From Nanobdellati archaeon (lineage in GTDB: Archaea; EX4484-52; GLR71), in contig JAHYJR010000001.1 in NCBI GenBank assembly GCA_019429005.1, positions 104,663 through 168,662 on the forward strand: a DNA stretch of 64,000 nucleotides, read 5' to 3'. The position numbers and the translations under genes are program-made. The notes beneath the pieces are model-generated. The model saw nothing but the letters and a program-made list of their open reading frames with translations. It searched no databases and had not been told where the DNA came from. Positions 1 through 64,000 of the stretch are shown here, in pieces; the first letter of the stretch is position 1, and the number at the start of each line of letters is the position of its first letter.

Positions 1-1279
1 CTGCAAGAACACAAATCTCATCATTAACAGTACCATCTATAAGAACTGCGAAGGGTTCTTCAACTTGTTTTAATGCAACACTTAATCCTTTTAATGGTAC
101 ACGTCCAGCAAAAACCTTATTTTTACCAAAAATGCTTATAGCTTTAGAACCAACTAAATCTTCAAGCTGTTTTTTGAAAAATATTTTCATATCATTATCC
201 AAATCACTTTTTTGAGATGTTGGTGTAAATGATGTTCTTGGCTGGCTTTTCTTATGGTCTAAAGATGAAACAGGGGTTTTTGTTAAATAAGTGTTTTTTG
301 TTACTTTAACAGTCGTCTTATATTGTTTATTCACTGGTTCAGTCGTCTTATATTGTTTATTCACTGGTTCAGTCGTCTTATATTGTTTATTCACTGGTTC
401 AGTACGATTATTATACTCTTTTTTCTTCTCATAAGATGACGCCTCATAACTTTTCAAAGATCTTATATCTCTCGCTTTATCTAATGTTACTTTTTCTCGT
501 AAAGCTTTATGAATTTCTTTACAACTAAGTTCTTCAACTTCTTTACCTTCAGGTGCTCTTGCGATAAAATCAACTTCAGCAATCTGCTTTAATTCTTTAA
601 TAATTATATCGCCACCACGATCCCCATCAAGAAATGCTGTAACTTCTTTTTCTTTTGAAATCTGTGTTATCTGTGGTGCAATTGCAGTACCGCCAATAGC
701 AATACCATTACGTATACCACATTTCAAAAGTTTAAGTACGTCTGCACGACCTTCACAAAGAATTACTGATTCTGAAAGTGCAACATCTGGACCTGCTGGA
801 AGTGTTTTATATTTTGTTATTTCTTGTGACCTTACACTTTCCTTAAGATCTTCACTGATTACCATTATTTCTGGTATATCTGATATAATATTTGCTAATA
901 TAGCTCTTGCACGTTTTACAATATAATCTCTTTTCAAATATCTCATATCTTTTACAGAATCAATCCTCATTTTAGCATCACAAGGACCTATTCGTTCTAT
1001 AGTCTCAATTGTTGCTGCTATTAAAGCAGTTTCTGCACTATCTAAACTTGAAGGAATATCAATATCACCTTTTGATTTTGCTTTTAAAGAGATTATATTG
1101 ACTTCAATCCTTCCAATTCTTCCAGTCCTTTGAAGTTCCCTTAAATCGAGTTCTGCCCCTAAAAGACCTTCTGTCTGACCAAATAATGCACCGATAACAT
1201 CCGGTTTTTCTACAATACCTTCAGCCTCGAATTTAACATTTATAACATATTTTACTGATGTTTGAGCTAATTTTCCCAT
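1..1279 (-). CDS. dnaG: Archaeal DnaG-type primase/exosome-associated protein; 3' end runs off the window
   Basis: Hand translation from ATG at 1279: MGKLAQTSVKYVINVKFEAEGIVEKPDVIGALFGQTEGLLGAELDLRELQRTGRIGRI..., with TOPRIM motifs CEGRADV and AFLDGDRGG. Missing from the ORF track because it is truncated. Confidence 0.93.
   Translation of the reverse strand, partial: MGKLAQTSVKYVINVKFEAEGIVEKPDVIGALFGQTEGLLGAELDLRELQRTGRIGRIEVNIISLKAKSKGDIDIPSSLDSAETALIAATIETIERIGPCDAKMRIDSVKDMRYLKRDYIVKRARAILANIISDIPEIMVISEDLKESVRSQEITKYKTLPAGPDVALSESVILCEGRADVLKLLKCGIRNGIAIGGTAIAPQITQISKEKEVTAFLDGDRGGDIIIKELKQIAEVDFIARAPEGKEVEELSCKEIHKALREKVTLDKARDIRSLKSYEASSYEKKKEYNNRTEPVNKQYKTTEPVNKQYKTTEPVNKQYKTTVKVTKNTYLTKTPVSSLDHKKSQPRTSFTPTSQKSDLDNDMKIFFKKQLEDLVGSKAISIFGKNKVFAGRVPLKGLSVALKQVEEPFAVLIDGTVNDEICVLA
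310..403. repeat. 30-bp perfect tandem repeat x3 inside dnaG (TEPVNKQYKT x3)
   Basis: AGTCGTCTTATATTGTTTATTCACTGGTTC occurs three times in tandem. Confidence 0.95.
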
Positions 1280-1501
1280 AATTTATTCACCTATATTTTT
1301 CACGTTTTTCAGCAAACATATACAAGAAAATAATAAATAATAACAAAAAAGAAGAGTATACAATCAATTAAACAAACTAAAAATAAATGTTTCTATATAA
1401 AAATATTAATATTAATCTTATAAAATCGTACTCAATTGAATAAAATCATACCTTTCTTATATATCACCAATTTATTTGAAATTAATTATTGAATGTAAAT
1501 A

Positions 1502-1771
1502 TTATTGATAAACTTGCTTAAATGCAAATTTAACTTCTTCTAAAGTTGAATTATCTATTTTAATTTTTTTTTTCTTGCTTTTATAACCTGATATTATTTT
1601 AACAGGTTTTTTTAATATTTTGCTGAATTGCTTAATTATTTCTTTATTTACTTTATTTTTTTCTGGAATTTCTGTCACAAATACCTTAAATATATCATTT
1701 TCAAATTGTATTATAAATTTATTGCTATAAAGCTTAATATTTATTTCGATAATACAGCTTTTATTTAACAT
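1502..1771 (-). CDS. DUF167 (YggU/UPF0235) family protein
   Basis: 89 aa with KVFVTEIPEKNKVNKEII...VKIISGYKSKKKKIKI, matching the DUF167 pattern. Confidence 0.75.
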   Translation of the reverse strand: MLNKSCIIEINIKLYSNKFIIQFENDIFKVFVTEIPEKNKVNKEIIKQFSKILKKPVKIISGYKSKKKKIKIDNSTLEEVKFAFKQVYQ

Positions 1772-1794
1772 AATAAATCATTTATTAATAAAAA

Positions 1795-1915
1795 TGTAGC
1801 CCACTTGTAACACAAGATATCATCATATCAATCTTGCTGACGAAAGCGGGCTTATAATGTATTAGGATGTCCTTATAATCATTGAAATTCTCAAAAAGGG
1901 ACCCATTAATACTAC
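1795..1915 (-). ncRNA. Box H/ACA guide sRNA: one clear hairpin (1795-1852) and a second, imperfect hairpin (1858-1915)
   Basis: Minus strand: lower stem AGCCCGCUU/AAGUGGGCU, pocket UCGUCA/GUUAC, upper stem GCAAGAU/AUCUUGU, K-loop UGA..AUGAU, then ACA and a U-tract. TATA-like TTTATAAA at 1936-1943. Confidence 0.8.
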
Positions 1916-2027
1916 ATATTATTATAACAAGTAGTTTTATAAATATTTGTATTACGCTACTACTTAAAAAAAGGAACATAAATGTAAAATCACAAAGATT
2001 TAAAGCACAAAAACACAATACCTAAAT

Positions 2028-2351
2028 ATGTATAAGAAAGGATATGCTTTTGAAAGGCTATTAAAACTTGAGCTTGAAGCTGACGGCTGGAAAGTTATAA
2101 GATCTGGCGGAAGTAAAAAACCAGATATGATTGCTGGAAAGAATGGTAAAATCATAATTATAGAATGTAAATCATCAAAAAATAGTAAAGTTTACATAGA
2201 TAAGGATGAATTTGATAATATACAAGTCGTTGCGAAAGCTTTCAATGCTGAATGCATATTTGCAATAAGACAAGATAGAAAAAAATGGGTTATGGTATCT
2301 TTAGACCAATTAAAAGAAAATGATAAGAGTTATGTGATTAATCTTGAATAG
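2028..2351 (+). CDS. hjc: Holliday junction resolvase Hjc
   Basis: KGYAFER...VIRSGGS..PDMIAG...IIIECK: PD-(D/E)xK archaeal Hjc signature. Confidence 0.85.
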   Translation: MYKKGYAFERLLKLELEADGWKVIRSGGSKKPDMIAGKNGKIIIIECKSSKNSKVYIDKDEFDNIQVVAKAFNAECIFAIRQDRKKWVMVSLDQLKENDKSYVINLE

Positions 2352-3116
2352 GTGAAAAATATAGAAATAACAATTCTTGGTACAGGATCTCCTGAAGGTA
2401 TGCCTATAATGACTTGTGACTGTAAATGGTGTGAAACATCAAAAGAACGTCTTAGACCTTCTATTCTTATAAAACATAATAAACATAACATAATTTTTGA
2501 TGCAAGTCCTGATATAAGACATCAAATTATAAGAAATAAAATAAAAAATATTACTGCAATTTTTCTTACACATTATCATTTTGATCACTTTTGGGGTATA
2601 TATGATTTAGATCAATTAAATTGGGTTAATTTAAACAATTTTATAATATATCTTAATCAAGACACAGATAAACATCTAAAAAATATATCTTGGCTTAAAT
2701 TTAACACAAAAATACAAAATTTCAATGAAATTATCAAAATAAATGGATTAAATATTGAATCAATAAAAATCAAACATACATCATACCTTCAAAAATCAGG
2801 TTATATAATCAAAGAAGGTAATAAAAAAGTTGTATATATACCAGATATAGAAAATATTGAAAATAATGAATTAAATAAATGTAAAGATGCAGACATACTA
2901 ATCATAGATGGGCAATATATATTTGGAAAATATATAACAGACAATGATCACCTTGGAGGAATTGAATTAATAAATATAATAAACAAATTTGAAGCGAAAA
3001 AAGTATACCTTATAGGTTTTTCAGAACATTGGTATAAAATATCTCAAAAAGATGCAAACAAAAAACTTCAAGATAATATTAATATAGTATCAGATCAAAC
3101 AATATTAAAATTATAA
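2352..3116 (+). CDS. Metallo-beta-lactamase fold hydrolase (PhnP-like)
   Basis: LGTGSPEGMP..CDCKWC, DASPD and THYHFDH motifs. Confidence 0.85.
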   Translation: MKNIEITILGTGSPEGMPIMTCDCKWCETSKERLRPSILIKHNKHNIIFDASPDIRHQIIRNKIKNITAIFLTHYHFDHFWGIYDLDQLNWVNLNNFIIYLNQDTDKHLKNISWLKFNTKIQNFNEIIKINGLNIESIKIKHTSYLQKSGYIIKEGNKKVVYIPDIENIENNELNKCKDADILIIDGQYIFGKYITDNDHLGGIELINIINKFEAKKVYLIGFSEHWYKISQKDANKKLQDNINIVSDQTILKL

Positions 3117-3178
3117 TATAAACTAATTTTAAAAAAATAATGATAATACTAATAATAAATATAAAATTATTATAAAAA

Positions 3179-4396
3179 TCAAATCAAAAATTCCTCTTTA
3201 AGAAATGTTCTAATTTTTACAACAACTGAATCCGATACAGACATATTTAATACTCTTGTTCTTCCATGTCTTCCACGTGATATTACTTTTGTTTCAATTA
3301 TACTTAACATTTCAAGTTCGCTAATAAGATCAGATACACGCCTTGTTGTAAGTGGTTTAAGCCCAACAGATTTGCATAAATTATCATAATAACTAAAAAC
3401 ATCTCCAGTATAAATATATGGTTTACCTTCTTTTTCAAGAAGTTTTATTATACTATATAATACAACCTTTGACTGTTTTGGCTGAACTTTTACAGCTTCC
3501 ATTATATAATCAAGATTAATTTTAGATTGTGCAAAATCAACATGCTTTTCATCAACATAAAAATCTTGATCTCTTTCAGCAATTTCACCTGAAACTCTTA
3601 AAAGATTCAATGCACGTCTTGCATCACCATGTTCTTGAGCTGCAAGAGCTGCACATTTAGCTATTACACCATCACGTAAAATACCTTCACAAAATGCAAC
3701 TTTTGCCCTATCTGAAAGAATATTTTTAAGTTGTGTAGCATTATATGGTGAAAAAACAAGTTCTTCATCACAAAGAGAACTTTTTACTCTTGAATCAAGT
3801 TTTTCTGTAAATGTAAGATTATTTGATATACCAACTATTACAATATTACCTTCGTTATATTGATTCATTCTTGTAAGATTATACAAAAATTCATCTCCAA
3901 TTTTATCAACTAATGCATCAATTTCATCAAGAGTTAATATAATAATTTCCTTATGATTTTTTAGTGTATCAAAAAATATTTTATATATAGATTCTGTTGG
4001 AAGCCCTGTTGGTGGAACATGAACATCAAATAAGCTTAATATATAAGCAAGAAGTCTATATTCAGTATCAGCTACACGTTTCATCTTACAATTAACATAA
4101 AGTGTAGTAATCTCAACATTATTCAAATTAGCTATTTTTTTTAATTGATCTATAACATGTTTTGTCACAAGAGTCTTACCAGTACCAGTGATACCATAAA
4201 TAAAAACATTTGAAGGTTTATTATTTTTTAAAATTGGTGCAAGAACAGAACCAAGCTGTTTCATTTGTTCTTCTCTATATGAAACATTTTCAGGAGTATA
4301 ATTTAAACTTAAAGCATCTTTTTTTAAAAAAATATTTTTTGAATTAATATATTCTGTAAACAAGTTCTCAAGAGTTTGTTGAACCAAATTTATCAC
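3179..4396 (-). CDS. cdc6: Orc1/Cdc6 replication initiator
   Basis: Walker A GITGTGKT, Walker B LDEID, GDARRAL, and C-terminal winged helix SRGRHGRT. Confidence 0.97.
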   Translation of the reverse strand: MINLVQQTLENLFTEYINSKNIFLKKDALSLNYTPENVSYREEQMKQLGSVLAPILKNNKPSNVFIYGITGTGKTLVTKHVIDQLKKIANLNNVEITTLYVNCKMKRVADTEYRLLAYILSLFDVHVPPTGLPTESIYKIFFDTLKNHKEIIILTLDEIDALVDKIGDEFLYNLTRMNQYNEGNIVIVGISNNLTFTEKLDSRVKSSLCDEELVFSPYNATQLKNILSDRAKVAFCEGILRDGVIAKCAALAAQEHGDARRALNLLRVSGEIAERDQDFYVDEKHVDFAQSKINLDYIMEAVKVQPKQSKVVLYSIIKLLEKEGKPYIYTGDVFSYYDNLCKSVGLKPLTTRRVSDLISELEMLSIIETKVISRGRHGRTRVLNMSVSDSVVVKIRTFLKEEFLI

Positions 4397-4426
4397 GTCA
4401 AAAATTTACTATTTTTATTGCTATAG

Positions 4427-4673
4427 TTCTATAGGAAATGAAGGTTTATATACATATCGCAAAAAATTATAAAAATTACACCCACACCCCTAGATTTCCT
4501 GTCGAATTATATATTAATACTAATATTACAATTAAATATAACAGTGTTATATATGTTATATATTACAATATATTATAATAATTAAATAAAAAATCAATAT
4601 AATTAATATAATAACCTTTTTAACCCAATTAATAGATTTTTGTTTAATAAAACTCCATAAGAAACTAAAGGGT
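4427..4673. promoter_or_regulatory. cdc6-adjacent candidate replication origin with three ORB-like boxes
   Basis: TTCTATAGGAAATGAAGGTTT (4427-4447, +), TTCGACAGGAAATCTAGGGGT (4486-4506, -) and CTCCATAAGAAACTAAAGGGT (4653-4673, +) in very AT-rich DNA. They resemble the archaeal ORB pattern TCCA..GAAA...GGGGT. Confidence 0.75.
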
Positions 4674-4839
4674 GAGGGTGTTATTATTAATATTATATAA
4701 TTCAAAAATCATAATCGTCTATGTATTAAATTATTTATTTATTATATAGTTTTTTGAAAAATAATTATTAAAAAATATTATATTTTTTATAAAAAATAAT
4801 AATTTATAATTTTTAAATTATTTTTAATATTTAAATCAC

Positions 4840-4980
4840 TTATAATCTTTATTTATAATAAATTTATAATCTTTATTTATAATAAATTTATAATCTTTAT
4901 TTATAATAAATTTATAATCTTTATTTATAATAAATTTATAATCTTTATTTATAATAAATTTATAATCTTTATTTATAATA
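4840..4980. repeat. 24-bp perfect tandem repeat, about 6 copies
   Basis: Unit TTATAATCTTTATTTATAATAAAT; the single C recurs at 4847, 4871, 4895, 4919, 4943 and 4967. Confidence 0.95.
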
Positions 4981-5689
4981 TTTTTTTTAATTTTAGTATA
5001 AGTGTATCTATATTTTTGATCTGTGTTATAATTATAGGTATATTTTCCATTTCAGCTATTTTTTTTGCTAACTTATCAAGTTTTTCCATATTATGTAAAA
5101 CAACAACTCCTGGTTTAAGATTAGTAACTTTCATTGCAATTAACGAGCTTCTTCCACTTTTTACACCTGTAAATATCATAGCACGTTCTGTTGTTAGACC
5201 ATAAAGTCTTATCAATTCAGATGGTGAAAGACCAACTATAGCTTTAATTGAATCAATTATAGTGTAACCATATATTTTCTTATTAATATTATCTTTACCA
5301 ACAATAATTTTACCATCTATAGTATCTATAAATTCTTTTAATGTTACAGGTCTAGGTATTTCTTTTATATCAATTATAGCATCATTTAATATATTTTTTG
5401 AATGTAGGCTTGTAAACTCATTTATTATAAGACTACCATTTTTTTCATCAATTTTAATTAAAGCATTTACAATTTTTTTAATCATTTCAATACCTGGACT
5501 TTTTCTTCTTCCACTTTCATAATCAGATATAACTGAAGGCATTACTTTCATTTCAGCAGCAAGATTTCTTTGTGATACTCTAAACATATTTCTCCATTTT
5601 TTAATTGTATTATTAGGTTTATCAGAAATTACAATTTCACCCGCCATGTTTTTTGATAACTGATCCTTTGATACATCTTGTTCATTCAT
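4973..5689 (-). CDS. Archaeal Xre-type HTH regulator with C-terminal DRTGG-like domain (COG1709-like)
   Basis: MAGEIVISD...KWRNMFRVSQRNLA...SVISDYESGRRKSPG, plus YGLTTERAMIFTGVKSGRS. Confidence 0.85.
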   Translation of the reverse strand: MNEQDVSKDQLSKNMAGEIVISDKPNNTIKKWRNMFRVSQRNLAAEMKVMPSVISDYESGRRKSPGIEMIKKIVNALIKIDEKNGSLIINEFTSLHSKNILNDAIIDIKEIPRPVTLKEFIDTIDGKIIVGKDNINKKIYGYTIIDSIKAIVGLSPSELIRLYGLTTERAMIFTGVKSGRSSLIAMKVTNLKPGVVVLHNMEKLDKLAKKIAEMENIPIIITQIKNIDTLILKLKKIL

Positions 5690-6006
5690 ATTTTATCACA
5701 ACATAATTTTAATATATAATTAATTTTAGCATATAATTAATTTTAGCATATAATACAAATTTTATTATATATAATTTTAATTTTATTAAATATTACTTTG
5801 ATATGTATTTTTATATTATTTACATTTTTTGACGACTATTAAATCGTCATAATATATTATTGTAATTTTAAAATATATTGTTAAAATATATTGTTAAAAT
5901 CTATAAAGTTATAATTTATAAAATATTTTAAAATTTTAGTAAAATATAAAACACTTTAAATTTTTAGTTTAATCAACATATTAAACAATTTAGTTTAATC
6001 AACATA

Positions 6007-6951
6007 TTAAACAATATAGAGTAAGTTCTGCAAAAGATATAAAATATATATAAAATACATTAAAATATATAAAACACCTTCAGAACGCGTAATATTTTTT
6101 TTCCATAAACCTATCATAAAGAACATTGATATTATAAATAAGAAAATCAAATCAATTCTAATTGATTGAAAATCAATAACAAGTGGATTTATAATTGCAG
6201 CAATACCAAGAACCCCAATTATATTGAATATATTTGTTCCAATAATATTTCCTATAGCTATTCCAAATTTACCCTTTTTTGCTGCAGCAATACTTACAGC
6301 AATTTCAGGCATACCAGTACCAGCTGCAATAATTATAGCACTTATTGTCCATTCAGATATTGACAACATTTGTGCTATATTTATGGTTGAATTAAGAAGC
6401 ATCTTACTACTTATAAACACAAAAAATAGTGTAATTATTATTATTGTTACTTCTTTTGTTTTTGATATTTCATTATTTTTTTCAACATGATTGTTTTCGA
6501 TATCATATTTAATCGTATATAATGTGTATAATACAAGAGCTAATACCATAATAATTCCAGTCAATCTATTAATTCCACCCGTTAACATAATTAGATATAA
6601 AAAAATTACAGATAATATCATAATTATACTATCTCGTTTTATAATTTTCCAGCGTTTTACAAAAAGAGGTGAGATTATAGCCGCAAGACCCATAATTATA
6701 GTTATATTAAATATATTTGATCCTACAATATCACCCATAGCTACTGCGCTATAATTATTAAATGAAGCAACTGAACTTACAACAAGTTCTGGTAATGAAG
6801 TTCCATAAGCAATCAAAGTAAGTCCTATTACTGTTCCAGAAAGACCCACAGCAGATGCAAATCTTGTCGCAGAATCTATAAGCTTACTTGATGATACAAC
6901 CAATATTGCAATACTTATAATAAGAATTATAATTTGAACATAAAGAAGCAT
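6007..6951 (-). CDS. Ca2+/Na+ antiporter (CaCA/YrbG family)
   Basis: Two alpha repeats, GTSLPE...GSNIFN and GTGMPE...GTNIFN; multi-pass hydrophobic protein. Confidence 0.93.
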   Translation of the reverse strand: MLLYVQIIILIISIAILVVSSSKLIDSATRFASAVGLSGTVIGLTLIAYGTSLPELVVSSVASFNNYSAVAMGDIVGSNIFNITIIMGLAAIISPLFVKRWKIIKRDSIIMILSVIFLYLIMLTGGINRLTGIIMVLALVLYTLYTIKYDIENNHVEKNNEISKTKEVTIIIITLFFVFISSKMLLNSTINIAQMLSISEWTISAIIIAAGTGMPEIAVSIAAAKKGKFGIAIGNIIGTNIFNIIGVLGIAAIINPLVIDFQSIRIDLIFLFIISMFFMIGLWKKNITRSEGVLYILMYFIYILYLLQNLLYIV

Positions 6952-6967
6952 ACATATGTTTGATTTT

Positions 6968-7120
6968 GATATTTTATATAAATTGATATTTTATATAAAC
7001 TGATATTTTATATAAACTAATATTTTATATAAACTAATATTTTATATAAACTGATATTTTATATAAACTGATATTTTATATAAACTAATATTTTATATAA
7101 ACTGATATTTTATATAAATT
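6968..7120. repeat. 17-bp tandem repeat x9 containing palindromic TTTATATAAA
   Basis: Unit RATATTTTATATAAAYT starting at 6968, 6985, ... 7104; fills the divergent intergenic region. Confidence 0.95.
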
Positions 7121-7139
7121 ATTAACTATTAATATAATT

Positions 7140-8483
7140 ATGGTTATAAATACTGACCTTCATTCTCATTCAGGTTATGCAGGTGGTGTTGGGACAATAT
7201 CACTTGAAAACATTGAAAAGACAATGACCTTAAAAGGTATAGATATATTTGGAACGGGTGATTGTCTTCATCCTAAATGGAATAAGCATCTTAAAAATAT
7301 TCTAATCGAAAAAGAAAATGGTCTTTTTTCATTGAAAAATAGTGAAACTGATAAGCGATTTCTTTTACAAACTGAAATAATAATAACTGTAGATATCAAA
7401 AATGCACGAAAAATAGTACACACCCTTATCTTTTTCCCATCATTTGAATGTGTTGATAAGGTTACAAAATGTCTTGAATCTTATGGTATGAAAAACACTG
7501 TAGGAAGACCTTTTCTTAAATGTAACAACAATATTGATGTTTCAAATAAATTAGAAAAAATATTGAATTTAGACGATTTAATTGAAATTGTTCCAGCACA
7601 TATTATGACACCTCAAGGTGTATTTGGTTCAAACAACCCAGTTTATTCAATGAAAGAATTTTACGGAAATGTTTCTGATAGGTTTAAAGCAGTAGAAACA
7701 GGTTTAAGTGCAGATCCAAACATTTTAAATATGATACCCGAGCTTGACAATATATCATTAATATCTAATAGTGATACGCATTCAGCTGCATTGAATCGTG
7801 TCGGACGTGAATTTACATCTTTTGATATTAATAAACCAAGCTATGATTCTATAATAAATTGTATTAGAAATAGAAAAATATTGAAGACGGCAGAATTTAA
7901 TCCAGAAGAAGGAAAATTTTTTCTGACAGGACACAGGGCAGGAAAAAAAGATCATAATGATTCATATTGCGTTTTTTCACCTAAAAACACACCCCCGACA
8001 AAGATATGCCCAATCTGTAATAAATCACTTACAATAGGGGTTCTTGAACAGGTAAAGAAAATATTTGATATGCAGATAAAAAATATAAATCCCGAAGACC
8101 GAACACAATTAAAGCGAGACTTTGTGAGTACGGTTCCCTTGATAGAAATAATTGCATACACGCTCGGTATAAAGACCGTATTATCACCCAAAATTAATAG
8201 TATATATCGTGACATTATAAAAACGATAGGCGACGAAAGCAAATTGTGGTTTAATTCTAAAAGTGACATTCAAAAGAGACTTTCAGGCGTAGTTGATGAT
8301 ATTTTGATTTCAAACATAATACAAGTTAAAGATGGTTGTTTTGGTTTTAGTCCACCCGGTTTTGATGGTACTTATGGCGATCTTGTAATAGGTAAAAAGA
8401 TTGATTTTAACAATATAAATACAATATTTTGTAATCCAAATCAAACAGTTAATATCGAAAATAATCAAAAAAAACTTTATTAA
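7140..8483 (+). CDS. endoQ: Endonuclease Q family (PHP domain plus Zn finger)
   Basis: DLHSHS, GTGDCLHP, PAHIMTP, ETGLSAD, SNSDTHS..GRE, CPIC...GV and PGFDGTYG. Confidence 0.88.
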   Translation: MVINTDLHSHSGYAGGVGTISLENIEKTMTLKGIDIFGTGDCLHPKWNKHLKNILIEKENGLFSLKNSETDKRFLLQTEIIITVDIKNARKIVHTLIFFPSFECVDKVTKCLESYGMKNTVGRPFLKCNNNIDVSNKLEKILNLDDLIEIVPAHIMTPQGVFGSNNPVYSMKEFYGNVSDRFKAVETGLSADPNILNMIPELDNISLISNSDTHSAALNRVGREFTSFDINKPSYDSIINCIRNRKILKTAEFNPEEGKFFLTGHRAGKKDHNDSYCVFSPKNTPPTKICPICNKSLTIGVLEQVKKIFDMQIKNINPEDRTQLKRDFVSTVPLIEIIAYTLGIKTVLSPKINSIYRDIIKTIGDESKLWFNSKSDIQKRLSGVVDDILISNIIQVKDGCFGFSPPGFDGTYGDLVIGKKIDFNNINTIFCNPNQTVNIENNQKKLY

Positions 8484-8629
8484 TAAAGCATTTTTTATAT
8501 AAGGCTTTAATTACAGAAAATATTGATTTTTGAGTAATTTTAAAGAGTATTTTTTTTGTTAAATTTAAATTTTGCTTTAAATCTAACATTAAACTCTACA
8601 AATAAAAAGTTTAAATCTAAGATAATATT

Positions 8630-10402
8630 ATGGAAAGAAGTGAAATATTAAAAACCTTTACAAAAAATGGTATTATTACAGGTGCAGATTCACTTGATTA
8701 TCTTGAAAACAAAGATATAAATATAGCTATTCTCGTAACAAAAATTTTAGATACTGGAAAATTGTTTATAACACAAAAACTTCTTGAAAGCATGTTTGAT
8801 AGTGATATAGAGTTAAATCCAGATAAAACCTTAAATCCAGATAAAACCTTAAATCCAGATAAAACCTTAAATCCAGATAAAACCTTAAATCCAGATAAAA
8901 CCTTAAATCCAGATAAAACCTTAAATCCAGATAAAATTTCAAATTCCAACAAAACGTCAAATCTAGATAAAACCACGAATTCATATAAAACAGTTAATGA
9001 AACTCACGATAAAACACTTAATGAAACTCACGATAAAACACTTAATGAAACTCGCGATAAAACACCTAATAAAAGTAAAAAGTCTAACGACAACAAAGAT
9101 TCTAATGAGATTAAAAATATATTAAAACCTATAGAAGTCCACAAAACAATATCATTTATTGCAAAAGATTATGAGGGCTCTGTGAGGCTTCATGCACAGA
9201 ACGAATTTAAAGGGCATAAGAGAGATTTATCATCCTTTGTTGATTGTTTTAATAGTCGATATAATAAGATAAAGAACTTTTTTATGAAACATAGAGATCT
9301 TAGAGGTACAAGATCAATATCAAGGTTCAAATCAACAGAAAACGAAAAAGATGTTTCTATAATAGGTATAATATCTGAAATAAATTTAACCAAAAATGGT
9401 AATACATTACTCAGTGTTGAAGATCCAACAGGGATAATTGATGTTGTTATAATGAAAGATAAGAACCTTGAGGTTGATTATCTAATACGGGATGAGATTA
9501 TTGCTTTTTCAGGTTCAGTTGCTCGCGGAACCTTTTTTGCAAATTCAATTATGTTTCCAGACATTGCACCCAAAACACCATTTAATATAACAGATCCTAT
9601 AAGCAGTGTTTTTATATCTGATGTGCATATTGGAAGTAATGAATATTTAAATAAAGTAATGGACCGTTTTTTAAAATGGATAAATGATCCAACATCAGAC
9701 GCATCAAATGTAAAATATTTATGTATTGCAGGCGACCTTGTTGATGGTGTCGGGATATATCCAGGTCAGCAGAATAATCTCAAAATAAAAAACATTTATG
9801 ATCAGTATAGTGCTTTTGAAGAGCTTATTGAAAGAGTACCAGAACATATAGAAGTAGTATTATGTCCAGGAAATCATGATGCTGTAAGACAATCAGAACC
9901 ACAACCAGCCTTTGACAAATCACTTTTACCAAATCTCGTTGGATTTAAAAACGTTACACTTGTTTCAAATCCCTCTTTTTTTGAACTTCATGGATTTGAT
10001 GATAAACAAGGTGCAACAAGTTTAATGTATCATGGTTATAGTTTTAGTAAAATAATAGATGCAATACCCGCACTTCGTGTTAAAGGTATGAGGGAACCAC
10101 AACATGTAATGAAAGAGTTATTACGCAAAAGACACCTTGCACCTCTTTATAGTTCTAACATAATGTTACCTGATATTGAAGATAATCTTGTAATCAGTGC
10201 AGCACCACACATATTCCATACAGGAGATCTACATAGTTTTGCTATTGATAAATACAAAGGTGTCCATCTTTTCTCAACAAGTACCTTTCAAGGTCAAACA
10301 TCGTTTATGGACCGTGTAGGTCACCTCGCAAACCCTGGAAAAGTAACAATTTTAGATTTAAAAGAAAATAGACCATATTTTAAGGATTTTATTACTAGTT
10401 AA
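8630..10402 (+). CDS. polB: DNA polymerase D small (proofreading) subunit DP1
   Basis: OB-fold EDPTG, ISDVHIGS, AGDLVDGVGIYPGQ, PGNHD..RQSEPQP, YHG and RHLAP. Confidence 0.95.
   Translation: MERSEILKTFTKNGIITGADSLDYLENKDINIAILVTKILDTGKLFITQKLLESMFDSDIELNPDKTLNPDKTLNPDKTLNPDKTLNPDKTLNPDKTLNPDKISNSNKTSNLDKTTNSYKTVNETHDKTLNETHDKTLNETRDKTPNKSKKSNDNKDSNEIKNILKPIEVHKTISFIAKDYEGSVRLHAQNEFKGHKRDLSSFVDCFNSRYNKIKNFFMKHRDLRGTRSISRFKSTENEKDVSIIGIISEINLTKNGNTLLSVEDPTGIIDVVIMKDKNLEVDYLIRDEIIAFSGSVARGTFFANSIMFPDIAPKTPFNITDPISSVFISDVHIGSNEYLNKVMDRFLKWINDPTSDASNVKYLCIAGDLVDGVGIYPGQQNNLKIKNIYDQYSAFEELIERVPEHIEVVLCPGNHDAVRQSEPQPAFDKSLLPNLVGFKNVTLVSNPSFFELHGFDDKQGATSLMYHGYSFSKIIDAIPALRVKGMREPQHVMKELLRKRHLAPLYSSNIMLPDIEDNLVISAAPHIFHTGDLHSFAIDKYKGVHLFSTSTFQGQTSFMDRVGHLANPGKVTILDLKENRPYFKDFITS
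8813..9065. repeat. In-frame tandem repeats in the DP1 linker: 18 bp x7 (LNPDKT) and 24 bp x3 (NETHDKTL)
   Basis: TTAAATCCAGATAAAACC at 8813-8936 and TTAATGAAACTCACGATAAAACAC at 8994-9065. Confidence 0.95.
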
Positions 10403-10448
10403 AATAAAAAAGCAAATTGGAATTTTATATCCAATTATGTAGTATCAC

Positions 10449-10691
10449 TTAATCCTTTAATTCAATTGATTGTGATACATCTATCAAAGGTTTGAGTGCT
10501 TCTGTTAAGTATTTTATATTTATTGGATTACTGAATGATATTATAATATCTTTCATTCCATCATTTTTATCAAGTTCTTCGATATCAAATTCTTCAATTA
10601 TATCGATTTTCTTAATCACATCTTCCAAAACAGATTTTTTAATATTCGCCGTAAATTCAATACTTGTTACATTCATTTTTAAAACCCCCAA
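10449..10691 (-). CDS. Small acidic hypothetical protein; true start probably MNVTS at 10676
   Basis: Fills the DP1-DP2 gap, has plausible globular composition, and a G-rich SD-like run precedes the internal ATG. Confidence 0.6.
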   Translation of the reverse strand: MGVLKMNVTSIEFTANIKKSVLEDVIKKIDIIEEFDIEELDKNDGMKDIIISFSNPINIKYLTEALKPLIDVSQSIELKD

Positions 10692-10843
10692 AATACTGTT
10701 ATGTTAATATATCAGTATAGACGTAATGGTTGATTAAACTATTTAAACTTAAATTAGAATGACTTTATAAATGTTATAGGTGTTATCAAAATATTGTTAA
10801 TAACTTATAATATTTACTAAATAAGTATTTTTTAAGTTCTTAA

Positions 10844-13800
10844 TTGGTGATTATTTTGTCAGATTCTTCAAAAATACAAGGTCCTACTATTGATAAAGGT
10901 ACAAGGCTATATTTTGACACATTAAATAATCAGATTAAAGCAGCATATAGCGTTGCAGAAAAAGCAAGAGAGCAAGGTAAAGATCCCGAAAAAAAGATAG
11001 ATATACCTATTGCAGAAGATCTTGCAGCACGTGTTGAAGGTCTTGTTTCAATGATATTTCCAGATCTTATGGGTTCAGGTCTTGCAAATGGTATACGTAA
11101 ACTTGAAACCGAATTTGGAAAAAATGATGAGCAAGTAGCACTTTATATTTCTGAACAGGTTGCAAAAGACGAATTTTGTAAGTTTGAAAGTTTAGAGAAA
11201 TCTCTTGAAGCCGGAGTTCGTGTAGGCGTGGCTTATATCACTCTTGGTGTTGTTACAGCACCACTTGAAGGGATAACAGCAGTTAAGATAATTAATAATT
11301 ATGTTTCAATTTATTATTCCGGTCCAATAAGGAGTGCGGGCGGTACAGCAAGTGCAATGTCTGTTATAATTACAGATTATGTCAGACGTAAATTAGGTAT
11401 TGGTGATTATGTATCTGAAGATATTGAACGCAAACGTTATGCCGTTGAATTAGAAGATTATTATCGTCTTGTCGGTATGCAATATCATCCACAAGATAAG
11501 GAAGTTGAGATGATAATAAAAAATGTCAAGATTTGTCTTGATGGTGATCCTACAGAAAAATATGAAGTTTCAACCCATAAAGGTTTACCTCGTGTTGCTA
11601 CAGATAAAATACGTGGCGGTATGTGTCTTGTTGTTGGTGAAGGTCTTACGTTAAAAGCTCCAAAATTATTAAAACGTATAAAAAAGATTGGTAAAAAATT
11701 TGGTCTTGAAGACTGGTTATGGCTTGAGGATTATAATAAGCTTCAAAAAGATATACATTCAGTGAAATCTAAATCTGATGAAGATGATGGACCTAAAGCT
11801 AAATACACTCCATCTACAAAATATGTAGAAAAAGTGATTGCGGGAAGACCTGTAATTGCACATCCGGGAAAACCTGGTGGTTTTAGATTACGATATGGTA
11901 GATCAAGGACAGCGGGAATTGCAGCCACATCAATACATCCTGCAACTATGCATCTTACAGAGTTTATAGCTGTTGGAACACAACTTGCAACAGAGTATCC
12001 AGGAAAAGCAACAGTATGTACACCTGTGGATACTGTTGAAGGTCCCGTTGTACTTTTGAAATCTGGTGAAGTTAAAAATATTAATACACTTGAAGAAGTT
12101 AAAGCTGAAAGAAAGTATGTAAAGACAATATTATCTTTAGGAGATATCTTGATACCTTATGGTGAATTTGTAAGTCAAGGTAAAATACTTCTTCCTTCAG
12201 CCTATTGCGAAGAATGGTGGGCACTTGAAGCAAAAAAAGCAATTGAAGATGGAAAATCTTGTGAATCTATTGAACTGTTTACCGAAAAGCCATTTATTAA
12301 ACCAGATTTTAAAGTCGCATTAGATATTTCAAAAAAACTTAATATTCCTCTACATCCTGCATATAATTATTTTTGGCATGACTTAAAAAAAGAAGAGTTA
12401 AGCCGTTTAGTTGATATGGTTTCAAATGGAATGTATCTGAAAGGCATTCTAAAAATTAAAAATGAAAATATTAAAACCGTTTTAGAACATCTATGTATCC
12501 CTCATAAAGTTGACAGAACAAAAGAAGATTCAGAAATGATTGTATTTGAAGATGCTGTTGCAGATTGTTTATATACGATTCTTGGAGAACCATCTAAAGA
12601 CAACATAAAAAAACATATAAGTCTTATTGAAGCCGAATCTGATGTGATGAATGCTTTAAACAAATTGTCTCCAATAAAAATTAAAGAAAAAGGTTTAACT
12701 AGAATTGGCATGAAAATGGGTCGTCCCGAAAAAGCTGAAAGGCGTATTATGAAAGGAAGACCACATGTACTTTTTCCTTGTGGTGAAGAAGGCGGAAGAA
12801 TGCGTAATATTATGGAAGCTTATAAGGGTGGTGTAGTCAGTGCATTTCTTCCAACATTTCGTTGTCCAAAATGTAATAAGACTGTATCATTTAGTATTTG
12901 TAATTTTTGTGGTTCAAAGACACGAGAATATCGAGTTTGTAAAACCTGTTCACGTTCAACATCTGATAAAGAACATTGTGGTACACCAACATTACGTTAT
13001 AAAAGCATGAAAGTCGATATAAAAGAGCTTGTTGATGGTGCGGTTAAAAATATAGGTATGGCTGGACTTCCAGCACTTTTTAAGGGTGTGCGTGGTTTAT
13101 CTGGCAAAGAAAAAGATTTAGAATTATTGGAAAAAGGTTTACTTCGTGTTAAATATGAACTTTTTGTGAATAAGGATGGAACTACACGTTTTGATGCAAC
13201 TGATATGCCTATGACTCATTTTAAGCCTTACGAGATAAATGCACCTATTGAGTTATTAAAAAATATTGGTTATACTGAAGATGTTTATGGAAAACCGCTT
13301 GTATCTGATAATCAGATTCTTGAGCTTAAAGTTCAAGATATAATACTCTCTGACAATCCAGCTTTCTCTGGGGCAGACTATTTTATAAAAATCTGTCAAT
13401 TTGTGGATGAAGTTCTTGTCAAGATTTATGGTTTAACGCCATATTACAATGTATCAGTTAAAAATGATCTTATAGGGCTCCTTGTTATTGGTCTAGCACC
13501 ACATACTTCAGCAGGTATAGTAGGACGAATTATTGGTTTCACACCAGCGCGTGTTTGTTATGCACATCCATTTTGGCATTCTGCAAAAAGACGAAATTGT
13601 GATGGTGATGAAGATTCTATATTACTTTTAATGGATGCGCTTCTTAATTTCTCAAGGAAATTTTTACCAACTACACGTGGTGCGGCTACAATGGATGCAC
13701 CTCTTGTTTTGACAACAAATTTGAATCCTGAGGAAGTGGATGATGAAGCATGGAATGTTGATGTAGATGCAGATTACAATCTTAATTTTTATGAAGATAC

Positions 13801-14359
13801 TTTTGAATATAAACCACCTTGGGAGATTCGTGATAAAATAAAGCTCGTTAATGATTATATCGCAAAGCCTGAAGCATACCATAGCATGTTCACACATGAC
13901 ACTACAAATATTAATGATGGCCCTTACAGATCTAAATATGTTGTTTTGGAATCTATGTCTGAGAAAATTATGGCACAATTAGATCTTGCTGTAATGATAT
14001 CTGCTGTTAATGCTTCTGATGTTGCAGAACGTGTTTTAGAAAAGCATTTTCTTAAGGATATAAAAGGTAATTTGCGAACATTTTCAAAGCAAAAAGTACG
14101 TTGTTTGTCTTGTGCTTTTAAGTTTAGGAGGATGCCTCTTATTGGAAAATGTCCAATGTGTGAAGGTAAATTGCTTTTGACTGTTCATGAAGGTACTATA
14201 CGTAAATATGTAGAACCTGCTAAATATTTGATGGATCGGTTTATTATTACACCCTATTTGATGCAACAGTTTGCTTTTCTTGAATTTGAAATAGATTCGC
14301 TTTTTGGGAAAAAGGCGCGTCAGCTGAATCTTATTAGTTTTAATAAGTCAAAAGATTAA
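10844..14359 (+). CDS. polC: DNA polymerase D large catalytic subunit DP2, no intein
   Basis: GPIRSAGGT, GGFRLRYGRSR, VNKDGTTRFD, KRRNCDGDED and Zn fingers. Confidence 0.98.
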   Translation: MVIILSDSSKIQGPTIDKGTRLYFDTLNNQIKAAYSVAEKAREQGKDPEKKIDIPIAEDLAARVEGLVSMIFPDLMGSGLANGIRKLETEFGKNDEQVALYISEQVAKDEFCKFESLEKSLEAGVRVGVAYITLGVVTAPLEGITAVKIINNYVSIYYSGPIRSAGGTASAMSVIITDYVRRKLGIGDYVSEDIERKRYAVELEDYYRLVGMQYHPQDKEVEMIIKNVKICLDGDPTEKYEVSTHKGLPRVATDKIRGGMCLVVGEGLTLKAPKLLKRIKKIGKKFGLEDWLWLEDYNKLQKDIHSVKSKSDEDDGPKAKYTPSTKYVEKVIAGRPVIAHPGKPGGFRLRYGRSRTAGIAATSIHPATMHLTEFIAVGTQLATEYPGKATVCTPVDTVEGPVVLLKSGEVKNINTLEEVKAERKYVKTILSLGDILIPYGEFVSQGKILLPSAYCEEWWALEAKKAIEDGKSCESIELFTEKPFIKPDFKVALDISKKLNIPLHPAYNYFWHDLKKEELSRLVDMVSNGMYLKGILKIKNENIKTVLEHLCIPHKVDRTKEDSEMIVFEDAVADCLYTILGEPSKDNIKKHISLIEAESDVMNALNKLSPIKIKEKGLTRIGMKMGRPEKAERRIMKGRPHVLFPCGEEGGRMRNIMEAYKGGVVSAFLPTFRCPKCNKTVSFSICNFCGSKTREYRVCKTCSRSTSDKEHCGTPTLRYKSMKVDIKELVDGAVKNIGMAGLPALFKGVRGLSGKEKDLELLEKGLLRVKYELFVNKDGTTRFDATDMPMTHFKPYEINAPIELLKNIGYTEDVYGKPLVSDNQILELKVQDIILSDNPAFSGADYFIKICQFVDEVLVKIYGLTPYYNVSVKNDLIGLLVIGLAPHTSAGIVGRIIGFTPARVCYAHPFWHSAKRRNCDGDEDSILLLMDALLNFSRKFLPTTRGAATMDAPLVLTTNLNPEEVDDEAWNVDVDADYNLNFYEDTFEYKPPWEIRDKIKLVNDYIAKPEAYHSMFTHDTTNINDGPYRSKYVVLESMSEKIMAQLDLAVMISAVNASDVAERVLEKHFLKDIKGNLRTFSKQKVRCLSCAFKFRRMPLIGKCPMCEGKLLLTVHEGTIRKYVEPAKYLMDRFIITPYLMQQFAFLEFEIDSLFGKKARQLNLISFNKSKD

Positions 14360-14542
14360 ATTATATTAATTATTTTAAATTCAAAAATACTTTTTTTAAA
14401 TTTAAGTAACTTTATATTCGTCTAATAAAAGTCTATATTATCTTGCAGTTATCTTGTTTTTACTTTTCATATGAACAAGATGAACTATAAACCAAAAGTT
14501 TTATATACACTTTTTGTTTTTGTATATTCCACCTAATCATAG

Positions 14543-15033
14543 TTCCATAGGAACTTGTGGGGTCTGTGAAATTAACATTTTTTGTTTTTGTATATATAAT
14601 CATGTTTTTATACTCCTTTTCATACGAAATCAAGCATTTAATATTTTAAAAAGTGTTTTAAATGTGTTTTAAGCCCTTATTTTGCTTTATGAACTATCTA
14701 CCTAAAACTATATAAAGTGTTTCCATACGAAATGAAGGGGTCTGTGAATGTAACACCTTTTATTTTTTAAGTATCTCCATATGATTTAATGGGGTCTCTA
14801 TAAGAAACGAAGGTTAACTATTTTAAATTTCTGCCTCTTTTATACCTTAAACAGTAATATTTGATTGTGAAATACAAACCTATAACTATATAAGTAGTTC
14901 CATAGGAAATAGAGGGGTATGTGAAATTAACGTTTTTTTGTTTTCAAATTTAAAATCTAGTAAACATAGATATTTACATAGGAAATATAGCCCCCGTATA
15001 AATTACGAGCCGTTTTAAAGGAAATCAAGGGGT
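14543..15033 (+). repeat. Array of 8 co-oriented ORB-like 21-mers within a degenerate ~178-bp triplicated unit
   Basis: Boxes start at 14543, 14618, 14721, 14775, 14796, 14898, 14974 and 15013. Consensus TTCCATANGAAATNAAGGGGT, the same motif as upstream of cdc6. Confidence 0.8.
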
Positions 15034-15040
15034 TATGAAC

Positions 15041-15697
15041 TTAATATACTTCTTTTTTTAGTTCATGTAACAATGTGTTTATTTTATGTTCATTATTTTC
15101 TATTACATCGCCATGACCTGGAAGTAAAGTCTTAATTTTAATTGAAAGTAATTTTTCAATGCTATTTTTCATATCTTTTTTACTTCCACTTTCAAGGTCA
15201 ACTCGTCCATATGTTTCCGAAAAGATAGTATCTCCAGAGAACAAAATTTGTCTTTTTTCATCATATATACAGATAGACCCATCCGTATGTCCTGGTGTAT
15301 TAATTATTGTGAACTTCACATCACCAATACGTATTGAATCATTATCATGTAATTTTAACGAAATTTTTTGTTTTTTTGCTTCTTTTCCAAACATAAACGC
15401 ACCTGTTTTGAGACTATCTCCACTTTCAATACAAAATGCATCTTTTTCATGTATAAGTATTTTGGCATTTGTGAACAACACGTTTGCTGATGTATGATCA
15501 TGGTGGCAGTGTGTATTTATTATAGTTTTTATATTTTCAGGTTCAATTCCAACAGATTTAATACATTTTATTAGTCTTTCTTTATGTAAACATAATCCTG
15601 TATCGATGAGTGTATCATTATTTATTAGATATATATTGGGTTCCATACTGCCTGCATGAATGTATATTATATCTTTTGCAATTTTTTTAATTTTCAT
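15041..15697 (-). CDS. MBL-fold metallohydrolase (glyoxalase II-like)
   Basis: THCHHDH, TPGHTDGS, SGDTIF and PGHG. Confidence 0.9.
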   Translation of the reverse strand: MKIKKIAKDIIYIHAGSMEPNIYLINNDTLIDTGLCLHKERLIKCIKSVGIEPENIKTIINTHCHHDHTSANVLFTNAKILIHEKDAFCIESGDSLKTGAFMFGKEAKKQKISLKLHDNDSIRIGDVKFTIINTPGHTDGSICIYDEKRQILFSGDTIFSETYGRVDLESGSKKDMKNSIEKLLSIKIKTLLPGHGDVIENNEHKINTLLHELKKEVY

Positions 15698-15760
15698 TTT
15701 AGCACCCAGATAACATTTTTTTTATATTTTTCATTAAAAAAGCAATTATAATTATTACTG

Positions 15761-15866
15761 TATTAATTACGTTATTAATTACATTATTAATTACATTATT
15801 AATTACATTATTAATTACATTATTAATTACGTTATTAATTACGTTATTAATTACGTTATTAATTAC
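15761..15866. repeat. 12-bp tandem repeat x9
   Basis: Unit TATTAATTACRT; C recurs every 12 bp from 15770 to 15866. Confidence 0.95.
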
Positions 15867-16042
15867 AAGTTACATTAAGTTATTAATTATCTTTTTGATT
15901 ATTTTGTTGATTCTCTTTTTGATAATCATATTAATTATCTTATTTATTACACGTTACCTTTCTTATTTGGTTTTATTAAAATAAAAATGTATTTTTACTT
16001 TTTCAACGAAAACTTTAAATACTTTGGTGTACTATTACTAAT

Positions 16043-16192
16043 ATGTATAAAACACTAAAAGTTACTAAACGTATACATACAAAGCTTTTATGTTTTATAT
16101 CTCAATTACAGCTCGATACGGGAGAAAGAGTAACAATGGATCATGCAATATCTATCTTGCTTAACAACAAATGTAAAGACAGCAAGAAGTAA
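16043..16192 (+). CDS. 49-aa putative ribbon-helix-helix DNA-binding microprotein
   Basis: MYKTLKVTKRIHTKLLCFISQLQLDTGERVTMDHAISILLNNKCKDSKK. BRE/TATA-like GAAAACTTTAAATA at 16008-16021 has leaderless-transcript spacing. Confidence 0.6.
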   Translation: MYKTLKVTKRIHTKLLCFISQLQLDTGERVTMDHAISILLNNKCKDSKK

Positions 16193-16300
16193 CTGGTACT
16201 TTATGTGTAATCTATACTGTTTAATTTCTTTGAACTTATCTTGATTCTTTTGTAGTCTAAATTATAATTACTAGTATTAAAAATACGAATGGTGATACTT

Positions 16301-16453
16301 ATGGATATGAATAAAATTAAAGAAATGATACAGATAGCAAAACAGAAAAATAATTTTAATGAACTTATGCGTCTTCAGAAAATTAAGGCTTTAAATAGTC
16401 CCGAATATGTAGCGCCATTTACACATAATGGTTTTATGGGAACTAAAAGATAG
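16301..16453 (+). CDS. 50-aa hypothetical microprotein
   Basis: MDMNKIKEMIQIAKQKNNFNELMRLQKIKALNSPEYVAPFTHNGFMGTKR, with SD GGTGA 5 nt upstream. Confidence 0.6.
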   Translation: MDMNKIKEMIQIAKQKNNFNELMRLQKIKALNSPEYVAPFTHNGFMGTKR

Positions 16454-16454
16454 T

Positions 16455-16470
16455 GAAAGCTTTATAAATA
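16455..16470 (+). promoter_or_regulatory. BRE-TATA promoter candidate for iscS-iscU
   Basis: GAAAGCTTTATAAATA about 40 bp upstream of the iscS start. Confidence 0.55.
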
Positions 16471-16509
16471 TAACACCGTTATAATATAATAATAATAATT
16501 GGTGTTTAT

Positions 16510-17721
16510 ATGATCTATCTTGACAATGCTGCTACGACACAGATTTCAGATGATGTAATCAAAGCGATGGTTCCGTATTTTTCAGAAAAGTTTGGAAATC
16601 CCTCGTCAATATATTCTTTTGGTTCTAATGTGAATAAGGTTATTGAAGAATCACGAAATATAATAGCACAGATAATTGGTGCAAATCCTAAAGAGATTAT
16701 TTTTACATCAGGCGGAACCGAATCAAATAATCTTGCAATTATTGGTATTGCACAAGAGATACACAAAAAAGATTCCAAAAAGAATCATATTATTACAACG
16801 AAAATAGAGCATCCTTCAGTTCTTAACACATTTAAACATCTTGAATCTATTGGTTTTTCTGTAGATTATCTTGATGTTGATAGTGATGGTGTAGTTGATG
16901 TTGAACAACTTAAGGATCTAGTTACTGAAAACACAATTTTTGTAAGTGTGATGCATGCAAATAATGAAATTGGTACAATTGAACCTATAGAAAAAATTGG
17001 TTCATTTTTAGCATCTTTAAAGCATCGAGTTTATTTTCATGTTGACGCAGTTCAGACTTATACAAAAGTCCCTATTGATGTAAAAAAGGCCAATATAGAT
17101 CTATTAAGTATAAGTTCACATAAGATTCACGGTCCAAAAGGTGTGGGTGCATTATTTGTAAAAAAAGGTGTTTCTCTAAAACCGTTAATGTTTGGTGGCC
17201 CTCAAGAACGTTCAATGCGCCCAGGTACAGAAAATGTATCGGGTATTTTAGGTTTTTCAAAAGCATCAGAGATTGCATTTAAAGACATGGAAAAAAATAA
17301 TAAGCACATGATTAGTTTACGCAATAAGCTTATTGACAGCATCGAAAAAAACATATCTGATGTGATACTTAATGGTGCAAAAGGCGATATGCGTCTTTCA
17401 AACAACGTGAATATATCATTTAAGTATGTTGAAGGCGAATCATTGCTTTTATATCTTGAGATGGAAGACATTTTTGTGTCTACAGCGTCAGCATGTTCAT
17501 CCAAAAAACTTGAGCCTAGCCATGTTCTCCTTGCAATTGGTCGACCGCATGAATTTGCACATGGAGCAATACGATTCACGTTAAGTAAATATACAACAAC
17601 AGAAGAAATTTCAAAGCTTCTTGATATCCTTCCACCTATTGTAAAAAAATTAAGAGATATGAGTTCAATTGATAAAGATACAGATATGACTAAATTTAAG
17701 GAGACTGATGAACATGTATAG
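16510..17721 (+). CDS. iscS: Cysteine desulfurase (NifS/IscS, group I)
   Basis: YLDNAATT, FTSGGTESNN, SSHKIHGPKG and ASACSS. Confidence 0.95.
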   Translation: MIYLDNAATTQISDDVIKAMVPYFSEKFGNPSSIYSFGSNVNKVIEESRNIIAQIIGANPKEIIFTSGGTESNNLAIIGIAQEIHKKDSKKNHIITTKIEHPSVLNTFKHLESIGFSVDYLDVDSDGVVDVEQLKDLVTENTIFVSVMHANNEIGTIEPIEKIGSFLASLKHRVYFHVDAVQTYTKVPIDVKKANIDLLSISSHKIHGPKGVGALFVKKGVSLKPLMFGGPQERSMRPGTENVSGILGFSKASEIAFKDMEKNNKHMISLRNKLIDSIEKNISDVILNGAKGDMRLSNNVNISFKYVEGESLLLYLEMEDIFVSTASACSSKKLEPSHVLLAIGRPHEFAHGAIRFTLSKYTTTEEISKLLDILPPIVKKLRDMSSIDKDTDMTKFKETDEHV

Positions 17722-18088
17722 TGAAAAAGTTATGGATCATTTTAAGAATCCTCGAAATGTTGGTGAATTGAAAGATGCAGATGGTGTGGGTACTGTTGGA
17801 AATCCAATCTGTGGGGATGTTATGACAATCTACATAAAAGTGAAAGATAATATAATTTCAGATGTTAAATTTAAGACCTTTGGTTGCGCTGCAGCAATAG
17901 CAACATCATCTATAATGACAGAGATTGCAAAAGGTAAAACTCTTGAAGAAGCCGAAAAGATAACAAAAGCTGATGTCGCATCAAATCTTGATGGTTTACC
18001 ACCTCAAAAGATGCATTGTTCAAATTTATCGTCAGATGCATTACATCTTGCAATAGAAAACTATCGAAAAACTAAAGAAAAGAAATAG
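17708..18088 (+). CDS. iscU: Fe-S scaffold IscU/NifU N-terminal domain
   Basis: HFKNPRNVG, GNPICGD, FGCAAAIA and LPPQKMHCS; overlaps the iscS 3' end. Confidence 0.96.
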   Translation: MNMYSEKVMDHFKNPRNVGELKDADGVGTVGNPICGDVMTIYIKVKDNIISDVKFKTFGCAAAIATSSIMTEIAKGKTLEEAEKITKADVASNLDGLPPQKMHCSNLSSDALHLAIENYRKTKEKK

Positions 18089-18117
18089 TATAATAAAGAT
18101 TAGGGTTAAATTCAATA

Positions 18118-18180
18118 TGTGGCTATGATTACTACCGCCCAGAATGATTTCATGATTACAGGAGTAGCTGATGAGCCACA
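18118..18180 (+). ncRNA. Box C/D methylation guide sRNA
   Basis: Terminal stem TGTGGCT/AGCCACA enclosing C (ATGATTA), 12-nt guide, D' (ATGA), C' (ATGATTA), 9-nt guide and D (CTGA). Confidence 0.75.
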
Positions 18181-19236
18181 CTAATCAACTTCTTTACCAC
18201 GTTTGTCAAGTGGTGTCAATTCCATATCAAAAGAATCTGAGGTTGGCATCTCAAGAACAACTGCTGCATTGAATCCACGTCTTGCCGCAAGTCGTGCATT
18301 ACCAATAGTTGTTTCAATCCGATTATTTTTGATATCAAACCAATCTTTTTTAAGTCCAAGTTTTTTAGTAATCATTTCTAAATCTCCAGTAATCACACCT
18401 TTTCTAATTAATCCTGTTTTTGTTACACTTTCAAATTGTTTGCATATCATTTTTGCACGTCTTTTAAGTCTTAACCAATACTGATAATCATATTTTGTTG
18501 ATGCACTACAGTAATGCACTTTAAGCGTTTTTATATTATCAAGACACCATTTAAGCACATATTCAGCCGCGTCTTCACTACCTTTTACTGCATAAAAATC
18601 ATTGTCTTTAAGTTCAAAACCTTTTTTTTCAAGATATTTAGAATTTGTATCTGAAAATTCAAGCTCATTTAAGTTTAAAAATGAAACACCTATTTTTTCA
18701 GCCTTTTTAATCATATCTGTAGTTGTTTTTTCATTTCCTGGTATGATAGGTATTTCAATACCTGTTTCAAGTCCAACATCTACTGCATTTTTAATTGCAG
18801 AAAAATCGCCTACATGATGAAATCTCAATTCATCAAGTCCTGCCAGTTTAAGGTCTTTAAGTACTTGTATATCAATTTGTTCTAGACCTGTATACATATG
18901 TATGTGGAATCTATTACCATACCTTTTTTTAAGTATAGTTATGTATTGTATGACTTTATATGCCTTTAAGAGTGGTTCTCCTCCAGTTATTCCAATACCT
19001 TTTGATTTACAGTAATCAATCTCTTCGAATATATCATCTGTTTTATCTATAGGTTTCTCGTTTATCCACATATTTTCAGTATTTTTACGTTGTTCTGAAA
19101 GTGGACAATAATAGCATGTTTTGTTGCAGATTCCTGTAACAAAAAGAACTGATTTTTTCCCATCTATACATAATATACAACCCTTTGGCATATTGTTTAT
19201 GTATTTTGAATTCGCTTTACTATCTTCAATTTTCAT
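18181..19236 (-). CDS. Radical SAM protein (conserved archaeal PFL-activase-related family)
   Basis: GCILC..G.KSVLFVTG.CNKTCYYCPLS, ITGGEPL, DELRFH and LNLNELEFS. Confidence 0.88.
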   Translation of the reverse strand: MKIEDSKANSKYINNMPKGCILCIDGKKSVLFVTGICNKTCYYCPLSEQRKNTENMWINEKPIDKTDDIFEEIDYCKSKGIGITGGEPLLKAYKVIQYITILKKRYGNRFHIHMYTGLEQIDIQVLKDLKLAGLDELRFHHVGDFSAIKNAVDVGLETGIEIPIIPGNEKTTTDMIKKAEKIGVSFLNLNELEFSDTNSKYLEKKGFELKDNDFYAVKGSEDAAEYVLKWCLDNIKTLKVHYCSASTKYDYQYWLRLKRRAKMICKQFESVTKTGLIRKGVITGDLEMITKKLGLKKDWFDIKNNRIETTIGNARLAARRGFNAAVVLEMPTSDSFDMELTPLDKRGKEVD

Positions 19237-19648
19237 GTAAATGACCTTTAAAATTCAACAATTGACGTATTTTTGTTCTGATACAGTGTTTAAATCATAT
19301 AGTTTTATATAAGTAATTATTCCTTTTATTAATTGGTATAAATGTCATTAATAAATAACATAACAAAAATATTTAATCTTAATATATTAGTCATAGTTAT
19401 CATTCATAGTCTCTACAAAACATCAGTATCATATAAAAGATGTTAACGTTGGGATGATTTTTTTTACGAGGACCGACATTCTTTTTTTAATTTAAATATA
19501 TTTTGATTCCTTTTTGAATCATTTTTACGTTTTTTGTAAATACGGAAACGTTTTTAAAAATTATTTAGGTGTTGTAAATTTTTATTTATTTTTACTCACC
19601 TAATCCAGGTCAATATTTAATAAAAATATAATTAATGGTGGTATTATT

Positions 19649-19804
19649 ATGAAAGTACAAGTGATTTGTTCAAAATGTAGTTCTCAAACAACATGGGTTT
19701 GGGGTAATCAGGTAGGTCGTTGTGAAAATTGTGACACTTTATTAAATATTAGTGAAGTTTGTTTATCAAAAGAAGCAACAGCAAAAATACTTCCAGCAGC
19801 ATGA
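19649..19804 (+). CDS. 51-aa zinc-ribbon microprotein
   Basis: MKVQVICSKCSSQTTWVWGNQVGRCENCDTLLNISEVCLSKEATAKILPAA has two CxxC pairs; SD-like GGTGG upstream. Confidence 0.7.
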   Translation: MKVQVICSKCSSQTTWVWGNQVGRCENCDTLLNISEVCLSKEATAKILPAA

Positions 19805-20063
19805 GTTTTCCGTAAAATCATTTGATTTATACGCGAATTCTCTTGTTTATTTTTGCCTCTATTTTGATAGGTCGTGTTATCTCAATTTAGGTCGTCATTA
19901 ATTAAATTAAGTATATGTTCTATATTTAGTACATATTGTATCTTATTGATATGATATTAGGATTATAGATATGATATTTAAAAAATTAACTTATAATTAT
20001 AAACATATATAATCTATTAGACAAATATACAATATTGTAATTAAAGTATGTATAACTTATTTT

Positions 20064-20720
20064 GTGTTATTTATGGATGTCTTAATTGGAACTGATGCAA
20101 AAAAACTTATATCAAAAGCCGGTTTGAAAGTTGCAAAGAGCTATCTTGCAAAAGATAATACTCAAGCCATATATTTTTCAAAAAAGATAGGTTATCCTGT
20201 TGTAATGAAAATATCATCAAAAGATATAATTCATAAAACCGAAGCAAAAGGTGTAAAAACAGATATAATGTCTGAAGATGACGCATCAAGAGCGTATGAT
20301 AATATTATTGATAACGCGTATGGTTTTAAGAAAGACGCAATTATTGATGGCGTTATGATTGAAGAGCAGGTATCTGGATATGAACTTATAATTGGCGCAA
20401 AACGAGATATGCAGTTTGGTCCTGTTGTCATGTTCGGTTTTGGTGGAATTTTTGTTGAAACTTTTAAAGATGTTACTTTTAGGGTTGTTCCTTTAGATAC
20501 AGATGATGCTTATGCTATGATGAAAGAGACTAAAGCATTCAAAATTCTAGAAGGTGTACGTGGTAAAAAGCCAGCAAACATAAAAGCGATTGCATATGTA
20601 TTAATGAAAGTTTCAAAACTTATGGAACAAAATGCAGATATTTTAGAATTAGATATAAATCCTTTAATCGTTGACGAAAATAAAGCGATTGTAGCAGATA
20701 TTCGTATTGTTAAACAATAA
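20064..20720 (+). CDS. acdB: Acetate--CoA ligase (ADP-forming) beta subunit, ATP-grasp
   Basis: GYPVVMKI.S..IIHKTE, FGPVVMFGFGGIFVE.FKD and ELDINPL. Confidence 0.92.
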   Translation: MLFMDVLIGTDAKKLISKAGLKVAKSYLAKDNTQAIYFSKKIGYPVVMKISSKDIIHKTEAKGVKTDIMSEDDASRAYDNIIDNAYGFKKDAIIDGVMIEEQVSGYELIIGAKRDMQFGPVVMFGFGGIFVETFKDVTFRVVPLDTDDAYAMMKETKAFKILEGVRGKKPANIKAIAYVLMKVSKLMEQNADILELDINPLIVDENKAIVADIRIVKQ

Positions 20721-20726
20721 TATTTA

Positions 20727-21248
20727 TTACGGTTTTTTAATTTTTTTAGTTGATATCATAAGGAATGATGGTATAAAATAAAACCACAATAAGAGATTCA
20801 TATCCACATTTAAATTGATAAATAAAATGTATATAAGTGGTATGCTTATACTATATGAAACGGGTAAGCCCTCATAATAATTGTTAGTTGTTCCTGTAAT
20901 TGCAAATCTTGCAAGTCGTAACATACCGGTCATAATAAAAATAACAAAAACACCTATTGCTAAATAATTATTAAGGCCTGCAGAAAAACCAAAAATGACT
21001 ATACTTATAAGGTAAAGCACAACATCACATAAATTATCAAATTCAACACCAAAACGACCTTCACGATTACGTTTTCTTGCAACACGACCATCTGCAAAAT
21101 CAAAAATTGTTGAAACTAATATAAATATTGTTGCTAAAATCAGTTTATTATTTAATGCTAAAAATATAGATAATATAGAAAATAAAAGCCCAAACATTGA
21201 ATAAATGTCTGGCAAGGCCATATAACTTCTAAGATCTTTATATATCAT
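20727..21248 (-). CDS. pssA: CDP-alcohol phosphatidyltransferase (archaetidylserine synthase-like)
   Basis: DFADGRVAR...FGVEFDNLCD, LRLARF and YYEGLP; translationally coupled to psd. Confidence 0.8.
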   Translation of the reverse strand: MIYKDLRSYMALPDIYSMFGLLFSILSIFLALNNKLILATIFILVSTIFDFADGRVARKRNREGRFGVEFDNLCDVVLYLISIVIFGFSAGLNNYLAIGVFVIFIMTGMLRLARFAITGTTNNYYEGLPVSYSISIPLIYILFINLNVDMNLLLWFYFIPSFLMISTKKIKKP

Positions 21249-21883
21249 TTTAATCTACCAATTACACTAGAACCTGCATATACTCTATCTCCTATTTTAA
21301 CCATAAGTTCGACTTTATCTTTAGGCAAAATCAAACTTACTTGTGAACCTAATCTAATAAGTCCTAATCTTTGACCAATATTAATTTTTTTACCAACTAC
21401 AGCCCAATTTTCGATTCTATTTACTATAATACCAGCGATTTGTATTATTTTAAATTTACCTATTTTTTTATTTTCAATAAGTGTTTCTGTTTTTTCGTTT
21501 AATATTCCGTTTATGAAAGATCCACTATAATCAAAATTACCAGGCACATGTTTAACATTTAATACTTTACCCTCTAATGCAGATCTTTGTATATGCACTA
21601 CAAATGGCGACATAAAAATTGAAACAATATAGCATGATGTTCCAACGTCAGAGCATAATGTTTGTATTTTTCCAACTAGGCCTTTTTTAATATTTATTTT
21701 ATCTATTTTGTCAAGGTCTAGAATCTCAAGAACTTTACCATCTGCAGGGGCAACAATAACATTTCCTGTAGGTATATCCCTTTCAGGATCCCTTAAAAAC
21801 CATTTCATAAATATTGAGAAACCGACACCTAATATGACAATCAGTTCAATAATCAGTATAAGGATGTTTGTCAAATATGTCAA
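21245..21883 (-). CDS. psd: Phosphatidylserine/archaetidylserine decarboxylase proenzyme
   Basis: FLRDPER, APADGKV, SIFMSPFVVH, QIAG and GLIRLGSQV (GS self-cleavage site). Confidence 0.9.
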   Translation of the reverse strand: MTYLTNILILIIELIVILGVGFSIFMKWFLRDPERDIPTGNVIVAPADGKVLEILDLDKIDKINIKKGLVGKIQTLCSDVGTSCYIVSIFMSPFVVHIQRSALEGKVLNVKHVPGNFDYSGSFINGILNEKTETLIENKKIGKFKIIQIAGIIVNRIENWAVVGKKINIGQRLGLIRLGSQVSLILPKDKVELMVKIGDRVYAGSSVIGRLK

Positions 21884-22228
21884 CTCCGCAATGTTATAAT
21901 TTTTTATATTTAGAATCTTTTTTTGTTTTTAAATTTGTATATGTTATTTATCATTTTATTTTTATTTAAATCTATACCTTTTTTTAATTATTAAATCGGA
22001 TATTAATATATACATTTCTTCTTTTATATGGTTTTAATAATTGTCTTTTAAGTATCATTTAATCTGATTTTTTATTAAGCTTATACTGATTTTACAATTC
22101 TGTTGGACTTATTATTTCTAGATCTTAACTAACGCCTTTAACAAAAACATTATAACTATTGGCAATTTTAAAGATTTCACGAACAAAGTATCATTCATAA
22201 ATATATATCTTCAAAACCAATTTATGTT

Positions 22229-22429
22229 ATGTCAGAAATACCAACCGCACCCATGGAACGACTTTTACGTAATGCGGGGGCAAAACGAGTTTCAAATGAT
22301 GCTGCAAAACATTTTGCACAGGTTCTTGAAGATATCTGTTTAGATATTGCCAAAGAAGCAGTTAAACTTTCAAAACATGCCGGAAGAAAAACAGTTAAAG
22401 CCAAAGACATAAAGCTTGCAAAACGTTAA
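22229..22429 (+). CDS. Archaeal histone (HMf-type)
   Basis: [19 protein letters not shown]...[15 protein letters not shown]. Confidence 0.95.
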
Positions 22430-22467
22430 TTGCAACATTTTTTATATTTAATTATAAAATAAATATC

Positions 22468-22668
22468 ATGTTTGTTTTTATTCTAAATGACAATAAGAAA
22501 ATAAAAGTTGAACTTAATGCGGATTCAACAATACTAAAAGCTCTTGAATCCTTAGGTATAAGTCCATCTACCGTAATCACAAAAATTGATAACACCATTG
22601 TTCCTCTTGAGACAATTTTATCTGGTGACGAAACAATAAAGGTATTTAGAATAATATCAGGCGGTTAA
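22468..22668 (+). CDS. Ubiquitin-like sulfur carrier (SAMP/ThiS/MoaD family)
   Basis: 66 aa, beta-grasp size, ending IISGG. Confidence 0.85.
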   Translation: MFVFILNDNKKIKVELNADSTILKALESLGISPSTVITKIDNTIVPLETILSGDETIKVFRIISGG

Positions 22669-23053
22669 TTTTTATTTAAACGTGTTTTGAATTATTTATT
22701 TTTTTACGTTTTATGTTTAATATTCCAATGACTGTAAATGCCAAAATGATGAGATTTAACAGATTACTAAATCGACCGACTATGGTTATAAAAAAGAGAA
22801 TTACTATAATTATAATTCCAGCCATATAGAGATATAATTGATTTTGCTTCATGTTATATAACCTAAATCAGTATAACCCAATTTTGTTTTATATATTTTT
22901 ATCTTTATCTAAAAAGTTTTTTAATCTGTTTTTAACATAATCAAAATATACATTTAATCCTTGAAATTATGTTATTACCCGTATTTTAAATTTATTTCAA
23001 TAGGTATTTATTAACTTTTCTGTATAATTAATACATAATTAAATATTTTTGGT

Positions 23054-23551
23054 GTGTTTATGTTAAAAGAAAGAGAAAAAAAAGTATTTTTTGAACTTCT
23101 TAAAGATGGCAGGGTACACGATAAAGCTATGTCAAAAAAATTAGGCATAACACAACCAACCATAACGCGTATAAGACAACGTCTAGAAAAAAAAGGTTAT
23201 ATAAAAGGATATTGTGCAGTACCTGCATTTGAAAAGATTGGTATCACTCTTATGGCTATAACTCTTTTTACATGGAAAGGTACTATTGAGAACTATATTA
23301 AAGCTTCTAAGCTTGTAAAATCAACACCACAAATCATATCTGTAAGCAGTGGCGAGGGTCTTAGGGGTAAAAATGGTATGATTATTTCAGCACACCTAGA
23401 TTTCAAATCATATGAATCTTTTATAAGAAGTCTTAAAGAAAAATGTGGAAATGACGTAATAAATATTGAACAGTTTTTCTTTTCCGTAGATAATCAGTTT
23501 GTAGGTTTCAATTTTGCAAGTTCAATTATAACTGCATTATCTAAAAGTTAA
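23054..23551 (+). CDS. Lrp/AsnC family transcriptional regulator
   Basis: N-terminal HTH LLKDGR...KLGITQPTITRIRQRLEKKGYIKGY. Confidence 0.85.
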   Translation: MFMLKEREKKVFFELLKDGRVHDKAMSKKLGITQPTITRIRQRLEKKGYIKGYCAVPAFEKIGITLMAITLFTWKGTIENYIKASKLVKSTPQIISVSSGEGLRGKNGMIISAHLDFKSYESFIRSLKEKCGNDVINIEQFFFSVDNQFVGFNFASSIITALSKS

Positions 23552-23556
23552 AAGAA

Positions 23557-24912
23557 TTAGTTTAAAGTCCTGTTTACTAGAATCTTTACAGCATCCATAA
23601 GTCTTGTTGGTGTAGTGTATACAGGTATATTTTCGTTTTTAATAGTTGTTGATAACCCTTTTGTATATTTACTTCCAGAGGCTCCAACAATTATAGGTTT
23701 TTTTGTTTTTTTACTTACTTCAGAAATAATATCAGTTATACTAAAATCTAATGTTGTTCCAAGTGTCCAAAGATATATTGCAACAATATCTACATTTTTA
23801 TCATTAGTAACAGCATCAATTGTTGTTTTAAATCGTCTTATGTCTGCATCACCAATCAAATCAACCGGATTATGGATTGTTGCATACTCAGGCATAACAT
23901 TTTTGATGCAATTTATCGTTGCTTTATCAAATTCTGCAATTTCAAGATCATTAGCTAATGCTGCATCTGTACACATAACTCCGAAACCACCACCATTTGT
24001 AACAATCCCAATACGTTTGCCTTTAGGTTTTTTGTTTTCAGAAAGTATATTCACATAATCAAACATATCTTCCATGTCTTTAGATTCAATTGCACCACCC
24101 TGTTTTAAGACGGATTTAAAGATTTCATAACTTCCCGCAAGGCTACCTGTGTGTGATGCTGCTGCTTTTGCACCCATATCACTTTTTCCTGCTTTAAGTA
24201 TAATTATAGGTTTATTTTTTGATATATTTTTGAGTGCATCCAGAAATTTTCTTCCATCTTTAACACCCTCAATATATGCAAGAATAATTTTGGTTTCTTT
24301 ATCCTTTGCAAAATAATTAATAATATCAGATTCATCAAGATCAATTCGGTTACCATAACTGATAAATTTACTAACTCCTAAGTTTTTATTTCCAGCAATA
24401 TCTATAAGTGTCGTTCCAACAGCACCACTTTGAGACAATATTGATATGAATCCATTTTTAGGTTTTTTCATTTTATATGCTGGTGTAAACAATGTATTTA
24501 CGCCATGAGCTGTATCCATCACACCAATACAGTTAGGGCCTATAATCCGCGTTTTTGAATTTTTAATTATTAGTTTCAGTTGATTTTCTAGTATGACACC
24601 ATTAGAATTAGTTTCCCTATAACCTGCAGTTATCATAACAACCGAAGGTATCTTTTTATCAACACAATCCTTTACTGCTTTGTTTGCGATTACTGCTGGA
24701 ACAACAATAATTGCAAGGTCAATTTTACCTTTTACATCCTTTACAGAGGCATATGCTTTAAGTCCCATAAGCATATCTTGTTTAGGGTTAATTGGATATA
24801 TTTTTCCTTTAAAACCATTTATGAAATTTGTAAGTATTGCATTACCTAACTTTTTTTTGTCTTCAGAAGCACCAATGATTGCAACACTTTCGGGCTTAAA
24901 AAAAGAATCCAT
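23557..24912 (-). CDS. acdA: Acetate--CoA ligase (ADP-forming) alpha subunit
   Basis: PESVAIIGAS, RIIGPNC, SQSGA, AAASHTGSLAG and NPVDLIGDA. Confidence 0.93.
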   Translation of the reverse strand: MDSFFKPESVAIIGASEDKKKLGNAILTNFINGFKGKIYPINPKQDMLMGLKAYASVKDVKGKIDLAIIVVPAVIANKAVKDCVDKKIPSVVMITAGYRETNSNGVILENQLKLIIKNSKTRIIGPNCIGVMDTAHGVNTLFTPAYKMKKPKNGFISILSQSGAVGTTLIDIAGNKNLGVSKFISYGNRIDLDESDIINYFAKDKETKIILAYIEGVKDGRKFLDALKNISKNKPIIILKAGKSDMGAKAAASHTGSLAGSYEIFKSVLKQGGAIESKDMEDMFDYVNILSENKKPKGKRIGIVTNGGGFGVMCTDAALANDLEIAEFDKATINCIKNVMPEYATIHNPVDLIGDADIRRFKTTIDAVTNDKNVDIVAIYLWTLGTTLDFSITDIISEVSKKTKKPIIVGASGSKYTKGLSTTIKNENIPVYTTPTRLMDAVKILVNRTLN

Positions 24913-24954
24913 ATTATAAACACCATTAGAACAAATGTTTTATTTGTATATAGA

Positions 24955-25746
24955 TTATTGGTCATCATCTATATTTATATTTTGGTTTTCTGTATCTTCT
25001 TTTTCAACACATGCTGTAAGTTTACCTCTGTTCCAGTCAATTAATATTGCCTTTTCAGCACGTTTTAAGTCTAGTTCTCCTCCTTTAAGAACAAAACCTC
25101 TTCTTTTTGCAATAGATTTTATAATCTCATCATAATTCATAGTCTCGACATTATAGAGCTCTTTTAGATTGTTTACTTTTGTTTTCATAATAATATCTAA
25201 AAGCTCTCTGGAATATATACTAATATTTTTTGTTTTTTCTTGATTGATATTACCTTTTATTGCAGATATTTTACCAGAAGGTAATACACCCGGTGTATCC
25301 CATAGAAGTATATTTTCATTCATTTTAACCCATTGCCCATATTTTGTGTATCCTGGTGTCGGTGCAACTTTGGCAGATTTTTTACCCCTAAGCGCATTGA
25401 TTATACTACTTTTTCCGGTATTTGTGTATCCAATAACAGCAACTCGAACTTTTTCTCCTTTTGACACTTCTCTTAAAACATTTTTAAGTCTTACAACGCC
25501 ATGTCTATCTTTTGATGATATAAATATGCAAGGATACTCTTCTGATATGATTGCTTTTGTCTTTTCAGTAAATTCTTTTGGAACTAAATCTGCTTTATTA
25601 AGTACAACTACTAGATTATTACCTATGCTTTTGACTGCTCTTTCAAGTCTTTCGGATCTAGATTCATACGGAACTCTAGCATCAACAACTTCAATAACAA
25701 AATCGGTTTCTCTTACAATACCGAAAACATAATTCCAAAGTCCCAT
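24955..25746 (-). CDS. Circularly permuted GTPase (RbgA/YlqF family)
   Basis: Motif order VDAR, NKAD, GYTNTGKSS, DTPG. Confidence 0.92.
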   Translation of the reverse strand: MGLWNYVFGIVRETDFVIEVVDARVPYESRSERLERAVKSIGNNLVVVLNKADLVPKEFTEKTKAIISEEYPCIFISSKDRHGVVRLKNVLREVSKGEKVRVAVIGYTNTGKSSIINALRGKKSAKVAPTPGYTKYGQWVKMNENILLWDTPGVLPSGKISAIKGNINQEKTKNISIYSRELLDIIMKTKVNNLKELYNVETMNYDEIIKSIAKRRGFVLKGGELDLKRAEKAILIDWNRGKLTACVEKEDTENQNINIDDDQ

Positions 25747-25782
25747 TATTCTATTTAGACTAATTCCTTTAAAAAAGGTATG

Positions 25783-25920
25783 TTTTAATATATTTTTTAA
25801 TATATTTTTTAATATATTTTTTAATATATTTTTTAATATATTTTTTAATATATTTTTTAATATATTTTTTAATATATTTTTTAATATATTTTTTAATATA
25901 TTTTTTAATATATTTTTTAA
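25783..25920. repeat. 12-bp perfect tandem repeat, about 11 copies
   Basis: Unit AATATATTTTTT, in a divergent intergenic region. Confidence 0.95.
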
Positions 25921-26009
25921 ATCGGTTTATTTTTTTTAATCATACAATAAGGTTTTATTAAATCATCTACCTAATTAATTATACTTCTGATATTCATTTT
26001 CAGTAGTTT

Positions 26010-26957
26010 TTGTTATTTGGTGGTTTTATGATAATTTCTATTGGGAATCCCTCAATGGATAATGTGTCTCTTTTAGGTGATAGGAAACTTCAGGCAGGTG
26101 GTGCATCAATTTATTCTGCTCTTGCAGCATCTGTATTATCTAAAGTTGCAATTGTTGGGAAAATCGGACATGATTATCCACAAAATTTTTTAGTCTTATT
26201 AGAAAAGAAAGGTCTTGATATTTCACACCTTAAAACAATAAAGTGCCCATCAAAAAGTTTTGATATGATAATTGATGAAAATCTTGAAGCAACGTATCCC
26301 AAATATGAAGTAAGTATTGATTCCAAATTGAATTTTAAAGATATTCCAAAAAGTTATTTTAAAAGCCAAAATTCATTTATTATAACACAGATGTCTCCTC
26401 GCAAACAATTAAATTTTATTGAAAATATTAAGAAAAATTCACCCAAATCTCTTATTCTTGTAAATACCCATTATCCCTTTATTGAGAAATCTAAAGGTTA
26501 TTTTCCAAAGCTAATAGATTCTTGCGATATTTTTGTTATGAATGAACGTGAAGCGCAACTTTTAACAGGTGTACCACGTACAGATGTTGCAACACATATG
26601 CTTTCAAGACAATATAAAAACACACTTATTATTGTAACTTTAGGCGTGCTCGGTTCTTTTATTATAAAAAACACACAAATTCAGTTTGCACCATCAATCT
26701 ATAATGCAAATGTGAAAGATCCCACCGGGTCAGGTGATTCATTTTCAGGTGCATTTCTTGCAAGTTACACATCTGTCATGGACCCTGTGCGTTCAGCAAT
26801 TGTTGGCAATGCTATAGCATCACTTAATTCTGAGAAACGGGGGTTTGAGGCTCTTGTTAATCTAAAGTTTAAAAATATAAATTCCCTTTGGGATTTTATG
26901 CTTTTAAGATCAAAGAATATGAATAATACTCAAAAAGTTATTTTTGATTTTGTTTAA
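26010..26957 (+). CDS. PfkB-family carbohydrate/nucleoside kinase
   Basis: GGASIY..., NERE, VTLG and DPTGSGDSF. Confidence 0.9.
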   Translation: MLFGGFMIISIGNPSMDNVSLLGDRKLQAGGASIYSALAASVLSKVAIVGKIGHDYPQNFLVLLEKKGLDISHLKTIKCPSKSFDMIIDENLEATYPKYEVSIDSKLNFKDIPKSYFKSQNSFIITQMSPRKQLNFIENIKKNSPKSLILVNTHYPFIEKSKGYFPKLIDSCDIFVMNEREAQLLTGVPRTDVATHMLSRQYKNTLIIVTLGVLGSFIIKNTQIQFAPSIYNANVKDPTGSGDSFSGAFLASYTSVMDPVRSAIVGNAIASLNSEKRGFEALVNLKFKNINSLWDFMLLRSKNMNNTQKVIFDFV

Positions 26958-26969
26958 GTTTTTTTGTTT

Positions 26970-27428
26970 TCAAATCAAAATAATTATTGATAATATTGTA
27001 ATATTCATCAATATTTCTGTAGTGCTTAAGGGATATACGAAATGTGCAAATTTGATATATTTTTTATGTATGTATCTAATTTTTTCATGATCTAGTAATA
27101 GATGCGACATGGTTGCTGCAAGTATAAGTGGTGCATAGTGTGGGGCTATGAAATATGTTATGCCTGATATAACAAAAAAGAATACAATACCATTCCATTC
27201 ATGTATCCAGCTCCTCTCTTCCTCAATTCCACTAATAGCATTATGGAATGTTTTCAAGAAATCTAGATTTTTGTATCTTTGGTAATATACAACTACATGA
27301 TCTAAATCAACACAAGCCGCAATAATCCCACCTAGTATAAGGTCATATATTGTTGGCACAAATCCGAAATAGCTTATTATCTTTATAGCAAGAATTCCTG
27401 CAAGAAAATGTGTTGTTGGCATTGGCAT
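26970..27428 (-). CDS. Membrane-bound metal-dependent hydrolase (YdjM-like)
   Basis: PTTH, VDLDH, RSWIH and SHLLLD. Confidence 0.75.
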   Translation of the reverse strand: MPMPTTHFLAGILAIKIISYFGFVPTIYDLILGGIIAACVDLDHVVVYYQRYKNLDFLKTFHNAISGIEEERSWIHEWNGIVFFFVISGITYFIAPHYAPLILAATMSHLLLDHEKIRYIHKKYIKFAHFVYPLSTTEILMNITILSIIILI

Positions 27429-27478
27429 AAGAAAGATTTGTGGTGTGATAGTATTTATTCTTTATGATTGTAGTTAAC

Positions 27479-28918
27479 TCACACCTTTAAAAACTCAATT
27501 ATTTTTCCATATGCTGGCCTAGTTATCATTACACCTATTAACACACCAAGTATTGTTGTTACAGCAAAACCCTTCACAACACCAGCACCTACAAACATCA
27601 ACGGTACCATTGCAGCAATAGTTGTTGCAGCTGCTGTAAATATAATGAAAAATGCATTCTTAAGTCTTGTATTTAAACTTTCCATATGTCGCTGTTTTTT
27701 GTTTCCTTCATCTGTTATAACTATTTGTGCGTCTATACCAGTACCAACAGCAGCAATAATACCTGCAATAGCTGCAAGGTCTATTGTCCAATGGATCCAT
27801 GCTGCAAAACCAAGTATAATTATAACTTCACTAATTGAAGTGAAAAATATTGGTATTGCAATTCTAAAATCATGATATCTAACAAATATCAAAACACTTA
27901 CTGCAATAATTGCAAATATTATAGATAATATTGCAGTTTTAAGAAATTCAGCACCCAATGTTGGTGATATGGTATCTATCTTTTCAATACTTATTTTTGT
28001 AGGTAATGCACCCGATTCTAATATTGATTGAAGCATTTTCATTCGGTTTACTGCATCTTCTCTGTTATCTCCAGGACCACTTATAGTGATTGTACTTTGT
28101 ATGCTACCACGCAAACTTTCTGAAATTTTTAGAGAATCTGTTATAATTCCATCTAAATAAAGATCAATACCTGATGTAAGATAATTAGTTCCAATATCTA
28201 GGGGTAATTCTTTTGTAATTGCTGCAAATTTTTCTGCGGCTTCTTTTGAAAGCATTATATCAAATATAAATTTATATGAATCTGCTACAGGTTCAACTCT
28301 TGAATGTTGTGCATCTTTGAATACTTTTGTGATGTCATCTCCTGTATATACAAGTCCTGAAAGCGTGATTGTATTATCTGTATTGTTCAAGTACTTAAAT
28401 TCTATATTGTTTAAGATAATTGTATCATTAATATCGAGTTCAGTACCATCTATAATAATAATTGTACTATCATTTTTAGCTGTAATAGTATAATCTGTCG
28501 CAAAATCAAGAACACCTTCATTATCTTTTAATTTAACAAATCTATTTATTTTTGCTTCAAACATTCCTTGTTGTTCAAGTATAGATCTAATTTCAGCTTC
28601 AGTACGTCCTGCCATTTCAACTTGTATGTATTTATTTGATACTGGTATGATTTTTGTTTCTGTAAGACCTATTGCATTTACTCTAACATTTAATTTTGAT
28701 ATAATTTCGTCAAGGATTGCAGGATCATTATTTTCAGGCAAAAGAAGTGCTCTTACACCGCCTTCAAGATCTAAACCTTTATCAATATTTGTTGCAATTG
28801 TGATTTTACCATCCGTTCCTACAATATAATGTGGTCCTATAAAGAATATTGAAATTAGGAGGCTACCTATAAGTAAAAGCATTTTCCAGTTTTTGAAAAG
28901 ATCTGTTATAGTTTTCAT
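27479..28918 (-). CDS. secD: Protein translocase subunit SecD
   Basis: KGLDLEGG, LESGALP, SPTLG, IDLAAIAGIIAAVGTGIDAQIVI and ITRPAY. Confidence 0.95.
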   Translation of the reverse strand: MKTITDLFKNWKMLLLIGSLLISIFFIGPHYIVGTDGKITIATNIDKGLDLEGGVRALLLPENNDPAILDEIISKLNVRVNAIGLTETKIIPVSNKYIQVEMAGRTEAEIRSILEQQGMFEAKINRFVKLKDNEGVLDFATDYTITAKNDSTIIIIDGTELDINDTIILNNIEFKYLNNTDNTITLSGLVYTGDDITKVFKDAQHSRVEPVADSYKFIFDIMLSKEAAEKFAAITKELPLDIGTNYLTSGIDLYLDGIITDSLKISESLRGSIQSTITISGPGDNREDAVNRMKMLQSILESGALPTKISIEKIDTISPTLGAEFLKTAILSIIFAIIAVSVLIFVRYHDFRIAIPIFFTSISEVIIILGFAAWIHWTIDLAAIAGIIAAVGTGIDAQIVITDEGNKKQRHMESLNTRLKNAFFIIFTAAATTIAAMVPLMFVGAGVVKGFAVTTILGVLIGVMITRPAYGKIIEFLKV

Positions 28919-29886
28919 CTGTTTTTACCTTTTTTTTTCCGTAGAGTTTTACGTTTATTTTTTGTTTGTTGTTTTATGTTTTTTTTAATTGGTTGAATTT
29001 CTTTTATTTTTTCGCCAACATCATCTTTTTTATTATCTTTTTCTATATACCACCTAAGTATTCCAACATTTCCAAACCATGTTGAGATATAATCTGCAAG
29101 AAGTCCAAATATAATTACAATTGAAATCTCATCTAAAATCTGTGATGTTGAGAATATATAAAGCACAACGAATGCAACAATTGCAGCTGTTGTCATAGTA
29201 ATTCCAGTTTTCATTGATGCATTAATTCTTTCATCTAGCGTACCCTCATCAGTTCTTTTGATAAGTCGTGTTGTAAGAAGTACGTCTGTGTCAACAGAAT
29301 AACCTAAAAGCATAAGGAGTGCTGCAAGTGATGCCATACTAAGTTCAATTCCAAAAATATTCATCATAGCAATTGCAAATATTATATCAACAATAGCAGC
29401 TTGTATAATAGCAAAAGATGGTACAATTGTTTTGAATGTTAAGAATATTACAAGAGCCATCAATAATAATGCAATTATAACTGCACTAATTGCTTCTTTG
29501 AAAAATTGTGAACCAAGTGCTGCACCAACAAATTGTATACTTATCATTTCATTAGTTACATTTAATCCAGAAGTGCTAAGAAGCTCTTTTATTTTTTGCA
29601 TCTCAATATTTTTTTCAGTTTCAATAATTATAGATTGTCCTATACCGCTTGATGTTCGTACAACAACCTTATTATCAATTTCTTTAAAATTATCAGATAT
29701 TTGTTTGATTATATTTTGATCGACAGTATCAATCTCTATATTGATATGACTTCCACCTTTAAAATCAATACCCATATCAACAATAGTGCCTGTACTTGCA
29801 TAATTTATCGCAATTACACCTAAAGAGAAAATTAATAGTATTATTGCGGGAATAAGAAGAATTTTATAATTTGTTGATAATTTCAT
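28915..29886 (-). CDS. secF: Protein translocase subunit SecF
   Basis: GIDFKGG and LMLLGYSVDTDVLLTTR. Confidence 0.95.
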   Translation of the reverse strand: MKLSTNYKILLIPAIILLIFSLGVIAINYASTGTIVDMGIDFKGGSHINIEIDTVDQNIIKQISDNFKEIDNKVVVRTSSGIGQSIIIETEKNIEMQKIKELLSTSGLNVTNEMISIQFVGAALGSQFFKEAISAVIIALLLMALVIFLTFKTIVPSFAIIQAAIVDIIFAIAMMNIFGIELSMASLAALLMLLGYSVDTDVLLTTRLIKRTDEGTLDERINASMKTGITMTTAAIVAFVVLYIFSTSQILDEISIVIIFGLLADYISTWFGNVGILRWYIEKDNKKDDVGEKIKEIQPIKKNIKQQTKNKRKTLRKKKGKNR

Positions 29887-29967
29887 TTAAAGTTTCACCA
29901 GATATAAACAGGTTATTACATGTATAATTTTTTTTAATGCGTCTTTTTAAATAATTTGTTATTTTTT

Positions 29968-30897
29968 TTAAAACATAGGGTTCCATTCTGTATTTTTTTT
30001 AGGTTTATTTTCGTCTTTAACACCGTCAAGTATTTTGTTGAATATATTAATTGTTTCAGAGTTATCATTTTGTTTTGTATTTGGTATATTTTGACTTATT
30101 GGTTTTTGCATAACGTTTTGCATATTTGGTAGTGTTTGTGCTTCAAAGGGATTTCTATCTTGTGTAATGAACGGGTTTGTTGATGGTATATTATTTGTTG
30201 TCATTTGTGGTTGGATTGGTGTTCTTTGTGGTTCTTGTTGTGTAAACGGCGATATATTTTCTGCAAAAGGCGATATGTTTTGTGTAGGTGTAATTGGTAT
30301 TTGTGTTGTTGTATTACTGAAAAAACTATTCACTGCATTATTTTCAGAATTAAATGGATCTTTTTGCTCTATTTTATTTTTTTCAGCTTCTTTATCAAAT
30401 CGCGTTATAAATTCAACAGCACGCTCTTTCATTTTTGCAATTTTACTCAAATCTGCTGTAGATTGTTTGTGTGTATTATAATGTGGTGCAAATGTTTCTG
30501 GGTGTGGAAGCTGTAACTCAACAACATCAGTTTCTCTTTGTTGCCTATATTGTCTTGTGGGGATTTGTCTTTTATCCTCTTGTGTCTTTTCACCGAAAAG
30601 ATGCCCAAAACCATTATATTCTGGCATATTAACATTACTTGATTGAGGTCTTCTGTTACGTCTTTGTTCATATTCTTGTTGTTGCATTAGACGATCTTCA
30701 GGCGTTAAAATATCCATGTATTTATCCTGTTTTCTACGTTTTAATATACCTTTAAAGGTGTTTGATACTTTTGAAAATACGTTTTGTTTTATTTTTGGAA
30801 TATTTTCTGTTTCTTTCTGATGTTTAGTTATTGGTTTTTCTATCATCTTATAAATCAAAACAGTTGATATTATAAATATGAGAATCTGTATATACAT
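29968..30897 (-). CDS. Hypothetical protein: N-terminal hydrophobic anchor plus long Q/N/P/T-rich disordered tail
   Basis: Co-oriented upstream of secF; contains repeated NPF/SPF motifs. Confidence 0.7.
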   Translation of the reverse strand: MYIQILIFIISTVLIYKMIEKPITKHQKETENIPKIKQNVFSKVSNTFKGILKRRKQDKYMDILTPEDRLMQQQEYEQRRNRRPQSSNVNMPEYNGFGHLFGEKTQEDKRQIPTRQYRQQRETDVVELQLPHPETFAPHYNTHKQSTADLSKIAKMKERAVEFITRFDKEAEKNKIEQKDPFNSENNAVNSFFSNTTTQIPITPTQNISPFAENISPFTQQEPQRTPIQPQMTTNNIPSTNPFITQDRNPFEAQTLPNMQNVMQKPISQNIPNTKQNDNSETINIFNKILDGVKDENKPKKNTEWNPMF

Positions 30898-31001
30898 AAC
30901 TTATTATTAGTATTTTTTATTTTTAAGTTTATGTTTTGGTATTTGTAAATATAAGAGAATATGCTTAAGTTTTTAAGTTCATTTTATTATAATAGTATTA
31001 T

Positions 31002-32111
31002 ATGCGAAATACAGATGTTGTTGTAGTTGGCGCGGGACCAATTGGTTCAATGATTGCAAAAGGTCTTTCAAAGTCAGGACTTTCTGTAATATTAATTGAC
31101 AAAAAAACGATTGTGGGAAAAGATGCATGTTCTGGTTTAATTAGTTCAAGACTATCCGAGTTTGTTACTGTTTCAGACGCTTTTTTATTAAATAAAGTGT
31201 ATGGTTCTACTTTTCATTCACCCTCATTTTCATTTTCGATTAAACGAGATATTCCTCAAGCATTTGTTGTAGATCGGCCTAAATTTGATAGATTCATGTT
31301 AGATAAAGCCATATCATCCGGTGTCACATTTTTAAATAATACAGCCTTTATTGATTTTAAAAGAGAATCGTCAGGTATGGATGTTTCATCAGGTATGGAT
31401 GTTTCATCAAGTATGGATGTTTCATCAGGTATAACGATATCTACGTCCTCAGGCGAAATCTCGTCAAAAATCATAATCGGTGCAGATGGTGCTGCATCAC
31501 GAGTACGGCGGGTTTCGGGACTTAAAGGAACTCTAAAGTCTGTGAATGGAATTATCGCTTATTTTGATGGAAATTTGGGTTCTGATCTTGTTGATGTCTA
31601 TTATAACAATTTGTTTTCAAAAGATTTCTTTGCGTGGCGAATACCAAGAGGTACTACACTTGAAGTGGGTCTTGCATCAGGCGAAAACCATATTGAAAAC
31701 TTCAAAAGTTTCATAAAACAGTTAGGACTTTCTTATCCCGAAAAAGTATTTATGCATCCTATATCATACGGCACTCAGGAAACTGCAACAGACAACATCA
31801 TACTTGCAGGTGATGCTGCAGCCCAAGTAAAACCATTTACAGGTGGTGGAATAATTTATGGTTTTATCTGTGCCCAGATCGCAATTCAAGCGATAGTTAA
31901 AGCATTTGAAAAAGAAGATTTTTCGGAGATGTTTTTAATTGATAATTATGATACTGTCTGGAAAACCAAATTGTTAGATAAGATTGAAGTTGGTCTAGGG
32001 ATCAGAAATATTCTTGATTCGCTTAATAATGACGAACTAGACACCTTTTTCAAGATGCTTTCAGAAAGTAAAGAATCGCTCGAAGATGTAGGGGATATGG
32101 ATTTTTTGTGA
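31002..32111 (+). CDS. Geranylgeranyl reductase-family FAD oxidoreductase
   Basis: VVGAGPIG, CSGLIS, GADGA.S, FFAWRIP and GDAAAQVKPFTGGGI. Confidence 0.88.
   Translation: MRNTDVVVVGAGPIGSMIAKGLSKSGLSVILIDKKTIVGKDACSGLISSRLSEFVTVSDAFLLNKVYGSTFHSPSFSFSIKRDIPQAFVVDRPKFDRFMLDKAISSGVTFLNNTAFIDFKRESSGMDVSSGMDVSSSMDVSSGITISTSSGEISSKIIIGADGAASRVRRVSGLKGTLKSVNGIIAYFDGNLGSDLVDVYYNNLFSKDFFAWRIPRGTTLEVGLASGENHIENFKSFIKQLGLSYPEKVFMHPISYGTQETATDNIILAGDAAAQVKPFTGGGIIYGFICAQIAIQAIVKAFEKEDFSEMFLIDNYDTVWKTKLLDKIEVGLGIRNILDSLNNDELDTFFKMLSESKESLEDVGDMDFL
31371..31432. repeat. In-frame 18-bp tandem repeat x3.4 (SGMDVS) in the GGR-family gene
   Basis: TCAGGTATGGATGTTTCA at 31371, 31389 and 31407 (one mismatch). 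Confidence 0.92.
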
Positions 32112-32170
32112 GTTAAAAGTTTAACTTGTATATGCAAATCTATTTAAATTATGTTCATTTATATTGAAGA

Positions 32171-32746
32171 ATGGCAGACTATTTTATGACAAAGTTGGAT
32201 AAGAATTTATATGAAAGTAAGAATCCTGTTGTGAATTATATTTTTAAAAATAAGATTGATAAAATTTTAGATTTTGCAGGTATTAAAAAAAATCATACTG
32301 TTTTAGATTTAGGTAGTGGTGAAGGTTACATCACAAAGATTTTGATGTCAAAATCAAAAGATGTTTATGCAGTTGACATTGATTTTGATAAGGTAAAATT
32401 GCTTTCAAAATTGAATCCTAAAAGTTCATATGCAAATGGTTCTGAGTTACCCTTTAAAAATGAGTCTTTTGATGTTATTGTATGTTCAGAAGTTATGGAA
32501 CATATAAAAGATCTTGATTATTTTTTAAAAAATGTTAGAAGCGTTCTTAAAAAAAATGGTGTGTTTATTGTGACATTACCACGTGAAAAAATTATAACTT
32601 TGGGCAAATTATTATTATTACGTTTTAATGACCATCCTCATTTTCATGAGCTTCCACAAATTGAAATTAAAATAAAAGAGTATTTTGATATTACAGAATC
32701 AACAAATACCTTATTTTTTGTGCATAAGGTTATGAAATGCATATAA
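32171..32746 (+). CDS. Class I SAM-dependent methyltransferase
   Basis: VLDLGSGEG and LPF..ESFDVI.CSEVMEH. Confidence 0.88.
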   Translation: MADYFMTKLDKNLYESKNPVVNYIFKNKIDKILDFAGIKKNHTVLDLGSGEGYITKILMSKSKDVYAVDIDFDKVKLLSKLNPKSSYANGSELPFKNESFDVIVCSEVMEHIKDLDYFLKNVRSVLKKNGVFIVTLPREKIITLGKLLLLRFNDHPHFHELPQIEIKIKEYFDITESTNTLFFVHKVMKCI

Positions 32747-32756
32747 GTGATATGTT

Positions 32757-34145
32757 ATGAAAGTTCTTCTTATAAATCCGGAATGGGTACGAAAAGACAA
32801 GAATATTTGGAAATATGTTGCAAGTTGTATGCCTCCTTTAGGTCTGGCTTATATCGCATCGTCTCTCGAAAAAGATAAACATACTGTAAAGATTATTGAT
32901 GCAGCAGCATCTAAATTATCGATTAAAGATATCGAAAATAAATTAAAACGTTTTAAGCCTGGTATGGTGGGTATAACAGCAACTACAAGTATAGTTGATA
33001 AGGCTTTATATGTTGCTGAAATATCAAAAAAAGTTTTACCTAAAGCAAAAGTTATAATAGGCGGTGTTCATGCCACAATTGAACAAGAGGGTTTATTAGC
33101 TAATAAAAATGTTGATGTTGTTGTTCGTGGTGAGGGTGAGATTACAATGTCAGAACTTGCCAACAAAACACCATTAAACAAAATTAATGGAATCTCTTAT
33201 CGTAAAGGTAAAACTGTAATACATAATGACAATCGTGAACTTGTTAAAGATCTTGATTCCTTGCCTTTTCCAGCATACCATCTTTTACCAATAGATAAAT
33301 ATCACCCCCCTCTTGGAAATTATAAACGGCTTCCTGCAATAAGTATTATTGCGACTCGTGGATGTCCTGGAAAATGTACATTTTGTTTTAGGGGTATTTT
33401 TGGTAAACGTATACGTTTCAGGTCTCCAAGAAATCTTGTTGACGAAATTAAAATGTTACAGAAAAAATATGGTATTCGTGAAATCTCATTTTATGATGAT
33501 ACTTTTACAGTTTTCAAATCCAAAGTCAAAGAATTTTGCACTTTATTACTTTCCGAAAATGTCGATATAACCTGGTCTTGTATGTCTAGGATTGATTATC
33601 TTGATTTAGAAGTCTTGTCTTTGATGAAAAAAGCTGGTTGTCATCAGATTTGTGTTGGTGTTGAATCAGGAGATGAGAAAATCTTAGCAAACATCAACAA
33701 AGAGATATCTTTAGATAATGTTCAAATTGCAATAAAATTAATACAGAAAGTTGGTATTGATGCAAGGGCAACATTTATGTTTGGAAATCCAGGAGAGACT
33801 GTAGCGTCTATGAAAAAGACAATTGATTTCGCAATTAAACTAAATCCAGATGTTGCTTTATTTAATATTACAACCCCCTATCCTGGAACAGATATGTTTT
33901 ATTGGGCTAAGAAAAATGGTTATTTGAAGACTGAAAATTGGGAAGATTATGATCAGTCGCACCCTGTTATGGAATTACCAACAGTCTCATCAGACGAAGT
34001 TGAACATTATTACAAGATTGCTTTCAGGAAATTTTATTTTAGGCCCAAATATCTTTTGAAACGTGTTATGAAATTACGCTCATTAGACGAGATAAAAATG
34101 AATTTAAAATCATTTCGCGTTATTCTAGACACATTATCTTGGTAA
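32757..34145 (+). CDS. B12-binding domain radical SAM protein (class B methyltransferase-like)
   Basis: PPLGLAYIA, GGVHAT, RGEGE, TRGCPGKCTFC, GVESG and TPYPGT. Confidence 0.92.
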   Translation: MKVLLINPEWVRKDKNIWKYVASCMPPLGLAYIASSLEKDKHTVKIIDAAASKLSIKDIENKLKRFKPGMVGITATTSIVDKALYVAEISKKVLPKAKVIIGGVHATIEQEGLLANKNVDVVVRGEGEITMSELANKTPLNKINGISYRKGKTVIHNDNRELVKDLDSLPFPAYHLLPIDKYHPPLGNYKRLPAISIIATRGCPGKCTFCFRGIFGKRIRFRSPRNLVDEIKMLQKKYGIREISFYDDTFTVFKSKVKEFCTLLLSENVDITWSCMSRIDYLDLEVLSLMKKAGCHQICVGVESGDEKILANINKEISLDNVQIAIKLIQKVGIDARATFMFGNPGETVASMKKTIDFAIKLNPDVALFNITTPYPGTDMFYWAKKNGYLKTENWEDYDQSHPVMELPTVSSDEVEHYYKIAFRKFYFRPKYLLKRVMKLRSLDEIKMNLKSFRVILDTLSW

Positions 34146-34162
34146 TTTTAAATTTTTTAAGA

Positions 34163-35038
34163 TTACATCTTTTTTCTATTGATGCTATCTAGAATAATCC
34201 CGATTGAGAAAAATTGTATTGATAAGAATATCAATAAACTTGATAATACTGTTGTTGGTATTCTATCAACAATACCTGTATTTAACCAATTTTCAAATAC
34301 AAATCCTCCAAGACCAAGTCCTAGAATTAAAGTTATTGTTGAAATTATCGAAAAGAAAAATAGTGGTCTATAATCTCTAAATAATATAATTATTGTATAT
34401 ATGATTAATGATCCATCTCCAAAAGAACTTAATTTAGATTTACTTTCACCCGGTCTAGATCTGTATTTTACAGGAATTTCAATAATTTTATAATTTGAAA
34501 TAAGGCTTTTAATTGTCATTTCAGTTTCAACTTCAAACCCTTCTGATGTTAATTTAAGTCCTTTAGCAAGTTTTCTGTTAAATATACGATATCCTGATAA
34601 GATATCATTTAATTTTTTGTTAAAGAACAAATTAACAAGTCCTGTAATTATTTTATTTCCAAATATATGTAATCCTTTCAAAGATCCTTTTTCTCGCAAT
34701 TTGAGTCGTGTACCAATGACAAGATCGGCATTTTCATCCTTTAATGTTTTTATGAGTTGTTTGCATACATCTGCAGGGTATGTATCATCGCCATCAACCA
34801 TTACATATATATCAGAATCAATCTTATCAAAGATTTCACGAATTGCACTACCTTTACCTTTGCCTTCCTGCAACATCACCCTTGCTCCCATTTTTTTAGC
34901 AATGTCACAAGTTTTATCTGTGGAATTTCCGTCATATACAACGATTGTACAATCCTTAAGTTCTTTTTTGAAATCAGAAATAACTTTTTTGATTGTGCTC
35001 TCTTCATTGAGGGTTGGGATAACTACAGTTGTTTTCAT
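34163..35038 (-). CDS. GT2 glycosyltransferase (polyprenol-phosphate sugar synthase/AglJ-like)
   Basis: VIPTLNEE, DGNSTD, MVDGDDTY, DILSGYR, GFEVETE and two C-terminal TM helices. Confidence 0.88.
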   Translation of the reverse strand: MKTTVVIPTLNEESTIKKVISDFKKELKDCTIVVYDGNSTDKTCDIAKKMGARVMLQEGKGKGSAIREIFDKIDSDIYVMVDGDDTYPADVCKQLIKTLKDENADLVIGTRLKLREKGSLKGLHIFGNKIITGLVNLFFNKKLNDILSGYRIFNRKLAKGLKLTSEGFEVETEMTIKSLISNYKIIEIPVKYRSRPGESKSKLSSFGDGSLIIYTIIILFRDYRPLFFFSIISTITLILGLGLGGFVFENWLNTGIVDRIPTTVLSSLLIFLSIQFFSIGIILDSINRKKM

Positions 35039-35080
35039 ATAATCACAAATATATTTGTATAATTTTATTTTAATATTTTT

Positions 35081-36094
35081 TTAGGTTTTTATTATATCTT
35101 TATTTATTTTTAAATTGTTAAACATTAAAAGTATGAATCCTGGAACTGTGCCTAAATAATTTATGAAAAGTATACCTAAAGATAATAGTACTGCAGATTC
35201 TGGTGCAATCAAAATAAATGATAATAAATATATCATTAAAACATCACGAGTTCCAATTCCAGAAATAGATATTGGTATAATCTCAATTAGTACTACTAAG
35301 GGCATAATTGATAAAATCATAATATAACTGATATTTATGTTAAGTCCTTGTGACATAAGATACGTTTGAAAAAATATAATTATCCAGGAACTTAATGTTA
35401 ATATTAATGTTTTTAAAAGTGTAATTTTTTTATTTGAAAGTTTATTGAAAAACGCATAAAATTCGTGAAAATTAATTCGGATTTTATCTTTGTGTTTTTC
35501 GGGTATTAATTTATTGAAAAACGGTTTTAATATTTTTTTAACAATATTTTTTTTGGTGATTGAAATAAGCATAATAAAAAGTATTGTAATTGAAACAAAA
35601 AATAAATTTATAGTAATTTCTGAATTTCCAAATCTATATGCAAAAAATAATGTTCCAAAAATTGCCATTATTATCAGTATAATAATATCTTCAATTCGAT
35701 CAGCAATAATTGTTATTATTGAATGATTTAAAGCTAATTTGCTTGTTTTTTTAAGTTCTAATGCTCTTGTGAAATCACCAAGTCTACCAGGTGTGAATGT
35801 GCCGATAGAATTCCCTATCATAATTCCTTTGATGTAATTAGTGAGACTATCTGTTATATTGTATGTCTCTGTTAAAAGTTTCCATCTTAGGGCTTTAATA
35901 AAAAAAAGGGGTATAAACAATAGAATTATTGGGATAATATAAATCAAATTTATATTTCTGATTTGGTTTAGTATGTTTTCAAGTCCTGTCGCTTGTATTA
36001 TGTATATAAATAGTAATACTCCTAAAAGTCGAAAGTACTTCATATGATTCATGTTTAATTCTAGTATCTTATATTTATAAATCGTTATGTACAA
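35081..36094 (-). CDS. UPF0104 / LPG-synthase TM-domain membrane protein (putative flippase)
   Basis: KALRW, FTPGRLGDF.R, DRIED and IPISISGIGTRD. Confidence 0.85.
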   Translation of the reverse strand: MYITIYKYKILELNMNHMKYFRLLGVLLFIYIIQATGLENILNQIRNINLIYIIPIILLFIPLFFIKALRWKLLTETYNITDSLTNYIKGIMIGNSIGTFTPGRLGDFTRALELKKTSKLALNHSIITIIADRIEDIIILIIMAIFGTLFFAYRFGNSEITINLFFVSITILFIMLISITKKNIVKKILKPFFNKLIPEKHKDKIRINFHEFYAFFNKLSNKKITLLKTLILTLSSWIIIFFQTYLMSQGLNINISYIMILSIMPLVVLIEIIPISISGIGTRDVLMIYLLSFILIAPESAVLLSLGILFINYLGTVPGFILLMFNNLKINKDIIKT

Positions 36095-37763
36095 TTATCT
36101 GTATATGCCTAAAAAAAATAAAGAACTTCTTAAGAAAACAGAAATCAAGAAAACACAATCTGTTAAGAAATCAGATATTAAGAAAACAAAATCTGTAAAG
36201 AAACTAGTTAAATCTAAAAATAAAAAATCTAAATTTAATTACGATAAATTGTTTGATACTAAATTTTATTATGATTTGTTAGTTAAACATAAAGAAATAC
36301 TTTTTTTACTTTTCTTCTTTGGATATATTTATTTTTCTACAATAAGTTCTTATGGCATGTTTATGTGGGATGAGGCAGGGTATGCAAATATTGGAAAATC
36401 TATGTATGAAGATTTTGAGTTTGCACAAAATGGTCAGATTGAAACAGGTAGGAATTATGGTTTCCCTTTATTGATTGCAACATCCTTTTTTATTTTTGGA
36501 GATACAACAGACACTGTTGCAAAAATGTCTGTATTATTTTCAAGTCTTTTAACTATTTTTGTAGTTTATTTTTTTGTAAGGCGTATAATTAATAAGAATA
36601 CAGCAATTTTATCAGCATTCATATTAGGAATATTGCCGTTATTTTGGAGTAATACTGCACATTTATTATCAGAAGTACCATTTACAACCTTTTTCACAAT
36701 TTCAATATTATCTTTTTATCATGGTATTAAATCAGATAAGCGGTATTTATATCTTGCATGGGCTTCATTAGGTTTTTCATATACAATAAGATATAATGCT
36801 ATGTTATTTGGTCCCCCAATAATATTATATATGCTTACATTATTTGTATTGGATTGGAAAAAAACATTTAATCTTGTCAAAACAAAAGAATTTTTATTAT
36901 CACCTTTTTTATTTGTTTTAGTTACAATACCATATTATATTTTGATGTATATGAATGGCGTTGATTTTATTGAACAATTTAAACTTATGTCAGGTGGTCT
37001 AAGTCAATATGCTCTTGTCGTAAGTTCAATACCCTCATCTTTTTTTATTGTTCAATTACCGAATAATTTGACTTTTTTCTTAATGATATTAATGTTAATT
37101 GGTGTTGTATATGTGTTAAAAACAAAAAATGAATTTGGTATTTATTTATTATCACATATACTTATGGCTTTATTATATTTTTCATCTCAAGCATGGAAAG
37201 AATCACGATTCGTTTTATCTCTTACACCACTTTATGCAATCTTGATTGCAATCGCATTTATGAATGTTTTATATCCTATACTTAAAAGGGATATAAAAAG
37301 TAAAAATGTTGTATATTTAATAATGTTTGTTATTTTGTTATTTGCTGCAAAAGGGGCTTATACTAGTGCAATGATGCCTTTGACTTATAGCATCGCAAAT
37401 GGTTACCCTGCACTTTTACAATCATCCGAATTCATTAAAAATAATGTTGGTGAAGATGAAACCTTTATGGCTGTAGGTCCGCAGTATAATTGGTATGCTG
37501 ATAGAATTGTAACTAGTTATGGACGAAATATAACTGACGTTGTATCTATTTTAGAAGCAAATCCAAAAATCCGTTTTATTGTTATAAATAATTATGAAAG
37601 GAGTGTTCCGTCCTTTTTACTTGAGTCTTTTAGTACCATTTTTAATCAAGATGATTTCACATCAGGGTATGTATTTATTTTTGGAGACGAAAAAAATAAA
37701 TTTAGGGATATTGTTATTGAATCTCAATATTATATAGTGAAAGTAAAACCGTTATTAAATTAA
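36087..37763 (+). CDS. GT-C membrane glycosyltransferase (ArnT/PMT_2-like)
   Basis: MWDEAGY first-loop acidic motif, LLSEVP, KESRF and many TM helices; Lys-rich N-terminus with a 33-bp duplication at 36132-36203. Confidence 0.8.
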   Translation: MYNYLYMPKKNKELLKKTEIKKTQSVKKSDIKKTKSVKKLVKSKNKKSKFNYDKLFDTKFYYDLLVKHKEILFLLFFFGYIYFSTISSYGMFMWDEAGYANIGKSMYEDFEFAQNGQIETGRNYGFPLLIATSFFIFGDTTDTVAKMSVLFSSLLTIFVVYFFVRRIINKNTAILSAFILGILPLFWSNTAHLLSEVPFTTFFTISILSFYHGIKSDKRYLYLAWASLGFSYTIRYNAMLFGPPIILYMLTLFVLDWKKTFNLVKTKEFLLSPFLFVLVTIPYYILMYMNGVDFIEQFKLMSGGLSQYALVVSSIPSSFFIVQLPNNLTFFLMILMLIGVVYVLKTKNEFGIYLLSHILMALLYFSSQAWKESRFVLSLTPLYAILIAIAFMNVLYPILKRDIKSKNVVYLIMFVILLFAAKGAYTSAMMPLTYSIANGYPALLQSSEFIKNNVGEDETFMAVGPQYNWYADRIVTSYGRNITDVVSILEANPKIRFIVINNYERSVPSFLLESFSTIFNQDDFTSGYVFIFGDEKNKFRDIVIESQYYIVKVKPLLN

Positions 37764-37785
37764 GTATACATAGGGATTATAAATT

Positions 37786-38379
37786 ATGAATCGTTTAACA
37801 AGAGGTTATGGTTTTCTTGAAGTTTTTCTTGCAAAAAAGCGTGCAAGTATTGCTAATGATTTAATACCTGATAATATAAGATCTGGTTCGATATTAGATA
37901 TTGGTTGCGGATCTTATCCTTTTTTTTTAAATACTATTAAATTTAATAAGAAATATGGTATTGATAATAGTTTGAAAAAAGATGCTTTGAACACAAAAAA
38001 AATGTTTTTAAAAAAATATAATATTTTAAATAATAAATCGTTACCTTTTGAAGATAATTATTTTGACTGTATAACCTTACTCGCTGTAATTGAACATTTA
38101 GATAATAGTACTTTTTTAAATATTTTAAAAGAATGTAAACGTGTTTTGAAAAAAGACGGTCTTTTAATTATGACAACACCAACTTCTTATGGTCATATTC
38201 TTCTAAATATCATGGCAAAATGTTATTTAGTTTCAAAAGAAGAAATAAATGAACATAAATATGTTTTCACAAAAAACAAATTAGAGTCTTTTTTGATAAA
38301 ATCCGGTTTTGACAAAAACAATATAAATATAAATTATTTTGAATTTATGCTGAATTTTTCTATTTTAGTTAAAAAATGA
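37786..38379 (+). CDS. Class I SAM-dependent methyltransferase
   Basis: ILDIGCG and LPFEDNYFDCI..LAVIEH. Confidence 0.88.
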   Translation: MNRLTRGYGFLEVFLAKKRASIANDLIPDNIRSGSILDIGCGSYPFFLNTIKFNKKYGIDNSLKKDALNTKKMFLKKYNILNNKSLPFEDNYFDCITLLAVIEHLDNSTFLNILKECKRVLKKDGLLIMTTPTSYGHILLNIMAKCYLVSKEEINEHKYVFTKNKLESFLIKSGFDKNNININYFEFMLNFSILVKK

Positions 38380-38382
38380 TTT

Positions 38383-39810
38383 TTATTGTCTATATATGAT
38401 AAAAACCGTTTGATTCTTATTTTTTATTTCAGATATTTTTTGATATTTATTATTTATATTGTGATAATATTTTGAATTGAATGTATAATCTTTAGGTGGT
38501 CTAATTGAAGTGTTTTTTAGTTTTATTAGTTTGATATCTTTTCCAAGTATTTTCGGATAATCATAGGCGCCTATTGGTTCTCTTTCAAATTCGGAATAAA
38601 TTGAAAGTATTATATAGTCTGTATTTACTTTTTGATCCGTATTATTTGTTAGAATTGGTATCACATTATATCCTGTTATCATCTTTAGCATATCTGGCAT
38701 ATATTCGGATTGTATTATTGTATTATTATCGAATGTTTGTATCTCATTTGCAAGAATATCAATACCCCAATGTGTATTGTTATCAAGGGTACTAATAGCT
38801 ATTGTTTCTAATGACGTGAACATCATTAAAAGTATAAATAATATTTTTGAAATTTTAGGGGTTATTATTTTTATTTTATTATAACCAATTGTTGCTATTA
38901 TGGCATATATTCCAAAAAGTGGTGCTATAAATCGTACTTCTTTCCACCCTAGACTTGTGAATGCAAAAAGTATAGTTAAAAATGAAATTAATAAATACGT
39001 TTGTTCTTTCTTTTTTTCTTTCAATGTTTGGTATATTCCAATTATAAAAAACAAACTCCAAGGTATAATCGTAAGACGTATCATATAAAAAAGAATACTT
39101 ATGGTATGTGTTTTTGAGACTGTTGAAAATCCATTTAAATAATCCATACCTGTTGATCCTGAAAGAATCCACATTGTGGTAATTATTGTTAAAAAAAGTA
39201 TTATTGTAATAATTATCGGTATTATCATTGATTTTTTTGTAAACATTGATATTTTTTTTTGTGTTAATGCATATAAAAAATATATTGGTATTAGTATAAA
39301 TCCAGTTATTTTTGTTAATATTGAAACTAATGTAAATATACACGTTTTATAAAAATACGATTCTTTTATTTCAACTGTTTTAAAAAAATAAAGTAATGCT
39401 ATTGAACTAAAAGCTAATAAGGGTATATCAACAATAAGACGAGTACTATATCTCCAAAAATAAGGTATAGTTAATAATATTATTGAAGGTGTAAATCCAT
39501 CTTTAATAAGTGTTTTACCCAAAAAGAAAACAGCTATGACAGCAAATATTGAAAATATTAATGGGATAATAAACATTATTGTTAGCATTTTTATATTTAA
39601 TGCCAATAATATTGAAATAAAAAAAGGTATTATAGGACCCCGATGTATTATGCTGTATGGATAATCTAATGATAATATACTTTCTCCTGCAAAGAGATAA
39701 TCATAAGTGTCAGGATAAAAAGAATGTTGTGGATAAAGTATTATATATAAAATTATTGTAATTATAATCAATAAGATTAATTTTTTTTTATCATCATTAT
39801 ATTGTTTCAT
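38383..39810 (-). CDS. GT-C membrane glycosyltransferase
   Basis: YPDTYDY, HRGP, LIVDIP, LTK and KEVRF; multi-TM. Confidence 0.75.
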   Translation of the reverse strand: MKQYNDDKKKLILLIIITIILYIILYPQHSFYPDTYDYLFAGESILSLDYPYSIIHRGPIIPFFISILLALNIKMLTIMFIIPLIFSIFAVIAVFFLGKTLIKDGFTPSIILLTIPYFWRYSTRLIVDIPLLAFSSIALLYFFKTVEIKESYFYKTCIFTLVSILTKITGFILIPIYFLYALTQKKISMFTKKSMIIPIIITIILFLTIITTMWILSGSTGMDYLNGFSTVSKTHTISILFYMIRLTIIPWSLFFIIGIYQTLKEKKKEQTYLLISFLTILFAFTSLGWKEVRFIAPLFGIYAIIATIGYNKIKIITPKISKILFILLMMFTSLETIAISTLDNNTHWGIDILANEIQTFDNNTIIQSEYMPDMLKMITGYNVIPILTNNTDQKVNTDYIILSIYSEFEREPIGAYDYPKILGKDIKLIKLKNTSIRPPKDYTFNSKYYHNINNKYQKISEIKNKNQTVFIIYRQ

Positions 39811-39856
39811 TTTATCTTATAGATCATATAATTTTAAAATAGTTTCTATTATTGGA

Positions 39857-40804
39857 TTATAAACCTTTTGTTATTTTTATGTTTTCTTCTATCCTATCCA
39901 ATTTTTTTGTAAGATAATCTATCACAACACCTATAGAAAAGACCTGTACAGATATCAAAAGCAATAACGTAGTCAATAATGGATAATATCCATGAATTGC
40001 AGGGATACTATAAACATACCATTTTATAGTTTCGATTATTGAAATACTACCAAAATAAAACGCAATAATTGTTAACATAATACTAGGAATCATAATCGCT
40101 TTAGAGATAATTGATGTCTCCTTTATACCAATTGAAATCAAAGCTTTAAACATCTTAAACCCATCAACAACCGGATTTAATTTAGATGTACCCAATCGTT
40201 CTCTATATTCAATAGGTATTTCAACAATATTATATCCGTATTTTGCTGATCGTACTGTCATCTTTGTTTCAAACTCAAGGCTTTTTGCTTTAACATCAAG
40301 TTTATCAAACATATCTTTTCTAAATGCTCTGTATCCTGTTTGACCATCTGTTATGTTTACACAACTTATGTATGTTGTAAGAAATGAAAAGAGTGTATTT
40401 CCTACACGATTAAATAACGGCATGTTATTTATACCATTTAAAAATCTTGAACCTAGTACAAGGTCAGCACCATTGTCAAGTTCTTTAATAAAATTAGTTA
40501 TATATCTTGCAGGGTATGTATAATCCGCGTCAGTAAGGATTATGTAGTCACCTGTTGCGGCATTGATACCTGTTCGAATTCCACCAACTTTACCCTGATT
40601 GATTTTATGTTTAATTACTTTGATATTTTTATGTTCTTTTGATAATTTTAATGATCTTGGATATGTTTTATCGCTTGACCCATCATCAACAATGATTATT
40701 TCAATTGAATCTTTAAACTGTTCAAGTATCTCATTTACAACAGGTTCTATAGCTTCTTCTTCATTGTATGCAGGAATAATTATTGATGCTTTCATAGGTA
40801 TCAT
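39857..40804 (-). CDS. GT2 glycosyltransferase (Dol-P-sugar synthase-like)
   Basis: IIPAYNEE, VDDGSSD, TDADYTY, DGQTGYR and C-terminal TMs. Confidence 0.88.
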   Translation of the reverse strand: MIPMKASIIIPAYNEEEAIEPVVNEILEQFKDSIEIIIVDDGSSDKTYPRSLKLSKEHKNIKVIKHKINQGKVGGIRTGINAATGDYIILTDADYTYPARYITNFIKELDNGADLVLGSRFLNGINNMPLFNRVGNTLFSFLTTYISCVNITDGQTGYRAFRKDMFDKLDVKAKSLEFETKMTVRSAKYGYNIVEIPIEYRERLGTSKLNPVVDGFKMFKALISIGIKETSIISKAIMIPSIMLTIIAFYFGSISIIETIKWYVYSIPAIHGYYPLLTTLLLLISVQVFSIGVVIDYLTKKLDRIEENIKITKGL

Positions 40805-40845
40805 CTAAATCTTATTTTCTTTTTTTTGTTTATATGCATTACGTT

Positions 40846-41787
40846 TTATTTAAGATTTTCAAAATATTCAATAGTTTTTTTAAGACCAATATTTAATTCA
40901 ATTTTTGGTTCCCAACCCAATAATGCTTTAGCTTTTGTTATATCTGGTTTTCTTCGTGTTGGGTCATCTTCAGGTATTTCTTTAAAGATAATATTGGATT
41001 TAGATCCAATTATTTCTTTAATTTTTTCAGCCGTTTCAAGTATTGTATATTCATCAGGATTTCCAAGATTAACAACTTCTGCAGAAACGTCCGAAAACAT
41101 AAGTTTCATCAAGCCATCTACAAGGTCATCAACATAACAGAAACTTCTAGTCTGTGAACCAGAACCATATACAGTTAAATCTTCATTTTCTAATGCTTGG
41201 TTTATGAAATTTGGCATTACACGTCCATCATTTGCACGCATCCTAGGTCCGTATGTATTAAATATTCTCGCAAGCACAACATTTAAATTATATTCTCGGT
41301 GATATGCCATAGTGATTGCTTCAGCGAACCGTTTTGCTTCGTCATAACAACTTCTAGGACCTATTGGATTAACATTACCGAAATATGTCTCTTTTTGAGG
41401 ATGTTCTAAAGGGTCTCCGTATGTTTCAGAAGTTGATGCAAGTAAAAATCGTGCATTATTATTTTTTGCAATTTCAAGAATATTTTTTGTTCCGATAGAA
41501 CCTGTAAGTAATGTCTCAATAGGTATGTTTTGATAATCAATTGGTGATGCGGGAGATGCAAGGTGGAATATGTAATCAATATCTTCAAGTTCTAGGGGGT
41601 CCTGCACATCATGAATTATATTTTTAAAATTAGGATTATCTTTGTGTTGCGTTAAATTTTGTTTTGAACCTGTAATCAAATTATCTATAGATATAACTTC
41701 ATAATTCAGTTCTAATAGTTTATCAACAAGGTGGGACCCAATAAAACCCGAACCACCTGTAACAATAATTCTTTCCATTTTAATCAC
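40846..41787 (-). CDS. uxs: UDP-glucuronate decarboxylase (UDP-xylose synthase)
   Basis: TGGSGFIG, HLASPASP, ASTSETYGDP, GPRSCYDEAKR and DDPTRRKPDI. Confidence 0.9.
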   Translation of the reverse strand: MIKMERIIVTGGSGFIGSHLVDKLLELNYEVISIDNLITGSKQNLTQHKDNPNFKNIIHDVQDPLELEDIDYIFHLASPASPIDYQNIPIETLLTGSIGTKNILEIAKNNNARFLLASTSETYGDPLEHPQKETYFGNVNPIGPRSCYDEAKRFAEAITMAYHREYNLNVVLARIFNTYGPRMRANDGRVMPNFINQALENEDLTVYGSGSQTRSFCYVDDLVDGLMKLMFSDVSAEVVNLGNPDEYTILETAEKIKEIIGSKSNIIFKEIPEDDPTRRKPDITKAKALLGWEPKIELNIGLKKTIEYFENLK

Positions 41788-42614
41788 TTATTTATCTTTT
41801 CAGCAACAGAATTCCATTCTTCTGCTAATTTTGTTATATCCTCTTGAGTCTTATCTTTAAAAAATGCCCATTGTGCTTGAAGATATGTTGCGGGTGAACC
41901 AATATCAAGCCAAGTTCCCGTATGTTTTAGGCCTATAATCTGTTCACCATTATCAATTCCAACCTGCATAGCGTCTGTTAGCTGGACCTCATTATTTCGT
42001 CCTTTAGGTGTTTTTTCAATATATTCAAAGATTTTTTGATCAAGACAGTATATGCCGATTGATGCAAAATATTTTCCATTAAATTCAAATGGTTTTTGTT
42101 CTGTCTCAGTTTGAGGTTTTTCAAATATGTCTGTAACTAGATGTAGGTTGTCTTTAATTTCTTTTAATTTAACAACACCCCATAGTTTAGGATCTTCAAC
42201 TTCGTGTAAAAGTATTGTTGCAAGTGGTCGTTCACTTTTATGGATTTTTATCATATTTTTAAGAATCTGTTTAGGTTCTATTACTGTATCTCCAAGTATA
42301 ACCATAAGTCCGAGCGTAGGGTCTCTAATCTTATTTTTACAGCAAAGAATTGCATGTCCAAGACCGCCCATTTCTGTTTGATATACAAAGTCAATATCTA
42401 TATTATGTAAATGACCATCTTTTACAAAATCCATAAGTGTTCCTTTCTTATGTCCTGTGATAATCAAACTCCTATCAATTCCACAAGCATTCATAGATTC
42501 TAATCCATGTTCAATAAGTGTTTTAGAACCACACATAAGAAGTTCTTTTGGTATTGCATCTGTAATAGGCCGTAGTCTTGTACCTTTTCCAGCCGCAGGG
42601 ATAATTCCTATCAT
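41784..42614 (-). CDS. Sugar-1-phosphate nucleotidyltransferase (RmlA/GalU/AglF-like)
   Basis: IPAAGKGTRLRP..PKEL, GLGHA, EKP, EVQLTDA and WLDIG. Confidence 0.9.
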   Translation of the reverse strand: MIGIIPAAGKGTRLRPITDAIPKELLMCGSKTLIEHGLESMNACGIDRSLIITGHKKGTLMDFVKDGHLHNIDIDFVYQTEMGGLGHAILCCKNKIRDPTLGLMVILGDTVIEPKQILKNMIKIHKSERPLATILLHEVEDPKLWGVVKLKEIKDNLHLVTDIFEKPQTETEQKPFEFNGKYFASIGIYCLDQKIFEYIEKTPKGRNNEVQLTDAMQVGIDNGEQIIGLKHTGTWLDIGSPATYLQAQWAFFKDKTQEDITKLAEEWNSVAEKINK

Positions 42615-42619
42615 AATAA

Positions 42620-44378
42620 TCAGATATTTTTATATTTAATTTGATATACAATAACATTATTGTATTTTATAATTTTATAAAACTTGGTTGTATTGTATTG
42701 TTTTAAAATAGTATCTAATTCTTTTTCTGAAAATTGTTTAATCATAGGTGTTTCAATAAAATAAATATTTTTTGGGTTTTGTATATTGTTACAATTATAT
42801 TTGTATAATATGCCTTTTGTATTGTAATAATTATCAAGATAATAATCATAAGGTGGTGTGTTGGTTCCATTTAAAAGAACAATACACGTTTGATTATTAA
42901 TATTCTGTATTAAATAATTTGAAACAGATCTTGTATCTCCACAGTTGCCATTATTTAGAGATGGTGTGTTATATGCATTATCGGTATAATATTGATAACC
43001 ATAAATTGTAAAAAAAACAATAATTGAAATATATAATATATTATAATATTTTTTGTTGATTTGTTTTATTATTGAATATATACTATAAGAGATTCCTGTA
43101 AATATTAGTGGTAATATATATATAAGTTCTTTCAAATGGTTGAACTTTTTGTATTATATTAAGAGATACTAGTATTATTGGGAACAGTATAAAAAAAGTT
43201 TTCCAGATGTCCGTTTTCTTTAGGTATATTAATATTGCACCAAGAACATAAAGAAAAATCCATAAACTATAATGTAGTGGCAAACCAAAGAAAATATACG
43301 AACTTAAATGTTCAACAAATAATATTGACTCTGAAAAAGTCCATATAAATGTCCCTTTAGAAATTTTAGTAAGACTTTCAAGTCCAGAAACAATAATTAC
43401 TGGAGAATATAATACAAATGTAGTGATTATTGTTGAACTCAAATAAATGATAAAACCATAAAGAATTTCTTTATTATTTGAGATTTTATCTTTAATTATA
43501 TATAGGATAAAAAACGAAATCACAATAAAAAAATGTAGCATTGAAGGTATTGTGTATAATGCTAGGCTCATAATGAAACCTAATGTTAACCAATATATGT
43601 TTTTGTTTGTTTTTAGTGCATAATGTGTTAATATTAATGATAATATACAAAAAGTGATAATCATACTATATCCACGTCCATCTGTGGAATATTGTATGTG
43701 AGGTTCTGATATTGACATAATTGTTGCCGTGAGTAATCCAACATCTTTGTTAAAAATAATTCGTGCAAAGATGTAACTCAATATTATCGATATTAGTCCA
43801 AATAAGAATGCAGGTAAACGTATAGCCATTTCAGAATTTCCAAATATATCTGTTGTGGTTTTAACAAAGATTGTATGTAATAAATGATTGTTTGGAACAT
43901 TATAAACCGATTGCGAAATGTATATTGGTTGCGATGCATATCTATTATATGAATATGCTTCATCAGTTCTTATAGGGTCATTAAGATGTGATATACGGAA
44001 TGTTATCGCAATAAATAGTATTATAAATAAAATAAACATATGTTTTTTTTCATTTTTAATTTTGTTTAATATTTTTTTAATTTGTTTTTTCGTAAATATC
44101 TCTATAAATTCCTTTTTGAGTCTGTTAAGATTTTGTTCAACCCATTTGTTTTTAATAAATAATAACAAACTTACCAATATTGTTAGTCCAGAATATATTT
44201 TTAATTTAGTTTGAATATTTTCAAAACGTTCAAGTGTACACCAACTATGTGTTTCATTTACAGAACCCGTTTGGCATTTATTTTGTATTGTTATCGGGTT
44301 TAATATAATTGATGCAATTAAGAACGAGATACTTGATATAATGAAAAAAAGGATAATATATAATGTTATTTTTTTCAT
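42620..44378 (-). pseudogene. GT-C membrane glycosyltransferase split by a frameshift in an (AT)n run (ORFs 43083-44378 and 42620-43135)
   Basis: Upstream ORF has DEAYSY, NNHLLH and RLPA..GRGY. Adding one dinucleotide at 43114-43124 joins PFERTYIY to ILPLIFTG of the downstream ORF. Confidence 0.75.
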
Positions 44379-44503
44379 AAGTATTATTTTATTTATTATT
44401 TTATAAATTTTATTATTTAAATTAGTAATAATATAAGTTATATTTTTAATTTATATTTAAATTATTTATTTTTATAATTTTTTTAACAGTTGTATTAATG
44501 GGT

Positions 44504-44569
44504 TCAAAACAGTTTTTGAATCATATTTAATCCTATAAAATCTGCACCACCTGTTACAAGATATTTCAT
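44504..44569 (-). pseudogene. Remnant 5' end of an NAD-dependent epimerase/dehydratase gene
   Basis: MKYLVTGGADFIGLNMIQKLF*, a decayed TGGAGFIG Rossmann motif starting 10 bp after the upstream stop. Confidence 0.7.
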
Positions 44570-44579
44570 AAGTACCAAA

Positions 44580-45593
44580 TCATATAATTATCAAACCAAT
44601 AATTCCAATAATAATTTCAAACCCAATTAATATAAGCACAATCTGTTTCTCACTAAATCGTCCAAGATGCATCACAACATGTGTAAGGGAATAATTTTTA
44701 TCATATTTGCATTTTAAGGTTCCATCTTTTTGCAGGCCCCCAAAGTTCTCAGCACTAAAACCTGTTCTTGCTTTTAGTATCAGTTCAATAAACCATGGTA
44801 TAAATAGAAATACTGCAAATTTTTCTATATTTCCAACGATTGCAGTTATTGCCGCAACGGCACCTATTGTGTATGCTAAGCTATCACCAGGCATAATCTT
44901 TGCAGGATACCAGTTCCACAACAAGAACGCGAGCAATGCCCCAACAAAGATCATAGATATTGCTGCTGCAAGAGAGGCTCCATGGAGATATGCATAAACT
45001 CCAAGAAATGATAATAAAACGGTACCTAATCCAGCTTCAAGTCCATTCATACCAGCAAGCATGTTTGTAGCATTAGACGCTCCAAAGATTCCAAGCGGTA
45101 TTAAGATTAAAGGATATATTAAACCGAAGTTTACAGAACCGATAAATGGTAACACCATTGTAGATGTTCCCGAATTGAGTACAACAAGAGGTATTGCGGC
45201 AGCAAGTGGCATGATAAATTTATGTCTTTGTTTAAACCCAACTCTTTTGAATGATTTATCATCTTGTTTTATGTTCCGTCCAAGAAGTGTAGATATATCA
45301 TCAAGCATACCGATTAATGTGATAATCATTATTGTCAGTATCGCACCAAGAAGTTCGGCTTTTAACGCATTTCCAGATGTTGTCAAAAATGTTATAAAAG
45401 CGACATACAACAATCCGCCTGCAAGAAAACCTATAAGTACAGGGAGACCACCCATTTCAGCAAGAGTTGGCTTATCTTTTTTCTGTATGTCTATGCCTGT
45501 AATTCCAACATTTTTTAAGAACCATATTGTTTTTGGTAAAATTAAGACTGTTGTAATAAATGCCAATAAGAATGCTGAAATAAAATATATCAT
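44580..45593 (-). CDS. aglH: UDP-GlcNAc:dolichol-phosphate GlcNAc-1-P transferase (AglH/Alg7, MraY-like)
   Basis: EMGG, GMLDD, NATNMLAGMNGLE and NWYPAKIMPGD. Confidence 0.82.
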   Translation of the reverse strand: MIYFISAFLLAFITTVLILPKTIWFLKNVGITGIDIQKKDKPTLAEMGGLPVLIGFLAGGLLYVAFITFLTTSGNALKAELLGAILTIMIITLIGMLDDISTLLGRNIKQDDKSFKRVGFKQRHKFIMPLAAAIPLVVLNSGTSTMVLPFIGSVNFGLIYPLILIPLGIFGASNATNMLAGMNGLEAGLGTVLLSFLGVYAYLHGASLAAAISMIFVGALLAFLLWNWYPAKIMPGDSLAYTIGAVAAITAIVGNIEKFAVFLFIPWFIELILKARTGFSAENFGGLQKDGTLKCKYDKNYSLTHVVMHLGRFSEKQIVLILIGFEIIIGIIGLIII

Positions 45594-45599
45594 GATAAA

Positions 45600-47831
45600 T
45601 CAACTTGAACTTACTTCGAGTGATTCAATGTTTTCAGTTGGAGTTATGCTTAATTCACCAAATCCTCGATTAAAATCAACTTTAAATATTTTAATTTCCG
45701 TATTATCATAGACTTTCTCAAGGAATGGTATTCCTGCACCATCAAACAAGTATAATTTTGCAAAGTTTGATATTCCTGCTTCTTTGTTTGGGTATGGCAT
45801 ATATATCCCAAATTTCGAAAGCACAATACATGCATCAAATGTTGGTTCAGGTGCACCAAGATCCAGAAGTCCTTGTGCTGTACATAAGTATTTTAAGTTA
45901 ACATCTCCATTAGCGGTTGAAAATACAATATTTCCTGAAAGTTCACCGTCTGTTCCTATTGGGATATAAAATGCATTGGATCCTATTGCAAATACTAGTA
46001 TTGTCTTATTACCTTGTTTTAATTGATTGACGGGTTGTCCAAGGGGTATAAAACTATCAACAAATTTAGCATCGTTTGCAATTTTACTCATAGCAGCATA
46101 CTTTCCAATTAAGGTATAATCGACAACAACATAATCAACAGAATTATTTTTGATTGTATCTTCAAGCTGGCTTATATTGGTGTATGTAAAGGCTTGACCT
46201 AACATTTCATTCATACCACCCATTTGATTACCACCATCACCCATTGAAGTTCGTTCACCTGCAGTCTGGAACCAGTACCCATAATCCCACCACGACATAA
46301 TGACTGAATCTGTTGGTGTATCTGTTTTAAGGAATTTCATAGCATTTTGCCAATTTGTATTAAGTCCAGGACCTGAAGACTTCATAACTGCAAGACCTGA
46401 TGCTAAATTAGAAAATAGTATAAGGAATATTGCAATTGCGGAAACAATTGAATATACATTAATCTTTTCTTCAATTGATTTTGCATTTTTCATAATCTCA
46501 AGATTCATAAGTATATCAATTATTTTTGAAATGAAATAGCCTCCAAGAAGTGCTGCAGGAAATCCAACTAAAAATATTAATCTAACAGATCTTAATGCAC
46601 CAAGGTATGAACTTGCAAGCCATATTATTGGAAGTAAATAAATCCACTTTTTCTTTTTTATTATTTCGTATGACGAATATAAGAAACCAAATATTGTAAA
46701 TATCCAAAGTGAGGTATATTTTAATATAGGGGCAAGTGAAGGGTATAGATTTCCAGCATAAAGTGCACTTAATTGGCCTGTAACTCCATTCCAATTTGTA
46801 GGGTTATTTTCCGCAACTGTTGATCCTACAGTTCCGTGACTAAAATGTACAAGGGAACTTATTGTAAGGAAGAGTCTTGCAATAGTTTGTGAAAATAAGG
46901 ATAAGAATAGACCAATTAAAAATAATACAATTATTGTGACAGGTACCACATATTTTAAGTTTTCAGGTTTTATTAAGTTCATCTTTTCTGAAAAATGTCT
47001 TATTGTAATTATAATAAACACAGTTAATGTAATTAGACCATAATTATCAAATAATTTTACTGCAGATGTTGTTGAAAATAGTGTAGGTATTATAAGTGGT
47101 ATTAATGTTGTAAATACGTATGTGCGATATAATGATTTTTCTTGTTTATTTAAAAAATATATAATTAATGTAAATGCTGGTATTAACAAAAAGAGAAATG
47201 TTGCACCACCCCAAACCATATTCATAACTGTGAGCGATAATCCTGCATTAATAGCAGATATTTTTGAGTCTTTTTTAATTGCTCTTACAAAAAAATAAAG
47301 AGCCAAAAGCATGAAAAGACCACCAATTGGTTCTTTTTCAACTACACTTGCAGAAGTTCTATGAAGTGTTCCAGGTGTTACAGCAATAAAGAATGCTGCT
47401 AATAGTCCTGCCTTTTTACCGTATAATTCTTTTCCTAAGAAAAACATAGCTAGTGCAAAAAGTCCACCAAATAAGGCAGGGAAATATAACATTGCTTGAT
47501 AATATGTCATTGGTATTATAGTATTTAGTACTTTATAGAATATTCCTGGTGTATAAAGCATCATTGGAAACTCTGAATGAGGATCCCAACCATAGGGATA
47601 ATATCGCATTGTATCATTATCTGGAAGATGAAAATCGTTATTCATTGTAGTTTCAGCCATTCTGTAATGATAAAATGGGTCTAGATTAAGTAGGCAGACA
47701 ACACCGTCAACACAGTTTTCAAGAGATGCTGCAGGCTGCATTCTTATGTAAAATCCTAAAATAATTATTAATATAAGCGGTATTACATACCAGAATTCTT
47801 TTAGCTGTTTTTTAACTTTTTTATTATTCAT
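45600..47831 (-). CDS. aglB: Oligosaccharyltransferase AglB (STT3)
   Basis: DPFYHYR, EKE, TVAEN, SWWDYGYW, DGG and D..LIGK. Confidence 0.95.
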   Translation of the reverse strand: MNNKKVKKQLKEFWYVIPLILIIILGFYIRMQPAASLENCVDGVVCLLNLDPFYHYRMAETTMNNDFHLPDNDTMRYYPYGWDPHSEFPMMLYTPGIFYKVLNTIIPMTYYQAMLYFPALFGGLFALAMFFLGKELYGKKAGLLAAFFIAVTPGTLHRTSASVVEKEPIGGLFMLLALYFFVRAIKKDSKISAINAGLSLTVMNMVWGGATFLFLLIPAFTLIIYFLNKQEKSLYRTYVFTTLIPLIIPTLFSTTSAVKLFDNYGLITLTVFIIITIRHFSEKMNLIKPENLKYVVPVTIIVLFLIGLFLSLFSQTIARLFLTISSLVHFSHGTVGSTVAENNPTNWNGVTGQLSALYAGNLYPSLAPILKYTSLWIFTIFGFLYSSYEIIKKKKWIYLLPIIWLASSYLGALRSVRLIFLVGFPAALLGGYFISKIIDILMNLEIMKNAKSIEEKINVYSIVSAIAIFLILFSNLASGLAVMKSSGPGLNTNWQNAMKFLKTDTPTDSVIMSWWDYGYWFQTAGERTSMGDGGNQMGGMNEMLGQAFTYTNISQLEDTIKNNSVDYVVVDYTLIGKYAAMSKIANDAKFVDSFIPLGQPVNQLKQGNKTILVFAIGSNAFYIPIGTDGELSGNIVFSTANGDVNLKYLCTAQGLLDLGAPEPTFDACIVLSKFGIYMPYPNKEAGISNFAKLYLFDGAGIPFLEKVYDNTEIKIFKVDFNRGFGELSITPTENIESLEVSSS

Positions 47832-47893
47832 ACGAATCCTTTATACGGATTATATAGTGAGATTTATATGTTTTTGTTTTTGAATAATTATTT

Positions 47894-49309
47894 ATGAAAA
47901 TATCCAAAAATCTTGTTAATTTTTTAATACTTATTTTATTATACATTACAATTTATATATGGATTTTTCCGGAAGACGCATATTATCCAGATATGGGATC
48001 CTATATTTCCTTAGCATATGATTTATCACAAGGTGGATATGGGGCAGGTCTTTTTTTTAGAGGTATAACAATACCATTATTAATTTATATTGGTATACAA
48101 ATCGGTTTATCATTAACATCTATATTATATATTTATCCTTTTTTATTTGGACTTCTTTTGATTATTTCAACATATTATATGTCCGATATTTTTTCAAAAT
48201 ATAAAACAATACCTGTTTTAGTTTTATTATCAACATTTTCTTTTTGGCAATGGACACCCTTTTTACTTGCAGACATTTTATTTGCTGCATTTTTTACATT
48301 TTCGCTGTATTTCTTTTATCGTTTTGTAAGTAATTCAACTCATTATGTTTATTTTTGTTTATTTTTTACATTACTTTCAGTTTTAACCAAAGTTACGGCA
48401 TGGGTATTGTTTCCAATATATATCACATACCTTATTTATTCACGAAATTTGAGCCTAATTAAAAATAAAGACGTGATACTAAGTTTAATTTTATTTAGTT
48501 TTTTAATTTCATCAATATTTCTTTATTTTAGTTCATTATATGGTGGTTTGGGTTTAACGTCATCAATACCAACAAAAGCATTTTATAAAGATATTAGTTA
48601 TTATATTTTTAATTTTTTACTTATACCGTGGACATATATTTTTGTTTATGGGTTATTTAAATTAGGCAAAAAAATAGATAATAAAACAGCATTTATATTA
48701 ATTTCATTTATAATACCCTTTGTCTTTTTACATCTGATAAATGAGAAAATTATACGTTATATTTTATTTATTTTTCCTGTATTTGCTATTTTTATTGAGA
48801 TGTCGTTTAGAAAAATTGCATTGAACAAACGCAAAATAATATTTTATGTCTTTTTAATTTTTGCAATGTTACAAGTCTTCATGATATCAATACCAATTCA
48901 GGATATTTATGGTGGTGCAGGACAACTTACAGATTCGTTAAAAAAGACTGAAAGTATTATTGCAACAAACTCTGTGATGGTGTATGATCAATCTTTTTCA
49001 GGACGGCTTGTGTCTTTACCGATTAATGGATTAAATTCAGAATGGATTGAAAATAATAATATTAGTTATGTTGTATTGTCTTTAACAGACGAAATTACAC
49101 AGAATCCAGATATAACTTATTATAAACCAAAAATAGGACCTTTTGATATTTCGCTTTTATTAGATAATCGTCCAAAATTTGTAATGAGTTGGTGGGTTGA
49201 TTATCCTTTTAATTCAGAGAATTATCTTTTTATGGATAATAATTATTTGATCTCTGACATAATTAAGAAAAATAATAAGACTATTTTTTTAATTTATAAA
49301 ATCTCTTAA
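47894..49309 (+). CDS. GT-C membrane glycosyltransferase
   Basis: YPDMGSY, FRG, LLADI, LTK and KIIRY; paralog of 38383-39810. Confidence 0.75.
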   Translation: MKISKNLVNFLILILLYITIYIWIFPEDAYYPDMGSYISLAYDLSQGGYGAGLFFRGITIPLLIYIGIQIGLSLTSILYIYPFLFGLLLIISTYYMSDIFSKYKTIPVLVLLSTFSFWQWTPFLLADILFAAFFTFSLYFFYRFVSNSTHYVYFCLFFTLLSVLTKVTAWVLFPIYITYLIYSRNLSLIKNKDVILSLILFSFLISSIFLYFSSLYGGLGLTSSIPTKAFYKDISYYIFNFLLIPWTYIFVYGLFKLGKKIDNKTAFILISFIIPFVFLHLINEKIIRYILFIFPVFAIFIEMSFRKIALNKRKIIFYVFLIFAMLQVFMISIPIQDIYGGAGQLTDSLKKTESIIATNSVMVYDQSFSGRLVSLPINGLNSEWIENNNISYVVLSLTDEITQNPDITYYKPKIGPFDISLLLDNRPKFVMSWWVDYPFNSENYLFMDNNYLISDIIKKNNKTIFLIYKIS

Positions 49310-49394
49310 TATTGTTATTTAACCTAAAAGTAATTACAATATTTAACAATATTATTATAGATAACTAAAAGGTTTTTTATTTTTTTAATAACAA

Positions 49395-50378
49395 TTATAT
49401 AATACCTTTAGATTTAGTTTTATTACTTTTACACCAATCAACATGTTTTTGAAGTCCCGTTTTTATATCTATTTTTGGCTCGTAACCTAATTCTTTTTTT
49501 GCTTTAGAGATATCTGCACTTGTGTTTTTAACATCCCCTTGTTGTTCAGATATTTGGATTTTATTTATTTTATTATCTAGCAATTCATTTAATGTATCTA
49601 ATATATCATTTAATGGTTTTCTTGAACCACCACCAAGATTATATGCACCTGCACCATTTTGTGATGCTAGTATTGTACCATCTACAATGTCACTAACATA
49701 CGTAAAGTCACGAGTCTGCGTTCCATCTCCATAGATTTCAATTGTTTCGTTATTTAATGTTTTTGTAATGAATTTTGTAAATGCTTCATCAGGTCTTTGT
49801 CGTGGTCCATACACTGTAAAATATCTTAGTGAAGTTGTATTTAATCCATATAGCTTTGAATACATTTCACACCAATGTTCACAATGCATTTTAGATAATG
49901 CATATGGGGATATTGGATCTAAAACATGATTCTCTTGTACTGGAAGATCTTTTTCAGCCACATCACCATATACTGACGAACTTGAAGCAAAAACAAATTT
50001 ATTTATGTTATTTTTACAAGCGGCATCAAGAAGTATGTTTGTACCCAAGATATTCGATTCAACATATTTTGTAGGATTTTGTATCGAATTTCTAACACCT
50101 GCTATTGCTGCAAGATGATATATTATATCAACATTTTTTGTGATTTTATTTATTGTGTCTTTATTTAATATTGAATCTTGTACAAATTCAAAATTATCAT
50201 ATTTTTTTAAGATTTTTAAATTTTGTTTTTTTAAGTTCTCTAAATAGTAGTCATCAAAATTATCTATACCGATTATCTTATTTCCTTCGGAAAGCAATTT
50301 TTCAGTAAGATGGGAACCTATAAAACCACAAGTTCCTGTTATTAGGATTGACATAATATATATTATAACCAATAACAT
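49395..50378 (-). CDS. NAD-dependent epimerase (UDP-glucuronate 4-epimerase-like)
   Basis: TGTCGFIG, HLAAIAGVR, ASSSSVYG, SPYALSK and RYFTVYGP.QRPD. Confidence 0.88.
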   Translation of the reverse strand: MLLVIIYIMSILITGTCGFIGSHLTEKLLSEGNKIIGIDNFDDYYLENLKKQNLKILKKYDNFEFVQDSILNKDTINKITKNVDIIYHLAAIAGVRNSIQNPTKYVESNILGTNILLDAACKNNINKFVFASSSSVYGDVAEKDLPVQENHVLDPISPYALSKMHCEHWCEMYSKLYGLNTTSLRYFTVYGPRQRPDEAFTKFITKTLNNETIEIYGDGTQTRDFTYVSDIVDGTILASQNGAGAYNLGGGSRKPLNDILDTLNELLDNKINKIQISEQQGDVKNTSADISKAKKELGYEPKIDIKTGLQKHVDWCKSNKTKSKGII

Positions 50379-50424
50379 TAAAAAACTTAAGTTATTATTA
50401 TAATTATAACCTCGGTGTTTTCAA

Positions 50425-51282
50425 ATGAAAGATTTAATTTCTATAATAATTCCCGCTTTTAATGAAGAAAAATCAATAAACAATACAATTGTTGAAGTTA
50501 AAAGTGTACTTAATAAATCGTATGATAATTATGAGATTATTGTCATTAATGATGGTTCTAAAGACAAAACAAGTGAAATAATTAAAAAAATAAAAGATAT
50601 TAAAATTATTAATCATGAAATTAATTATGGTTATGGTGCTGCACTTAAGTCTGGTTTAAATGTGTCAAAAGGTGTTTGGATTCTGATTACAGATAGTGAC
50701 GGAACATACCCTATAAAAGAAATTCCTAAATTATTAAAACATATTAATAATTATGATATGATTATAGGTTCAAGAGCCAAAAAAAATATACCTTTAGTTA
50801 GAAAACCTGCAAAATGGTTTTTAGGCAAATTTGCTGAATATATTACAGGTAAAAAAATACCCGATTTGAATTCTGGATTAAGATTGTTTAAAAAAGATCT
50901 TGCTATGCGTTTTTATACCCTATATCCAGAAGGTTTTTCATTTACAACAACAATAACGGTTGCATCTTTAATAAATAAATATAATGTTAAATTTGTTGAT
51001 ATAGAATATTTTAAGAGGTCTGGAACATCCACAATACACCCTGTTAAAGATTTTATTGGTTTTACAACTCTTATATTGCGTTTAGGTATCTTTTTTAATC
51101 CTCTAAATGTTTTTTTACCCATAAGTTTTTTTTTATTTATTTTTGGTGCTATTAAATTATCTATTGATTTTATAAATTTAAACTCTTTTGGTTTAGGTGG
51201 TGTTATGTTGGTACTTATGGCGATACAAATTACTTTAATGGGTATGATGTCTGAATTGATAATTAAGAGAACAAAATTATGA
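50425..51282 (+). CDS. GT2 glycosyltransferase
   Basis: IIPAFNEE, NDGSKD, TDSDGTY, DLNSGLR and GFSFTTT. Confidence 0.88.
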   Translation: MKDLISIIIPAFNEEKSINNTIVEVKSVLNKSYDNYEIIVINDGSKDKTSEIIKKIKDIKIINHEINYGYGAALKSGLNVSKGVWILITDSDGTYPIKEIPKLLKHINNYDMIIGSRAKKNIPLVRKPAKWFLGKFAEYITGKKIPDLNSGLRLFKKDLAMRFYTLYPEGFSFTTTITVASLINKYNVKFVDIEYFKRSGTSTIHPVKDFIGFTTLILRLGIFFNPLNVFLPISFFLFIFGAIKLSIDFINLNSFGLGGVMLVLMAIQITLMGMMSELIIKRTKL

Positions 51283-51295
51283 TTTTTGTGATTGT

Positions 51296-52010
51296 ATGGT
51301 TGAAACTGATGCTACAAAAAATTTGATGCTTACCGATAAAAATCTAAATTTTACAAATTGGCTTTATAGTGAGATTCAACCTTATATTTTGGGGTAATGT
51401 TTTAGATGTTGGTAGTGGTATTGGAACTTATTCAAAAAAATTATATAGTTCTGTTAAAGGCAATCTGTTTTTAACTGATATAGATTATAAAAATTTAAAA
51501 AAACTTGAAAATTTATTTAAAAACAAAAAAAAGGTCACAATCAAAAAATTAGATATTACTAGTAAAAAAGATATTCAATCTATTAAAAATAAATTTGATA
51601 CAATAATTTGTTTAAATGTTTTAGAACATATTGAAGATGATTTGATTGCGTTAAAAAATATGTCTAGTTTACTGTCGGATACGGGTCAAATAATTTTATT
51701 AGTTCCAGCCCATAATTTTTTATATAATTCTTTAGATATTGCAATGTCGCACAAAAGGAGATATAGTAAAAAAAGTCTTAAATATTTGATACATTCTACA
51801 AATTTAAGTATTAAATGTTTATTTTTTTATAACTTTTTTTCAATATTCGCATGGTTTATTAATGGTAATATTTTAAAGAAGCGTATAGTAAATAAAACAG
51901 CATATTCCTTATTTAATAAATTAGTACCTTTATTACGTTTATTTGAAAAGTATAAATCTATAAGATTAACAGGTATTAGTCTTATCGGTATTTGCAAAAA
52001 AAATATTTAA
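51296..52010 (+). pseudogene. Class I SAM methyltransferase with a +1 frameshift at TTTTGGGG (51387-51394)
   Basis: ATG 51296 gives MVETDATKNLMLTDKNLNFTNWLYSEIQPYILG* and stops at 51395. Removing one base continues into NVLDVGSGIG of ORF 51369-52010. Confidence 0.72.
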
Positions 52011-53929
52011 AGTTGTATTTTTATCTTATGATTTTCATTTATAAACAGCTCATGCCATATTTCAAAATTAAGAATATTCCATATTTGTCTACTGTAATAT
52101 AATTTAGTTTTATCTTTATTTGAAAATAATTTAGTTGTATTTATCTGGTTAAAATATCCCTGTTTTTCAATAATTTGTTTATTTGCAAATCGATTAATTA
52201 GGTAGGACATTTCATCAGTCCATTGTTCTATAGGGACATAAAATGTTTGTTTTTTTCGTTTAAGAATCTGTTTAGGCAATATTGGTTGTATTGCTTTTTT
52301 GAAGATATATTTTGTTTTTAATCCATTCATCTTTAAATTGGGAGGTATTTTAAATGCTAATTCAACCAATTTATGGTCTAAAAATGGAACTCGCGCTTCA
52401 ATTGAATGTGCCATACCCATTTTATCAGGTTTCATAAGAAAATCTTCAGGTAATACGGTTTTAGTGTCAAGATATAATACCTGATTTAAGAAATCCCATT
52501 TATTTGAAAAATAGGTTTTATTATACATATCATAATTTGTAAAATCAGGTATTTTTTTGATTATTTGTTCATTTAATATATTTTTACGTTCCTCTTCATC
52601 AAAGATTGAAATAATCTCTAGATAACTTTTTGCTTTATTTTCAGGCATCTCTGTTACGAATTTAGCAAATCTATTAATCATTTTATTTCCCGTTTTTTTA
52701 CTATATTTATAAAATATATTCAGTACTTCGGATGGTATTATTTTCATAAGTTTTGGCAAAACCGTTTTAATATTCATAGGAATATTTCTTATATTATAAC
52801 CCATTTTAAGAAACTTGTATTGGTCATAACCTGCAAAAAGTTCATCTGCACCATCACCAGTTAAAACAATTTTTACTTTTTTTTGAGCCATTTCAGATAA
52901 TTTATAATTTGGTATTATTGCGGGGTCAGATATTGGTTCATCAAGATGCCATAACATTTTAGGTAATTCTTCTAAGATTTTTGAATTTATGATAACTTCT
53001 TTATGTTCTGTAGAGAAATAATCACTTGTTTCTTTTGCATAACTTAATTCATTATATTCCGAAATATTTTCAAAACCAACAGAGTATGTACGTAATGTTT
53101 TTTCAGGATTAATCTTTTTTATGTATGCTAATATTGCACTTGAATCTAAGCCACCACTTAAAAAGAGACCTATAGGCACATCACCAACAAGCCTTTTTTC
53201 AACTGCTTCTTCAATAAGTGTTTGTATTTTTTTGATAAAATATTGTTCAGTTTTTTTTGTTATATCTTCTTTAATATCCCAATATTGTTTTATATTGAGC
53301 TTTTTTTGATTTAAATCATATATCATAAAATGTCCAGGTTCTAATTTGAATATATTTTGTAATATTGTCTCATGTCCTGGCATATAACGCAACATTAACA
53401 TTTTATTTAAAACATTAACATTTACTGTTCTTTTTAATTCATATTCTAATATTGCTTTGATTTCAGATGCAAAAATAAAAGAATCATTTTGGTTATAATA
53501 ATATAGTGGTTTTTTCCCTAATCTATCTCTTGCAACAAATATTTTTTTATTTTTTTTATCATATATTGCAAAAGCAAACATACCTTCAAAATATGATAAA
53601 CAATTTACCCCATATTCTTCATATGTATGAATTATTGTTTCTGTATCTGTATTACTGTGAAATTTATGTCCTTTAGCTTCTAATTTAATTCTAATTTGTT
53701 TGAAATTATATATTTCACCATTGAATATAATTAATATTGATTCATCTTCATTATACATGGGTTGTTTTCCATTTATACTAAGATCAATTATACTTAATCT
53801 TTTGTGTCCTAAAGAAATGTATTTATCTGTATAGTATCCATCTTGATCAGGACCTCTATAATGGATCGTTTTTGCCATTTTTTCAATTAATTGTTTGTCA
53901 TCCCAATTAAATCCGCAGATACCACACAT
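52007..53929 (-). CDS. asnB: Asparagine synthase (glutamine-hydrolysing)-type amidotransferase
   Basis: MCGICG, RGPD, RLSIIDL, LSGGLDSS, GDGADE.FAGY and EARVPFLD. Confidence 0.93.
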   Translation of the reverse strand: MCGICGFNWDDKQLIEKMAKTIHYRGPDQDGYYTDKYISLGHKRLSIIDLSINGKQPMYNEDESILIIFNGEIYNFKQIRIKLEAKGHKFHSNTDTETIIHTYEEYGVNCLSYFEGMFAFAIYDKKNKKIFVARDRLGKKPLYYYNQNDSFIFASEIKAILEYELKRTVNVNVLNKMLMLRYMPGHETILQNIFKLEPGHFMIYDLNQKKLNIKQYWDIKEDITKKTEQYFIKKIQTLIEEAVEKRLVGDVPIGLFLSGGLDSSAILAYIKKINPEKTLRTYSVGFENISEYNELSYAKETSDYFSTEHKEVIINSKILEELPKMLWHLDEPISDPAIIPNYKLSEMAQKKVKIVLTGDGADELFAGYDQYKFLKMGYNIRNIPMNIKTVLPKLMKIIPSEVLNIFYKYSKKTGNKMINRFAKFVTEMPENKAKSYLEIISIFDEEERKNILNEQIIKKIPDFTNYDMYNKTYFSNKWDFLNQVLYLDTKTVLPEDFLMKPDKMGMAHSIEARVPFLDHKLVELAFKIPPNLKMNGLKTKYIFKKAIQPILPKQILKRKKQTFYVPIEQWTDEMSYLINRFANKQIIEKQGYFNQINTTKLFSNKDKTKLYYSRQIWNILNFEIWHELFINENHKIKIQL

Positions 53930-54088
53930 ATATCTTGTTTTGTTGTTAAGAAATTTAAATATATGTTGTTAAGTTATAATTATTTAAAAACATTTATTTT
54001 TATACTATTTTTAACTTTTTTTTAAATAATTTTTATATTAGAGATTCTTTTATATTATTTTATATTAAAAAATATTTGTGATTTAAAA

Positions 54089-55282
54089 ATGAAAACAAGA
54101 ATTGTGGATCTTTTGATTTGTCCTTATTGCAAAACAAAATTATTATTAAATATATATAAAACCGCAAAAAACGATTTCAAAATTAAAAACAAAATATATT
54201 GTAAAACGTTTTGTAATTTTAAAAATAAACAAATAAAAAATAATAAACATTTTGATTGTGTTTCTTGTTTTAATACTGAAATAATTGAAGGTAATTTGAA
54301 ATGTACTACTTGTAATAGATTATTTCCAATTATTAACGGAATACCACGTATTTTAAAAGATGAATATTTTATCAATATTAATAAAATCTATAAACCGTTT
54401 TTTAAAAAATATAAAGCTGATTTTAATGAGAATTTATATGATATATCGGATATCGATCAAGATATTAAATTAAAAGAAAAAATTGCAACAGCTTTTTCTA
54501 AAGAATGGTTAGATTTTAATAATATGTATAAAGAATACGAAAAACAGTTTTTAACTTTTATTGCACCAGTAAAATCAGCTTTTTTTAATGAAAAATTAGT
54601 TCTTGATGGTGGTTGTGGTTCAGGACGCCATGTGTATTATTCCTCAGTATATGGTGCTGAAGTGGTGGGTATTGATTTAGGTATCTCTGTTGAAACGGCA
54701 TATAAAAACACTAAAAAATTACCATTTACACATATAATACAATCTGATATATATAATATACCAATTAAAAAAGAGTCATTTGATTTTATTTATTCTATTG
54801 GCGTATTACATCATTTACCTAATCCTAAAAACGGTTTTTTAAATTTAACTAATTATCTTAAAAAAGGAGGTTCTATTTTTGCATGGGTTTATGGTTATGA
54901 AAATAATTCAAAAATTTTATTTTTTGTAGATCTTTTTAGAAAGAACATTACAACAAAATTACCTTTGACAATAACTAAATATATATCCTATTTGTTAACA
55001 ATACCATTTTATTTTATTTTAAAATGTTTTTATGGGCCATTTAATCAACTGAATGATCAGTTTGCAGAAAAAATATTACCAATAAATCAACATTTTTTTC
55101 AGATGTCCGGTTTTAGTTTTAATCAGGTTTATTCAATTGTATTTGATCATTTATTAGCACCAATCGCATTTTATTATAAAAAAGACGAATTTAAAAAATG
55201 GTTTAAAGATGCAAATTTGAGAAATATACGTTTGAATTGGTGTAGAAAAAATAGTTGGGGCGGTATTGGCACAAAAATTTAA
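54089..55282 (+). CDS. Trm112-like Zn domain fused to class I methyltransferase
   Basis: DLLICPYCK...EGNLKCTTCNRLFPIINGIPRIL, followed by VLDGGCGSGR and SIGVLHHL. Confidence 0.8.
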   Translation: MKTRIVDLLICPYCKTKLLLNIYKTAKNDFKIKNKIYCKTFCNFKNKQIKNNKHFDCVSCFNTEIIEGNLKCTTCNRLFPIINGIPRILKDEYFININKIYKPFFKKYKADFNENLYDISDIDQDIKLKEKIATAFSKEWLDFNNMYKEYEKQFLTFIAPVKSAFFNEKLVLDGGCGSGRHVYYSSVYGAEVVGIDLGISVETAYKNTKKLPFTHIIQSDIYNIPIKKESFDFIYSIGVLHHLPNPKNGFLNLTNYLKKGGSIFAWVYGYENNSKILFFVDLFRKNITTKLPLTITKYISYLLTIPFYFILKCFYGPFNQLNDQFAEKILPINQHFFQMSGFSFNQVYSIVFDHLLAPIAFYYKKDEFKKWFKDANLRNIRLNWCRKNSWGGIGTKI

Positions 55283-55358
55283 TTTTTAAAAAAAATCTCA
55301 TAATGGGTTTAAATTTAATCTTTAAAATTATTTAAGGTTTATAAATAAATTAGTTAGC

Positions 55359-56939
55359 ATGTTCCAAATAAAACCTAAAAAAGAATTATTTTTATTTATT
55401 ATCTTTTTTATTTATATTTCCTTTTTTTATTTTAACACAATTTCTATAAATTCTAGATATGATGATACTTTACAATATCTATCTGCAGGAATAACTCTCG
55501 TTGAAGATGGTATGTATACCGAAAATTATTGGCTTAGACCACCTTTGTTACCATTAATTATCGCATCTTTATATAAATTAGGTGTTTCTGTTGATATAAT
55601 AACGTTAATTTTACCTTTATTTTTAATTTTTTTATTTATACTTGTATCATATTACATTATCAACGTTTTTTATAATAAAGAACTAGCATATATTGTTGTA
55701 CTTCTTATGATAGTGTTTCCATCTTTGTGGCGATGGGGCAATGTACTCTTAGTCGACATTTTATTTGGTGCGTTATGTTTGTTGTCATTATTATATTTCT
55801 ATTTGTCTGTTGAAAAAGAGGATTATTATTTTTTGTATTCGGCATTTTTTTTATCGCTTGCGTTTTTAACAAAAATATCGGCAATAGTTATACCTTTTGT
55901 TTTTATATGTTTTTTAATTTATCAAAAAAAAATAGTTTTTATTAAATCCAAATATTTTTTAATAGGAACATTTTGTGCAACATTTATTTATTTATTTATT
56001 TTTTTGTTTATATATAGTATAAGTTCTTTTGAAATATTTTCTTTTACACCAATGAATTATGCATTAGTTGCTGAGACAACTATTAGATATTTTATTGAAT
56101 TTTTGTTAAGTCCAATAATTCTATTGTTACCCATTGGTATTTTAAGATTAAGTAAGAGCAAGTCAGACATACTTGTTTCTTTTTTAGCAATCGGTTTTAT
56201 GTTATTTTATTTAAAAACAACTTTTTTAACTAGGTATTTTTCTATATTATATCCTTTTATGTTATTAGTATCTTATAAAGGCTATCAGTGGATTATTAAT
56301 TATTTTAAAATAAATATAAAAATATCTAAATTTATCTTTTTAATTATTTTATTAATTAGTTTTGAAAATACTGTTTATTTATTAACGATTGATTCACAAA
56401 GTTATTACGGCGTTTATGACTTAAAAGAATATATTAGCACTTTAAATACGAATCCAATTATAGCGGTAGGTGAATCTTATACATATCTTAGTATTTATAC
56501 AAATAATAATTTAATCCAACCACCACATTATATGGTTTTTGGCGACAAAATAACAATGGAATATAAAGAGTATATTGATTTAATAACAAATCCAGATTCT
56601 GAAAATTATTCAGATTATGTTAATTTAATTAGATCTGGTAATACAAAGAGTTTTTATGATATCAGTCAAGAATGGATTTATAAAAATAACATATCTTATA
56701 TCATATTATCTATATATGATGAATATGAAGCGAAGCCTAAGCCAGAATATTATACTGTAAAATATGCAGGTATCGAAATACCTTACAAACGTCAATATCA
56801 AGCGAATAATATACCACCAAATTATATTTTTAATTCGGAACAATATCATTTTTTTGAAAACAATAATAATTCAATACGTATAAAAACAATTTATAAAAAG
56901 AATCAAGAAATATTTATAATTTATAAGATTTTATTTTAA
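55359..56939 (+). CDS. GT-C membrane glycosyltransferase
   Basis: YDDTLQY, LRPPLLP, LLVDI, LTK and TRY; paralog of the 38383 and 47894 genes. Confidence 0.75.
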   Translation: MFQIKPKKELFLFIIFFIYISFFYFNTISINSRYDDTLQYLSAGITLVEDGMYTENYWLRPPLLPLIIASLYKLGVSVDIITLILPLFLIFLFILVSYYIINVFYNKELAYIVVLLMIVFPSLWRWGNVLLVDILFGALCLLSLLYFYLSVEKEDYYFLYSAFFLSLAFLTKISAIVIPFVFICFLIYQKKIVFIKSKYFLIGTFCATFIYLFIFLFIYSISSFEIFSFTPMNYALVAETTIRYFIEFLLSPIILLLPIGILRLSKSKSDILVSFLAIGFMLFYLKTTFLTRYFSILYPFMLLVSYKGYQWIINYFKINIKISKFIFLIILLISFENTVYLLTIDSQSYYGVYDLKEYISTLNTNPIIAVGESYTYLSIYTNNNLIQPPHYMVFGDKITMEYKEYIDLITNPDSENYSDYVNLIRSGNTKSFYDISQEWIYKNNISYIILSIYDEYEAKPKPEYYTVKYAGIEIPYKRQYQANNIPPNYIFNSEQYHFFENNNNSIRIKTIYKKNQEIFIIYKILF

Positions 56940-56959
56940 ACATTAATTTTTTTCAAATT

Positions 56960-57769
56960 TTAAAAATATTCTTTATACGGGTTTGGTCTATTTTTTTTTA
57001 TTGCAACAAAAATATATTCCGAACAAATACCATATTTTTCTAAAAATGTTTTAATCTTGGTAAAACCTAAACCGTAACCAGAGGCTACAGGTCCTTTAAG
57101 GATTGCAATTATATTAAAATCTGCATCATTAAACTCTTTAATCCATCTATTTTTTCTAAACAGAATTAACTCTTTATAATTTGAATCGTATGCCCCATGT
57201 GGTAATGGGAATAAGAGGCGTATTAATTTTGATCTTTTTGTAGTTATTTTAGGATTGTTATCAAATTGTTTTTTTTGTGATTTATTTATTGAATTATTTG
57301 TAATTCTTTCAAAAAGAACAACAATCAAATTTATGTAATGGAATATGATTTGCGTTATTTTCCAAAATGAGTTAGGTATACAATGAATTGTGATTCCATC
57401 ATTTTTAAGTATCTTATGTATGCCATTTAAAAATTGATTTGGGTTTTTAAGGTGTTCTATTAAATTTGAAGAAAATATAATATCAAATTCGTCTTTTTTA
57501 AAATATGTATCAATCTGTTCTGCATCACATTCCATATATTTAATTTGTTTTGATTTTATTTTTGAAATTTGTTTTATATTATAATTTGAAGAAATAATCT
57601 GTTTTACATACTCTTGTAATAATGTTGTTTGGTATCCATCCCCTGCACCAACTTCTAAACCCTTTTCAAATTTTGTTTTTGGAAATCTCTTAAATATTAT
57701 ATTAAACTCTTCTTTCCTTAATCCATGTAAATATTTTATCCAATTTGGTTTTATTTTCATAAGAATCAC
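56960..57769 (-). CDS. Class I SAM-dependent methyltransferase
   Basis: LEVGAGDG and FDIIFSSNLIEH. Confidence 0.85.
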   Translation of the reverse strand: MILMKIKPNWIKYLHGLRKEEFNIIFKRFPKTKFEKGLEVGAGDGYQTTLLQEYVKQIISSNYNIKQISKIKSKQIKYMECDAEQIDTYFKKDEFDIIFSSNLIEHLKNPNQFLNGIHKILKNDGITIHCIPNSFWKITQIIFHYINLIVVLFERITNNSINKSQKKQFDNNPKITTKRSKLIRLLFPLPHGAYDSNYKELILFRKNRWIKEFNDADFNIIAILKGPVASGYGLGFTKIKTFLEKYGICSEYIFVAIKKNRPNPYKEYF

Positions 57770-58247
57770 ATTATATATTATATGTTTTATTTTTATGCTA
57801 TTATTAGGATCCTATAATTCGTACATATAATAAATAAATAGTTTAACTTTGTTATCATTTTCTTTTTTTAATTCAATTTAATAATAATATATCTAATATA
57901 TATTTATCTTTTTTGTGTAATCATAATAAATATATTTTGTTTTAATATAAACATTTTTATTTAATTTATACATAATTAGTACAAATATATATTTTGTTTT
58001 ATATTTTTAAACATTTTATTAATATTTAGACACTTCTGTATATTTAATTGTTTTAAATTACTATTTATGTATTATTATTTGTTTTATCTAATTAAATCTT
58101 AGATTAATTTTAAGTTATTTACAAAATAGTTAGTTTATCACTAGTATAGAATACGACATATTATTTTGTAATTTGTGTGTTTTTATAATAGGTCTAGGTT
58201 AAATTGAATATATTTATAATATTTTATATCTTTTAATATTTATAATT

Positions 58248-59009
58248 TTATATTTTTCTAATAAGAAATCTAAAATTCTTTTTAGTGCCAATAAGATTTT
58301 GTAATTTAGAAAAAAACATAAATTTTCGTGCATTATATTCTTCATATAATAAAATTTCAAAATTTTTATTGATATTTAATGTATCTATTAATTTTTTTGC
58401 ATCAATACCATTTTTACAATGTATATCTGCATAACTATAATCTATTTTTTGTGTTTTTATTTGTTTTAAATACAAATTAAATCTATATAAATAATAATCT
58501 ATTTTTTCAATAATGTTATCTAGAATCGTTTCATTATTATTTAATGGTTCGTGTATTACATACAGAATACCATTTGATGTTAGCTTTTTAATACAATTTT
58601 TTAATGTTTTTTGATAGTTTGGTAAGTGATGTAAAACAGAACTAAATGATATAATATCATATTTTTTATTAGTTATTTTAAGAAATTCATCTATATCTTG
58701 ATTATATAAATGTATTTTTTTTGATTTTATTTTTTGTTTTAGTTCATTAATCATATCTTTAGATATATCTAAACCATCAACATAATATCCTTTTTGAATA
58801 AATTGTATTGTTAAATTACCGGTACCACATCCAACATCTAAAACGGATCCTTTTTTGAAATACGTGTATATAATCTTTAATTCATTTAAAATTTTTTTTT
58901 GTTCATATGTATTAAATATTTCACGATGTAATTTATCATAGCTTTTTGCTTCAATACTATGTACACGTATATTTTTATTTTTAATTTTTTTAGATAATGA
59001 ATTCATCAT
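58248..59009 (-). CDS. Class I SAM-dependent methyltransferase
   Basis: VLDVGCGTG and YDII..SSVLHHL. Confidence 0.87.
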   Translation of the reverse strand: MMNSLSKKIKNKNIRVHSIEAKSYDKLHREIFNTYEQKKILNELKIIYTYFKKGSVLDVGCGTGNLTIQFIQKGYYVDGLDISKDMINELKQKIKSKKIHLYNQDIDEFLKITNKKYDIISFSSVLHHLPNYQKTLKNCIKKLTSNGILYVIHEPLNNNETILDNIIEKIDYYLYRFNLYLKQIKTQKIDYSYADIHCKNGIDAKKLIDTLNINKNFEILLYEEYNARKFMFFSKLQNLIGTKKNFRFLIRKI

Positions 59010-59052
59010 ATTTAATTGTTTTAAATCTATTTATTAATATGTCTATAAACAT

Positions 59053-60192
59053 ATGATTAACAAGATGGTTTTTATGAAAAGTATACTCATGTTAATAAAA
59101 AATAACCCATGGACTACTCCGGGGGGTGCAGAGATTTTTGTGCGTGAAATCTCAAAAAAGCTATCAAAAAATAATTTAGTTCATATCGTTTGTGAGGGTC
59201 TTGAGGATAAAACAGAATATGTAGATGATATATTAGTTCATACATATAAAACATCCAATATACCAAAAATACGTGCTCTTGAAAGTATGTATAAGTTATT
59301 TAAAACTACTGAAAAAGTAATAAAAAATTATCAATTTGATGTTATTAACTCACATATAGTTTTTCCGACAGGATATATAGGATATTATCTTGCAAAAAAG
59401 TATAAGATACGTTCTATTTTTTCAGCACATGATGCATCTGATTCATCTATATATAAACAATCAAGATATAATTTATTTTATAATTATTTTGTAAAAACAA
59501 CAATTACAAAATCAGATAAAATACATATTGTAAGTGAATATTCAAGAACCTTTCTGAACTCATATTTTTCTAACATTTCAAACAAATGTGTTGTTGTATC
59601 GCCGGGTTTAGATAAAAATATATTTAATCTTAAAAAGTTTAATACAAAACGAAAAAAAAACAGTATTATTTGTATTTCAAATTTTCATAAATTATTCACA
59701 ACAAAACGACAAGATCTATTAATCCTTAGCGCAAAAAAATTAATTCAAAAATATCCAACAATATCTATAATTTTCGTAGGTGATGGTAATATGGAACCTC
59801 TTAAGACTTTATCAAAAAAAATAAATCTTAAAAAAAGTAATTTATCTTTTTTAGGTAAATTCACACATAATGATATTGCAAAAATTCTTTCAGAAACAGA
59901 AATATTTGCATTTCCAACAAATTTTGAATCTTTTGGAATGGTTGCAATCGAAGCAATGTCTATGGGCACTGTTCCGATTGTTCCAAATATACCTCCCTTT
60001 GATGAATATATTTCAGATCAAAAAGAGGGTCTTTTTGTAGAATTAAGTGCTGATGGTTTTTATGAGGGTATTGATACTTTATTATCAAATAGAGAACTAT
60101 TATCCCATTTATCAAAAAATGCAATTTTAAAATCTAATAAGTATACTTGGTTAAAAATTTCTAAAAAATATGAAAATATGCTATTTTCATAA
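59053..60192 (+). CDS. GT4 glycosyltransferase
   Basis: PGGAE and ESFGMVAIEAMSMG (EX7E). Confidence 0.9.
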   Translation: MINKMVFMKSILMLIKNNPWTTPGGAEIFVREISKKLSKNNLVHIVCEGLEDKTEYVDDILVHTYKTSNIPKIRALESMYKLFKTTEKVIKNYQFDVINSHIVFPTGYIGYYLAKKYKIRSIFSAHDASDSSIYKQSRYNLFYNYFVKTTITKSDKIHIVSEYSRTFLNSYFSNISNKCVVVSPGLDKNIFNLKKFNTKRKKNSIICISNFHKLFTTKRQDLLILSAKKLIQKYPTISIIFVGDGNMEPLKTLSKKINLKKSNLSFLGKFTHNDIAKILSETEIFAFPTNFESFGMVAIEAMSMGTVPIVPNIPPFDEYISDQKEGLFVELSADGFYEGIDTLLSNRELLSHLSKNAILKSNKYTWLKISKKYENMLFS

Positions 60193-60327
60193 GATTTTAA
60201 ACGAATCTACTAAATATATAAATACTTTTTAATTAAACATAATATTTATTTTAAAATTATTTTTATAATTTCTATAAATATTAGTCTATTTTTCAATTAT
60301 TTTTTGTATTTACATCTAAATAAGGTC

Positions 60328-61420
60328 TTATTTTATTTCAGCAATTAAAACACGTTCACAAATGGGATCTATTTTATTTAAATTTATGAATCTAAATCTA
60401 TATGAAGGAACCCATTTTTTAATTAATTTAGGAATCTCAAAAAAATCATGACCAGTGTGATATAAACAAATCAGCAACTTTGGTTTAAATTGTTTTTTCT
60501 CCACCCTTAATTGTATCTAGTTCAAAACCTTCAATATCCATTTTAATTAGTTCAACATTATTTATCTTTTTATTTTTAATTATATTATCTATTGTTGTTA
60601 TAGTGATTGGACCTTTTTGATCATAATCTATATATGTTCCAGGTCCACCAGCCAAATTCAATTTAGCTTTTGATTCTTTTAAACCTAAAGCGAGTTTAAG
60701 GGGTGTAACCTCTTTAACCATATTATTAATTTTGATATTTTCTGTTAAAATTTTATAATTATGAGGGTCTGGTTCTATTGCAAGTATCTTACATTTTGTT
60801 TTTTTAGTAAATAACCAAGACGAATCTCCAATATAAGCACCAATATCTAATATAAAACCATTACCAAAGGGTTTATTAAAATATTTTAATCCGTATTCAT
60901 GATAAAAAACATTTGGTTCAAAATCATTTTTAATTGATTTAAAACCATTTAAACTAAAAACTTTTTTGTGTTTTATGATTTTGTTTTGTAATATATTGTA
61001 TTTTTGGTTATAAGTTGTATAATCTTTTAAATTAAATAATCTGTTTTTCGGAATAAAATCATATATAGTTATCAAAAATTTATTTCTAACAAATGTTTCT
61101 ATTTGGTTTTTATCTTTAGTATCAAACAAATCAAAATCAATTTCAGGATCTTTTTCGACACAATATTTTAAAAAATCCAAACATAATATTTTAGAACCTT
61201 TTGTAATCTGTATTAAATTATTTAAATATAAATTATTTATTAATTTAATATTATTTAAATTTTTTGAAATATATTTTTTTAGAAATGTTGGGGTTATTTT
61301 TCGATATATTTGTCTATATTTTGAGGGGTAAGTATATTGATTATATGTATTTGTTTCTTCTTTTTTAACCTTTAACAATTCATTTTTTAATAGGTCTTTA
61401 TAAAATATTAACGCTTTCAT
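60328..61420 (-). pseudogene. FkbM-family methyltransferase, frameshifted near the C-terminus
   Basis: LDIGAYIGD, IEPD and IKMDIEGFE..GGEKTI*. The expected tail KPKLLICLYHTGHDFFEIP...IAEIK* continues in another frame to 60328. Confidence 0.78.
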
Positions 61421-61693
61421 TTAATCACAGTGTATATGTTTTTTTGGTTATTTTCCAAATTAATTATTATTTATATAATACTATATTATTTTGTTAAATG
61501 TCATTTTTTTTCAAATTATTAGTAATCATTTGAATATATAGTATATATACTTAAACTAAATTGTATTGTTTAATAATAGTATGTTTTTATGGTGTCATAA
61601 ACTAGATAATCTGTTTTAAAATGGTATTCTATATATTGTGAATTTATGTTTTTAAAATCTTTTTATTAATTATATCTATTTTATTTTTTGAGT

Positions 61694-63199
61694 TTATTTA
61701 TGACTATTTTTTAATTTTTGTTTAATATTTTCAATAATTTCAAAATCATATTTATCAATTAGATTTAGTTTTAAAATATATAATATATATAATATATTTA
61801 AAATAATATAACCTAATATAATATAATAAAAAGGTATGTTTTCAAATAGGGTTTGCATTATTATATTATAAACATATATTAAAAGACCATAAAGTATAAT
61901 TGTTTTAAGTATTTTTTTATTTATTGGAACTATATTTATCTTTTTATAAATAATATATCCAAATATGAAAGACGATACTATAAGCGATATCGTAGTTGCA
62001 ATTGCACCACCATTAATGCCATATTTAGGTATTAATATAATATTTAATAGCATATTTAAAATTGCTGTTAATGTTGTTATGTATAAGAGTATTTTTGTAT
62101 TTTTTAGCAGTTTGAGCATACTATCTGTAGTTGAAAATATGCTTTTAATAAAATATCCAACCGAAAGTATTGATAATGCATATTTAGCACCGACATACTC
62201 TATTCCAAAGATAATATTTATTATATAATCTGAATAAAAGAAAATTATAAAAAATATAGGTAAATTACCCAATAGAATCCATTTATTGATTCTTAAATAT
62301 ATTTCTTTAATTATTTTCGTATTCCCTTTAGCAGATTCTGATGTAACAACAGATAAAAAGAGGAATATAAATGCATTTGGAACAATTAATAATAAGTTTG
62401 CAATTGGTACTGCTGTATTATATAGACCAACAGCCGAAATAGGTTCAAAATAACCAATCATAATTGTATCAATCCATGTTAATATTTGTGTTATTACAAC
62501 GACAAAAACAAGAGGTATCGAATAGTTCAGTAATTCGTTATTTATATATTTAGATTTTATTTTTGTATTAAATACTGGAAATACTTTATATTCAATTAAT
62601 AATATTGACAATAATAAAATAATAAATGCAGAGAATACATAAGCTATTGAGACTCCAATTAAATTATATCCTAAATAAATTAAAAAAATACTTAATGTAA
62701 CATTTAAAAAATTTTGCAGAATTTGTTGTAATATTATAACATATTTTGCATTTTCAAAACCGATACTAATACCAAAGAAAATATCACTTATTGATAAAAA
62801 AAATACAGAAAATGAAAATATCTTAAATAACGGCACTAATAATACATTATTAAATATACTTAATGATATAAATTCAGAAAATCTATATAATAAAAATGCA
62901 AATATTATTGATGATATTGTCACGATTTTCAAACTACTTACAATTACACCTTTAATATGTTCTTTGTCATTTTTACCTCGATAATAAGATACATAACGTA
63001 AAACACCACCACCTAAACCTAAGGTTGCAAGCATTGTGACAATAGAACTTATACTGAATACTAACGAAAACAATCCATATGCATCAGGACCTAAGTGAGA
63101 TATAATAATACGCCAAAGTAATGTAAATATTTTTGAGAAGGCCATACCTATAAATACAAAACCTGCACCCTTTACAATAGTGTTTAATTGTTTTTTCAT
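61694..63199 (-). CDS. Oligosaccharide flippase (Wzx/MOP family, AglR-like)
   Basis: LGPDAYG, WIDTIMIG..VGLYN.A and LIPKYGINGGA; many TM helices. Confidence 0.9.
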   Translation of the reverse strand: MKKQLNTIVKGAGFVFIGMAFSKIFTLLWRIIISHLGPDAYGLFSLVFSISSIVTMLATLGLGGGVLRYVSYYRGKNDKEHIKGVIVSSLKIVTISSIIFAFLLYRFSEFISLSIFNNVLLVPLFKIFSFSVFFLSISDIFFGISIGFENAKYVIILQQILQNFLNVTLSIFLIYLGYNLIGVSIAYVFSAFIILLLSILLIEYKVFPVFNTKIKSKYINNELLNYSIPLVFVVVITQILTWIDTIMIGYFEPISAVGLYNTAVPIANLLLIVPNAFIFLFLSVVTSESAKGNTKIIKEIYLRINKWILLGNLPIFFIIFFYSDYIINIIFGIEYVGAKYALSILSVGYFIKSIFSTTDSMLKLLKNTKILLYITTLTAILNMLLNIILIPKYGINGGAIATTISLIVSSFIFGYIIYKKINIVPINKKILKTIILYGLLIYVYNIIMQTLFENIPFYYIILGYIILNILYILYILKLNLIDKYDFEIIENIKQKLKNSHK

Positions 63200-63331
63200 T
63201 TTATCTAATCCTATAATTTATAATTATATCATTATTAAATATACTTAGAGTGTACATGTTTATAATTAATAGTTTTTAAAATAGCAAATAAAGACACTAA
63301 TAATTTCGTTTAAAACGATTATTTCAAACAT

Positions 63332-64000
63332 CTATTTAACTTCTAAAAGATTCTGTCTATACCATTCATTAAATGCAAAGATATGCCACATATAAGTTGC
63401 AGTATGACCTGTTTGTTTTTTATTAATATTATTTATAATCTTTGAAACAATATTTTTATTATATATCTTTTTTATTGCGGGTTCTTCAAAACTATTTATA
63501 AATCTGTCTTTAAAATCATGTTGTATCCATTTTGTTATTGGTGTGCCATATCCCTGTTTTTTTCGATTTATGATTTCTTTTGGTAATAACTTTTTTACTG
63601 CTTTTTTAAGGATATATTTTGACACATTATTTTTCATTTTTAATTCAGGTGGGGTTGAGAACATAAATTCTATAAGTTTTTTATCTAGAAGAATAACTCG
63701 TTCTTCAACGGAATTTAACATAGTTGATTTATCTGCTTTCATTAAAAACTTTTCAGGCAACAAATTTTTACAATCTAGCCACAACATTTGATTTAATTTA
63801 TTTTTGATATTTTTGGGATAAAGGATTTTATCCGATTCGGTTATATATTCTGTATTTATTAGTTTTTTAGTTTCATTATCCGTAATGCTTTTTGTGGTAT
63901 ATTGGTGTTTATCATAAAAGTTTTTCTGTGTGAAATATAAAACGTTCCTAAATATTTTATTTTGAAATGGATCATCATTATATGGCATTCTTGAGACTGT
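63332..64000 (-). CDS. asnB: C-terminal part of a second AsnB-type amidotransferase (starts beyond the window)
   Basis: LPEKFLMKADK..M.NSVEERV..LD and RKKQGY.TP. Confidence 0.85.
   Translation of the reverse strand, partial: TVSRMPYNDDPFQNKIFRNVLYFTQKNFYDKHQYTTKSITDNETKKLINTEYITESDKILYPKNIKNKLNQMLWLDCKNLLPEKFLMKADKSTMLNSVEERVILLDKKLIEFMFSTPPELKMKNNVSKYILKKAVKKLLPKEIINRKKQGYGTPITKWIQHDFKDRFINSFEEPAIKKIYNKNIVSKIINNINKKQTGHTATYMWHIFAFNEWYRQNLLEVK

Follow-up and report, generated by a model that had tools for sequence, protein, structure and literature searches.

A conserved, spacing-constrained second cluster of predicted ORB boxes downstream of the DP2 gene in a DPANN archaeon

Background

Second clusters of ORB boxes have been known since 2007, and we found no established function for them. 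The closest described case is that of the Thermococcales, where a second cluster of ORBs and mini-ORBs, conserved throughout the order, is located inside dp1, 1.5 kb from oriC (Matsunaga et al. 2007, PMC1904270). In that study Cdc6/Orc1 bound this cluster in ChIP and gel shift experiments, and looping with oriC was raised and likened to the two DnaA-box clusters around the Bacillus subtilis dnaA gene. The same paper describes the Methanothermobacter origin as carrying arrays of 13-bp mini-ORBs that are bound cooperatively by Cdc6-1 (PMC1904270). For Sulfolobus oriC1, PMC12141716 states that the ORBs bind the initiator with fixed polarity and that both inverted ORBs are required for activity. 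Among the texts returned by our literature search there was no publication on ORBs in DPANN, and the search on Aenigmarchaeota replication origins and Cdc6 gave none.

Here we report on an array of ORB-type boxes between two convergent genes of a Nanobdellati archaeon. Its sequence and distribution identify it as a real and conserved second ORB cluster under spacing constraint, which does not form a new category. The original prediction knew of no description of such an architecture; the Cdc6-bound second cluster in dp1 of Thermococcales (PMC1904270) is one.

Methods

The window, i.e., the whole stretch of DNA that was analysed, comprises 64,000 nucleotides (assembly GCA_019429005.1, contig JAHYJR010000001.1, positions 104,663 to 168,662), and all coordinates refer to it. 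The assembly that was scanned consists of 1.08 Mb in 15 contigs with ~29% GC and is rated 93.5% complete. Gene identities in the window are Pfam profile matches. The class of the source genome is represented by one order of 42 small genomes, and the search of the class added a single genome to this order. Candidatus Aenigmatarchaeota is the label of the nearest named records.

Using the boxes of the window itself to build the matrix makes a genome scan circular, and this own-box matrix was therefore replaced in the genome scan by a matrix built from 45 boxes of relatives only (the relatives-only matrix). The number of relatives having the cluster was obtained by manual cross-tabulation of the DP2 3' ends against the box matches in 40 relatives.

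Results

Two box clusters on either side of the PolD genes

The genes and boxes discussed below are listed in Table 1. A single PF09079 match was obtained in the whole assembly, and the Orc1/Cdc6 gene of the window is the only one found. The two ORB clusters, referred to as cluster A (beside cdc6) and cluster B (the array and its equivalents in relatives), are separated by the dp1 and dp2 genes (8630-14359). The open reading frames in the gap between DP2 and the MBL hydrolase gene are of low complexity and do not exceed 57 amino acids. No Rfam family matched the window at the gathering score, and the only match in the gap, to a plant microRNA, had an E value of 0.16, which is chance level. Conservation of the 447-aa ORF (7140-8483), which is located between the origin and dp1, is limited to the family of the source genome.

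Table 1. Positions of genes, predicted boxes and associated elements in the window
Feature	Position	Strand	Remarks
Orc1/Cdc6 gene (cdc6/orc1)	3179-4396	-	Cdc6_C, E 6.8e-27
cdc6-proximal ORB, cluster A	4426-4447	+	26.4 bits; abuts cdc6 start
Left ORB of inverted pair	4486-4507	-	23.7 bits
Candidate unwinding element	4508-4651		144 bp, 89.6% AT
Right ORB of inverted pair	4652-4673	+	15.6 bits relatives-only matrix; 21.7 bits own-box matrix
HTH gene, HTH_3 (XRE-type)	4973-5689	-	Pfam
Na/Ca exchanger gene	6007-6951	-	Pfam
447-aa ORF	7140-8483	+	no Pfam domain at E ≤0.01
PolD small subunit gene (dp1)	8630-10402	+	Pfam
PolD large subunit gene (DP2/polC)	10844-14359	+	PolC_DP2_cat, E 7e-124
Gap DP2/MBL hydrolase	14360-15040		681 bp between convergent genes
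Full ORB a1, module 1	14542-14563	+	19.8 bits relatives-only matrix; 26.9 bits own-box matrix
Mini-ORB b1, no G-string	14617-14638	+	75 bp after a1; mini-ORB rank 12 of 2,156,332; 9.2 bits full matrix
TATA-like element ACCTAAAACTATATAA	14700-14715	+	ends 4 nt 5' of a2
Full ORB a2 (module 2); extension and T tract follow	14720-14741	+	34.2 bits, top match in genome
Extra box, weak core, intact G-string	14774-14795	+	16.5 bits; core alone rank 579, not distinctive
Mini-ORB b2	14795-14816	+	75 bp after a2; mini-ORB rank 5 of 2,156,332; 13.9 bits full matrix
TATA-like element ACCTATAACTATATAA	14878-14893	+	ends 3 nt 5' of a3
Full ORB a3 (module 3); extension and T tract follow	14897-14918	+	33.7 bits
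Mini-ORB b3	14973-14994	+	76 bp after a3; mini-ORB rank 18 of 2,156,332; <9 bits full matrix
Terminal ORB with G-string	15012-15033	+	22.6 bits; 8 bp before MBL gene stop codon
MBL hydrolase gene	15041-15697	-	Lactamase_B, E 7e-30; convergent with DP2

The cdc6-side cluster

By its sequence, the cdc6-side cluster (4426-4673) is a canonical origin with inverted ORBs around an AT-rich stretch. Specifically, the 5' ends of the boxes at 4486 (-) and 4652 (+) are turned toward each other, and a palindrome, TATAACAGTGTTATA (TATAACA-N-TGTTATA), is positioned at 4537-4551 in the middle of the AT-rich core. The same TATAACA-N-TGTTATA sequence recurs in cluster A of relatives belonging to several families (L039, L040, L042-L045, L052), making it a candidate site for a second origin factor. 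The layout of inverted boxes and AT-rich core also recurs in relatives, and the inner DNA of cluster A is 80-90% AT in 8/8 loci, which is 20-28 points over the locus mean.

In the cdc6-proximal box at 4426, GGTTT replaces the G-string and the box runs into a TATA-like stretch on its cdc6 side; its 20-mer is identical in at least six genomes of four families, which suggests that it is a likely site of cdc6 autoregulation. In the window, and likewise in relatives from at least four families, the HTH_3 (XRE-type) gene is adjacent to the origin cluster, and it could encode an origin-associated DNA-binding protein. Between this gene and the origin cluster there is a perfect 24-bp tandem repeat (4840-4980, 5.9 copies, 100% matches), and more degenerate AT-rich repeats are present at 4729-4851.

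On the 287-kb contig the cumulative GC skew has its minimum at approximately 7 kb of the window and the MK disparity its maximum at approximately 10 kb. This skew turn puts the origin in the region and does not separate 4.5 kb from 14.8 kb.

Eight co-oriented boxes in three modules

With the own-box matrix, eight ORB-type 22-mers score at least 16.9 bits in the gap between DP2 and the MBL hydrolase gene. All are on the plus strand, as originally proposed, and no 22-mer on the minus strand of the gap reaches 16.9 bits with this matrix. Together they make up an array of three full ORBs (a1-a3), three mini-ORBs (b1-b3), a terminal full ORB and one doubtful box (14774), as judged from their sequences. 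The pairs are spaced as predicted, by 75 bp (14542-14617), 75 bp (14720-14795) and 76 bp (14897-14973), and the modules follow each other with a period of 178 bp (14542-14720) and 177 bp (14720-14897); the earlier box coordinates lie 1 nt to the right because a 21-mer had been used. An extension consisting of the G-string, TGTGAA, TAAC and a T tract, also noticed earlier, is present after the boxes at 14542 (where TGTGAA..TAAC and the T tract reach to about 14590), 14720 and 14897, and so is the shared 5' element, ACCTA..AACTATATAA, before 14720 and 14897. Two details of the original prediction did not survive scoring with the relatives-only matrix: a box at the proposed start of the array (14463 and 14465 score -36 and -26 bits, respectively) and a weak inverted box at 14672 (-9.6 bits).

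The boxes are rare in the genome

When both strands of the whole assembly were scanned with the relatives-only matrix, the eight top matches were all in the gap or on the cdc6 side, i.e., at 14720, 14897, 4426, 4486, 15012, 14542, 14774 and 4652 in descending order (scores in Table 1), and the top score elsewhere was 15.3 bits. The genome-wide scan thus confines these matches to the array and the cdc6 side, and with this matrix and assembly the motif is absent above background outside the two loci. The second boxes of the pairs, which are without the G-string, do not stand out from the background with the full matrix, and they rank high among all positions when a 17-nt mini-ORB matrix is used. 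Moreover, a 20-nt consensus allowing up to 3 mismatches gave 3 matches in the window compared to 0.01 expected, and none of 100 shuffles (0/100) gave 3 matches.

The array lacks the hallmarks of an origin

Measured against oriC, the array has ORB-type boxes, those at 14720 and 14897 being the two strongest in the assembly. Inverted boxes are missing, with the top minus-strand score in the gap being -5.6 bits, and so is an AT-rich core, the inner DNA of the array being 73% AT compared to a locus mean of 72%. The equivalent clusters of seven relatives have an inner DNA of 60-72% AT, and the range over 8/8 loci is 60-73%. The suggestion that the array is a second, autonomous and canonical origin is thus not supported, as both an inverted box and an AT-rich core are lacking.

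We considered whether the array could nevertheless be an independent second, or even the true, origin, in which head-to-tail ORBs together with short AT-rich 5' elements would load helicase, perhaps in one direction. The full-length ORBs of the array equal or surpass the cdc6-side boxes, the AT-rich 5' face of each strong box is the face that abuts the unwinding element at a canonical origin, and the skew turn, being between the clusters, is compatible with 14.8 kb. Furthermore, the only ORBs found in one family of relatives form a same-strand pair. Against this, the array has neither an inverted partner nor an extended AT-rich core, and PMC12141716 describes Sulfolobus oriC1 as inactive on loss of either inverted ORB. 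The family with the lone pair shows no reversal of the GC or MK disparity at the pair on its 79-kb contig, and in relatives the gap can be <300 bp and filled by boxes. Taken together, we find an independent origin at the array improbable. The absence of a disparity reversal on the 79-kb contig, in itself weak evidence, also weakly argues that lone same-strand pairs are not origins either.

Four readings had been offered originally: a second origin, a bipartite origin, a datA-like sink and a phased scaffold. The autonomous origin among them is not upheld, and an accessory initiator site that works with, or buffers, the nearby origin fits better. In 27/40 relatives the cluster has the same position and strand.

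Position and strand are conserved in relatives

Downstream of DP2 an ORB on the DP2 strand was present in 27/40 relatives, and none (0) had one on the other strand. These 27 relatives span seven of the eight families, the counts per family being 7/9, 1/5, 3/3, 1/1, 0/4, 13/15, 1/1 and 1/2; as the relatives are kin these counts show inheritance and not independent events. The box is within about 1.1 kb of DP2 in 23/27, and the distances in the other four are 1.2, 1.2, 2.1 and 3.1 kb, of which the latter two follow gene insertions. In these relatives the region downstream of polC holds a same-strand cluster, mostly with two boxes and with a spacing that is specific for the lineage.

In the mapped loci the usual layout is HTH gene, inverted ORBs with AT-rich core, cdc6, dp1, dp2, at least two same-strand ORBs and a convergent gene, and in eight of these loci two ORB clusters are 6.5-10 kb apart on one contig. 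In the family of the source genome an inversion has moved cdc6 outside the two clusters. The cluster is intergenic and placed after DP2, and neither the window nor the mapped relatives have a box of at least 16 bits within DP1. To its right, most families have a gene for a TctA-family membrane protein, and the family of the source genome has the MBL hydrolase gene; since this neighbour varies, the cluster goes with dp2 and not with the neighbour. Some relatives have a whole gap of <300 bp that is filled by boxes.

Among the relatives with a DP2 match, 11/38 have no cluster downstream of it, and two relatives were without a DP2 match. One family, with all four of its genomes, is among these 11, as is a sister-genus genome from the source genome's family for which 704 bp were available. 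The cluster missing behind DP2 in 11/38 indicates that it is dispensable or movable.

Where the satellite cluster is far from DP2 (2.1 kb in G005:C187 and 3.1 kb in G010:C2, L041) the DP2 strand is kept and the cluster is still at the 3' end of the TctA-family gene; in G010, genes for a NUDIX protein, a CCA-adding enzyme and enolase are located between DP2 and the cluster. Tight same-strand ORB pairs, 28-38 bp apart, are also present in two families on contigs without cdc6 or DP2 (G013:C2:26336-26385, L057; G019:C2; G017:C64, L055; G029:C4, L056), either between Fic and M50-peptidase genes or between P-type ATPase and uridine-kinase-like genes. G013 has no box beside cdc6 or after DP2. These pairs on other contigs imply that closeness to the origin is not obligatory. 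As a separate observation, the match to the DP2 C-terminus is split in two within one open frame of 1303-1665 aa in G013:C20, G016:C25 and G024:C41, which suggests an intein in DP2 of these three genomes.

A metagenome scan for a relative of the same genus gave 80 loci with at most 60% identity, and one of these (L197) has boxes, i.e., two on the same strand, 81 bp apart and directly after DP2. Among the DP2 loci of named genomes, 76/80 are from other lineages (Methanosarcina, Methanobrevibacter, other DPANN etc.) and have no box downstream of DP2; the matrix is lineage-specific and the absence outside the class is therefore weak evidence.

The constant orientation could also be read as that of a polar roadblock, in which oriented initiator, bound where the cdc6-dp1-dp2 block ends, would make the rightward fork pause or prevent read-through between the convergent transcription units. 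Orientation relative to DP2, and hence to the outgoing fork, is constant in 27/27, and the cluster is always at the dp2 3' end and mostly in convergent gaps. The boxes would, however, meet the fork in the same sense as the flanking ORB of the origin, which the helicase passes anyway, and the T tracts alone could terminate transcription. We know of no barrier activity of Orc1-ORB complexes, and we consider a roadblock very unlikely.

A relic is disfavoured as well. If the boxes were decaying remnants of a former duplication at the origin, this would account for the degenerate state of the b boxes and of 14774 and for the lineages in which the cluster is missing; yet in seven families the cluster has retained its position, strand and box sequence amid flanking DNA that is randomised, leaving a relic with hardly any credibility.

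Spacing is kept while the spacers have diverged

Most relatives have two boxes with a start-to-start distance of 75-126 bp that is lineage-specific: 75 bp in six genomes of one genus, 82-83 bp in four genomes, 85 bp in two genomes and three named MAGs, 81 bp in one metagenome contig, and 90, 111 and 126 bp in one genome each. The sister genus in the family of the source genome has four boxes with spacings of 43, 63 and 115-117 bp. The 75 bp in the window is the distance from the TATA-preceded box to the next box, while that of the other genus runs from the first box to the TATA-preceded box, and we do not claim homology of the two. With two, four and eight boxes, the class offers a natural copy-number series within DPANN.

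When the three modules of the window were compared after anchoring, the a boxes had 73-86% identity and the extension 68-79%. The spacers had 20-28% identity compared to 31% in shuffled sequence, and the spacing was within 1 bp. In the sister genus the region is 344-345 nt in 7/7 genomes, with pairwise identities of 65-90%. Selection on the spacing, as had been suggested, is supported by spacers at chance identity, a spacing within 1 bp and the near-constant length in the sister genus. Since the spacers are at chance identity with the spacing kept, the sequence comparison supports that the triplication is old or fast-evolving with its length under constraint. Tandem Repeats Finder detected no 178-bp period in the array because the modules are too diverged, and the period is visible in anchored comparisons only.

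A TATA-like element before the strong boxes

The 5' element shared by modules 2 and 3, for which the original prediction gave no interpretation, looks like a TATA box. Specifically, 13/14 aligned two-box loci have an A-rich element followed by a TATA-like octamer whose end is 2-4 or 10-13 nt 5' of the distal box, and a GTGAA motif follows this box in the aligned loci. All genomes of the sister genus (7/7) have ACCAAAA..TATATAA ahead of boxes 1 and 3, and the counterparts in the window are the elements at 14700-14715 and 14878-14893. The element looks similar to archaeal BRE/TATA promoter elements, in which a purine-rich stretch is upstream of the TATA box. An archaeal promoter would be followed by a gene or a stable RNA; in the window the flanking genes are convergent and the gap has neither a convincing ORF nor an Rfam family. 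Past ~12 nt beyond the box there is no conservation in the 14 aligned loci.

The pattern CCAAAA-N1-4-WTATAWA occurs 8 times in 452,870 bases of the relatives' loci, and 7/8 occurrences are at cluster B, so it is not the general promoter consensus of the lineage. We also considered that the element is a generic promoter, and these same counts weaken this reading. As the pattern is nearly exclusive to the cluster and has nothing to drive, the TATA-like element was treated as a specific part of the module.

We further considered an initiator-gated promoter. Here ACCAAAA/ACCTAAAA plus the TATA-like octamer would be a real promoter with its start site within the neighbouring ORB, a short or antisense transcript would be turned on or off by Orc1/Cdc6, and the array would mainly exert transcriptional control linked to the replication cycle. 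The distance of 2-4 or 10-13 nt to the cluster B box in 13/14 loci of several families, the element before boxes 1 and 3 in 7/7 genomes of the sister genus, and the T tracts after the boxes in the window agree with this, as does the fusion of the cdc6-proximal origin box to a TATA-like stretch. On the other hand, there is no gene to drive in the convergent gaps of the window and of most relatives, and the gap of the window has no convincing ORF or Rfam match; sequence more than ~12 nt past the box is unconserved, and the pattern is confined to 8 occurrences in 452,870 bases, 7 of them at cluster B. A gated promoter is, in our judgement, an unlikely explanation, if one to be kept in mind.

The TATA-like element and ORB units might also form a site of transcription-assisted initiation without an unwinding element, where the basal machinery would open the 5' face of the box or make a short RNA that stops at the T tract. 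Helicase loading at the array would then be in one orientation only, and the array would be the second, rightward half of a split origin, the other half being beside cdc6. We mention this speculation as a long shot.

Discussion

A proposed satellite of the neighbouring origin

We consider the array to be, with about even chances, a satellite Orc1/Cdc6-binding module of the origin region that serves as a sink or a looping partner for the neighbouring origin. The working origin would be the cdc6-side cluster at 4426-4673, where inverted ORBs flank the 144-bp, 90% AT element, and the array would occupy the far end of the origin-linked block of replication genes. The ancestral layout of the class was probably origin, cdc6, dp1, dp2, at least two ORBs on the dp2 strand and a convergent gene. 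From such a start the array would have grown from two boxes to eight in this genome by an old triplication of a unit comprising a full ORB, the extension and T tract, a mini-ORB at +75 and the TATA-like element.

Binding of Orc1/Cdc6 to the array, and with it each functional step, is a prediction from sequence. Initiator monomers would occupy the ORBs in a head-to-tail row directed away from the origin, and the randomised spacers with a spacing within 1 bp argue for a phased protein array. With no opposing box and no unwinding element the array is unlikely to load a head-to-head pair of helicases; instead it may influence how the neighbouring origin initiates. As a sink, it would hold initiator and be duplicated seconds after the origin fires. 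As a looping partner, it would contact the origin cluster across 8-10 kb, as proposed for the ORB clusters of Thermococcales.

The match between the boxes of the array and the origin's own ORBs supports the satellite reading, as do the single Cdc6 gene found, the lack of origin hallmarks in cluster B, the constant strand behind DP2 in 27/40 relatives, the constrained spacing, the skew turn between the two clusters and the precedent in Thermococcales. Against it, the cluster is absent behind DP2 in some families and same-strand pairs are present on other contigs, and a pure sink or loop does not explain the conserved TATA-like element 5' of the box. As a practical consequence, origin-calling software based on ORB clusters would falsely give two origins in these genomes.

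Comparison with known systems

The array belongs to the same box family as an oriC of the Sulfolobus oriC1 type, with the dyad core and G-string, and presumably binds the same initiator. It differs from a canonical oriC in having no inverted partner and no unwinding element and in not being beside cdc6, whereas cluster A has all three.

The E. coli datA locus titrates or inactivates the initiator. The array is outside the origin and without origin hallmarks; a datA-like sink would in addition not fire itself and would affect the initiator. With datA, and with the bipartite B. subtilis origin (PMC1904270), the array shares initiator boxes that are outside the unwinding region and would be duplicated soon after firing; the ancestral layout in relatives, with the initiator gene between the two clusters, is a further likeness to B. 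subtilis. These bacterial systems belong to another domain of life and have another initiator family, and the comparison is one of analogy only.

Multiple repeated boxes of the mini-ORB type are found in Methanothermobacter as well. There, according to PMC1904270, the repeats are in the origin itself, whereas our array is apart from the origin and has full ORBs and mini-ORBs mixed.

Like the array, the Thermococcales cluster (PMC1904270) adds a further set of initiator boxes to those of oriC, a short distance away on the side of the polD genes, and is conserved in its lineage. In contrast to it, the array is intergenic and after dp2 rather than in dp1, 8-10 kb rather than 1.5 kb from the origin, strictly head to tail, and accompanied by a TATA-like element and a GTGAA extension; binding is predicted here. 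The array is moreover triplicated with a fixed spacing of 75/178 bp, and cdc6 is outside both clusters after the inversion. It represents a clean intergenic case of a second ORB cluster, with one orientation, a lineage-specific and tightly held spacing and a coupled TATA-like element, and it gives predictions on cooperativity, helical-phase dependence and interplay with TBP/TFB that are suited to in vitro work with one small initiator.
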